DNA of 64,000 bases from Mytilus edulis (GCF_963676685.1 NC_092348.1:86118001-86182000), one strand, 5' to 3'. Shown: positions 1 to 64,000, counted from the first letter of the stretch. Program-made: numbers and translations. Notes: a model not told the origin generated them from the letters alone.

Positions 1-879
1 GGATTTTTTTTTTGGCAAAGCATGAACAAATTATATCATTTTTAATTTATACTCCCATACAACCTTAAATTGTACATGTAAGTAGCAGAATCGCGGTTAT
101 GTTTTATCAATCAAAATCCACTTACAAACATTGTCATAATTATCTATTTGTGTTTCATCGTTCATGTTATTTACATTTTCTCAATCCTATTTTATGAATG
201 AATTAAGAATTCTAATCATAGTATAACGTACACCAAACTTGTACCACGTGGATTGTACTTGGTTTCGCGGATGACACATTCGAGATGTATCTTGAATAAT
301 AAGAAGTATAAATGAATGTTTACTTTCTGAAGTTATTCGGTACTTATTAACATTTTAAAAATCTCGGTTAGTCACATTAATGAAACGGTTTTATTCTTTT
401 AATTCATCATAAATATTTCCTGTTACATAACTGAGTATGCAATTTTTGTAACGGGAAAGAAAAACAATTGTTTAAGAGTCAAGGTTTCAATTTGACAAAC
501 CGCATACAACCTAAATATTATTATCATTACCATGCGGTTACAGCTTTTTCTATTATTAGACGTCAAAATACTGTAAAGGATTTATATGTTTGTGTGTTAG
601 TTGTTCAACACTTTTAAAAAATCTTTGCTGTTCCAACAATTCTATTATTGTATTTAATTCTTCTGTCTATAGCATTATATAGCATTATATGAGTTAAAAG
701 TAAAAAACAATATTGTGAATTTTGAATCAATTTTCGTCAGTCATAAATGTTTGTTTAGAACCAGAAATCTCTAACTAGATGATCGAATGTAAAGAGCTAC
801 TGCCTAGAAATTGCACATGATATGGCAAGATATGATATTGCATTAAAAATTGTATTGTATTATTATAAATTAATACTGA

Positions 880-1110
880 TATACAATAATAGTATAATAT
901 TGATATGAAACTCATACCTATATACAAAAATAGTATTATATTTATATGATACTGAAATACAAAAATAGTATCATTATATTGATATGAAACTCATACTAAT
1001 ATACAAAAATAGTATTATATTGATATGAAACTTAAAATAGTATTATATTATGATACAGATATACCGTGACAAATAGTATTATTAATAAATTGATATGTTA
1101 CTGATATACA
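880..1110. repeat. Decayed AT-rich tandem repeat
   Basis: ATACAAAAATAGTATTATATTGATATGAAACT recurs several times. Confidence 0.7.
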
Positions 1111-1641
1111 ACTGGACATATCTAATTACTCAAACATTAAGACGTAGATATATGTTTACACACACAGAAAAAAATATGGTATTGTTGTATAAAAAAGTAC
1201 TATATACAGATTAAAAACAAGAAAACACATAACTTTATAACATACATTTATCATATGAAAGAAGTTACTGGCTTTAATATGAAGATATTTCATCGAATTT
1301 TCGAAGCATCTACCCGGCTTAGTTTGAAATAATTTCGTTTTAAAGAAAACAAAAAACTTCTTGTTAAGTTTGAATAAATGCACATTTGCTAGAATAGAGG
1401 AATTAAGAGCTTACAAATATATTGTGTGGTCAAAATAAACATAAAAAAGATATGGTAGGATTGCCAATGAGACAATTCTCCACCAAAGTTTATATTATGT
1501 AGAAGTAAGCAACTATAGGTATCTTACGACCTACAAGCATGCTGTAAATGTATGCAACCAACATAATCTTGTACAATGTACAACTATAGTGTTAAACAAG
1601 AAAACGGATTTTATTTATAATTTCCTAAATTTGTTTCATAT

Positions 1642-3630
1642 GCCCGCGTCACACTGTCCCGATTTTTACGCCGATGGCAGCACGATTTTGGAAATTTTCA
1701 AAATCGGGACTGATCGTATCCAGATCGGGCTATTCGTAGTGCCATCTTTAACCATCGTAGAACCATCGGCCACTTTTTCTAGCCTTCGGAGACAACTTTG
1801 GGAAGGGTTCTAAATTTTTAAACATATTAAAAAATCCCCGAAAGTGCGCGTTGAGGGTTCGTATTGAGTTCGTATCACCATCCTCACCATCGTAATGTCA
1901 CCGGGAATGCATCTTTGATCATCGTATTGCATTCGTGTTTCCATCGTTTCCATCGGGCAGTTTTGACATTACGATGTCTACACGAATGAATCACGAAGCT
2001 ACCCGAAGGTCTTACGATGACAACACGACTTCATGAAGACCTCGTAATCCCGTCGTGTTGCCATCGAATAAAAGTACGAAGGCGACAAGATGGAACTACG
2101 ACGGCAATAAATCCAGCTAAATGTAAGTTAATTTTCGCGCTAAAATACATTTAAAGTGCCATGCGCGATATGCACTGGTCAGTCTAATACGACAGTTAAG
2201 AAAGACGTTCACAAAACATGGAGCACATATCATATGATTCTACGAGAACAAAAAAGGCGAAAGCGTTGTTTCTATTAATTCAAATGGAACAAGAAGAGCA
2301 GCTATTACAGGCTCAAGATTACTTTTACAAGTAAAATATTATTTTTTGTCAATTTTTCATATCAAGTAACATAATGAAAATCATAAACGCGCCTCGTACA
2401 CCAACACTGCAGGTACACGTATATAGGGAAACCTACTTTTTCTTCATTATTCTGATTTTTTATGTATCGTCTGAGTTGTTGTCACACGAATGTTTACTCC
2501 ATAACCATTTCGTTTTCTATATGTCATATTTTGCCGCATTTGTTGCTTTCCCCACATCCTTCCTTTTGTCTATATTATTATGAAATTCTCCTGGAAAGAG
2601 CTCTTTTTGAATAAAAGGGATCAACGAACCCATTACCTTACCTTTAAGATAGATCAGTAAACATGGGCATAATTATGGGTGATTATTCAGACTAGTGCAA
2701 ACATTTTACAGTTCAAACAAGGCAATGCCGAGCGTGGCTTCCCCTCGTATGTAACATATTGGGGACAAATATGGACACTATATTTGTATATGACACATGC
2801 AGAAAATGGTAAATTGAATATGCATATTTGATACATAAACTATTTTTTTTAGAAATCAACCAAAACATTCAGTAACTGGAAATACCTTTTATATTGTCTT
2901 TAGAACCAGCTGGTAAAAGAATGAGCAACTAATTTCCTGTGTATTATGCTATTTCGAGGAGAAAAAACAAGTCCATCTGCATGACCTTGACCTTTGGCCT
3001 TGAACGTAAAAAATATCAGATCATTACAAGAAGGAACAATATACCAAATGTGGTTAAAATCTTTTGAAGCATATTGGTTTTAGAGTGTCCACAAGGGTGA
3101 TATTGCCTTGTATTACAACTGCCACTGTGACCTTGACCTTTGAACTTTAAAGTCAATAGCGCTTAAGATAGTCTTGTACTTTCCTGCTATACTCATACCC
3201 CTCCCTCTATCTCTTCCTCTCCCTCTCCCTCTCCCTGATTTTGGTGGCATTATATGCAGAGACTCAGAGTCAAGTTTTACCCTTCAAGCCCACGGTCTTC
3301 CGCCTTATGATTAAACCGGAAATTAAATGTACGATATAATATATATTCAATATTGATCAAACAATTTAAAACGCGTGATGCCTTCGGCATATACTTTAAA
3401 TTCATCGTAAGCTGTACACGACGTCTTTTAGACATCGTATGGCCATCGCGCCATCATCGTAATCCATCGTGTAGCCTTTGTAATCCATCGTGTAGCCTTC
3501 ATGATCCATCTTGTAGGCTTCGGCTGAGATATGAAGCTTAAATACCCGTCTTCGGTTAACCTTCGTATGTCCATCTTTTGCTATCGTATATAATTTCGGC
3601 ACCATCGTATAGACCTCGTTATTCATCGTA
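1642..3630. mobile_element. Truncated Harbinger-like non-autonomous element
   Basis: Left end GCCCGCGTCACACTGTCCCGATTT resembles the GCC..GTCACAC termini at 44151; CATCGT-rich internal repeats at both ends; right TIR missing. Confidence 0.55.
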
Positions 3631-4513
3631 CTTGTTATTATATAAAACATATATTTCGCCAAGTTACAAAGTAGCCAAACCAAATAATCGTGTTTTTAAT
3701 TGTGTGGTTTAAAGAATTCGATATAGATCTATCATAACGGGACGAAGAGTGCAGGTGAAAAGATAGGATCAATTATATCTGATCTTGTCATGCAGACTAC
3801 CTGTAACGATTAACGATAACCTGTAACGATTAGCGATCCGTACCTGTAATAAATGTGTTACTCTATACTATTTGAATCACTGTCTTATCGATGTTAAGTG
3901 TAAATATTCTATAATATTTAACTTCACCCTTTGTACTTTTAAGTTAATTATTTCTATGGAATGTAGATAGTTTTTTTTATATAAATAATATATTCTAATT
4001 AGTAATACTTAAATATTTACACCTTACTTGTGTTCAAAAGAACTGATAATATCTCGGTACTTTTAAGCAAAAAGTACTTTTTTATCATCTGATTAATTGC
4101 TTTTTAACAGGAACTAAAGTACAATTATAATACTATTTGGAGGAATTAGCTGAGAATTTTGAAGTTAACTAAATTTCATTTAGACCTCCTTTTAGGTATA
4201 AATGAAATTTAGTTAACTTCATACACCCACAAGGAGAGGGAGAAAACAAATTCAATTTATCAGTTTTAAAAGTTATTTCTTATACAGTTATTGCGAAAGA
4301 GCAGTTTCTAGATATCTGACAGTTTTATGATCAACCACCTACGTTTTATCTGCGAATTGTTTATTCACTTACTTGAACATGAATGGCCAATACTAATATA
4401 ATGCATTAATACTTGATACAGAAAGAGTCCAATATAGAATAAAAAAAAACCTCCAGAAACTTATTTGATGCGAAAATATACTTCTTGTCCGCGGAGATTG
4501 AATCAGCTTGTTT

Positions 4514-4663
4514 TTGGTACCATATGCCATGCCGTGTTATATCTTTGCGTGTGCCATGCCAGGGATTGCTCGTGCATATGCCGTGCTGTGCTGTGCCGTG
4601 CCATGCCGGTGTATAGGTCATGCTGTATCTTGTCGTCATGTGCCCGTGCCATATAGTACCATA
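4514..4663. repeat. Degenerate (CCRTG)n pentamer tract
   Basis: CCATG/CCGTG/CTGTG iterations. Confidence 0.7.
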
Positions 4664-5592
4664 TACATTCATTACGTTACAACTAGTCTTATGAATACTT
4701 AAATTATTTTCTTATCGCCTCAACAAAATAAAATTAAATCCGATAGCGCACATAAAATCGTATTTCTGTGAAGAGATAACATGATATTTTATTTTTACAG
4801 ATGAATAAATGTAAAGTCATCTTACAGTTAATGGAGTGCACTGAACTCGTGAGGTACTAATGGACCTCATAAATTAATGTCACACACAAATATTAATTTT
4901 TAGTAAAAAAATATTAATATTAACTGACCTAAATGTATTCAATTCAACAAATTTTACGCTCTTTCAGATATTCTCGATTTAATCTGCAATAATTAAGATA
5001 TATAATATATTTTAGTGAAAATTTAATTGCATCCCCCATGAAGGTAAAATTAAAAATCATAATTGAAATGTTTATTCTTTTATTTTTTTCAAATTTGAGA
5101 AGATTTATATGGCGCCATTTGCATAGGAGGCACACAGTACTAATACTTTAGAAAAATTACGCTTGTAATATAAATTATTATTTGAAAGATATTCTGTCAA
5201 TAACCAACGCCATAAATTGTACAAATGCATGTCACTAAAAGGACTCTCTAACCACCAAATGGTAGAAAGATGGACAATGTCAAAATGCTTATGAATGTAA
5301 AATATACAAAATATTCATATGTAATTATTAAGGTCTTTTTTCATATCATTATTTGTTACCAACACTTTTTTACATAATTTTTCATCCGAAGTTCCGACTT
5401 TATGAGGATCTTTTTTCATCCGAAGTTCCCACTTTATGAGGTTCTAGAAATAGGGTCTGTAATTTCTTTAATATTCTATTTCAAAGACCATTTTCTCTAT
5501 TCTCTCTCCATTCCATCTTCTGCATTTTTGTTCCTTATCTGTATATAGTGCACTCTATTTTTCATTTTTTTTATTGCCTTTTTTGTATATTC

Positions 5593-5752
5593 TTTTTTTT
5601 TGGGGTGGTCCCTTTATTTTGTATATTAAGCCTATTTTTTTGGGCTGGTCCCTTTATTTTGTATGTTAAGCCTGTTTTTTGGGGGTGGTCCCTTTATTTT
5701 GTATATTAAGCCTATTTTTTGGGGTGGTCCCTTTATTTTGTAAGTTAAGCCT
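5593..5752. repeat. ~40-bp minisatellite x4
   Basis: GGTGGTCCCTTTATTTTGTATATTAAGCCT units. Confidence 0.9.
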
Positions 5753-7169
5753 AATATTCACTTATCTGTAAACTCCAATACGAATCAAACTGTAGACCAT
5801 GGACCTACATAATTGGGAACGATTCCTGCTGAGATAATGACATCAGTTGTGCTGCTGTGGCATCTCTAGTGGTCGATGTCATGAAAGAAGTTGGATTGAA
5901 ACTCAAATCTGTGTCTTGGATTGAAACTGAAATAATTAATCAAATTTTTCTAATTGTTAAAGGCCCATTGTTGCTATCTTATACACCATTTGGTTGGTGG
6001 TTGTCTCATTGGCAATTATGTCCCATCTTCATATGCATTTTTTTATAAAGGTAACATTGTAGATCGTTTACAAATTTTCCTTTTTTAAATCTTGATGTTG
6101 ACTAGATTATGACTTTTTTTAATTAACTTGTTTTTTATTCAAAATTTCGCAACAATTGCATCATTTGCTATGTCAAACACGTACGCAGTGTAGAGGACAA
6201 AGTCTTGTGAATAACAGGTTACCCTCAAAGTATGCGTACAATGCTCAATTTTAGTATAATCATACTGATTACAAACACAATACCATATATATGTCAGTAA
6301 AACTATTAAATCGAGAGGGCAACAGGTATATATATTGTTTCAGGACAGTGAAAATCAAGGTTAGTCAAAATTGTCAATTCATGATAGACGTAAAACGAAT
6401 TTTACCTTTGGCAAAACAACAAAGGGAAAACTTTACTTTCACCGATTTGATCTTTAAAGCCAATGATCCGATGAATAGTCGGACAATTACTAAACAAAAA
6501 CATGCAAAAAAATCATTCATAAAAAATAAATCTGATTAATAAATTCATACCATATAAGTAATATCTCCGTAAAATATGTTCTATCCGTCATCAGATAATC
6601 AGAAAGTGTCAAAAGGACACGCGACAAAAATATAAAAAGGTGTGTTTATTTTCATGGAACAAAAAATGTTTACACAACCGACAGACTTTAAACAATATAA
6701 ACAAATAATTAAGACGTTTCGATTTTCAAGCTGATTTACTTAATAAACCATTAGTAAGATCTTAGTTGATAGATATATGTTTTTAGACGTAAACGAAACC
6801 CAGTAGACGTCAAAATATGACAATACTTGACCAAGCAAATTATTTTGACCCTGTTTGTCAACACTCTATAAACCATAAGTATTTGTACTAAATATCTTAG
6901 TGTTTGTACTACTTTATTCTTAAAATGTCAGTGGCAGATCTCTAATATTAATAGTTTGATTTTTTTTTTATCTTAATGTGTATGGCAATACATACAGCCT
7001 CTTAATGGTCGCGACACACATTACTTAAATCTAACTGTTAACTGAGAAGAGATAACAAATAACAACCCCGCCTCATCCTTTCTCAACCCTAAAAAAAAAA
7101 TAACAACCCCGAACATATGAAATGATAAGGCATATCAACTTATAATTAAGAATATTAAAAGAAAAATAC

Positions 7170-7575
7170 TGTCTTCTGACATCAGACTCGGACTTCTCTT
7201 GAATTGAATTTTAAATGTACGTATTGTTATGCGTTTACTTATCTACATTGGCTAGAGGTATAGGGGGAGGGTTGAGATCTCATAAACATGTTTAACCCCG
7301 CCGCATTTTTGCGCCTGTCCCAAGTCAGGAGCCTCTGGTCTTTGTTAGTCTTGTATTATTTTAATTTTAGTTTCTTGTGTACAATTTGGAAATTAGTATG
7401 GCGTTCATTATCACTGAACTAGTATATATTTGTTTAGGGGCCAGCTGAAGGACGCCTCCGGGTGCGGGAATTTCTCGTTACATTGAAGACCTGTTGGTGA
7501 CCTTCTGCTGTTGTTTTTCTATGGTCGGGTTGTTGTTTCTTTGATACATTCCTGATTTCCATTCTCAATTTTATA
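7170..7575 (+). mobile_element. Non-coding interspersed repeat carrying the intact twister motif
   Basis: Its 3' part recurs inverted at ~51390-51620. Confidence 0.7.
7250..7340 (+). ncRNA. Type-P5 twister ribozyme motif, core intact
   Basis: GGCTAGAGGT(P5)-ATA-GGGG(P2')-GAGGG-[21 nt]-TAA-CCCC(P2)-GC-CGCATTTTTGCG(P3)-CCTG(P4)-TCCCAAGT-CAGG-A-GCCTCTGGTC(P5). Predicted cleavage U7293^A7294. Confidence 0.75.
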
Positions 7576-7744
7576 AAACAATCCAGGTGATAAGAAGGTC
7601 CTTTTAAATTATAAAAAAAGCTTTTGAAATACCAAAATGATAAGCTAGATACTGTTTTATTACCAAAAGAAAATAACAAAAAATATTGCTCACCGGATGT
7701 TTAAAAAAAAATGAATCGCAAATAATCTAAATAATGGATAATAC

Positions 7745-7943
7745 AACACCCGCCTCCTCCAGAGAAATATCCTTACAAAACAAGTAATAGACACATGGTC
7801 CAGATAAACACCCGCCTCCTCCAGAGAAATATCCTTACAAAACAAGTAATAGACACATGGTCCAGATAAACACCCGCCTCCTCCAGAGAAATATCCTTAC
7901 AAAACAAGTAATAGACACAACACATGGTCCAGATAAACACCCG
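7745..7943. repeat. 62-bp minisatellite x3
   Basis: CACCCGCCTCCTCCAGAG... at 7747, 7809, 7871. Confidence 0.92.
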
Positions 7944-8207
7944 TCCTTGGTGACTCCTGCATATGGACAACAATACTATGTGTTCATCATACATCAGCCA
8001 CAAGGAAGGACTTAACTTATAAAAGCTAGTTTTATAATGGAGGTGAAGCTGATTCTGGTGAATGGTCAATAAACACTAAGCATAATGGGTTTTATTAAAT
8101 TATACGATTAAAACAGCCAAAATACTACCAAAACGGCATGTGTCATACTGGTGACGTCGTCCTGGTCATACAAATCACGTGCTCTATATTGCTTTTCGGC
8201 CCTGTCT

Positions 8208-8567
8208 AATAATTCCAATACGGACTGGCAATGAATCCTGAATACATGTAAACATATATTGTGCATGTAATTCAGGATTCATTGCCAGTCCGTATTGAAA
8301 ATATTGGCCCTATATCCACATCATTGCCAGTCCGTATTGGAAATATTGGCCCTATATTCACATCATTGCCAGTCCGTATTGGAAATATTGGCCATATATT
8401 CACATCATTGCCAGTCCGTATTGGAAATATTGGCCCTATATTCACATCATTGCCAGTCCGTATTGGAAATATTGGCCCTATATTCACATCATTGCCAGTC
8501 CGTATTGGAAATATTGGCCATATATTCACATCATTGCCGTATTGGAAATATTGGCCCTATATTCACA
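8208..8567. repeat. ~40-bp inverted repeat followed by 42-bp minisatellite x7
   Basis: CATTGCCAGTCCGTATTGGAAATATTGGCCCTATATTCACAT units; inverted partial unit at 8208-8249. Confidence 0.92.
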
Positions 8568-10756
8568 TTTGATGTATGTAATAATATCGGATTAAAGTTA
8601 AAAGTGCGCACAAACCTCCCCTTTGCATGTCTAGACAAGATGTCGTAAATCTAAAAAAAATATACAAATGTAAAATGAAATGTAACAACCTGTACTTGCA
8701 GCTATCAGTTAAGAAGACTAATGACCGTTAACGTGAACAAGGAAATAAGAAAGACACACCGTTAAGAAATAAGTGTTAAAATGTAATTGCAACTCGCGAA
8801 GACAGCGCTACAGTTGTTGGATAGAAAATGCTGAACCAAGAAAAAAAAAAGACCCGAAATAAAACTTAATTAAAAAAAAACTGAACTCCAAAATCAGTTA
8901 ATCGCGCGCACCTATTCTGGTGTTTTTAAGGTCTTTCCACTACGTTAGGAAATACTTTACTGTTTTTCGATTGCTTTTATTTTGTTTTCTTTTTTTTCTT
9001 CCAACATTTTTTTGACATGCCCTCCTCCCATTTCTGTTGAAGTTATTAAGACCAAATATGGAACATCGATAGACCTCGTCATGAAATATTACCAGATGAC
9101 CCTGTTTTGGATTTCATTTTTTATTTGTTATTAACATTACCGCTAAACAAAATTTCAACGTACGAAATGAACCAAATCATGTCATACTGGACAACGTCAA
9201 TGGCCCATGTACGGAATGAACTTTGTAATATTCTACCGGACAACGTCAACGATCGGAATTTAAGTGTGAAAAATGAATTCCAGTGTAACGATAATGTACC
9301 AAATAACATTGTATCAAAAATGACAATATTCCTCTCGAGGACAACAAATTATATGTTCATGGTCAAGTATGACACTTATTGCAAATTGCTTGTCAAATTG
9401 TTCTTAATAAAGCCATGATAAAGTAGTATTTATATATGCTTGATTATTTCTACTCAATGAACCGTATTCGAAATTGAGAATACCCCCGACGGTACTAAGT
9501 TACATAGACACTGTGGGTGCTGTGTCAGTAACTTAAGATGAAGACAATTAATAAATTTAGTCAGGTCATATAGGTAGACTCGCTGCGATGAAAGCTCGAC
9601 ATATTGCATAGAACGTGTTCGATATTCAGAATACCCCTGTACCGTACTAAGGTACTGAGAGACTGTGTGTGCTTTGTCAACATACTCGTACTAAGATACC
9701 GTAGGTGCTGTTATTGTAACCTAAGATGAAGATAATTAATAAATCTAATTAGGTGATATAGGTTGACTTGATGCGATCGGAGCTCGACATATTGCATAGA
9801 CACCCGTGTCTCAGTTTTTGTTGAAAACTGTACGCTGACCTATAGAGTTTCTTTTGATTATTTTGGTTTGTTGGGTTGTTGTCTCATTGAAGAATAACCC
9901 GAACTCAAACCTTTGTTTGACTATAAATTTATAATGAACTTATACATATACATGTTACAAGTATTTAATAAAAAATGTGAAAACAAATCTATAAACAAAT
10001 ACAAAGTATGAGATGCAAAACTTAAGTACGTGCACTAGCTTGGTGGGAAGTTTCAAGGATTTAGGTTAAAAACGAAAGAAATAGATAAGTATATACGCAA
10101 AATGATAAATATCTTTTATTAACTTTTCTGAAAATAAACAGCATTAATTTTTAATATGTGTTATCATTTAATACAATATGAATGGTAAAGTCGTTTTACT
10201 AAAACAATCAAGTGCAGGTCGACATTGAACATATCTATTATATAAATATATAACGTATGTTACCATCAATCTCGTGTAAGGTAAGCTTCAGTAGCATAAA
10301 AAGAAAATACCTGACATTGCAAAAATGTTTGAAATTTGAATGGTAATATTACTTTCATTGCACTGAAAGATTCTGATTTCCCGGTCAATAAAATAATCGA
10401 AAATTTCATATGTGAAAAAAAGTTATCTAATTACACTACTCATTATTTTATAAAACAAGAAGAAAGAATATTTCAAAATGTTGACATCTGGAAAACTAAG
10501 GATTTGCACGTCCTTGGCCTTAAATCTTGATTTGAAGGAAATTTCTCAGCTCGAATATTAAACGATTGGGGAAAAGGTTGTACATATGACATGCATTCGA
10601 ATGGTATAATAATTTAGTCAAATGTAATGTGTGCATTAAAGTGTAATTTGTTTTGTGATTCCGCTGTAAATTAAACCGTACCAATGTTTCAACCTCCCAT
10701 TTCTTAGCAGTAATATATATTTGAGAGTATCAAAGGTACCAGGATTATAATTTAGA

Positions 10757-10799
10757 ACGCCAGATGCGCGTTTCGTCTACTTAAGCGCATCAGTGACAC
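10757..10799 (-). ncRNA. Minimal type-I hammerhead motif, degenerate
   Basis: GTGTCA-CTGATGC-GCTTAAGTAGAC-GAAA-CGCGCA-TC-TGGCGT; A9C change and a stem-III mismatch. Confidence 0.6.
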
Positions 10800-11108
10800 T
10801 CAGTTCAAAATAGTTAATTAGCCAAACAAGTGCAAAGTTTAAGAGCATCCAGGACCTAAAATGCCTAAAAGTTGTGCTAAATACGTATAAGGAAAACTAT
10901 TCCTGGGATAAGAAAATCCTAGTATTTTGTAAAATTCATACTTTTGTAAACAGGAAATTTATGAAAATGACCATATAATTGATATTCATGTCAACACCGA
11001 AGTGCTGACTACTAGGCTGGTGATGCCATCGGGGACGAAACTTCCACCATCAGTGGCATCGACCCAGTGGTGTAAATAGTTATCAAAGGTACCAGGCTTA
11101 TAATTTTA

Positions 11109-11728
11109 CGGCATACGATACAGTTTCAGGGGAGGTAATGACGTTGTTAACGTAAATTGTTATTTTCGCGACGTCAAACTATGACTTGTCGGGAAAAGAT
11201 TCAGTTTTCGACTGATTTTTATCATTCAAACTTATTTAACTTGAAAACGAGTTCATGGACCCCTCTTTTTTAAAATGCCATTTGGTTTGATAACGCGAGA
11301 TTATGTGTGCCAATTTTCATGAAAACGTAAATAGTGCAATTTTTTTTAATTTGATAAATATACAGCAAAAAATGATGTTTTTTTCTACTTTATTGAACAT
11401 TTGATAAATATGAGTGATTTCTGAATAAAAAATGTATAATTTTTTTGGATACTTATTAAATACAGAAATTACATATTATTTAATAAAAAAACCAATTTGT
11501 GTTTATCTTTTAAAACAAAAAAGTTATCTCTTTCTTTCGAAAGGGAAAATACGGCAACAAATCCGAATTTTGAGCAAATATACAAAATTTCGATCTCATT
11601 TTACTCAAAAAGTAGCACATGAAGGTATATTTTTTATTACATATTTGATTTAATCAGGTACAAAATAGTCTATATGGATTTTTTTTTATCAAAATGTAAA
11701 TACGGGATCAAAACTGTATCTCATGCCC
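11109..11728. mobile_element. Kolobok-type MITE inserted in the hammerhead repeat
   Basis: TTTA|CGGCATACGATACAGTTT...AAACTGTATCTCATGCCC|TTAA; the host repeat resumes afterwards. Confidence 0.75.
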
Positions 11729-11733
11729 TTAAT

Positions 11734-11781
11734 ACGACAGACGCGCGTTTCGTCTACTTTTAAAAGACTCATCTGTGACGC
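11734..11781 (-). ncRNA. Minimal type-I hammerhead ribozyme motif (U4A core change)
   Basis: GCGTCA-CAGATGA-GTC(11 nt)GAC-GAAA-CGCGCG-TC-TGTCGT; palindromic stem III; GUC cleavage triplet. Confidence 0.7.
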
Positions 11782-12303
11782 TCTGATCAATAATTATAAA
11801 GCCAAACAAGAACAAAATTGAAGAGTATGGTCAATCTTATGGCGTTTACTTATCTGTATTGATATGTTTCGCTTAAAAATGTTTCCACATTACGGACTTA
11901 ACAAATTGTTTTCCTTACATTTAACACTGCCAAAAAAAAGAAGTGTTAGAGAGAGGAACTGAAATCGACACTACATACGTTTTACGGTCATCAGCACAAA
12001 TTGGGCTGTGTTCACATTGACATAAACTCGGTGTTGTGTAAGTGTAACTCACACGTAAACTAAACAAAATTACGTTCACATTGATAAAAAACCGACAAAA
12101 ATTAAATGTTTACATGTAGTGTAAAACATGTTTTGTCTACATGCAGTCGATACTCAATGTAGGCCTTGTGTAGATTAAGTGTACACAAAACTAGGCATTT
12201 AAAACAAAAGTTTCACCGTGTATATTTAAGGAAGAAACATTTTTTTAATAAAATTGATATTTATAACAATTATTAAGAAAGTTCTTTACAGAAATATTTG
12301 TCT

Positions 12304-12842
12304 AAAAGAGGGACGAAAGATACCAAAGGGACAGTCAAACTCATAAATCTAAAACAAACTGACAACGCCATGGCTAAAAATGAAAAATACAAACAGAAAA
12401 ACAATAGTACACATGACACAACATAGAAAACTAAGGAAAAATAAACAACACGAACCCCACCAAAAACTAGGGGTGATCTCAGGTGCTCCGGAAGGGTAAG
12501 CAGATCCTGCTCCACATGTGGCACCCGTCGTGTTGTTTATGTGATTACAAATCCGGTAAATAGTCTAATTCGGTAGGTCACATTCATGAAAGGGAAGGGG
12601 ATTGTAGTTACGACGTAAGGATCATATCCGATATCATTTGTGAAACGGTTATTCCATAACGGTCAACCAACTCGTGATGGCGTCCGTAAAATTTACGAAG
12701 GGATGATTTCAACTTCACCATTTGGAACTCTTGGTTTAAAAGCTTCCTTGTGAGCAGTAACCCTCTATCAAGAAAATCATGATAGGAAATGCAAGCACGG
12801 GAATATCGTATCAATTGGGAGATATATACCCCGTATGCAGGT
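12304..12842 (-). mobile_element. Penelope-like element 3' end inserted in a Harbinger-type MITE
   Basis: AYGVYISQLIRYSRAC...; near-identical to 24950-25470; absent from the sister MITE copy. Confidence 0.88.
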
Positions 12843-13376
12843 AACTTGATATATATATATATTTTTTTAAACTTAACGTAGCTTTATTAAGCCCTTATCA
12901 AGACTCAAAGCAGCATCATTGCCGAACACAAGATTCATTTAAAAATTAAGGTCTTTCCTAATCGACTTGACTTGCACAGAAATGTTTGCCACTGGTCTTT
13001 ACTCAAACAACGATTCACTCATAAATGAATTACTTAAAAAGTGTAAGGTAAATGTATTGTTTGTCTAGTACATGTATCTCGGATCCGTTAAATTACCCTT
13101 AAAACTAAAAAAAACCATTATCCCCTCCCTTTGCCAAATACTCCTTGGAGAAGAAATACCATTTGAAACAAACAGAAAAGATAGGAATATAATGATCCCT
13201 AATATATCATTCCTTCTTCTCCTTCAATCTCTGTACCGATGTAATGCATTGGCTTTATGAGAATAAAAATATATATTCCTCGCCTGTAAGCACGCTGCTT
13301 CAGCCTACGTTTCTAAAGCTTAATCGAGACATCTTTATTATTTTTAAACTACTGCAAATCATCAAAATGGCTTTCA

Positions 13377-13648
13377 TAAAGAAACAACCACTTAACTTAA
13401 AAAAGGGGGGTTATTTTGTTAATTTATCTGAGCCAGAAATTTTTCCGCGCAAACGTTTTATTCCGGTTTTTTTTTCGATGCTGGTAATCAAATTTTTTTC
13501 AACATTTAACACTATAATGTATGGGGAAACTCTTGATTTAGAATATTTTTGTATCATCTGTAGGACTTTTTTTTATCCAATTGGCCGGGTTCGGCATATT
13601 TCCATCGATACCCCCCACCTGATTTGAAGTCAAATGGTCGTTCCCTTA
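13377..13648. mobile_element. Degenerate MITE
   Basis: Imperfect TIRs TAAAGAAACAACCACTTAACTT / AAGTCAAATGGTCGTTCCCTTA. Confidence 0.55.
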
Positions 13649-13729
13649 CTGCTAGAAAAGTTGTCCGAAAACTTTGCATTCGGTTCTGCGTAATGAACAG
13701 TTAAATGACATAGAGTTTACAAGTGTTAA

Positions 13730-14311
13730 GGTTCATGTGGACTCTATGGCTAAAATGGCCGTAATTTCACCTCAAAATTTTCTCTGAGTACAGGCAAACC
13801 TGTGAATCTGGAAAAGTTTAAAGGCATAGCATGCCCTAGATAAATAGAATTCAAATGCATTGTATGATTTAGAAATTTCATAACTTAACTGGATTTTGCT
13901 GTACACTTTTTTTCGTCTCTGCAGAAGATGATAAAATTAACAAACAGTTGAGTTTACCTTGATATGGTCCACTCAGGTACACAGTTTAAATAACCAATTA
14001 TTGTCAGGTATCTATTGTCCATCTAATGTCCATGTCAATTAAAAATGCTCACTTTAATTTTTACCTGTGGGGAAGTTCTCAAACCTGTTTCCCAACTTAG
14101 TTTATTTTGGCACCTTCTGGAGGAATGAAAAAAAGTGCACGGCAAAATCCTGGTAAGTTTTTATTTTTCTAAAACATAAAACATATTTAACATTCATTTA
14201 TCTAGGGCATGCTATGCCTGAAAAAATGTACAGATGCGCAGGCTTGTCTGTACTCAGAGTAAATTTTGAGGTGAAAATACGGTCATTTTAGCCATAGGGT
14301 CCACATGAACC
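13730..14311. mobile_element. Kolobok-type MITE with ~200-bp imperfect TIRs
   Basis: TTAA|GGTTCATGTGGA...TCCACATGAACC|TTAA; TTAA TSD with RR termini. Confidence 0.85.
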
Positions 14312-14542
14312 TTAACAAATCTTATGTACAGGTAATTAAACAAGGTGTTTAGATGTGAACAAATTTAATGTGAAACCAATGTCCAGTACATTAAACTGAT
14401 TGTAAACAAGTTTACTGTACATGGCGTTTGGTGTGAACACGGCCTTGGATGACCGACATGATATGTGTGAGATTCAACTCACTACCGACTCGTTTGCACA
14501 GTCTTTATATCTTTAAATACCAGAATCGATCTATAAATGTTA

Positions 14543-15378
14543 GGCCGTGTTTACACCAAACGCCATGTACAGTAAACTTGTTTACAATTAGTTTAATATA
14601 CTCGATTAAGCATTAGAAAACGTAGGCTGCAGCAGCGTGCTTACAGGCGAAGAATATATATTTTTTATTCTAATAAAGCCAATGCATTACATCGGTACAG
14701 AGATTGAAGGAGAAGAAGGAATGATATATTAGGGATCACTAAATTCCTATCTTTTCTGTTTGTTTCAAATGGTATTTTTTCTCCAAGGAGTATTTGACAA
14801 AGGGAGGGGGTAATGTTGTTTTTTTTAGTTTTAAGGGTAATTTAACGGATCCGAGATACATGTACTAGACAAGCTATACATTTACCTCACAATTTTTAAG
14901 TAATGCATTTATGAGTGAATCGTTGTTTGAGTAAAGACCAGTGGCAAACATTTCTGTGCAAGTCAAGTCGATTCGGAAAGACCTTAATTTTCAAATGAAT
15001 TATGTGTTCGGCAATGATGCTGCTTGTGCGTCTTGATAGGGGCTTAATAAAGCTACGTTAAGTTATATATATATGTCAAGTTTAGACAAATATTTCTGTA
15101 AAGAACTTTATCAATAATTGTTATAAATATCAATTTTATTCAAAAATTGTTTCTTCCTTAAATATACACGGTGAAACTAATGTTTTAAATGCCTAGTTTT
15201 GTGTACACTTAATCTACACAAGGCCTACATCGAGTATCGACTGCATGTAGACAAAACATGTTTTACACTACACTACTACTGTAAACATTGAATTTTATCA
15301 ATGGGAACGTAATTTTGTTTAGTTTACGTGTGAGTTACACTTACACAACACCGAGTTTAGGTCAATGTGAACACGGCC
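14543..15378. mobile_element. PIF/Harbinger-type MITE copy 2 (836 bp, inverted relative to copy 1)
   Basis: TIRs GGCCGTGTTTACA / TGTGAACACGGCC; TSD TTA on both sides. Confidence 0.88.
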
Positions 15379-18099
15379 TTAGATACCAGAAATCTTATCT
15401 ATAGATTAGCCGATTGTGTCTTTTTCCGATTGAGACATTTTGTCCCGTCCCTCACTTGTCGTCTATTACTTCTTTATTGAGTTCTGAGATATGAACATCA
15501 ATTCTGCGTTTATTTAATTTGCTGAAATTTTAAATATTTTGGAAATTAAAGAGAAATTGTTTGTCAAAATATGAAACTGGTGAATAGTTCTGAAACCATG
15601 TCTCGATTTAGCTATTCTTGTGGTCCTTACTTGAGTACGTTGTTTTATTCAACACATTTTGTCCCAGCCTTCGGTTCCTTTTTGAATCTGTTCCTACATT
15701 TTTTTTAATTAACATTGTATTCATATTGTGTCATAGATTAAACTTATTCGTTCAGTTTATGTTAATTTGTTTTTGTTTACATGTCTTTCTGATCAAAATA
15801 AAACCATTTCAATTGATATTAAATGTTGTCTTGTTTATGTTGTAATGTTAATACACTGCTGTCTCAGGTTAGGGCACAGGTTTGCACTTGTTAAAGCGTT
15901 TAAACTTGCTGCATTGCTATGCACATGTCTTAAGTCAGGAGCCTGTTGTTTAGTGGTTGTCGTTTGTTGGTGTTGTGCACAAATGTTTTTTTATAATTTT
16001 ATATATATTTTTTATATAAACAAGACTGTTGGTTTTCCTGTTTCGAATGTTTTAGACAAGTCATTTTGGGTCCATTTATAGCTTTGTGTTCTACGTCAGC
16101 CAAGCCTCTATATTGATGGCTGTAGTTAGACTTAGAACTGTGAATTTTTAAATGGTGACTTAGTGAGTTGTCTCATTGGCACTCATACCCCATCCTTTTA
16201 TCTATATATTGTTTAACAAAAAATAGTTGTGTTTTGTAGATACACATTACTTGTTTTCGGGAATGAAAAATTTACTTTGTAGAAAATCGTCCCGATTCCG
16301 AAAATAGGATACAGGTACATCGAGGTTAATATCATCAAAATGCTGGACTTTTGATCGACAACATATTGGTGAACTAGTAGTCCCCGAGGTTATCACTTAC
16401 CTAGTTCATCAGTACTTCGTGAAACTACCGTTATTGCTGTTTTTAATTTCTGTCATGTTCCTCACGCATTGATCTGATTCCTTGTTTTATTTTGACTATT
16501 CTTGTTCTGTTGCTTAAACTATGTAAGTTTTTTCTTAGGTTTTGGATTTTAGAATAATTTGTCCATGAGCGTTAATTATCGAAAAACGCATACGGGAAAG
16601 TATAATTGGTACCGTTAATGTTATCATTTACCACTGGGTCGATCTGTTGGTGCAATGTAAACAATCCAAGTGTTTTACCAATGCAGTAGCTCAGAACTTT
16701 GATACTGGCATGCCATTATGGATATTGATTTGTAAAAAATTATCGAAATACCAATGTTACTATCTTTATGACGTTGTGATTAAATGTCTGGATTTGGCGA
16801 TTCTTTTTAGTTCTTTTAGTAATATCTGCTCTGCAGCGATTGAAAATTTGGTTTTTAATTTTCAACTATATTTGGTCTCGAGCTTTGTTAAAGATACTAG
16901 TACATTAATTGCAAATGTCAATCTGGTGCAATGAAATTGGATAATTTGATTACTACTATTATATCGCTTATTCGATACCCCTGCTGTTGGATTGTTATTC
17001 ATCGATAACAGGACCACTGCAGCAGAATGGTACTTTGGTACTTATATAGGAACATATACTATTGTTTTAAGTTGCAAATAAACGAAAATCATCTGCTTAG
17101 TCGTACAAGGATTTTTTGTAAAAAAAACAATATCACACAACTATTTGTTGACGCATTTTTGACAATGACTTTTATGTAAAAAATATAAACATTGAATATC
17201 TTCTCTTTCATATTTCGAACTTTATATGACATAAGTATAACAAAAATAACGACTATTAATTTCCACCAACGCAAATGTTGTGGCGACCTATTTGTAGAGT
17301 AGCTATGAGGCCTTTGATTCGACATTCATTAGAATTTAACAGCTAATTGCATTTGTGAAACTGAACAACTTTGATGTCAGGCAGTGCTTTTTATGCCTTT
17401 GGACATTAAATTTGAGATGTAGTTTTTTGTTGTTGTTTTAACCTTGTTTATTAACTTTCCAAAACAAATTAAGAATTTCAGCCTTATTGAACTTTTTGTA
17501 ATTAATTATTATATAAATGTCTTGTAACCAAAATACTGTAAAGTAAGAGGTTTACATATCCGTTAGCTAAACTTCCCACGATAGTGTAACTTCTGAAAGG
17601 TCAACTGCCTTTGTAATAGAAGACATGTCTCTGAGGAAAGAGAAACATAAACCAGTAACTAAATTAAGATAAAGACATGAAGTACAATTAACTAGGAAGA
17701 ATTTAACTATTTAACCTTTAACAGTTCGGAAGAAATAAAGGCTAAACTGAAGACGAAATCCGTCAAATTGACGAAACAATTAATTTCGGCCCACGGAAAC
17801 TGTAAGTCGTGCAGTCAATTAGCGAATATCATTGGTTTTAAATTGGTTTAGTAATATATGTCCAATTCAAATCAAGTTATCGTTGACCTTTACGAAGTCG
17901 TTCAGATGAATATCAAATCCACACCACATACATTGACTCAATACTTTGGAAACACTTAAATATAGGCTATGTCTGAACAGTCTGTGCAGGGTTTTATCTT
18001 TCAACGGAACTTTCATAAGAAATGATAAAAAATAGTGTTATCAAATATCAATAATACAGCTTAATGAGAGAAATTGTATCTACTATCAAATAGATGGCT

Positions 18100-18420
18100 T
18101 AACGAAAAGGGATTTTATCAAATATTAATGAGATAGCTTCCATTTCTATGTAGCAACTTCCAGCAATACTTGCATATGGAGTATATATATCTCACAATTG
18201 ATAAAATATTCCAGAGCTTGAATTTGCTATCATGCATGAATTCTTTGAAAGAAGGTTGCCACTAAAAAGAAAGCTTTTAATCAAGTTTCAAGTTGAGATC
18301 ATCCCTTCGAAAATGTTACCGTTATGAAATAACGGTTTCACATTTGAAGACGGATATTTTCTTATTGCCAAAAGTTCATGATATGTCGTCCTCTTTCTCG
18401 AATGTAATCTACTAATTGAC
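18100..18420 (+). mobile_element. Old decayed Penelope-like 3' fragment
   Basis: Similar to 24880-25200 (FPFLCSN..., YGVYISQLI remnants). 3'-UTR-only remnants also at 30878-31045(+) and 53690-54025(-). Confidence 0.65.
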
Positions 18421-20941
18421 CTGTTTTATTGTTTGTATTGCTTCTGTACTTAATATTCGGTTATCCATCTAATAAAATATATATGTTTTGTTAAATTTGG
18501 TACCATCACATTTGGTTTTAGACTGTAACAGTAAACATTAGTTCTAACTATTTTTATTAATGCATATGTTATATATAAGAGTTGTCGGTCTGAAATATGG
18601 TTTACTGGTGACATGGAAGCGCATTAAATCTTTTCTAGGCTGCAAGTATTAAGTGAGTGGCTTCGAAAAATGACATTGCGTTTTTATATTATTCTGTTAA
18701 AATGTTTTAGTGTATTAGATTTTTGCAGAAAACATACGCGAGTGTATCTTATTATTGCACACCTGTATCCACTTGAGTTTAACAGACTACAATCGAACTT
18801 CACGGCATGTGATACCATAAGAATCAATCAGGGATAAGGAAGCAGAGAAGGAACGGGGTTGTCATCCAAAGGCCAAATGTGAGTTCAACAGACGACAATC
18901 AGTGCAACGTCAATTGACATGTTTGAGCTTTTGAATTTTCCATTTGATAAAATGCTTTCCGTTTATCATTTGATAAAATGATTTTCGTTTATCATTTGAT
19001 AAAGAATTTTCCTTGGAGATTGGTAATTTTGCTTGTTTACTCTTTCCAGGGATAATATACTAGTCCGTTAGTTATATCAACGAGACAAAAACAACAGCAA
19101 TGTTAAAATAAACTTTATTAATTTAATCATTTGGACCATAAAAAAATTAAAGAATAAAAGATTATTCTTTCCTTTGTCTTATATACGAATTTTATTTACT
19201 GCTTAAACATTGGGTGTAAATAAGGCTATGTTTATTTAAGTAAATTTCCCCCGTGGAATCGTACTTCCGCAATATATCGTTATACTTTTTTTTCCATCAA
19301 ATTTCGTTGTATTTACAATGATGCAAAGGATTGTATTTTCATCTTGCTTCAGGTTTTTTTTTTATCACTGAATATATATTACAGTCATCGAAATATGTGA
19401 TGTCATTGCAAACACACAAATCTTACTAAAATGAGATATGTAAACACTTTTGATAGAAACCAACGAATCATTACAACCTAGGAAAGGAAAAGGATTGATA
19501 GGAAAACTCGTCCTGAATAATGTCACCTCGTCAACAATGTTAACCAATAAAAAAAGACGGTTTGCATACTTGTAGAATTTAAGCTGAATAATTTTCGTCT
19601 GCAAATAACTCGTAGACTAACATGATGAAACGATTTTTTTTAAAATGTTTTTTCTAATGTTATTCTGTTCTAATTTTGTACCTTATAGATCTGCCACGCC
19701 CTCAACCTCAACATGCAAAACCGGTCATAACAAGACGAAATTTAAACCATATGAAGAATGACTTTTAACATTGCACTGTCCAACCTAACAGTCAATTAAC
19801 ATAAGTTTACCTTGTTAAAGACTTCTAATGTTTCCATTCACAAATTTTCCTCAGGTATTTATTTTGTTTACAAAATTAAAAGGCTAAATTTGATGTAAAG
19901 TTGTAACACAGTTCCTAAAAGTGAATGTAAAAATTAGTGTACAATATTTTAGACAACGAACTCCATTTCCTCTACAGGTAATCGTACTCTATATTATATA
20001 ACTTTTGGTAATGGTTTCTGCTTAAGCTGTAAAATAATCTCTAAAAAATTGTTTCATTTCGCTGAGATAGTCAAAATAGGAAAGATGATAAAAAAATGTA
20101 AAATTAGAGAGTATAAACTATACACTTGATAGTTTTCTGGACAATTATAGATATATCCATCAATTCGAAATGGTATTTAGTACACACGTTTTTGTGGTCT
20201 TGGTTTTAGACACCATTCAGTCAGATGATCTTTAATGTTACTGACTGTATTTTATTCCCTAAAGCGGCTAATGCGTGCATGCATTTCAGCTTGGTTTATC
20301 TGTATAATCCTTCTATCATATACTATTTTTTTACGGTGATGTTGTCTTTAAAGCCTGTAAATTCAGTTACGGTCCACGTCAACTCGTATATCTTTTGATC
20401 AAGCTATACATGAAGGTTATGATAATGTATCAAAATGAAAACTTCCGTAATGAGATCTTTAAATATTGCATTTACAGGTAATAAATAACATTGATTTTAA
20501 TTTGTATATATGAAAATATATTGCTAAACAGTTTAAGCGTTCACCTGAATGTACTTGTATTTTGTCGTTTCAAATGGTTTTCACCAGATAGAATATTTCT
20601 CTAATCAATTGATTGTCACTACAGATGTAGGACAGTGGTATAGTATATGTATTTAGTGTGATATTGAAAGTATTTTAATATGGATAAAGTCAAAAATGCA
20701 AATAGATATAAGAAGATGTGGTAAGAGTGTCAATTAGACAACACTCCATACAAGTCACAATTTGTAATAATAAACCACTAAAGTTCAAAGTACGGAGCCT
20801 TGGGTCACACCGAACAACAAGCTGTAAAGGGCCCCAAAAATGTAAAACCAAACAGGAAAAGGAACGGTCTGGTCTATATAAAAAAAACCGAGAAAGCAGA
20901 AACACTTATGAGCCACATCAACAAGTGACAACAATTCAACA

Positions 20942-21024
20942 TCAGGTTTCTGACTAAGGACAGGTGCAAACAAATGCAGCGGGTTTGAACGTATGAATAG
21001 GTACCAACCCTCACCCTTACCTGA
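20942..21024 (-). ncRNA. Type-P5 twister-like motif, slightly degenerate
   Basis: Minus strand TCAGG-TAA-GGGT-GAGGG...CAA-ACCC-GC-TGCATTTGTTTGCA-CCTG-TCCTTAGT-CAGA-AA-CCTGA; P2 covaries (GGGT/ACCC). Confidence 0.6.
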
Positions 21025-24000
21025 AATAATGGTGTAACATCGCAACATAGAAAGACACACTTTAAAAAAGATATCAATTGAAATGGCTGAACTCAACCAA
21101 AGGACATATTAACACTAACAAGTGAAACAGTTCGTGCTTTGTTTGTCAGATCTTGTAAGTCATACGTATTTTGAAGGAAAAAAATCATAGATTGTAACAC
21201 TTGAGAGTATTGTAATCATTTGTTTAACATTGTTTTAGATCAAATAACTCGTGTTTTTCTAACCATCAATTAAATTGTACATCTATTAATTAAGATATAA
21301 ACCATTTAAATGGGAAGGTAAAATTTTATTTTTTTACCACATTACCCATCTTAAAAGCATTTCATATGTTCTGTGTTGCCAATCTTTAATATGATATTTT
21401 CTTTGATCTAGTACAATATTCCTCCGGCCAATGCCAATTGACAAATGTCCAAATACCAAGGTTATTATCCTTTTCTTTCCAGATGTTACATGTCTAAATC
21501 TTTACTGCCCGAATGATTTGTGGTGTTGCACTAAGTCCTTTCCATGACAGGCCTACTAAATTAAGTCCTTACCGTCAATCTAGTACTATGTCATGTAAAC
21601 AATTAGTTACTATAGATATACTATAGATATACTGACATCTTAACGATTATTATGATAGTAAATTATTGCAATGTTATTGAGAGCTTATGAAATCTGCAGT
21701 AGATTGGTACACCTTTGCAAGTGCGACATGATTATTGACAGGTTTTTTGTATGAAAACAAATTAGAAGCTGACGGGTATCATTTGCAAGGGGAAAGTCGC
21801 GATGCATGTCTTGTCTTGTATGCACTGATTTTGAAAGTACAGGTAAATTAATTTAGTATCAAGTGTTCGTTTCAGAATAAAACTTAACAGTATGATGTAC
21901 TAATTAGTAATACAGCATACAGATGCAACAGTCATTAAAACATATCAAAGTTCAATGTATATACAAATAAAAAATACGTCAATTCCCAATGTGGAATTAA
22001 TTCCAATGTCCCCTACTTGAAGTATTGTATGTTACCCACATTTCATCTGGAACCATCGTCTCTCATTTGAAAAACTGACCTCAGTTATTTATTGTTTATT
22101 GTGTAAAACGTACAGGAGATTGGTAAATAAAGGCAACAGTAGTATACCGCTGTTCGAGATTCATAAATCTAAAGAGAAAAACAAATCCGAGTTACAAGCT
22201 AAAACTGAGGGAAACGCATCAAATATAAGAGAAATACGACACAACAGAAACACAACATTAAAATGCAACACACAAAGAAACGAACATTAATATAACAATG
22301 ACCATTTCCCTGACTTAGTACAGGGCATTTTAAGATAAAATGGTGGATTAACCTGGTTTTATGGCATGCCAAACCTCCCGCTTCGATGGCAATGTTAATT
22401 ATAACATTAAAATGAAAATATTTCATGACAGGACTACAACAATACAAATAGATGGGAGAAAATATAGGACAGAGAAACAAACGATTAATAGCCAACAACA
22501 GGTACCTGGTTAAAAATTTAATACGCCAGACGCGCACCACGTCCACGCAAGACCTACCAGCGACGCCCAGATGAAAAAAGTTTGAAAGCAAAAACACGTA
22601 CAAAGCTGAATAGTACTGAGGACCAAAATTTTCAAAAAAGTTGTGACCAAAACGGCCAGGAATATCCTTATTATTTAGAATAATACATACTTTTGCAAAC
22701 AGTAAATTTTATAAAATTACTATTAAATAGACAAACAGGATTAAACTGAAGTGGTGACTAGCTACAGAAGAAAAACGGATAAATTGCAAAAATCACAGCC
22801 TTGTTAGCCATAACCAGTATTACGCTCGAAATGACGTCAGCAAGAAATATTTACTGTTTGGCACTTAGCAAACATCGATAGATACAGCAAAGAAAAAAAA
22901 GCACTAATTTTTAAAAACTCATCTGTAACAACAGATGCTCTAAAATATTTCAGAATGATTGCCATACCAGGATGTTTTTTTGTTGATTTATTTTATTTTA
23001 AATATAGTTATAACGTTTTTATGTATAAAAATACTTTAATAAAAAAAATGCAGACTTTAAGATTAGAAGGCACAATGATTACTAAAATACTACAAACAAA
23101 ATAAAATTGATTATTCGTACTATAATAGCCGAAGTAATAACGTGACATAAGATGAGACTATGGCGATAAACTATTAGTGAATAAGAAAAGAATGGTAATT
23201 GTATATGTTTCATATTTTTGTCGGCAGAAAATACATTGCTGAAAGATCATGTGTAAATTCAAAAGAAATCGTGATGCTATGTCAATATGTTTACGACTTA
23301 AATATAAAAACGGATATAGATTTCATGTTTTATGTTGTCCTTATTTGTTGACCATGTTGAGACATTTTTTATCTATAAAAATCTCTCTTTAATGCAATTT
23401 TATGTCAGAACCCTGTAATTCAGTGGCTGTCGTTTGTTGCTGTATATTTATTTTTCGCTTATTGTTTTGTATATAAATCATACCGTAGGTGTTAACATTT
23501 GAATTGTTCTACGTTTGTCATATCCGGACTATTACAGCTTTACTCCTTGTTCAAGGTCGCAATGAGTACAACAGTTACTTACTTCGTCTTGATTTGGTCA
23601 CTGGTTGAATGTTGTCTCATGTGCAATGCTATTACATGTTCTGATTTTAACATAGTAACTTATCCGATGAGAGAGCCCTACTCGGTCACACAAGTCAAGT
23701 AGTTAAACGTAGGATGACAGAATATTGCATCATACAATGCATGTCATCACATTCAACTGGATATATTACTGATAAAGTGACGTTATAGGGTTGCAGATAT
23801 CAACTATAAATGACGAAAGAAAACTACTATCAATATAATAGAATTTTATTGTACTGTCATACTAGTGTGAGGTAGCTATACAATCCACGAAGTCAGGAAT
23901 ATGAAAGTTGTTGTCCATTAGTTTGATGTGTTCGAGATTTTGATTTTGCCATTTGATTAGGGACGACATTCAGTTTTGAATTTTACTTGGGGTTTAATAT

Positions 24001-24152
24001 TTTTGTTATTTTACTTTCAGCATTGACTCGAAGCTTAACTAGTAAAATGTATAAGGAATATACATATGTGGATTAAGAACATGTCTGTTAAAACATATGT
24101 ATTATGACTTAATGATAAAAGGTTTCATGCACCAAAACCTGAGTTATTTTAT

Positions 24153-25470
24153 CATCTATTTTATCAGCAATCAAAGACGGGCTTCAAAGTTATTGTGAAA
24201 CTGCCTATTCTAGAGGTGGCGTGAATCAGATGTGGATACTTAAAAATTCAAAAGATCTTTTAGAGTACATACAATCTAACTCTCTTTCATCTTGTAACAG
24301 TATTAAAACATTTGACTTTTCTACTCTGTACACAAGTATTCCACATTCCAAACTAAAAGACAAATTGAAAGAGTTGGTATTACTTTGCTTCATAAAAAAG
24401 AATGGCCAACATAGATACAAGTATCTTGTCTTAGGGAGGGATAAATCCTACTTTGTAAAGAATCACTCTGATTCAAACAAAAAATTCTCTGAAACTGATA
24501 TTATCAAGATGCTTGATTTCTTGATTGACAACGTATTTGTTACGTTCGGAGGACGTGTTTTTCAACAGACTGTCGGCATTCCAATGGGAACAAACTGTGC
24601 CCCTCTACTCGCAGACTTGTTTCTTTATTATTATGAGGCTGACTTCATGCAGGAACTTCTTAGGAAGAAAGATAAGAAGTTAGAAATATCCTTTAACTCT
24701 ACTTTCCGCTATATAGATGATGTTCTTTCATTAAACAATTCAAAATTTGGTGACTATGTGGAACGCATCTATCCAATCGAACTAGAGATAAAGGATACTA
24801 CAGATACAGTTAAGTCGGCTTCATATCTTGACTTACATCTAGAAATTGACAATGAGGGTCGGTTGAAAACAAAACTTTACGACAAAAGAGATGATTTCAG
24901 CTTTCCAATTGTGAACTTCCCATTTCTAAGTAGCAACATTCCAGCAGCACCTGCATACGGGGTATATATCTCCCAATTGATACGATATTCCCGTGCTTGC
25001 ATTTCCTATCATGGTTTGCTGCTCACAAGGAAGCTATTAAACCAAGAGTTCCAAATGGTGAAGTTGAAATCATCCTTTCGTAAATTTTACGGACGCCATC
25101 ACGAGTTGGTTGACCGTTATGGAATAACCGTATCACAAATGATATTGGATATGTTCCTTACATCGTAACTACAATCCCCTTCCCTTTCATGAATATGACC
25201 TACCGAATTAGGCTATTTGCCGGATTTGTAATCACATAAGCAACACGACGGGTGCCACATGTGGAGCAGGATCTGCTTACCCTTCCGGAGCACCTGAGAT
25301 CACCCCTAGTTTTTTGGTGGGGTTCGTGTTGTTTATTCTTTAGTTTTCTATGTTGTGTCGTGTGTATTATTGTTTTTCTGTTTGTCTTTTTCATTTTTAG
25401 CCATGGCGTTGTAGGTTTGTTTTAGATTAATGAGTTTGACTGTCCCTTTGGTATCTTTCGTCCCTCTTTT
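24153..25470 (+). mobile_element. Penelope-like retroelement, 5'-truncated: RT/thumb ORF (24221-25168) plus 3' UTR
   Basis: DFSTLYTSIPH, GIPMGTNCAPLLADLFL, FRYIDDVL, YLDLHL, LYDKRDDF. The ORF stops without a GIY-YIG domain. It has a 15-nt in-frame deletion (DFLDR) relative to the 12.3-12.8 kb copy. Confidence 0.9.
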
Positions 25471-27116
25471 ATTGACGTACCACATGGACGATCTGAAATC
25501 ATTTTTAATTTTTAATATCAAATTTGATTTAATAAACCAACAGTCGTATGTTCTAAATCAAAATGCATACTTACCTGTCTAATCGTCTTTGTGAGATGCA
25601 TAAAACTCATATTCCTGCAATTAAAAAAAATTAATTTCAGTCCTGCTTAACAGGTGAGAGGGAGAATGAAATAAAGATAAGAGTACAATATTCGAAATTC
25701 TCTTTTATTTTCATATGCAATAATAATTAATTTATCATCGTCACTAACTCAGACATATCTCGTAAGAGAATGAAAATTTTACCTTTTGTTGGGTTAACAT
25801 GTAAATTTGTCGGCACAAGGGTATAGTTTCTCATGTATGTAAATGGTTAACCACATCTTACGAATCTATTTATTTGATTACTGTCGATGTACGACTATGC
25901 GACCTCTGTGTCTCATCTAACTAACAACACATTTTCGCGGCCTTAGATCTAAATCATAAATAGTAGTTTAATTTCTAAATTTACCGGTTGTGTCGTATTC
26001 TCGCCTGTGATATTTTGATTGAGTGTTGAATCGAATGGTGAGTGAAGTATGCTGTTTTCTCGTTTGAATTGTTTTACATTGTCATTTAGGGGCCTTTTGT
26101 AGTTGACTATTCAGTATTGACCTTGCCCATTGTTGAAGGCCGTACGGTGACCAAAAGTTGTTAATTACTGTGTCATTTTGGTCTCTTGTTGAGAGTTGTG
26201 TCAATGGCAATCATACCACATTATCTTTTTTTCATATTTACAAGGAAAGGCGTATCTTGTCGAAACATTTGGTCTCGCTTCTTTTGGAGTGTTTGCAATT
26301 CTCTCATATTCTTTAAACTTTGATTTTCATGATGCCATCTTCTCTAAGGCTCTTTCAAAATAGAACATAGGCAGATTATTGTTGGTTCTAAATTTTGCTC
26401 TTCGCATGGTTTTGATACCGTGTGTATCATAACTAGTCAACCATATTATTTGGCGTCATCCTGACTAATACGACAACATAAAACGAAATGTACACACTTG
26501 CAATATCTGGTGGCGAACCACCATCTTATGGTGATGTTGAGATCGAAACATTCACATTTTAAAGAAATATAACAAGTTCTTACAGAGCAAGCATATTCTG
26601 TTCAAATTATGTCACAAATATTCGTTAATGTAACAAATATCGTATTTATTGAATTGAGCACATTTTTTTTAAATGGAACTCTTCACCGTGTAATATTTGC
26701 ACTTTTGATCGCGCTAAATAATGACCTAATGAGTATAGAAACAACCACTCGTTCTTTGATCTCATACTTTAATGTTTATTTAATTATTTGTGAACATTTT
26801 GCTAATGAGCTTTCTGGCGGCAAGTATGTTAGTACAAGGGAATAAATTCGCATGTATGCAAATGGATAACCACATCTTACGAAATAAGTTAAATTAATTA
26901 TTGTCGATTTTACTGCGATGGGATACAATTAATAACATGGTTATTACTAACTATTTCTCTAGTACTATACCAACATTAAACAGTGGTATTTATACCACTT
27001 TTCCAAACGATTGCGTCTTAATTATATTGTTAAGGAAATGTATTCCTTTTTTACACAGTATATTTGTTAAAGAAAATGTTCTAATATGTTTGAAGATACA
27101 GACACATAATTTACAT

Positions 27117-27550
27117 AAGTTTCTGATGAAGTGAAATCCAGAAAAGCGCTTCGAACGCATTGAAATAATTAAACATGTTGTTTTTAATTTTTTACATCAC
27201 TGGGTCGATACCTCTGCTGGTGGACTATCAGTCCCCGAGGGTATCATCGGCTCAGTAGTCAGTACTTCGGTACTGACATGATTTAACATATTTTTCTAAA
27301 ATTGTCCGTTTATAAATTTTGAAATTATTCAGAAACTAAGGTTTCAACTCCCTCAGGCAAAGTTAACTTTAGATGAATTTGGCTATCAATTTTAGGTATT
27401 TTTGTCATATAACTCTTAAACGGTTTAAGTACTTATACATTTTAGGATTTCAAATGTTTGGCTTTGAGCGTTCCTGATGAAGGTAAATTCCAAAAAGCGT
27501 TTCGGACACATTGAAATTATTGCACGTGTTGTTTTCATTTTTTTTTACAA
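27117..27550 (+). mobile_element. 351-bp tandem hammerhead repeat, second family
   Basis: CTGATGA at 27123 and 27474. First copy CTGATGA-AGTGAAATCCA-GAAA-AGCGCT-TC-GAACGC; second GCGTTC-CTGATGA...TC-GGACAC with GAAA mutated. Internal segment homologous to the reverse complement of 10987-11076. Confidence 0.7.
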
Positions 27551-28134
27551 TTTTTACAATCATAATGATGTGCAGTTTAGATTTGCTGGTAAAAATCAAA
27601 TGAAAATTAAAATAATGCAAGTCAATGTACAAACAGACTGATATGTTTTTTTTAGCCTGAACACATTCAAACAGCATTTTAGTTATGTTTATTTTACCTT
27701 ACTGCTTTTGCAATTTATCTTTCTGTTTTATTACAAACGGAGTATTGGACATGTCATTGTTAACTACATTATGATAGATATTACTTGCATTGGATTTATT
27801 TTTTTCGATTTTTTATCATTTAAAACATACATTCTAAGAATGTGATTTTATATTAACTCAGATTAAGATTTTTAGTTTTTATAATAACTGAACTATTTCA
27901 CATAAAACAAGGCGAAAGGGAGGCAGAAAATACTTCAGTGATATTCAAGCTCAATTTCTTCTTCAGAAAAAGTCTTTACAATGAGAATATGACATTTATT
28001 TCTATTTGTTAGAGGTGTTTTTCATTTTAAATTGACCATTATATAAAGAACTTTTCATTTTGGATGTGCCTTGGAGTTAGGTATTTTCATATTTTACTTT
28101 TCAAAAGAAGAGGAAAATCCGACAATAACACAAA

Positions 28135-28538
28135 AACAACAAAGTAAGACAGAAGGTCAAACAACAAAGTAAGACAGAAGGTCAAACAACAATAAAGTAA
28201 GACAGAAGGTCAAACAACAATAAAGTAAGACAGAAGGTCAAACAATAAAGTAAGACAGAAGGTCAAACAACAATAAAGTAAGACAGAAGGTCAAACAACA
28301 AAGTAAGACAGAAGGTCAAACAACAACAAAGTAAGACAGAAGGTCAAACAACAATAAAGTAAGACAGAAGGTCAAACAACAAAGTAAGACAGAAGGTCAA
28401 ACAACAAAGTAAGACAGAAGGTCAAACAACAAAGTAAGACAGAAGGTCAAACAACAACAAAGTAAGACAGAAGGTCAAACAACAATAAAGTAAGACAGAA
28501 GGTCAAACAACAAAGTAAGACAGAAGGTCAAACAACAA
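28135..28538. repeat. 25/28-bp minisatellite x15
   Basis: AAAGTAAGACAGAAGGTCAAACAAC(AAY) units. Confidence 0.95.
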
Positions 28539-31069
28539 TAGAAAAAATACAAATTCAAGTTGTATGATAATAATAAAAATTATCACATGATACAAAATAT
28601 ATCAGCATGATAAGATAAATATCAGAAAATAAATAAATAAAAAAACCACATGATAATTTTATATCAAATAAGTAAGATGCGGCATGATTGCAATCAAGAC
28701 AATTCTCCTTCAGAGACACACCAGAGATAAATGACGTAGAAGTTAGATATTTTTGTTTATATTGTCACGGGTTTGGGTAGCGTGTACGTGACATATTTAG
28801 CTCTACTAATAAAAATGAGGTTTTTGTTCATGGGATGGGGAAATATACGTTAATCAAATCGAGGAATAATGTAATACATGTATATAATAGATGATTTATT
28901 AAACTTCTAATGCTATTTTTATGACAGGATTTCCAAGAGTTACAATAAAGTTAATTTGTTCTTTAGTTGTCTTTTTCTTTACTTTAACTTCATAAACCAA
29001 TCTTTTTAAACGGGTTACTCTGCCGATCGAAAAGAAATATTAACAAAACAAGTAAACATAAACTGAACGAATAAATTTGATCTATGACACAATATGTATG
29101 CGATATGTTGAACAATGTCAAAAGGACAACAACAACCTGAGAAAAAATGGCGTAAAATAAAACAACATACACAGGTTACTTGTAAAAGCATAATTTTGTC
29201 GTTAGAAGTTTTGAAATATTTTTTTCAAAATGTGAGAATATTCAACAATAGTGAGACAAGATATAACACAAATACTGTCTATAATTATGTCCCACGGACA
29301 CTTACTATATCGCAATAATACCAACTTGATGATAAGTAATTATTATGAGAGACGTCAAGTAAAATTATACAGAATTTAGATTTTTAAAAATACTGTTCAA
29401 ATCAAGAGAAAATGCACAAATGCAATTAACACTCAAAAAGTTCTTGCAATGTGTGAACGAACAATGACGACGTAGACCTATAGTTGTCATTTATATGGAT
29501 AAGTTGGTCTCTGTGGGATGGTTGTCTCCTTGTCAATGATACCACATCAAAGTATTTGAATATAAGTTGGTCAATTAGCATCTCGTGTATTTATTTCTTT
29601 TGGTTGTTCAAATTTTGGCTTTGAGCTTTCTTGTTGAAGGTAAGTTCAGAAATGCGCAAAGAAAACCCAAAACTTAAGACATAATGGTCATCAATTAACA
29701 ATTATATAGGCTTATAACGGTCAAACAGTATTTCCGATTTTGCGGATCATGTCATCTAAAAATGTGTGTTGGGTGGGAGAAACATAAAATATACAACAAT
29801 TTCACTCGAGTAATATCCCCTCCGACAATATAATAACAATGGATAATGTTGTGATTTTAATACCCGTCAATTCATTAGTATTTGCAAAAAATGTACAACA
29901 GGAATGGTATTGACTGCAGAAATCAAAATTTTAAAATGATATCTAAGAGGAAGTGGCAACATGTTTCATTAGTTGACTATGGTCAAAATGGATTATAAAA
30001 CTTAGTTTCCTAAATACATGTTTGACATGCATGATATGAATAATTCATTGGCATCAAGGAAAAAATAAACAAAATTCAACTTCCTAGAAATCGCATTTTA
30101 AAGAATTGCACGTACCGGCATTATTTATCTTGTTTATACTTGCTTTTTAGAAAACTTTTGATTCCCTAAGTATTTGACTCAATGTCTGCTGCATTTTTCA
30201 ACCACCGTTTGATTTATTGTTGTACAATTCTGTGTTTACGCTGTTGGGTAGGTTTTTGCTGAAATTTTCGTAATATAAGCTTATGTACAGTAGTTGTCGT
30301 TTGTTTATGTAATTTATACGTGTTTCTCGTTTTTTATATAGATTAAACCGTTGGTTTTCCCGTTTGAATGATTTTACACTAGTAATTTTGGGGCCCTTTA
30401 TAGCCTGTTGTTCGGTGTGAGCCAAGGCTCCGTGTTGAAGGTCGTACATTGACCTATAATGGTTTACTTTTATAAATTGTTATTTGGATGGAGAGTTGTC
30501 TCATTGGCACTCACATCTCATCTTCCTATATCTATTATCCTGATAAAAAAATCATAAAATATAAATAATCTGTCTTCTTGAATGCAATTGTGTATTAAAG
30601 ACAAACTGTGGCAAATATTTGTTAATCACTATAAACATACACTTTTCCGTATATCATACGTAAATAAAAGAGAATTGCCACTGAAAGTAAACTGTCTGTT
30701 CTACCATTATCAAGAGATAAGGAGAGAAACTTAGATATTCACAATGTTTTTTTTTGTATTCAACGTTTAATGCGAAGTACGAACAAGAAAAAGTATGAAC
30801 TAAATTTCGTGTTTCAAAAGGTTATCCAAATTAATCAATTTTTGATAAACGGCACTTTCGGCACTACTGAGATCGGCTACTGAGATCGCCCCGGTTTTTG
30901 GTGGAGTTCGTGTTGCTTATTCTTTAGTTTGATATGTTGTGTCATGTGCACTATTATTTGTTTGATTGTCTTTTTCATTTTTAGTCAGTTTATTTTCGAT
31001 TTATGAGTTTGACTGTCCCTCTGGTATCTTTCGTCCCTCTTTTTTTGGCTATCTCGTGGCATAAAATTT

Positions 31070-31248
31070 GCTGTGTTGGAGGAATCTGTAGTGCCCGGAG
31101 AGATACACCTAACTTTCGTAGGTAAATTGACATTCGTAGTCAATAAAGAAGTGAGTTAATCCATTCTCCGAGTGCGGCATTCTAACTCACAATCTCCTTA
31201 TTGACATAACAGTGATATAGCAGTTAGACCACTTGGCCATCGATGCCT
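31070..31248 (-). mobile_element. Decayed tRNA-derived SINE
   Basis: A-box TGGCCAAGTGG (31229-31239) and degenerate B-box GAGTTAGAATGC. Confidence 0.55.
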
Positions 31249-32142
31249 CTGAGAAAAGGGTATTTCTGGTTTATATTCTTAAGGCAAACAGTTTGCATAA
31301 ACAGTGAATTAAACATATATAAAATACACTACAAGGGATAAAACGAAATTGTATACAAGGAACAATCAGCATCAGAAATGCCTATCCTGATTGACGGACC
31401 CAGGTACTGCTGTGCATCATACAACGTTAATGACCATTATTTTTTTCCCTTCGTGTGAAAACTCAGAATTCATATAAAACTGTCATTTCAAATTTTTTCT
31501 CACGATGACCGACACTTTAGATTAAATTATCACTTCACATACAACCCCTTAAAGTATGTAACAACATTAACATCCAATGATGCTCCTGGAATGTCAGTTT
31601 TTGTTAATGCCACTCTATGTATCAAACATAATATTGGTTAACCATATGGAATTTGATTTGATTTAAGAAACAAATAAGCAAATATATTTTGAACAAATGA
31701 AAATATATAAGTTCCATATAATTTGTTAACTAGTAAAACAAACTTTGTGACGATATAAGGCTGCCCTACAATGGGTCTGTGTCGTGTTAAGATGATAAGT
31801 ATACATGGTAAATTAGTGGTATTGTATTGCTGTTCCATTGACGCATACCCAGTCGGCACACCCTTCAAATCATTTTATACATACAAATTTTATAATTTTC
31901 AAATTTGTAATTAACCAGAAATCAACCTAGAACAGAATGAGAATATTTCGTATATCTTCGTCATATATTGTTTTTATTATATAAGTTAATATCATAGCAA
32001 TTAGTTAAACAATGGTTACGAAATGACTGATATACAATGAATAAATGATCCTTCTTCTTTTGAACTTTTGGAAGGCTTTAAATGTCTTTTCACTAAAAAC
32101 GGCAATACTGAGAACTTGATGATGTTAAAAATGCTAACTACA

Positions 32143-32980
32143 TGTTGAAAAACACGTCCTCCGAACGTAACAAATATGTTGTCAATCAAGAAAGCAAGCA
32201 TCTTGATAATATCAGTTTCAGAGAATTTTTTGTTTGAATCAGAGTGATCCTTTACAAAGTAGGATTTATCCCTCCCTAAGACAAGATACTTGTATCTACG
32301 TTGGCCATTCTTTTTGATGAAGCATAGCAATATCAAGTCTTTCAATTTGTCTCTTAGTTTGGAATGTGGAATACTTGTGTAAATAGTAGAAAAGTCAAAT
32401 GTTTTAATACTGTTACAAGATGAAAAAGAGTTAGATTGTTTGTACTCTAAAAGATCTTTGGAATTTTTAAGTATCCACATCTGATTCACGCCACCTCTAG
32501 AATAGGCAGTTTCACAATAATTTTGAAGCCCGTCTTTGATTGCTGATAAAATAGATGTTAATAATTTAGAAAGAGGTTTCGTGGAGCACTTGGAAGACCC
32601 AGCAATATACCGTTGGTTGTAAGGACACTTATGTAGTTTAGGTATCCAATACAGTGATGGAAGATCCAGTTCTTCATCTTTGGTTGAAATTCCAAAGGAA
32701 CACAGAACAGACCTATGATTATCCAGGATTTCCTCTTTGGTAAGTGTCGTGGGGGTATATGTTGAGTTTCCAAGTGAATTGTCAATACCTAATTCGTTTA
32801 TCAAGCAGTTAATGTAATGAGTTTTACATACAAAAACGATGTTGTTTGGGCTTTATCTGCGGGGACAACAACATATTTGTCATGGAGGTAGGATAGGTGT
32901 TTTGCACACATTTGGTTCTTTAAAGATTGACGTAGCATGGGCATTGATAGACCAATTCAGTTTCTTAATTCTGATTTGTA
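32143..32980 (-). mobile_element. Penelope-like element fragment (RT N-terminal half), same family
   Basis: NNIVFVCK, LYWIPKLHK, MWILKNSKDLL, DFSTIYTSIPH; near-identical to 24153-24567; frameshifted upstream. Confidence 0.88.
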
Positions 32981-35900
32981 TGTCGTTGATGAAAGGTTAT
33001 TTGGTATGCAGCACGGTTTAGTTTTTCGTTTGAACAGCTGCAAAAGTATAATTTGACATTTTGTATGAAGAAAAAAAAAAGAAAAAACACATGCGTATGA
33101 TGATGCTAAATGTCTTTTAAAGTGCAAAAGTTCAAAATTACCAATAAAAGAAATGCTATGACTCAAGTTTCTCTAAAGTACAACTATTTTTTCGTTAATA
33201 ACATCTATTTCTAATAACTATGGATAAATAAATTAGTGTTTTATAGTTGATTTAATATGTATGTATATATGAATTATTAAATTGTACTTTTCACGCATTT
33301 ATACAATATCACTTGTGTGTTATTTTCTAAGAAAATTAGAACAGATGGCACAATGTGGAACGTTATGTTTTTTGTTAAAATTCAATATTCTGTGGTCATG
33401 AGCTCAAATAACTTAGTTCCGTTTATCCATGTTTTACTTCATTACAAACTACTTAATTTGTATTTCGTCTCCGTTTCTCTGATATTGAATATAAGCGTGT
33501 TAATCCTGTTTGGAGACATGTTTTATAAATATTTCTAAGGCAAGGAAAAACCCATATTTTTGTTTAAGAAACAAATGGATCAAGCGCAATTTTTGCAACT
33601 TAGCGTCATCTCTAATGCATACCTAGATATAAACATGAATAAACAGCACCTGTTACCATCATTAACACATTACTTTTTAATTCTATGATATAAAGATACA
33701 TGACAAAACAATTGAATACTCGAATCAAAGAAATTTATCAAGTCATTATAACGAACCGAGTGCGTATGATTTCAGAAAAAGAAACCGAGCTGCGTTTTAT
33801 ACAAATGTGTTTTGTGTTTTGGCAAATCATGTCTCTGTTTTGTTTTTGATACAAAATACACAAATGTGTATAGTTTTGTAGTTTTCTGATGGGATGCATA
33901 TTAGGTTCTAAATCCTTATCAAGGATTTGAAAGATTAAACTAAATTTTATTGTAAGTATTTATGTTATAACTTGGTACAGAACATTTTAAGAATAAAATA
34001 GTAGATTGAACCCGGTTTTTATGACTAGCCAAACCTCTAACTTATATGGCAATTTTGAAAATATCGCTAAAAAGTTAACATGGTATGCGGGAGAATAAAT
34101 AAAACCAACAATAAATACATTTTACAGTCATCAAGAAAATGATCGATGCAATATGTAGTGGCATTTTTTTCTCAGTTCTAAATCTAAATATTTGAATGTA
34201 GAATGGTGAACGATTTATGGCTGATATATGCAAAGTAAGATACACTTAACTTGGTGACGCATTCCCCAGTCAGGTTTCTTTCCGAGTTAATGTGATATAT
34301 TTGGATGTGTTAACTAATGTGCTTTGTCGTTATTATGTTTCATTGACACATATATGACGTATATGTATTTTTGCTAATATGCTTGGTCTATATGCCATTT
34401 TGTGCTTCTTTGTTACATATTTGTTTGTTCTTATAGTTATTCAGACCATTAAAAGAGGGTAGTTTACCTAACATGATAATTACTTCACAGTTCAGCTAGC
34501 AAGCAAGCTAACACAAGACATTACCTATGCCTACAAACTCAATGAAATCGGCTGTAAAGAAAACGTAAGACATGTATCTCTTAGGTAAATGTAACTTTGT
34601 ATACCTTCATCATTACTTAATATTGTATACTTGTAAAAGCAGTTATGTTAGTACTTCTGTCTGTCTATTCAGCTATATATAATGAAGATTGTAAGGTTTT
34701 TGTTTCTTTTTGTAGGGGGTGTGAAGATTGATAAAATGAAAAACTAACTATGAGGTATTACTTACTGTATCATTCCTAGCAATTGCACTATCTACGTAAA
34801 TTTCTATGGTGTAAAATATCTATTACATAAATCTTTCTGACAAGTGATTAAAATGATTTTAAACTTTGACATAATGTTTCTATAGTCATTCAATTCAGTG
34901 AAAATCAGAATTTTCATATTTCTTATTTTTGACATTTCGAAAAATACATTTTTAACCAACATTAATATTGCCAAATTTGTGAAACTTAACGTCATGTATG
35001 TATTTGTTTCATATTAAATCTATGATCCTGATTTATAGTTTCTTAATCAAATTTTGTAAAATTACAACAAGCAATTGACTTATCTCAGACTTTTGAGTAT
35101 TGTACTTTACATTGTTTTTTCTCGTTGTTCAAATAGTAATATATGATATTTTCCAACAATATATACCAAAAAGATACCAAAGCAACATTCAAGCTGATAA
35201 GTCGAAAACTAACTGAAAACATCATGGCTACATATGTATGTTGGTGTTTTTGTAGCAGTTCAGTGCTTCTGTTGTTCCGTTATTTACTCTTATAGTTGAT
35301 GTGTTCTGTTTTGGTTTATGACCCACGTTTTTTTTTCGTTTAGTCGATTTATGACTATTGAACAGAAGTATACTCCTGTTGCCTGTATTGTATAAATTAG
35401 TCACTCAGTTGTTTTATACATCTTGGTTTCCTTTTTATTTTAAGTTGAAGCTTCACTGGAGGAAAATCCAAAAAAAAAACGACATACCAAATGCTTTAAT
35501 GACGGTGCTTTAATTGGTATTGAAAGAAGTAAAAGGAGATGTGGAATATTTTGTTTAGTGTTTAATGAATTCTATTTTTTTTTTACATGTGAAGGACATG
35601 TTTGATATAAGTGTGAGTGCTGCATAAATTATTTTCGTATATGGAAACACAGTATTAACTTCAAAGGGTGCAAAACCGGGTGATATATTTGCACGGCATG
35701 CGAATCAACACTCAGTCAATATTCCATTAATGGAAATAGAAAAAAATGTATGTAGACGAACTGCGCGTCTGACGTTTTAATATATAAGCATGGTTTCTTT
35801 GACGAGTCCTTTTATATAATAATGGAATAATGGAATGCATATATTTGATTGGATTGAAATAGTACTTTACTCCATGATTCATATGTAATGATTATACAAA

Positions 35901-36113
35901 TAATAATTGACACAATAGTAATACAACATGAAATGATATTTAAAAGTGAGACACAAGAACAAATAAAGGATATACAATATCCATAGAATAGAATAGAATG
36001 TCAGTAGAAAGTAAAATCACAAAAATACTGAACTCCGAGGAAAATTCAAAATGAAAATTCCCTATTCAAAGGGCAAAATCAATAGCTCAAACACATCAAA
36101 TGAATGGATAACA

Positions 36114-36213
36114 ACTGTTATATTCCTGACTTGGTAGAGGCATTTTCTTATGTAAAAAATGGTGGATAAGACATGGTTTTATAACTATCTTAACCTATCG
36201 CTTGTATGGCAGT
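36114..36213 (-). ncRNA. Type-P5 twister-like motif, degenerate (ACC/GGT family)
   Basis: P5 ACTGCCATA/TATAACAGT, loop TACCAAGT, T2 AC/GT. Related copies at 22301-22390(-), 49053-49153(+), 33965-34051(-). Confidence 0.5.
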
Positions 36214-36570
36214 CTCATCAAATATCGTTATATTGACAACGATGTGTGAACAAAACAAACAGACATAATAGGTTAAAATGTCAACAATAGGGGTACAGCA
36301 GTCAACATTGTGTTTAAATCTTAATCGCTATAAAGATTAACAAATATTTAACAAAGACGCACAAAAAAGCAATCAGGCAAAGCACAACAGGACAAATGAA
36401 AGTTAAGAATACAAAACTTTACAATAACACAATAACACAATGACGGGATGTATTAGTACAAAACCACGCCATATATATCTAAGAAATACAAAAAGGCATA
36501 AAGACATAGCACATTGGCAAAAATGAAAGACAAGAATACGAAAAACATCATAGAACAATAACACAATGAC

Positions 36571-36791
36571 GGATATATAGGCACAGAGCCACGTCATATG
36601 TATAAAAGGATATATAGGCACAGAGCCACGTCATATGTATAAAAGGATATATAGGCACAGAGCCACGTCATATGTATAAAAGGATATATAGGCACAGAGC
36701 CACGTCATATGTATAAAAGGATATATAGGCACAGAGCCACGTCATATGTATAAAAGGATATATAGGCACAGAGCCACGTCATATGTATAAA
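36571..36791. repeat. 37-bp minisatellite x6
   Basis: GGATATATAGGCACAGAGCCACGTCATATGTATAAAA, identical units. Confidence 0.95.
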
Positions 36792-37030
36792 AGAAACACA
36801 AAACACAAGAAGACACATAACCTAGAATAAAAGACAAGAATATGAAAACTTTCATAGAAAAACAGCACAAAGACGGGATGTATAAGTACAGAGTTACGTC
36901 TAAAAATGTGACCTAGAACAGCCTAAACAGTGACAGTAATATTCATAAAAACAAATAAAAAAATACTATAACACATTGTTAAGATGATAAACAATGTCAG
37001 TACCCAGAATCTATACTTCAAGATCATCGT

Positions 37031-37092
37031 TCGCCGCGATATAGCCTTTTTGTGCTAATGCGGCGTAAAGCAAACAACAATCAATCAATCAA
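37031..37092 (+). mobile_element. 5'-truncated SINE/LINE tail with (CAAT)n and 13-bp TSD
   Basis: TSD TCAAGATCATCGT at 37018-37030 and 37093-37105. Confidence 0.75.
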
Positions 37093-38171
37093 TCAAGATC
37101 ATCGTGTATTATTTATAAGTTATATAGCAGGTTCAAGAAGCAACTTGAGAATACAACTCATAAGATAGACACTTACCATGAGAACAGTAATCATATCAAA
37201 ATGGTTGTTAATCTGTTTATTTTCGCAGATACTGGTTTCCGACTTACTCTGTTCTGGCTCGCTAGGCGATATTTGTTAGAGACTTTTAAGCTTTGTTTAT
37301 AACTTTCGTTTGAAAGGGTATTAAAAATTTATATATTTGGGAACTGATTTATACTCTCAATGTTTTACTGAGTGCGAAAGTTACGTATACAATCATTCGA
37401 GGACATTACATGTCGTACATGTACAATTACATATGTGCCCCATATATAATCATACATTCAGGTCACATATTTTGATCAAGGAAGAAATGACGAGATCGCG
37501 TGTTTGATTTAACAAGACAAAAAGCTAATTAACACTCCTATAAGAAAAATTGTCACATATATGCCGCATTTTTAATCATACATTATGCGCATGTGTAAAG
37601 CAAAATTATATCCGGGTGAAATTTGATCCGGAGGAAAAAATGTCACAGTAGTTGTTATTTTTGTATCCGGAGGAAAATATTTTCCTGGGATATTTTTTCC
37701 TTTGCCGTGAAATTCTATCTGGGTAGTTAACTTTTTGAATAGTTATTAGAAATAACTTATCCTTTAACAATACTGTGAAATAATAATAGTGTATTTGAAA
37801 TAAAGCGAAATTGTTAAAAAAAAAGTATTATAATGGGAAATAATTTCACAAATTATCCTTGAAAAAATTTCCTGAAATATTCAAGTCAATATCATCCTTT
37901 TAAAAGGAAAATTATCATGAAACATAGGGAAGAAAACCAGAATTAATTTCAAAGATCGTAATTGTGAAAATAATATCATGATTAAGGTTAGTGAAATACA
38001 TGTAAAAGTGAGTTGTTTTCAAATCTCAGTACAAATATAAATTTAAAAGTAAGGTAGAAATATAGTTGCATTACTACCGTTATCAGTAATAGAAGAATTT
38101 GATTATGATGATATTTTTTAAACTATATAAATAGTTTTGTCTGGGGACAGAGATGTAGTTGTTGATTATAT

Positions 38172-38599
38172 TGATTGATTGATTGTTGGTTGCTTAACGT
38201 CCAGTGGCAAATATTTCATGCATATTCAGGACGAGAACAAGTTCACAATAAATGCAATAGGTAGGTTGTTGTAATAGAGGCCATCTAGGATGATTGTCGG
38301 GGAAATTTGGACTGCCACTGGAAAATGAGGGTATATTGGATAGGGACAGAAATTTTGCCTTGCAACAGGCCACCTATGGACCCCTCAAAGAGTTGTTGCA
38401 AGGGTTCTTAACGTGCAAAGAGCGTGGCACTCTCTTTACACGAGGCATCGGATTTAACGTCCCCCTTCTGACCGGACGCGACTGCGAACTTGATACATCC
38501 CGCACAGCCAAACGGACGCCCCACTTCAGCAAGCGTTTTACTGCCGGTCTGGAGAAGACCAAGTGACCATATTTCTATACCTCAGTCACCCTTTGTGGG
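38172..38599 (-). mobile_element. SINE with (CAAT)n tail and 11-bp TSD
   Basis: TSD GTTGATTATAT at 38161-38171 and 38600-38610. The central GACGTTAAATCCG...GCACGTTAAGAACCC resembles the Meta-SINE core. Confidence 0.8.
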
Positions 38600-39079
38600 G
38601 TTGATTATATGGAAATGAGATTAATCATAGCATAACAAAATATTGGAACAATAGCATGTTTAACAGCTGGATATTTTTTACCTGTGAAATGTTATCTGTC
38701 TTATTAAATCAAGTTGTAAATAATCTTTTTATATAAATGAGTATATAAAAAAATAAGATTCAAGGAAACATTTTGCTATTAAATAGATTAAGAAATATAT
38801 AATATTAATATCTTAAAAATATAAATTGCCCATAATTACCTCCCTTTGATAAATTATGCAAATTTAGTCTACCTTTGTGAAACATTTCATAATTGTAGTC
38901 AGGTATATATTGATTGTCAGTAACTTACACAGTAGTTAATGGGACTCTATTTCACAGGGTTCTGTGAAATATAGTATGGCAAATATATACCGGTACATAC
39001 TATCCGCATAACACAGATAGATTTTCACTCCTGTGGAAAAAATCAACCTGTGAAACGTCAATTTTGGTTTTCGTCGCAG

Positions 39080-40645
39080 GAATAATTTATGATCACTGCC
39101 AGCAACCCAAAAGAATTCTGGCGAAAGATCGGCAAAATCGGTGTGGGAAATGAACGTCAAAACAATTATATACCAATGGAAGTAAAATTAAGTGATGGTT
39201 CCTTATGTAACAATCAAAATGTAGTAATAGATACATGTTATTTTTGATGAATTTTTAGATAATGTAATTTCAAAAGATGAGGTTTATAAAGTTTTAAATT
39301 TATCTAAAAATGGCAAATCACCTGGGATAGATGATATTCAAGTTGAATTGTTTAAAATTAATACTGCTTTGAATGCATTGACACGTATTTTTAATATTTG
39401 TTATGATTTTGGTAAAATTCCATCTTTGTGGAGTAAGGGTATGATAACGCCAATTCCAAAGTTGTCCACCTCTGACCCACATGATCATATGTCATATAGG
39501 GGAATAACTTTAGACCCGTCATCATATAAACTTTATTGTGGAGTACTTAATGCTAGACTTACAAGTAAGCTTGATGATTTAGATTGTTTAAATATTGAAC
39601 AGAATGGTTTTAGAAAAGACCGTAGCACTATTGACCATTTGTATACATTAACAAGTATCATTGAAAGCAGAAAATTAAAAAAACTTTCTAATTTTTGTGC
39701 ATTTATAGACTTTCAAAAAGCCTATGACTGGGTTAATAGAGGCTTATTGTTCACCAAACTTGAGTCATTGGGTATAAGTTCGAAAATGTTAAAAGCATTA
39801 CATGCTATTTATAATAATGTTCAGTCATGTGTTAAAATAAATGGCCATATGACAGAATGGTTCAATGCAAAGTCAGGATTAAAGCAAGGGTGCATTTATC
39901 GCCTCTTTTGTTTATTATTTTTATTAACGATCTTATTGATGAGGTCAAGAGGTTAAATGTTGGCATAAAACTTGATGATGATATTGTTTCTGTACTTGTA
40001 TATGCAGATGACATTGTATTTATGTGTGATAATGAAAAAGATTTACAAAAAATATTAGACATTTTAAGTCAATGGTGTAACTAATTATCTTGTTGTAAAT
40101 GTAAACAAGTCAAAAATTGTTCATTTTAGACCCCAGTCAGTACAAAAAACACAATTTAAATTTATGTTTAATGATAATAGCATAGATATTGTAGAAAAAT
40201 ATACATATCTGGGACTAGTGTTAAATGAATATTTGAATTATATAGATATGGCAAAAGCTGTTGCTAAGTCTGCCAGTAGGGCATTAGGTTTGTTAATTGC
40301 CAAAAGTAAAGCTAATGGTGGTTTTGAGTTTTCAATTTTTACAAAACTTTTTGATACACTGGTTATGTCAGTTATTGAATATGGTGCCTCAATATGGGGA
40401 GCTAGGGAATTTACATGTATTAATGCAATTTAAAATAGAGCCATGAGATTTTTATGGGTGTTGGAAAATATACCCCAAATTTATCATTATATGGAGATAC
40501 GGGCTGGATTCCATGTATAATTAAACAATGGTCATGTATTTTTAGAAATTGGTCAAGATTTTTGAAAATGAATGATACCAGACTTAATAAAAAAGTGTTT
40601 TTATAGGCAAATAGAATATGTAACAGTAAAATTGAAAATAAAAAT
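39080..40645 (+). pseudogene. Decayed non-LTR (LINE, RTE-X/CR1-like) reverse transcriptase
   Basis: KSPGIDDI, PIPK, YRGITL, EQNGFR, FIDFQKAYD, GLKQGC/LSPLLF, YADD, YTYLG; broken by frameshifts and stops. Confidence 0.9.
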
Positions 40646-40952
40646 TCTGGACAAACTTTTGTTTTCGCCTGAGGCGAAAAACAATCTATTTTTTACGCGA
40701 CAAGTCGAAAACAATTTTTTTCTTTCAATTTTAGCATTACATATAGTGGCAGTTGAGAGTGAAACAAACAATTATTTTTCTCAGAATCGCCATGTGCGAG
40801 AAATGTTTGATAAAGAAAAAATAACACCAAACAGTGTCAGCATGCTTTCAAAACATGAACTGGAATATCTAGGAGTTACCATTCCAGCGCATATGATGAC
40901 ACTGGTTCTCACTTCTGCCGCCAACTATGCTCCTCACGACTATACATAAGTG

Positions 40953-41350
40953 AGGGATTTCGTCACCACAAATACTTAAAACCTTTACTTAGTTCTTCCA
41001 TAATAGATTTAAAGATTTATAGGTTTTAAAGTTTGGTTGTACCTTAAAACTTATTTCAAAGTTTAATTTCGGGATACATGAAGCACATCCTCATTTTTAC
41101 AGAAAATGTTGTTTATCGTGCCCGGAAATTGAGAAACGATCCTGGTAAAATTATTGATCATTTAAATAAACTCATTCTAAAAGGTTACCAATTCAGCACT
41201 GTAATTATATCATTGTATAATATTGTTTAATTGGCATTGATATTGTTTTTGTTATCAGTAATATTTTATAGCAAACTAAATATTATATTATATACATATA
41301 CACATTCATGGAACTACAATCAGTCGATACCTGTATTTTGGCATATCACA
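40953..41350 (+). mobile_element. Decayed 3' end of a second Penelope-like family (probable)
   Basis: Frameshifted GFRHHK..KTFT..FFH / HPHFY / RARKLRNDP..LNKLILKGY remnants resembling a PLE RT C-terminus. Confidence 0.45.
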
Positions 41351-43430
41351 AGGTCAGGACTTTTTATTGACGTCTATGCAATCTTGCAAAGTCAGTAAGT
41401 TATTCCGGACAAACATTTGTGAAAATGGTCATCTGGTTTACTTTTGTCTAGCTAGTTGAACAAAATGTAAATGTGAATGATTACCCAACGTCACTTCAAA
41501 CACAACACATGGCATAGTCGTGAAAGAAATGAAGAAGGTGCAAAAACATATGCAATATCATAATCAAAGACACACGTACAATGTGATGCTAAAATTTCAA
41601 ATATAGCTAAATTAATCTATTCCGTGGGTAAACAACTGTACTTTTTGGAAAGATTTGTTAACAGTTGATTTATAAGCAGTACTTATCAATGATGATGCAC
41701 GTCGACACATACGTGTTGACTAATGGGCTGGTGATACTCTCGGCGGAGGAGAGGGGGGCCTCAAACAGCAATGGATTGAGACAATGTTTGGAAATAAATT
41801 CTCGGTAAATACTAGGATACAAATTACTCATACGCGTTTAATTTGTTTAACTATATTTGGACTCTGCACTTCTTTTGAGACACCAATGAGTTGTTGATAT
41901 TATGATTATAACACGGTATTGTTGTCTTTCAGTGAGAGAGTTCCTTTTTAGCCTTACTATAGAAAAAAAACTTAATTAACACGTAATGTGTGAAATTCAA
42001 CACATGTTGTCGCCTATAATGATCAAAATTGATAAACATGTCGTAAGGTTCACTACCTAATGTGACTTTTTTCTGATCTGATTTATTTACACGCGCCTAG
42101 TCGGAACCTCTATACAAAATCGACTTAATGAGCTTTTTTTTTTTTTATCTTACAACAGCATTCTGTGAGCTTAAGACGTAACAATTGAAAAAAAAATAGG
42201 TTACCAAGAAAATCTAAAAAAATATTTTCAACTTACTAGTTGGCTGGGAGAATCCATAATTTATAAAAAAAAAAAAAAAAAAAATGGGTATGTCGCCAAT
42301 AAGTACCTAGAAAGAGGGAGAACATATTTGAAAAAATAATAAATTAGACAATTGAGTAGAAGTCTTTCGTATATAGTTCACGGCCGACACTCGGCTAACC
42401 GAGATATTGGTCGGTTAATCTATATTGAGTATGCGGCTATATGGGCGATTGGTCTGTTAATCGGGTTGGTTATACGTCTGTTAAGAGTAAAACGCTTAAT
42501 TTAATGTTAAATTCTATTAAATATACAGATTTTTGGCATGTTATAAGAACCAAATCAAAAAAAGAAAAGTGTCTGACAAAATGATATCTATCATAGAACA
42601 TTTTTCACTTGTAAAAACATTTATTAGTCTGCGCAAGTATGTAGTATTTATGCTTATACGCATAGCAATTTTTTTAATAAAAGGCGAAACAAACAAATTT
42701 AGATATCATTTAAAGGACAAAAAAAATAGTATTGTGGTTCTAAAAAATAAATTGACATTAGTAAATATTTCATTATTGTTAAATAACGTGAATAATACCA
42801 CGTTTTAGTGAAAATTATGGGAATAAAGTCTGTTAATGGGTTGGACAATTGAAATTGTGTCAGTTAAGAGTTATTTAGCCACGACAATAATTTTGCTACC
42901 TTTATATTTTCCCCTTGAAAAATTTAAGAATGAGATGTTCCTGAGTAAACAAAACTGACAATATGATGCCACAGTATCATAGAAAAAGCATTTTTATTTT
43001 GACTTTCTTTGCATTTTATTGAAGGGTGTGTCACTTCAATATAGCGTGATATAGATTGGCCTCTGGAATATGCATGAATTTTTTATTGACGTTTTCAATC
43101 AGCCTTAATTTTTGTGTCTGTTCGAAGTATCACGTTCTCAATTCCGACTGAAAGTGTCTTTCTAATACAAGTCAGGGTACATATAACGTGCTCTCGTTCA
43201 CATATGAACATGATATTTGTCACTGGACGTTAAACCCTAATTCGTCAGCATCATCCAATTGGTTCTTTTTTTCTATTACTTAATCATATTTTGTTTACAA
43301 ATAACTCTAAAGAAGTAAACGGAAAGGAGCGAATGCAGCTACATTTGGTTATTTTAAGTTTCTGATAATCAATTCATATTATTCCGTTTAGTTCCTTTGT
43401 ACATAAGTGCAGAGAAGAACTATAGTGGGT

Positions 43431-43665
43431 CTATGGTGGCCGGTGAAGTCCATTTCGCGTTTTCGCGATTTCGCCTTTCATATTCTATAGGGCGAAAACG
43501 CGAAATTGCGAAGTCGAAAACGCGAAAACGCGAAGTCGAAAACGAGAAATCGGTTTCGCGTTTTCACGTTTTCGACTTCGCAATTTCTCGTTTTCGCCAT
43601 ATAGATATGTAAGGCGAAAACGTTAAAGCGCTAAAACGCAAAATGGCATTAAACTGCCACCATAG
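43431..43665. mobile_element. Foldback MITE
   Basis: CTATGGTGGC...GCCACCATAG termini; internal inverted TTTTCGCG/CGCGAAAA motifs. Confidence 0.75.
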
Positions 43666-44013
43666 TTGTCCGCATGTAAACTTCTAGAATTTGTCACCAA
43701 ATCAAGTTTTTCTTTTAGTGGTCCAAAAGTGTGGAATTCACTGTCCAGTGAAATTAAAAAATCAAAAAGTATATCTGCATTCAAAAACTCTTACAAGTCA
43801 TTTTATTTTTAAAAATGTTGAATTTATAAGTTAAGCCACAATGTATACCATAGTTGTTTTTGTTGTTGTTGTTATATTACTTTATATACGTCTATTGTTT
43901 ACATGTGTGTAATAGTAGATTAATTATTTTTTATTCATATTGTTAACATTGTATGTAGAGAGCCTTATTGAAAATTTGTTTAATCCAAATGAGCTACTCT
44001 CTTTAAATAAAGA

Positions 44014-44054
<41 letters not shown>
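43666..44054 (+). mobile_element. LINE (L2/CR1-group) 3' end with (ATT)n tail
   Basis: KSSFSFSGPKVWNSLSSEIK..S...FK* RT C-terminal motif; AATAAA then (ATT)n at 44014-44054. Confidence 0.7.
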
Positions 44055-44057
<3 letters not shown>

Positions 44058-44150
44058 ATATAAGTACATCGCAATCCGTTACTGTTTCAACAGCCATCGG
44101 TGTTTCATGTGTATATTCTTAAACAAGTATTATTTTTCTCTCGTTTTTAA

Positions 44151-45134
44151 GCCTCGGTCACACCTTACCGGATAGCTCGAACGGACGCCTAACGGATAAC
44201 TTTTTTTCAATCCGTTCATGTCCGTTAGACGTCCGTTCTTATCCGTTAGACGTCCGTCCATATCCGTTGCATGTCCGTTAAGCGTACGTTTTATCCGTCG
44301 ACGTCCGTTCTGTCCGGTGGAAAAGTTTGAGCATGTTCAAAACTTTGAACGGACGTACAACAGATAAAATGTCCGTTGAACGTCCGTTAGACGTCCGTTT
44401 TGTACGGTATTCGTCCGTTTCGTTTCAGTTTTGTATTCGTTACGTGTCCGTTATACATCCGTTGGAGGTCTGGAAGATAAATTCACCAACGGACTTCTAC
44501 CGGACGTTTAACGGATAAAACGGATGTTGGACGGATGAGAAACGGACTTCTACCGGACGTATAACGGATAAAACGGATGAAGAACGGATCTAAAACGGAT
44601 AAATGCCAATTGAAAATTTCGCGTCAGAAATGCCAATTATTGGTTTGTCAGATTTCTTAAGGTTCATGAATTCTTATTATTCATAATGGATCTTAGAGTA
44701 TAGGCACGTCTTCACAATCAAGCAGTTCTTATTCAGGCCAGACACTTCCCTTTGGCGGAATTTTGAAGAACAAACCAAAACCAGTTACACAGAAACATTT
44801 TGAATATTTATGCGATTAACATGTATTATTACTGTCGCCTTTGATTTTTCCGTCAATCTTGTTCATCCGTTTTATCCGGTACGCTTCCGTTAGGTGTCCG
44901 TTTTATGCGGTACTCGTCCATTGGATGTACAATCGACATCCGTTCTGTCCGGTACGTTTTCGTTTCTCGTACGTTGCATATCCGGTGTGTGTCCGTTATG
45001 CATCCGTTACACGTCCGTTTTATTCGTTCAGTACATCAACGGACTCCCAACGGATAACAATTTTGTCAACGGACAACTTTTATTTTCATCCGTTAGGCGT
45101 CCGTTCGTGCTATCCGGTAAGGTGTGACCGAGGC
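44151..45134. mobile_element. Harbinger-like MITE with ~47-bp TIRs and internal (TCCGTT) repeats
   Basis: GCCTCGGTCACACCTTACCGGATAGC...GCTATCCGGTAAGGTGTGACCGAGGC, flanked by TAA/TTA. Confidence 0.85.
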
Positions 45135-48100
45135 TTAGCAATGTATCCCTCTCTACTGTCCTTATATATGATTCTATATTCTGCGTTTCCATCCAGATTC
45201 TCGTGTATACCATGAGGGTCCGGATTGGGGGTATTGTTTATTTCTGTTTTCTTTAAATTGTTATGTCATTTTTTTCTACATATATTTATCTTACTCATTA
45301 TTCTTTCTTTATTTTTTTATATTTTGTCATCTCAATATATTTTACTTACTGATGTTTAGTTACATTACGACGTCTATCTCTGATTTATATACTGGTTACC
45401 ATTTGTGTCATTTATGACAATTAAACAGAATCAACATGGTATATGCGATCATTCTTGGATGAAATTAATATTACTTTAATATTACACTTTTTGAAACCAT
45501 TTTTATCAATTTTCAATTTCATGTGTTTTTTTCCGTATATGTTATGTTTCGTTGCTCATGTGTTGTTTTCTTATATTTTAGCCGCTCGTCTTGAGCCTAC
45601 TCATTTGATCCGATAACACCCCATATAGCAATAAAATTATACTTTTATTGCCATTCATAACTCTTAACAGACCAATTAACAGACCGGGTTTTATACATCC
45701 GACCCATTAACAGACCAGGTTTTAAATAAAGATTGATTTATGTCACCAAAATACAGATTTTCCTGTAGATTTTTTACACAATGATATCAATATGGTTAAC
45801 AAACATAATGCCTTTCTTTTTTCGATATTCAAAATATTGAATGCAAGTTAATCTAACCAATGTGTCATGTTGTGTACATTTTATGTGTGTAAAATGTGTA
45901 TAAATTTATTGATGAGTAACCCGCCTTTTCGTTTTATAGATCGTACATCGAAGCTAGAAAAATAATAATTACACCACTGAATTCAGTACATTGAATTGTT
46001 TTGTTAGAAATGAATACTTTTTAGGATGAAAGTATATATATAAAGTTCTACAATGAAACATGCTGAACTTTCAATGCTATTCTCGATAACACCTGATTAA
46101 CAGACTTTAGCCAACCCGATTAACAGACCAACCGCCGATATAGCCGCATACTCAATATAGATTAACCGACCAATCTCTCGGTTAGCCAAGTGTCGGCCGT
46201 GTAGTTATATAGGTATAAAAAAAAATGTGTGTCCTATCGTGACATAATTGATTAACGAACCCGGTTTGGGATACGCTAACAGAGAAAGATTTATGATTAT
46301 ATTATCCTCATGGGTGTTTTTGTCTAATTATACAAAATATTGCAGTCATTGAATCTTCCAACTTTATCATACTAATTAATATTTGCTGTCGGCACAAGAT
46401 TGTTGACAACTGTACTGATGATTCTTTTAGAATACAAAACGTCCACCAGTTCTGACCTCGATCCAGTGATAATAATAAACCATCAAAGAAACCAGGGTCA
46501 TAACTACACAATAATTTCGGCATTCATACCACATCTTCTTTTTTTATATTATCTATACAAAACATGAAAAATCACTGAACAATAGGCTCCTGCCTAAAAA
46601 CCAATTTAATGACAATAACAACTTTTCCAAATTATTGAACCTGGGTTCCCTTTCTGTGGGGAATTTATTTCGCAATCCTTAATTTTCTGTAGTTACGATG
46701 TATGACATGTTATGTATCTTTTCCGTTTGGTCATCGCGTATAGTCTGGCTCATATTCATTTTACATTGAACCCATATAGTATCATTTTATTATTTTTCTA
46801 ATGCACATACAAAACCCAACGTGATCTGTCGACAGGAAGCAGAATTTCTATGAATTTTTAAAAACTAGTTATGTCACTGTGTACTAAAAATTGAAATGAA
46901 TCACTCTCGACGTTTTTAGATTGTGATATACTTCTACTTTCGTCACCAAAGGCTTTATGTTTAAATCATCATAGTTTGTTTCTTCATATGCGTCTTCTGA
47001 AAGTATATACAACTATTGTAATAGTGTTCCAGACCATATGAGTATTATGGTTATTTAAGATGTTGGTCAAGTAAACCATAAGTGATAGAGGACATAGGGT
47101 CTTTTAATTTGAGGTCCTTGGTCCAAAACAAAGAATATATGGTCAAGGCCAAAGGTCATGGTAATTTTTAAACTTTGATTTTGGCTTATTTTGAACTCTT
47201 TTCAAACACCATATAAAATATCGACAACATATTTTACTGAATTGTTAGTTGCGGCATGTCGTAACACATACATATCGGTTTAAAGGGTACGCTAACATTG
47301 AATTAGATTTGTATCCCCTCTTGTATTTACAAATACGCATATGGTGATATAATTCATTAACCAAATATAATTAGGACATAGGGTCTTTTAATTTGAGGTC
47401 TTTGGTTTGTGACTTTGAAATTGAGGTCGAGGTCGTAGGTTAATTGGACGTGATAGATTTTGACCTTTGCTTCAATTTCATATTTATACATCATAAAGCC
47501 AAATGACTCTGTGCTGTAGGTTACGAGTCATACGACTTCGGAAAAGCAAACCGGAAGTGACATTGTGTATACCAGAAGTCGCTATTTTTTGTTACTTATT
47601 TCACACAAAAATGTGTAGAAATCATATATTTTTGGAATCCGCTAAGAATTACCTATCATTTGACACTGGACATGACTCTTTAAACCGAATTTTGATATTG
47701 TTATATAAAAATAAATCGTAATTTAATGTTGAAAGACTTTCAATTGGTCTCTTAACAATTGCTTTTATAATTGCTATTTATCTTCCTTCAAAACGATAAT
47801 TCTTCTTTTATCCCAAATATACTTTTTAATAAGTATATATGCTACGACTAATCTGCATGTTTAAGTACAAATTACTGCTGTCATATAAACTTCTTAAAAG
47901 GCTAGAGTATGTATTATGTTGACTATTTGCCGGATACATAACATGTATCTCATGTATAGAAATGTTCTAACTTAACACGGTTGTAATAATAATATTTGCT
48001 TAGCTCAAAAGGTTTTAACACCTCATTGCCGTTTCCTAAATGCTTTGGTGCATAGATATAAACTTGAATAAACTAGATAACCATAGGCTTGAGCGATATT

Positions 48101-49313
48101 TTACCCTATTTTCCTAAGGCGTCATTCATAAAACAATAATTGCAGTCTTGTTACATGTGTAAATAAAGCGTCAGAAAAGAAACTCCCATCTAAAACGATA
48201 CAAAAACTATTCCCAAGTGCAGGTCTTGAATGGAAACTACTCTATTCATTTGTATTATCTGTAGTTGACATTTAGATAAAGACTTAATTTCGCTTCTCAG
48301 TGTGCGATACTAGTAACGTCTCGCATAGCGTCTGAACATAAACCATTGTTGGTTTGGGTTCATAAAGTAAACGAGGTTTCTTAATTCGTAATGGATAAGA
48401 TATAATTCATATGGTTTGTATTTGTTTTAAAAGCATTTAAAAAAGTAAACAAGCAGTTAATTATTTTAATCGCATACATTATTTTCATATTTAAACAGAC
48501 ATATATGAACATACCATATTTCTTGTGGTATTTTGCTGTCTTGTACTGAATAAAGAACCGTCCAGCGTGAAATATAACATTTCTATAAATTAACAAGAGA
48601 TATCTATAGAAAGTGTTTTTGAGTTTAAATTCGCATAATTAATGCATTATCGAATTCGAATGTTGGTACTTCAATATCTAAGTGATGGAATAAATATTAA
48701 ATATATAATCATGAATAATTATTTCTTTTAACATTTACGGATCATTTTGCATTGTAAAAGTTAACTTGTGTCCAAAGAATTTCGGGAAAAGGAAAGAAAA
48801 AAACAAAGATATTGTACTTCATTAACCACTTTGTTTTCTTTTCCTGCATACCTTCATTGCCCTCAATTTAAGTTGACGGCATTGATGATTTTATGTAAAC
48901 GGCAATAAACAAATCTAGAAACGCTCTGATTTCGCAGCTTTTGAAATATCATCATTTTACCATACCTCGAACCACAAATCGTAAACCTTTAGTTTGTATG
49001 AAATTTTAACTCCATATATATGGAATTTCACAATTTGTGATATACATGTAGTACTGTAATACAAGAGAGAGGTATAACTACCTCTAACTCCAGGTTTAAT
49101 CAACCATTTTTTACATAAGAAAAATGTATGTACAAAGTCAGAAAAATGACAGTTGTTGTCCATTCGTTTAATGTGTTTGAGCTTTTGAGTTTGCCATTTG
49201 CTTAGAAACTTTCCGTTTAGAATTTTCCTCGGAGTTCGGTACTTTTGTGATTTCACTTTTTGCATATAATGGTACCACCAATGTCGGAGAAGATAAAAAA
49301 AACTTTTGAACTG

Positions 49314-49503
49314 TACTGGAGTACGCTCCTCCACAGCAATGCTCTAGCGAGATACTGGATTACGCTCCTCAACAGCAATGCTCTAGAGCGGTACTGGAGT
49401 ACGCTCCTCCACACCAATACTCTAGCGCGATACTGGATTGCTTTCTTTCACAGCAATAATAATGCTCTAGAGCGGTACTGGATTACGCTCATCGACAGCA
49501 ATG
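49314..49503. repeat. 39-bp minisatellite x5
   Basis: TACTGGA.TACGCTCCTC.ACAGCAATGCTCTAG units. Confidence 0.88.
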
Positions 49504-49519
49504 ATTAAATGGACTCTAG

Positions 49520-49730
49520 CCAAATACAGAGCTGTATAAGTCTAGTTTCTCGTACACTGGACCAAAAGTATGGAATGCTCTTCCTAATTCAATTAGAAAA
49601 TCAAATACAGTATCGGAATTTAAACATAACTACAAATCTAAGTACTTTTAACATTACCATGATACATTACCATGATATTTTTACTGTAATGCCATAATTT
49701 TATCATAATTGTTTATTGTATTTTTAAGCA
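49520..49730 (+). mobile_element. LINE 3' fragment, same type
   Basis: KSSFSYTGPKVWNALPNSIRKSNTVSEFK motif. Confidence 0.65.
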
Positions 49731-50599
49731 GTTAAGCTGCTTTATGCGAGCACCCTAGATTTCTGTTCTAACCAATAAATGCTGAAATATGTGCCACTTT
49801 TATTATCTGGTTGGCTATCATGTTATTTATAACTAATTGGACACTTTTTTCATACTTTTTATTCTGGAATATAAAAAATATTACCATAAAAACCTTAAAT
49901 GATCGTCGAATCCCCCAAAAGTTTTGAAGTTGCACATAGGAAGTAGTGCTCGATAGAAATCCTTCTATAATTTATTATCCCCTGTGATGTTGGCTAAGAT
50001 GTCTAAGAACAATTGTATGAAATATTTGATCGCCAAAAAACTATAAAGATGAGTCTTTTACATTTCCCAAATGGCAAAAGTCGTAGGAATATTGTTTGTC
50101 ATCGATACGTATTACATACGTCAGTAGTCTATTAATCAGCTGATATAAGTTGGCGGCAATTTCAAATTACATACATTGTAGAAGACGAAATTTACGTACC
50201 TTTTAAATTGGGAGGATTCTGATGATACATAGGTTCATTATTATAAATCATTTCATTCGGTTTTTGTGTCTGAAATGATTGAGATTATTTAAATCATCTT
50301 AATTCAGTAATCTTAAATGTATGCTCATTAGTATTCTTGTTAATATTATTCCGTTATCTCGTAAATGACCTTCATGCTTGTCAAATAAAGTTGTTGTTAT
50401 TGTAATTTTCTCATTGGTCGATGTCAACAGGTCAAGGTCATTTCAAGATTGTTTCGCTTTGGTGTTACATGATGCTGCACGTGCTTTGATTTAGCTCAAT
50501 GTGCTTCAATTAATACTGAGATTAAAAATTTAAAACTGTTTTCTAAAGGACGACATTATTTAACTTCCAAAGTCGCATATTTTTGTAAAATATTAATAG

Positions 50600-50970
50600 A
50601 TGTAGGAAGATGTGGTGTGAGTGCCAATGAGACAACTCTCCATACAAATAACAATTTAAAAAGTAAACCATTATAGGTTAAAGTACGGCCTTCAACACGG
50701 AGCCTTGGCTCACACCGAACAACAAGCTATAAAGGGCCCCAAAATTACTAGTGTAAAACAATTCAAACGGGAAAACCAACGGTCTAATCTATATAAACAA
50801 AACGAGAAACGAGAAACACGTATATATTACATAAACAAACGACAACTACTGTACATCAGATTCCTGACTTAGGACAGGTGCAAACATTTGCAGCGGGATT
50901 AAACGTTTTAATGGATCCAAACCTTCTACTTTTTTCTGAAACAATAGAATAACATCACAACAAAGAAAAA
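50600..50970 (-). mobile_element. Non-coding interspersed repeat (twister-bearing family ending GTCTCATTGGCA..CACATCTT)
   Basis: Homologous copies or fragments at 20705-21100(-), 15760-16210(+), 30285-30535(+), 26050-26235(+), 23410-23645(+), 1445-1620(-). Confidence 0.75.
50856..50939 (-). ncRNA. Type-P5 twister-like motif (P2' mutated)
   Basis: Minus strand TCAGA-AAAA-AGTA-GAAGG...TAA-TCCC-GC-TGCAAATGTTTGCA-CCTG-TCCTAAGT-CAGG-AA-TCTGA; T1 covaries (CCT/AGG). Confidence 0.6.
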
Positions 50971-52113
50971 CATAAGTCCGAATCTGTGACGCGTATGACA
51001 CCGTAATTGTTTTTGATTTACAAGGACTTTTCGATTTCCGGTACAGAAAAATACAACTTTTTTCGATGTTTCTTTTTATTATTTTTCACATTTAAACACT
51101 CGTAAAGTGTTATTGAATCATTTCTATGCGGTTCCTTCAGCAACTTGATGCTGGTAAACGATTTCCTCATGAAAATGATACGAAAAGAAATCGCATGATA
51201 CGATAAAAAGGTAACGAGGCTCGAGAAACGTTCATGTTTTCAACAAGTTGAAGTTACAAACAAGTTTTTCTTAATTTCTACTATTACAGTTATTTAAAGT
51301 TTAAATAAATGTTTTTTTATTATGATATTAGTAATAGAAGACAGTTAAACCGTAATCAAGATATTTTAATTCAGTAATAATTTGAGACGTTAATAAAATT
51401 GAGAATGAAAATGGGGAATGTGTCAAAGAGACAATAACCTGATCTAATAGCAGACAACAGTCCAAGGTTACCAATGGATCTTCAATGCAGGGGAAAACTC
51501 CCGCACCCGGTTTGCTTTCGCTGGCCCCTTAACATAATAACAACAAGGTATACTATTTCAGTGATAATCATTGATAATGGACATCACACTAAAATCAGAA
51601 GTATACACAAGAAATTAAAATCCTAAAAAATGTACATAACAATTATGAAAAATAAATATGATATACAGCAACAATCACCACATTAGTGGGTCCTCACTAT
51701 GGACAGGTACATACAGTGTGGCGGCTCAAACGTCTTAACTGGCATAAAACTCTACCCTAACATGGGACAGTGTATGTGCATAATCTCAAACATTAAATCT
51801 TTATTAATATAAATTGGAAATAACTTTTGAAAATGGTAGGATTGCATAGCGTAAACATTACTGTACAAGCATTATTTGATACTTCAGAAATAGCTGAGAA
51901 CAATACCTGAGATAGATATTTTCACTAATTCTTTACACCATTCATCTGAACTTGGCCAAGTTTGCCTTTGGGTTTTTGATTAACTGCCTATAGCACCCTT
52001 GGTGCTTTGATTAAATTGTATTTAACCTCTATTTATCATTATTATTGAATATGTATTGTTCATTTTTAATATAATTATTATTGTATTAAGAGAGCATTAT
52101 TGAAAATTGGTGT

Positions 52114-52269
52114 NNNNNNNNNNNNNNNNNNNNNNNNNNNNNNNNNNNNNNNNNNNNNNNNNNNNNNNNNNNNNNNNNNNNNNNNNNNNNNNNNNNNNNN
52201 NNNNNNNNNNNNNNNNNNNNNNNNNNNNNNNNNNNNNNNNNNNNNNNNNNNNNNNNNNNNNNNNNNNNN
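52114..52269. other. Assembly gap (156 N)
   Basis: Run of N. Confidence 1.
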
Positions 52270-52469
52270 TCAAAAATGAGTATTTGTCATGTGGAGCAAG
52301 TGTTTCATTTTGTATTTTCTGTGGATACCAAACCAAACTCTGCACTTTCAATGTTAAAGAATTAAACAAACGAGTTTGGCCAGTTATTGCCTTTAGTAAC
52401 TATTTTAATGTTTAAAATTTGTAGCCCTTGTGGTGTGATGTCATTCGTGATTGAGTGTTGTCTTTAATG

Positions 52470-52995
52470 CCTGTGTGTTGTCACGATTTTTTGTGAGTGT
52501 ACAAATATTTTGTGTGTTGTCTCGGTGTTTGTGTGTTGTCACGATAGTTTGTGTGTTGTCATTATTTTTGTGTGTTGTCACGATTGTTAGTGTGTTGTCA
52601 TATTTTATTGTGTGTTGTCTTGGTGTTTGTCTGTTGTCACGATTGTTTGTGTGTTGTAATTATTTTTGTGTGTTGTCACGATTGTTTGTGTGTTGTCATA
52701 TTTTTGTGTGTGTTGTCTTGGTGTTTGTTTGTTGTCACGATTGTTTGTGTGTTGTCATTATTTTTGTGTGTTGTCACGATTGTTAGTGTGTTGTCATATT
52801 TTTGTGTGTGTTGTCTTGGAGTTTGTTTGTTGTCACGATTGTTTGTGTGTTGTCATTATTTTTGTGTGTTGTCACGATTGTTAGTGTGTTGTCATATTTT
52901 TTTGTGTGTTGTCTTGGTGTTTGTGTGTTGTCTTGGTGCTTGTGTGTTGTCATTTATTTTGTGTTGTTATAGGTGTTTGTGTGTTGTCATTAGTG
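52470..52995. repeat. GT-rich ~21-bp composite satellite
   Basis: TGTGTGTTGTCA-based units with higher-order periodicity. Confidence 0.88.
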
Positions 52996-54078
52996 TTGAG
53001 TGAAGTTATTAGTGTTTTGACATGTATTTTTGTTATGTTGGTATCGTTATTTTTCTTAACAGTTATCACATTTATGTATCTCCGCGTTGTTATTTGGTTT
53101 ATTGAAAATTATGTCATGCTAGTATAATGTATATTTATCTACATGTATAGCTGGCGACCAAATATGTATTTGATTCTAAATTGATTGTTATAGTATATAC
53201 TACTGTTTAACAATACAACTTGGTGTACAGCATTCCATCTAGTATCGTCGTTAAATTTAGATATGTTTAATTCAAACCAATGACCTCTGTCATAACAGCT
53301 GCTACTGTTATTATTGACCAAGTTTTTGGGTAGCTGTGTCTTTGTTGTTTACCACACGACACTGTTCCGTTTGTATAGTTGGTATCATATTAATATATTG
53401 CCTTTTCTGACAAATTGGTTTCTTTCTTTTTCGTTTTGAGTTTGAATGTCCCTTTAGTATCTTTCGCCCTCTATTTTGACAGGATTGTGTCCATTTTATT
53501 TGGCGTGCTTTGATTGACCCCTATCGTGTCTTGAAGAACATATCCGTTATTTATATATGGGATTTCTCTTGTACCTATTTGTTATGGTTTTTAATATAAA
53601 GTATTTTCGTAATTGTGTTAAGGCTTTCAAACCTCTTGGCCGCGCCACTACAGTATAGTACCATAGCTTATGACAATATATGTGCATGAGAGAGAGCCGC
53701 AAAATACTAAAAGGACATTCAAACTCATAAGTCGAAAATAAACTATCTATGCCATGAAAACAAAGAACAATATTAAAAGACAAACAAGAATTCATAAAAA
53801 AAAACCCATAGAAAATAAAAGACTGAGCATCACAAACCCAACTGAAAACCGGAGGTGATCTATGTGCTCTGGAAGGGTATGCAGACCCTGCTCCATATGT
53901 GACACTCGTCGTTTTGCTCATACAAACCTGGTGACAGGTCATTAACGGGAGGTCACATGTGTCGAAAATAGGACGGGATTGTGGTAACGACAATCATAAC
54001 ACATCCGTCGTCATCTGTGAAACAGACTTATAACCAGTAAATCTGGTTACAAATATGTATTTTTAATAAATACCGGTA

Positions 54079-54252
54079 CATTCGAACCTGTATATAAAGG
54101 TCATTCACGGGACATTAGCAAACTGACCTTATAAGGAATCGATATTCAAGATGTATATATGTACGTGTACATTTACAGCGGAACAATAAGAGGGTGACCT
54201 GACAACACATGTTTTTGCTAAATAGAGGTGACCTTCAGAGTACGTTTGACTG
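54079..54252. mobile_element. Tc1/mariner-type MITE, degenerate
   Basis: TA|CATTCGAACCTG...GTACGTTTGACTG|TA. Confidence 0.55.
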
Positions 54253-56086
54253 TACTTTTATGAATTCCCACATATTGTACAGTTTTATTTCGTCAATGAC
54301 TTCAATTAGAATTATATTCCATGTTGGTATTTTCTGATTGTTTCATTCAAAGTAAAAAAATTATTTATTATTTTCCATTTTGCATTTTTGGTGGCATTTG
54401 GACTTCTCTGATTTTCGGTAAATTGATGTTAATTCATTATTCCACTTGTTACATAGTAAGTATGACGAAATCACATGTCAAAACAGTTTGGTAAAGAGAT
54501 CTATCAGTCGTTAATTAAAGTATAAAAAACATTCTCCAAGGGCAACTTATACCTTCCCCTTAACACGCACTTCAGAGGGAGTGAACTGGGTCATTTTCAG
54601 TGTAATTCAATGTTAAACAAGAACAAATAAGTTAAAATATTTATTTAACAACATACAACTGTATAACATTTCCTCTATACCTGTAGTCACGTGGTTTATT
54701 ATATATGAATCCATAATTATGCTTCAATGAAAATGGCATCACATATAAACATATTCATGTTTAAATTATAAGTTTTAAATAATTTATTCAAAATAACAAT
54801 AAATAAACAAATAACGATATCATTTTTCAACTACATAAGAGAAAAAAATCAACAACACATAATTATGAAAATTGAGAGTCGAATAATATCGAAACTTCTT
54901 CTCTATGCCTATAACAAATTTAGAAATTTTCTTTCCCTAGTAAACAATTTAAAAAGTATACTTTTGTCGTTTTGTAATACACTTAGATTAGAAGAACGAA
55001 ACATCAGAGTGCAAATTTAACATTTGTATTGTTTGAAAAATTGAAAGTCATTCCTCATATACATTTACAATATAACAAAATACCTGAAGAGAAATACAAT
55101 ATTTTTACCTGAAATCTAAATACGGTCATTTAAAATATAGTCTTCAGAACGAGGCTTCCGCTCTGTTGACATCGTTGATATGCGTACATGATAGTATATA
55201 CTTAATTGAAATAGACTGCATATGTTTGGAAAGTGACCAATAAATGACACATTAATCTTGTTCTTGTTAAACTAGTAATACAGTGTAGTATGTGAATGTC
55301 CGTAAACAAAAACTGAAAGGAATGAAAACAAACATTTATGTGAAACACTGCACTAGAAATCAGTAAGAAAAAAAAGCGGGAACCATATTTAAAAGAAATA
55401 AGGTTGGAAATCTCCAAAATAGAGCAAAATTTTAGAAAATACTTTTATTTTAAATTAATGTTTCAATTTTCCAAATTGATTGATCAAATCAGAAACATTT
55501 GGTCTTTATGGTCACTACCCAAACACATTCAGTTGTTTCATTTCCCTATAATAAATCTGTATAACTGAAAAGTCCAGTTATGAGTCGTTATAATATTTAT
55601 AATTTTTTTTCAATAATAAAACATTTAAGGCACAGATTCTTTGTTCAAGATTGCATTGATAAATGGTGATATATGATATAATGTTTTTTAAATAATGAAA
55701 AAAATACCCGTTATTCAATGACATCACATTGTCGTTGGAGGACAGTCACATTGAAAGAAAACCTCAGCTGTTTGAACACAATCATTTAAAGAGCAAATGC
55801 TCTGCAAATCTCGCTCACAAAACGAGACGTATCAGACCCTCGCTTTAGAACGATATTTCACTATAATCTATACGACTTTGCTTGAGGTATGTTCCGAGGG
55901 ATTTCAACAGACGATAAATAACATATCTGTTCAATAAACAATAAATGGACATACCACATTAAAACGAAAAGTTCAAGTTTGTATACCCGTTTCACCACAC
56001 GAAACATTTGTTTCGTTGTCTTTTGATCTTCTGAATCATTGCAAGTTGCCCGAAAACTTAGACCTCATAGACTGTAGTAGCCATAA

Positions 56087-56241
56087 TTATCGGTCTTGAA
56101 ATTCAACTGGTATATCTTTTTCAAATGTTAGCACCGTCCTTAAGGTTGGCTCGGCGTCAAAGTCTTTTGAAGGTGCGAGCCAGAAGTTTTGAGCCAGCCG
56201 AATAATGGCTAAATACAATTCTTGTTGTGCCATTCTACGCC
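56087..56241 (-). CDS. CYP exon 9 (GRRMAQQELYL...PVEFQDR*)
   Basis: Acceptor tttcag; TAA stop at 56087-56089. Confidence 0.93.
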
Positions 56242-59200
56242 CTGAAATTAAATAATATCACTTACAGATCTGATATTTTTTAAATACAAGGTAACACATT
56301 GAAACTTTATCAAATTACTGCAAATAATTTCTTGAAAAGCGTTATTTTATTCTAATCTTAATACAAAGCGTTACTTTATCGTAATCTTAGAAAGCGTTTT
56401 GTGCGCTAGTACGAATGGTCTTAGTGAAATGAAAAATATATAATACACATGATAAACAAGACATGATCTTTATTATTATTTGGTAATCAATTATAAAATA
56501 CTCACCAGCACAACTTCTAGCACCGAATCCAAAAGGCAAGTTACTGAAAGGATTCCATTTGTTACTATCCCTTTCCCACCTCTCTGGGATAAAATCGTCA
56601 GGATTTACAAATTGAGTTGCATCCCGTGACATGGTAAACGTATTTAATAGGATACAAGTCTGAAATTCAAAAAAAAAAAGAACCATGATTATGTTGAAAA
56701 TGGAGATAAATGAAAAGCTTTTATCAACATAATTTTTACGAAAACATAATATTTCAAAAGAACATTGACTTTCTGCAACACTTTTAACATATGGAAATTT
56801 ACTAACAAAACGAATTTAGAATGCGAATATAAAATACAGATGATTTACTTCCAAAACGAGTTTAGAATGGGAATCTAAAAAGCAAAAACACTTACCCCTT
56901 TGGGTATGAGGTAGCCGCCGATGGTTGTGTCTTCTGTCATGACGCGGGCATTGATAGGTATAACAGGAAATAATCTAAAAGATAATAACAGAACATTGTA
57001 CGTTTGCATTACAATTTTAAACATAATATCAGAACACTATAGCTATAAGTTTGCATTTTCACAATTTGTATAATGCACGAAATTATGAATTACAAGAGAA
57101 AAAGTAAGCAAGTATCTTTTTAATATATATATCTTTTATTTTATTTTATTACGTTGAATGGAATAAGTTTTAATTGTGTCTGATCCTTTTTTGCTTTGAG
57201 TCAATAAAATATGTTTAAACTAATGGAATAAGTTTTGATTTGTCGCTCTTTGATTTGTAACATGAACGGGTAAAACGTTTACCGTGTTCAAAATATTCAT
57301 AGAGGTACTCACCTAAGAGTTTCCTTAACAACTGCTCTTGCATATGTCATGTTCGATAACTCTTCAGCTGTACATATTCTATTCTGAAGAACCGTTTCAA
57401 CTTCTTTAATAAGCTTTTCTTGCACTCTAGGATTTCTGGATAGCAGATATGTTACCATACCCATTGCATTTGCCGACTGAAAAAAAGAATAAATATTTTA
57501 GGTATCAAGTTTATCTTAACCGCAATTTGTTTTTAGAATAACAAATATTTATTGTTGGTAGGCTTTACTATACAGAACTGTCCCATTGTTACTGTTAAAA
57601 CTCCTGACCCTTATACGGTATTTCAAAGTATCATTAAAATGGATATACTAACAAATTTGAACAAAACCTTCAATCTCCGCGGTAGGTGTTTCCATTCTAT
57701 GACAACTAAATAGTATAATACGATTGCTTCAGAACAATTTATTCTTTATGATGTGAGATTATCAGTTAAGATCAGACCGATAGACCACCGCTAATAAAAA
57801 ACCGCAGCCTTTACTACACTCTAACGCTCGACAATAATGATAACATGGGTTGTTAAAGTTTAGTCAATTCTTATGTAAACGTTCATGAAATTTGATTCAA
57901 CATAAACTAACGTGGCACGAGAACAAGTTGATATTTTATTACTGAAAAGATTCTTTATGCTCCATAATTCAACCCCACGCATGCGTGACAGAATATTCGT
58001 TGTACTATTATTTATGTTTATTTTATTATTTGAATACTTCAATAAAACGCTAAGTGAAATATTTCCGGGTGTTATTGACTTTCAAGAAATGTCTTCAAAA
58101 TAAATATACATTAACTTATCGAAAACGCTAATCAAACTAAAGAAATTTCTGACTATATTAAAGGTGTAAAAAAATAGGTACACCATTCGGATTTGAATAT
58201 AAAAACATATCAGTGGAGAGGCGATATTAAAATCGTAATAAAAACCGTAGGAAATTTTAAGAATGGAGTTTTTATCGCAATGAAATGGATACAACAGAAA
58301 GATCAAAGTTTTGATTTTAAAGATAAACATAGTTTTTGTAAACTAAACAACTAAAGGTCAAAGTGCAATACTAACATCATTTAAATTAGTACCATGTAGA
58401 TAAATCTTTGCCGTAAACTTACCGTGTCTAAACCAGCTAACATCAGTTCGGTTGTATTGGCATACACAGCATCTAAAGGCAGGTTTTCATTTCCAAGTAA
58501 GTGTTCCAAGAACGAGGCTTTATTGTCATCTTCGGAACCACTCTGTAATCTCTCATACTTTTCTGTTATATCTGCCAACTTTTTATCTATGTGTTCTCCA
58601 GCTGAAAATAAAAACAATGTTGCCTTAAAAGGACAGAATAAAGTATTAAGTCAAAAAAATTACTTGAAAAATAAAAAAGTATTGAAACAAACTCTATTGC
58701 CTTTGTAAATCTCTATATTTCGTTTGTTTTGTTTGATATAATTTTTTTCCCATAGATATACATACGTTGTGATTTATGACTTACCAACTCTGTATATTGT
58801 ATCCCATGCATCAACGTGAGTTTTCCACGTCTTCGTTCCAAAACGTTTATGAAGTTCTGCAAACACCATTAATTGATGTCCAGTTTTAAACATGTCACCT
58901 ACAGCATCAATGAAAGCTTGATTCTCTGAAGATACGTTCTCATCAAGGCAGCCAAGTCTAGTTTCTAACAATACTGAAGAAATAGCTGAAATTTAAATAC
59001 TAAATTAAGCACAAGTCTTAAAGTAGAGTTTGTAAGATAGAAACTATGTGATGTTTATTTAAATGAAGGAGAATCCATTCTATCACTCATAATTTAGAGT
59101 TTCAAATGACAAATCGTAAACAAATTATGAGTATGTGAGGGATAACAGTGCACAAAGTTCATATTTCGGATAATCTTTTTCTTTACTTTCAAATCCTATT

Positions 59201-62200
59201 GAATATATAATGATTTTAAAACCTGTTTCCTGGACCATATGATATTTGTGTTGTTATTTTCAATCAGTGTCCTTTGGACAGTCTTTGCTGCATCAGGTCA
59301 ATATCAAATTACACAAGGTTAGTTGTACGATAGTTGGGTTCAACATTCCATACTCATTCAACCCTCTAAGGGTTCATGTCTTGACATTGTAATACAATAC
59401 AAAGATATGCCATCAATGAATATTTAAATCTTTTAAATCTGTTCTTGGGGTTCAAACGGGAAACCAACAAAAGACACTTAAGATAAACGATTTAGGTCTT
59501 GAATTGAGATGTAGGCTTATTGTTGTAAGATGTTGTACAAAGTTGATGATTGCTATAATTGCATTTTCACTTATTCTTATTTCCGATAAAAAATTATGGC
59601 AAATATCCTTTTCCAACCTTGTCAATATAACTTTATTTGATTGAAAAGATATAGAATCAGTTGATATTTATTTCTCTGTAGGGGACTTAACAATTGTCTC
59701 CGTATTCTTTTTGTACTGGTAAATAGGACAGATTCATTCATGTAACAAACACTCAATTCATTCATCATTTTTGTTCCTTTTGTCTAACCTATTTATATGG
59801 TAATGTCATTTTAGATTGTGATATTAAGTGATGTTGTCGTAATAGCCACAACAAACTACAATCAACTTCACAAATTGCTTTATTTTTTTAACATATTGTA
59901 TTGGCGAAATATGATGATGATGGTGGTTGCATTGTATAGTAATGGACCCTCTATAAGTCTGCAATGGAAACTGGCAGTGATTATGAGAACTAAAGATGAC
60001 TTACATTCAATTGCCCACTTAGATAATTCGTTTTGAAGATTTGGTACTGCACTGTTTGTTGCATGATTGTCTCGTGTATATTTCAGTCTGTTAACAAAAT
60101 CTGTAACAACTTCGTTCATTACGTCGACATATTGAAGTACGGTCTTTGGTCGTAGCATGTGTTTACCAATGGCGGTGCGACATGTTGACCATTCTTCAGC
60201 ATTTGAACTAAAATTTATTAAAATAAATACATTATATTAGATAAAACGAAAACCAATTTATGTGACCGGCAGTAAGATTGTTTTTCGATATATGATTATT
60301 AAAAAATATATTCTTGGAAATATTTTCTCCTTATATTCTGCCAAAATCTCTCGTGAAGACCCAAACCACTTAGCCTTGTGTATCTGTCATATATCTTTCC
60401 CATATAACAAGAAAATAAACGTAAATCTTTTGTTAGTAACTAATTTTAAGTAATATGTCGTTTAACGGCTGTCTGTGTCATGTCACAGCGTTTTCTGTAT
60501 AAATATACATGTAATTACAACTATGTATATTTAATTGAAAAATGTTTCCTGAATAACCTTTTTTACACTAAGTTCACTATTAAAAGCGAAAAGAAAATCA
60601 AATCAAAATTTTTCAAAAATGAAAAGATAAAAAAAGCCAATAAATAAATGATCACACTTATATGATTATAAAGATTAAAACAATAAAAAAAAACCTTCAA
60701 GTACTCTACACCAGAAAAAAAGACCACTTTTACAATGCATTGAAATCAAGTTGATATTGTTCATCCTTAAGGAAACAGTTATCTCTACTCACACTGTCAT
60801 GAGGCCATTGGCTTGTGTCCTCATTTTCTTGTATATTGTCCAAGAGGGATAAGGTGGTCTGTTTGGAAACTTTCCTTCACTCCGTACAACCTCTTCGACA
60901 AGATTGGGGTCAGCTATAGAAATGTTAGTTACTGGTCCTAATTTTTCTTTGAAAATAGGCCCATACATCTCATGAAATCGTCGCTGTAAGAAAAATATAA
61001 AATGTTATTAATTAAATAAATGTATGTTTTTAGCACATTTAAGTCGTATATAACATGCACGAAACATTAAGTGGACATTAAGCAATCAGCAATCATTTTA
61101 TTATATATTTCGTACGTATTTATTTTTTTACTTAAACTTACAAGTCGTCCTGCTATCAATATAATACATTCTTTTTATTTCATACAGCCAATCGACATTC
61201 CTTTGTAAACGTTTATTTGAAAAAAAAGACTGTTAAAATATTGACAAGCAAATAAAAGTGGCTTATGTTAAACACTTTGATACGTTATTTTATACAACTT
61301 CTGAACTGTGAGTGATAGCATGCACTTTTATAAGAACGGTCTAAACAGTAGTAGCCTTCTGATTACAAGGTTACCCTTTAACAAGCAGTAAATTAACACA
61401 TTATGATAACGTTTATCTGAACAGCTGATTGTGGGTATTAAGTATCGAGACTAAATTACATTTGGTTTCTTGATGTGAAGAATCTGCTAATAAAACAAGT
61501 ACTTTACACAATCTGAGGTCAAGTTATTACTCTTATAATGATTCAAACAATTACGTCGTGGTTAGAGTATTTTTGCCTCAGATTAATGACAGTATACGTA
61601 CTATTCCAATATTATCACATATTTAACAGATGCAAGTAGGTTATCGCAAGTGAAAAAAAATCTCTGCATGTAACTTAACGTCAGAGGTGTTTAACTGTTT
61701 TCCTGATAACACAAGTTTTGATTAATGTAAACGCACTCAATATACGTTGCATTGCTGCCATATTGATGCGTCTAAATCCGGAGAAATCTCAGAAATTCAT
61801 ACAAGTGCAGAAAATCTAGATAGTGTCAGAATAGGTTGTCTTCGATCAATAAGGCGATACTGCTTGGGTTTATTTAGTTAACAATCTTTACCGGTTAAAC
61901 GACCTACACTGTATTCATTGAAATAAAGTGCATTAAGTTTTTTTGTAACTGTTCTCGAAATAAAAATTATGATAATTTGCATCTTAATGTACTGACTATG
62001 AAATCATTTAAACATTTATTTAAATGTATACTAAAATCGTTTCCAAATGCATATTTGTATAATAAAATAGAGATGAATGGATTTTCTAAATATTTTATAT
62101 GTAAATACTTTATATGCCAAATACTCTGAACATCATGGATAGTAATTATACGGTACATTTGGTTTAAATACATGTACATCATCACTAGATTTAGATAGAT

Positions 62201-62995
62201 CGCATATTGAAAAGTAATTCTGTTTTCTTTAACACGATATTGAGGCTGCAGGTGGCTTGATCTCATTTTTCGTATGTTTTCTTTTAACTTCTAGTCGAAA
62301 CAAGTCATTCAATCCCCTTTGAAGTGATAAATTTAGTCAGTACAATAAATCTAGTCAAAATAACATTTTTGAACGCACTACTAAAATAAATCACCGTAAT
62401 TTAAGATATTTAATACAATTTGATAATTTTAACTATGTCAAAATATGTACTTTTCTCTATCATTAGTAGCTTGAGTTTTATACTGAGGCATCTTATACTG
62501 ATTAAAACCCTATATATCATAGAGTAACTACCTTTCTGTACATAAATTTTGTTAAAGTATATTCACCATCACTGGCCCCTTGCCCTATTTTATATTAGCT
62601 CTCAATAATATTTACATGCTTCAACAAAACTGTAAAATGAAATTATTACTGCTTTTAGAGAAGAAGCAGCGGTGTATTGATAATTCAATTATCGTTTTGA
62701 AAGGTAAATAACTAGAAAATAAGATTAAATCGCTTACCTGAACTTTGTGCATTTGTCCTTTATTTTCTCCTTTGAAATATTCCGGTGCAGTGCCAACAAG
62801 TGGGTATCCGTTAGGGCCAGGTAGATCCACCATTGTTTTGGTCATTGGAATATCGTTCATTGATATCGTAGATGATGTTTTAGCGGTAGTCGCTGCATGA
62901 TCAGTTGTTAAAAGTCTCTTTGGTGATTTCTTTGGTGATTTCGATGCAATGTTGGTTGCTGTCGATAACACTCTTTTAACGATATGTTCAGCCAT
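56087..62995 (-). CDS. Mitochondrial-clan cytochrome P450 (CYP27/CYP24/CYP10/CYP49-like), 9 coding exons, 527 aa
   Basis: Manually spliced exons: 62738-62995, 60793-60983, 60005-60207, 58785-58985, 58423-58601, 57313-57476, 56896-56974, 56506-56659, 56087-56241. Total 1584 nt, all GT..AG, phases 0,2,1,1,0,2,0,1. Motifs: basic S/T-rich N-terminus, LPGP, WxxxR (WSTCR), I-helix AGLDT, K-helix VKETLR, PERW, heme motif PFGFGARSCAG, then RRMAQQE (GRRxAxxE, typical of the mitochondrial clan). Family number cannot be assigned without phylogeny. Confidence 0.95.
56506..56659 (-). CDS. CYP exon 8 (TCILLN...FIPERW...PFGFGARSCA)
   Basis: Acceptor tttcag, donor GTGAGT; PERW and heme-ligand Cys. Confidence 0.95.
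56896..56974 (-). CDS. CYP exon 7 (LFPVIPINARV...GGYLIPKG)
   Basis: 79-nt exon; acceptor ttttag, donor GTAAGT. Confidence 0.93.
57313..57476 (-). CDS. CYP exon 6 (SANAMG...LSRNPRVQEKL...VKETLR)
   Basis: Acceptor ttttcag, donor GTGAGT; ExxR motif. Confidence 0.93.
58423..58601 (-). CDS. CYP exon 5 (AGEHIDKKL...ELMLAGLDT)
   Basis: Acceptor ttttcag, donor GTAAGT; I-helix AGxDT. Confidence 0.93.
58785..58985 (-). CDS. CYP exon 4 (SISSVLLETRLGCL...WDTIYRV)
   Basis: Acceptor tttcag, donor GTAAGT; RLGCL motif. Confidence 0.93.
60005..60207 (-). CDS. CYP exon 3 (SNAEEWSTCR...ELSKWAIE)
   Basis: Acceptor ttttag, donor GTAAGT; C-helix WxxxR. Confidence 0.93.
60793..60983 (-). CDS. CYP exon 2 (RRFHEMYGPIFKEKLGP...EGKFPNRP...GLMT)
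   Basis: Acceptor cttacag, donor GTGAGT; YGPIF and EGKxPxR motifs; not in the ORF track. Confidence 0.93.
62738..62995 (-). CDS. CYP exon 1 (MAEHIVKRVLS...LPGPNGYPLVG...MHKVQ)
   Basis: ATG at 62995; donor CAG|GTAAGC; targeting-peptide-like N-terminus and proline hinge. Confidence 0.9.
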
Positions 62996-63769
62996 TGGTA
63001 TGGTTAGTATATGTTTCAGATATTTTTGTCGAATTTTCTTCTAATCGTTACTGTCAGTTTCTAGTACGTATTCATTCCTGAAAGTGAACGAAAAATTCTT
63101 TGAATAATTGTAAAGCTATATCCAGATCACTTATATAAAATATCCAAACGTTACGAAAAATTATAAATATGCTTAGAAGTGAAAATTCAGAAGTCTTATA
63201 CTATTCTTTCCAACCTTAGTACGCCCGCGTCTTGAATAAGAATGAAAGTACTACGTGTATAACCTCGCTTCGAACCCCAAATAGAGTAGGTCACTGCGTA
63301 CGTTCTTTAATAGATTGTTTGCACCAATGTTTGCATTATCTCAAGAAAAAAAAACATAAATTTGTTGAATGAGTAGCTTCTGCATTGTGTGCAACTCATG
63401 ATCACAATAGTTATTTTAAAGTGTTTTCTCTCACAGCTTAAATAAACACAACCGGTAATGCACTCGAATACTATTCTGCTATATCTGGCTAAAAGAAATC
63501 AATTGACTTATTTAATGTCGACTTTCAAGGTTCACATAAAAGTTCAATGTTGACAATACTTAATTAATACTTTAGATCTACCTTCTCGCAATTATATCCA
63601 AGCAACACATGTTTGAAATCAGTTTTTAAGTTTCTTGACTTTATGAAATGACAGAAATATCCTATTTACTTTCGGTAAAATGACATTGATCGGGATATAT
63701 TGTTTATTCCCCAACAGCTGTCGGAGATCTAGAGTTTTATTTCAGTACTAACTTTTACTCTACTGTACT

Positions 63770-63784
63770 GGGTCACAGGGTTCA
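63770..63784 (+). promoter_or_regulatory. DR3 nuclear-receptor response element candidate (GGGTCA-cag-GGTTCA)
   Basis: Two perfect RGKTCA half-sites 3 nt apart, ~0.78 kb upstream of the CYP ATG; function inferred. Confidence 0.45.
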
Positions 63785-64000
63785 ATTGTATAACATAGTA
63801 TTTTTATAGGTTTTAAATCATTAATTTTTATATTTATGCAAGTAGGAAATTGTCTTTATCCTTTTATGTTCTGTAAGAAAGCTGTAATTTCATTCATACT
63901 AACAATGTATATTTTCCTGTTCCTAATACATCGCGTTACTTACAATCGAATAAAAAAAGACCTCGCCAATAAAACTATCATGCTTTCCTTGTACTGAGCT

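Follow-up and report, generated by a model that had tools for sequence, protein, structure and literature searches.

Does an interspersed repeat of the mussel Mytilus edulis carry a self-cleaving RNA, and to what kind of element does that repeat belong? The original prediction, made from the sequence alone, was that positions 7250–7340 of a 64,000-nucleotide stretch of the mussel genome (the whole stretch that we analysed, hereafter the window; GCF_963676685.1, NC_092348.1:86118001–86182000) hold a core-intact, circularly permuted (type-P5) twister ribozyme, and that the surrounding repeat is a non-coding, non-autonomous retroelement processed by this ribozyme. The answer bears on the Naiads, Penelope-like elements without a hammerhead that are the most abundant transposons of bivalves (Craig et al. 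2021). From the absence of the hammerhead, the same authors suggested that the ribozyme may be dispensable to such elements, or even a parasite of them.

Results

Structure of the predicted module

We examined the window copy for every part of the twister core (Table 1). All of the letters and elements claimed for 7250–7340 were present exactly as described. A core descriptor (GAGGG..TAA-NNNN-GC..GTCCCAAG, with spacers) matched once in the window and was found in none of 100 dinucleotide shuffles.

Table 1. Coordinates and letters of the host repeat, of the predicted module in the window copy, and of further module copies in the window.
Feature	Positions	Strand	DNA	RNA	Remarks
5'-truncated 3' UTR copy, Naiad-type, family A, 404 bp	7172–7575	+			Similar to 29 other copies
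Whole module, 91 bases	7250–7340	+			All twister core elements, in P5-permuted order
P5 5' strand, closing helix	7250–7259	+	GGCTAGAGGT	GGCUAGAGGU	Partner 7331–7340, 10 bp
L2 3' strand	7260–7262	+		AUA	A adjoining P2' identical in all lineages
P2'	7263–7266	+		GGGG	Partner 7296–7299; both-side changes at 4 of 4 P2 pairs (alignment A3)
L1 3' strand	7267–7271	+		GAGGG	GGG 7269–7271 is one T1 strand
Palindrome 1, in place of P1 3' strand	7273–7282	+	TGAGATCTCA	UGAGAUCUCA	Perfect, without spacer
Palindrome 2	7284–7293	+	AAACATGTTT	AAACAUGUUU	Last base U7293, 5' of the predicted scissile bond
L1 5' strand	7293–7295	+		U^AA	Predicted cleavage U7293/A7294; AA (7294–7295) identical in all intact copies
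P2	7296–7299	+		CCCC	Covaries with P2' across lineages
L2 5' strand, one T2 strand	7300–7301	+		GC	Partner G7324-U7325
P3 hairpin	7302–7313	+		CGCA-UUUU-UGCG	4 bp; both-side changes at 4 of 4 pairs
P4 (CCUG/CAGG) and loop L4	7314–7329	+	L4 TCCCAAGT	L4 UCCCAAGU	
A7330, then P5 3' strand	7330–7340	+	GCCTCTGGTC	GCCUCUGGUC	
Decayed module copy, family B	15867–15941	+			R1, 56.6 bits
Module copy, family C2	20947–21021	-			R1, 65.9 bits; P2 ACCC/GGGU
Module copy, family D1	22307–22386	-			R1, 59.5 bits; T2 AC:GU
Decayed module copy, family D	33964–34046	-			R1, 41.4 bits
Module copy, family D2	36123–36206	-			R1, 59.7 bits
Decayed module copy, family D	49060–49144	+			R1, 42.2 bits
Module copy, family C1	50861–50934	-			R1, 71.0 bits; T1 CCU:AGG
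Decayed module copy, family B	51690–51762	-			R1, 49.9 bits

The predicted cleavage site was placed relative to P2, after the domain table of the Schistosoma mansoni twister, which reads P1, UAA, P2, GC, P3, P4, GUCCCAAGC, P4', GUAAA, P2', GAGGG, UUGG (PMC8501958). The mussel core follows that table segment by segment, down to the UU that comes after GAGGG; it differs in being permuted through P5, in having U for the last loop C, and in lacking P1. In this register G7267 occupies the position of the twister catalytic guanine. Within loop L4, CCC at 7319–7321 forms the second T1 strand and GU at 7324–7325 the second T2 strand, and the local Rfam alignment described below matches this loop region to GUCCCAAG.

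The closing helix was well defined. Its duplex energy was −20.4 kcal/mol, versus a mean of −8.2 kcal/mol when the 5' strand was combined with the 3' flanks of other families, and C stood at 7339 in 97% of family reads, which gives a G-C pair in P5. The minimum free energy fold for the window copy had a z-score of −3.0. In that fold a GGGUU/AACCC pairing replaces P2 and T1; we rejected this alternative helix, since families B and D do not preserve it.

Covariation across lineages

The repeat is abundant in the 1.37 Gb genome. With a 111-base query, candidate matches numbered at least 996; identity was 98–100% for all 40 of those scored. Modules were sought by a profile search followed by a covariance model (R1) built from the nested helices only. 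R1 found 45 modules in 292 kb of sequence, 29 of them in 264 kb that had not been selected for the repeat, equivalent to about one per 9 kb. The modules belong to at least four repeat families with different flanks, and young copies occurred at about 6 per 200 kb. The family D1 copy in the window (22307–22386) shows T1 as ACU:GGU, the family form being ACC:GGU.

These 45 genome copies (36 distinct rows) were aligned, and the two pseudoknots were added to the pairing table. We found 76.2% of cells paired, versus 35–40% in slid controls, in which the 3' partner was moved by 1–3 columns. The covariation score was 0.275 versus 0.05–0.10 in the controls, and none of 500 shuffles scored as high. Changes on both sides were seen at all P2, T1 and P3 pairs.

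An independent set consisted of 80 metagenome contigs that were fetched by their reverse transcriptase (RT) protein alone, at 35–96% identity. R1 found the module in 13 of the 80 (RT 40–96% identical), on the coding strand in all 13 and downstream of the RT match in 12, with some of the hosts having an RT only 40–57% identical. In the remaining contig, L065, the module lay upstream of the RT match, the arrangement that a pseudo-LTR within a partial tandem should give. Pairing in this set reached 84.3% of cells (33–37% in slid controls) and the covariation score 0.444 (0.03–0.08 in controls), again with no shuffle of 500 as high. A strict hand-made descriptor recovered 6 true modules among the 80 metagenome loci, with about one false match per shuffled set, and for that reason it was not used for prevalence.

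The pseudoknots offer a fair test of the fold, because they were not part of search model R1. T1 appeared as CCC:GGG, CCU:AGG, ACC:GGU, UCU:AGA and CGA:UCG, with both-side changes at all three pairs in the two data sets. The L1 3' strand accordingly varied among GAGGG, GAAGG, GAGGU, GAAGA and GAUCG, its last three letters covarying with loop L4 and its GA fixed in intact copies of the sampled lineages. T2 was seen as GC:GU, AC:GU, CC:GG and GC:GC; 96–100% of its cells were paired, and its first position showed the pair types GU, AU, CG and GC.

The helices behaved similarly. P2 variants included CCCC/GGGG, UCCC/GGGA, ACCC/GGGU and CACA/UGUG, and P4 covaried in the metagenome set (CG/AU, UA/CG/GC). 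A P5 helix of 7–17 pairs was present in every lineage, with unrelated sequence in each; its strands formed self-duplexes of −10 to −27 kcal/mol versus cross-lineage means of −3 to −13 kcal/mol. Thus the P5-type order of elements is found throughout, with a closing helix that is present and covarying in all lineages and with the internal P1 closure missing. Families D and E have a weakened P2 of only 2–3 pairs in uncertain register, a feature that is poorly explained. In families C2, D and E, both MAFFT and covariance-model alignments shift P2' and L1 out of register by one base, so P2/T1 pairing is understated in the A3 and A5 counts; we re-anchored P2' and L1 by a rule blind to the T1 letters.

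Invariant in intact copies were the GA of L1, the AA after the predicted site, the AAG of L4 and the A before P2'. Judged from these alignments, the nucleotides that act in twister catalysis are at their expected places and do not vary. We concluded that the fold, comprising P2, P3, P4, P5, T1 and T2, is very likely under selection in many Naiad lineages. The twister-type fold and type-P5 topology put forward in the original prediction are thereby supported, by covariation in all helices and in both pseudoknots.

Rfam covariance models

The Infernal search against Rfam that had been proposed as a check returned no significant twister match, a result that formally counts against the original prediction. 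A scan of the window at gathering thresholds gave no matches, and a permissive scan of 7150–7450 yielded nothing but a local alignment to twister-P1 across P3/P4 (13.3 bits, E = 5.9; the twister-P1 gathering score is 67.2 bits), with P3 at the location assigned here. Searching the whole genome with RF02684 gave nothing at E ≤ 10 among the 79 of 31,236 candidates scored, and the related metagenome tails gave no significant twister match. In the window, the genome and the metagenome tails, none of RF02684, RF03160 and RF02681 reached its gathering threshold.

We do not consider this failure decisive, because no Rfam twister model describes a molecule that is closed by P5, bears P3 and lacks P1, as we judge from model lengths and from the alignment; the comparative evidence from the sequences outweighs it. 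The blank in Rfam, and the fact that the motif was first matched by eye, do fit a chance resemblance within an ordinary repeat made common by its copy number. Chance would leave unexplained the absence of the descriptor from 100 shuffles, the compensatory changes in every helix and both pseudoknots (the independent metagenome set included), and the conservation of strand and position relative to the RT open reading frame. We regard it as extremely improbable.

The host element

Family A copies share a common 3' end (...CCATTCTCAATTTTA) and have scattered 5' ends, which marks them as products of target-primed reverse transcription. RNA reads of other copies continue upstream at 7172 and diverge after 7573–7575, confirming both boundaries of the window copy.

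The repeat had been described as a non-coding, non-autonomous retroelement, and this part of the original prediction was not supported. Longer copies extend upstream into an RT open reading frame with the motifs FDFSTLYTTLPH, GIPMGTNCAPLIADLFLY and RYLDDIL. Candidate identities as a tRNA-SINE or a core-domain SINE were dropped on the same grounds. Metagenome contig L051, whose RT is 96% identical to that of family A, carries upstream of the RT a KR-rich block (...RKNRSHGRRKNRNQRK...), SCNCS (CxC), GPKY and VPADKAANN (DKA); P0003 and P0005 also carry the GPKY and DKA motifs. In L051 four in-frame TGA codons stand where relatives have Cys, and the frame ends in TAA. Further upstream there is a GIY-YIG-like N-terminus with the motif IIYLLT[TGA]..GIQYVGETGRYLSKRTQEH, and the piece of L051 after the last TGA gave a weak Pfam GIY-YIG match (14 bits, E = 0.065). 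SECIS-like matches of 27–31 bits (gathering score 35) lay directly after the stop codon in six contigs.

Such features were given for Naiads by Craig et al. (2021), who listed the change of DKG to DKA, CxC, GxKF/Y and a KR-rich block upstream of the RT; an N-terminal GIY-YIG endonuclease, with some members coding for selenoproteins; and copies that are heavily 5'-truncated, extremely numerous in bivalves and devoid of a canonical hammerhead. Heavy 5' truncation and high copy number are both seen here, and Rfam found no hammerhead in the window or in the metagenome tails. The identification as a Naiad rests on motifs and literature, because Pfam assigned no RT family to the open frames and matched RVT_1 only weakly, in a distant homologue. 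The RT frame upstream, together with the diagnostics of Craig et al., makes the host an autonomous Naiad and not a non-coding SINE. Thus the window copy is, with high probability, a remnant of a Naiad tail, and the host itself appears to be an autonomous, selenocysteine-coding member. The module lies in the middle of a 3' UTR of about 640 nt, with some 320 nt separating it from the stop codon and some 280 nt from the 3' end.

Two palindromes in place of P1

Pairing of the bases after GAGGG with the bases before U^AA, as in P1, was possible in no lineage. The original prediction, that canonical P1 is absent and that two palindromes take its place, held in every lineage examined. In the 15 lineages compared, palindrome 1 was perfect, spacerless and 6–10 nt long, starting 1–2 bases after the L1 3' strand. 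Its sequence differed from lineage to lineage (GGGAUCCC, GGUACC, GGCAUGCC, AGCUAGCU, GGGGCCCC, UGUGCGCACA and others). Palindrome 2, in the same 15 lineages, was 8–11 nt long with 0–1 central base and ended at or next to the predicted U(−1); variants were AACCGGUU, AAACCGGUUU, AAGUCaGACUU, AACGaCGUU and AACUAGUU. In 11 of the 15 lineages, self-complementarity as high as that observed arose in at most 1% of shuffles.

A spacerless palindrome makes a poor hairpin and a good intermolecular duplex. The two palindromes could instead be signals at the level of DNA or cDNA, such as a GIY-YIG endonuclease site or a snap-back primer that starts the second strand, and not RNA dimerisers that replace P1. 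Spacerless palindromes are equally palindromic in DNA, they are conserved here as palindromes and not as sequences, and nothing in the data separates RNA from DNA. We think this unlikely all the same, since the palindromes sit exactly between the L1 strands, at the place of P1, in every lineage, and since the known case in this superfamily is a dimer of RNA.

Evidence bearing on cleavage

We sought signs of cleavage in the raw reads of one 2026 RNA run, which covered both orientations at a depth of 350–1100. No pile-up of molecule ends was flagged at 7293/7294, where ends beginning at A7294 had been predicted; most reads cross the site, and no back-joined reads were reported. Among reads with the first mate on the minus strand, depth was 422 at 7252, 364 at 7283, 526 at 7303, 539 at 7306 and 655 at 7339. 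The other read class was flat, at 647–697 over the same positions (647 to 691 at 7283–7303). In most stranded libraries a first mate on the minus strand denotes sense RNA. The strand-specific step in depth lies within 20 nt of the predicted bond; it is only suggestive, and could equally mark a transcription start in the tail.

Genomic 5' ends were examined at the same site, where each case is ambiguous by 1–3 bases because the flank ends in T. Of about 20 random family A copies, 1 starts at the predicted site. Only two tail-to-module junctions fell within a 30-nt range genome-wide, one of which starts at the site, as does one family B case in L028. For independent truncations next to (TA)n in the 30-nt range, about 4 of about 15 start at the site versus about 2 expected. 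Genomic 5' ends are at most weakly, not clearly, enriched at the predicted site, and cleavage, if it occurs, does not define the ends of most insertions. Along with the Rfam searches, these observations do not bear out the description of the element as ribozyme-processed.

Such results raise the alternative that a twister-like or twister-derived fold is kept in the Naiad 3' UTR for a non-catalytic job, for example as an RT handle for target-primed reverse transcription or as an element for RNA dimerisation or packaging, cleavage being absent or incidental. The module has a fixed 3' UTR place in every lineage and is still carried by short, 5'-truncated copies; it has no P1 and no Rfam match; the site is crossed by RNA reads and shows no concentration of genomic 5' ends; and the palindromes suggest dimerisation in their own right. 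A protein handle, however, need not keep GA, AA, AAG and both pseudoknots across RTs that are only 40% identical. Moreover, poor cleavage in vitro and unmarked genomic ends are also found with the hammerheads in other Penelope-like elements, which are ribozymes nonetheless. Such a non-catalytic role is possible but rather unlikely in our view.

The explanation that we favour is that 7250–7340 is a twister-class RNA of type-P5 topology, situated in a Naiad 3' UTR and with a presumed self-cleaving role; we consider it reasonably probable. That the self-cleavage is real is likewise somewhat better than an even prospect.

Discussion

Relation to known ribozymes

The closest counterpart of the module is the type-P5 twister (RF02684) described by Roth et al. 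2014, as summarised in PMC8501958 and PMC6765202. Shared with it are P2, P4, the optional P3 and P5, T1 and T2, the U^AA and GAGGG of L1, the L4 loop UCCCAAG, and termini in P5. The mussel module differs in having two palindromes instead of a P1 hairpin, in combining P3 with a long P5 (7–17 bp), in a T2 made of G.U and C-G, in scoring far below the Rfam thresholds, and in its animal, Penelope-like host.

Twisters in retrotransposons have been described before. In Schistosoma mansoni, the non-LTR retrotransposons Perere-3 (RTE) bear T-variant twisters at their 5' end (Liu et al. 2021, PMC8501958), and truncated twisters at RTE 5' ends are mentioned briefly elsewhere (PMC7761336). Like those of Perere-3, the mussel module is borne by a retrotransposon, has a defective or absent P1, and keeps nearly identical core letters, including GAGGG-UU and the L4 match. 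The Perere-3 twisters are of type P1 at the 5' end of the element, which therefore keeps its ribozyme after cleavage, and the cleavage site directly adjoins target-site duplications. In contrast, the mussel module is of type P5, lies within the 3' UTR of a different class of retroelement, and has a predicted site that genomic ends do not mark; a cleaved P5-type RNA cannot alone transmit the whole ribozyme, because cleavage splits the motif.

In the hammerheads of Penelope-like pseudo-LTRs, stem III is short and its loop palindromic, and these ribozymes are reported to act as dimers (Cervera & de la Pena 2014; Lunse et al. 2017; reviewed in PMC6765202), probably helped by the tandem layout of the elements. 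The mussel module shares their host superfamily and their region (the tail, or pLTR), and in both the helix 5' of the predicted site is replaced by a palindrome. Penelope-like elements with hammerheads and Naiads also both tend to sit in partial tandems. The mussel module is nevertheless of a different ribozyme class and has two palindromes versus one, and dimer activity, reported for the hammerheads, is for the module a suggestion by analogy.

Animal non-LTR retrozymes consist of short tandem hammerhead units that are expressed as circular RNA (Cervera & de la Pena 2020, PMC7229834; bioRxiv 10.64898/2026.07.22.740005). The mussel repeat resembles them in bearing a putative ribozyme, in being linked to Penelope elements, in its abundance in mussels and in that it may form circular RNA. 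Unlike retrozymes, its copies lie dispersed as 5'-truncated tails of a coding element, and they bear a twister and not a hammerhead. Given dispersed copies joined to a coding element, and no back-joined reads reported in the one raw RNA run, we consider an identity with retrozymes unlikely.

In the literature searched, no paper linked twister with Naiad elements or bivalve repeats, in agreement with the original claim that such a ribozyme had not been described for these repeats; papers on twister together with Mytilus or molluscs mentioned twister only in passing. What is new here is a twister fold in Naiad tails that lacks P1, is closed by P5 and bears palindromes.

A possible mechanism

If the module is catalytic, self-cleavage would fall between U7293 and A7294 and follow the standard twister chemistry, with G7267 as the base and A7294 as the acid, giving products with a 2',3'-cyclic phosphate and a 5'-OH. 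The module would then fill the role that hammerheads have in other Penelope-like tails, namely the processing of read-through or tandem transcripts. For P1-less twisters only inefficient cleavage has been reported (PMC8501958), and activity in the present case probably depends on the palindromes pairing between two copies.

A stricter version of this idea, which we offer tentatively and by analogy with the hammerhead dimers, is that the Naiad twister may be an obligate dimer that cleaves only in tandem or crowded transcripts. The palindromes would pair between two RNAs, or between the two tails of a partial tandem, and the two L1 strands would be kept together by the side-by-side helices, a task that normally falls to P1. 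The P5 permutation would also leave one half of the ribozyme at each end of a unit-length product; through P5, P2 and T1 the halves could re-associate, so that religation to a circle would be favoured. If true, the design of the dimeric Penelope-like hammerheads would have evolved a second time in an unrelated ribozyme class.

Implications

A natural twister with palindromes in the place of P1 would allow dimer-dependent catalysis to be tested directly, on a transcript of 110 nt. Counted per mussel genome, the added twister-type motifs would number on the order of 10^5, all of them missed by current Rfam models. More broadly, the reading of Craig et al. that the ribozyme may be dispensable would be overturned by a twister fold conserved in the equivalent position. 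If so, Penelope-like elements in general would need a ribozyme in their tail, and two unrelated catalytic RNAs would supply it.

The predicted cleavage site in other module copies

Several loci bear on the predicted cleavage site of the twister-like module (U7293^A7294 of the window copy and equivalents elsewhere). In genome G000, 11 dispersed loci carry one and the same 54-mer. In it, (TA)n-TTTTAATTTT directly abuts AACCCCGCC..., which starts with the first base 3' of that site. The 54-mer could be a secondary repeat, or it could be a duplicated segment whose module starts at the predicted cleavage site. At locus L028, a module of family B (another repeat family carrying it) comes immediately after the 3' terminus of a copy of family A (the Naiad family of the window copy), an arrangement that a template jump off the 5' end of a cleaved RNA would produce. 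In metagenome contig L065, the upstream module copy reaches 5' beyond the predicted cleavage site, and the layout fits the partial tandem (pseudo-LTR) of Penelope-like elements.

Features of the module, the family-A Naiad and other open frames
Feature	Position	Strand	Remark
Complete module	L065:416-501	coding	5' of RT
54-mer loci (G000)	C5:57315937, C6:51505935, C13:3109758, C13:3385747, C13:62735325, 6 small contigs
Family-B module	L028:1783-1887		starts at ..TT/AACACCGCC, within 2 bases of predicted cleavage site
In-frame TGA codons	L051:194-196, 287-289, 320-322, 1595-1597		Cys at same places in relatives
SECIS-like structure	L051:3095-3159		30.9 bits (gathering score 35); just 3' of stop
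Open frame, 341 aa	window 24143-25165	+	weak RVT_1 match, 27.1 bits, E = 4e-6, under cut-off
Flank open frame	L039:1211-3196	-
Flank open frame	L030:1752-2885	+
Flank open frame	L018:2142-2765	-

RNA reads and other open frames

In RNA read run X24, the depth profiles of the two read orientations differed over window 7150-7600, with additional depth at 7214-7293 and 7438-7575 in the first-mate-on-plus class. Antisense transcripts of particular loci are one possible cause of this difference.

The 341-aa frame of the window is a further retroelement remnant, and no twister module adjoins it. Among the open frames that flank the sampled loci, one encodes a RING/B-box (TRIM-like) protein, another has a SCAN domain and a third resembles GINS Sld5/PSF1.

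Coding and spread of family A

The family-A Naiad is a selenoprotein-coding Naiad, a type already published for clams and spiders. Of its four in-frame TGA codons in metagenome contig L051, three fall within the zinc-finger/GIY-YIG region; the fourth comes after the DKA motif. The frame terminates in TAA. SECIS-like matches comparable to that of L051 were also present in L052, L060, L061, L067 and L068. Lastly, near-identical copies of the 404-bp tail occurred in sequencing runs labelled as three different organisms (A, B and C); thus, this young family is common to closely related species.
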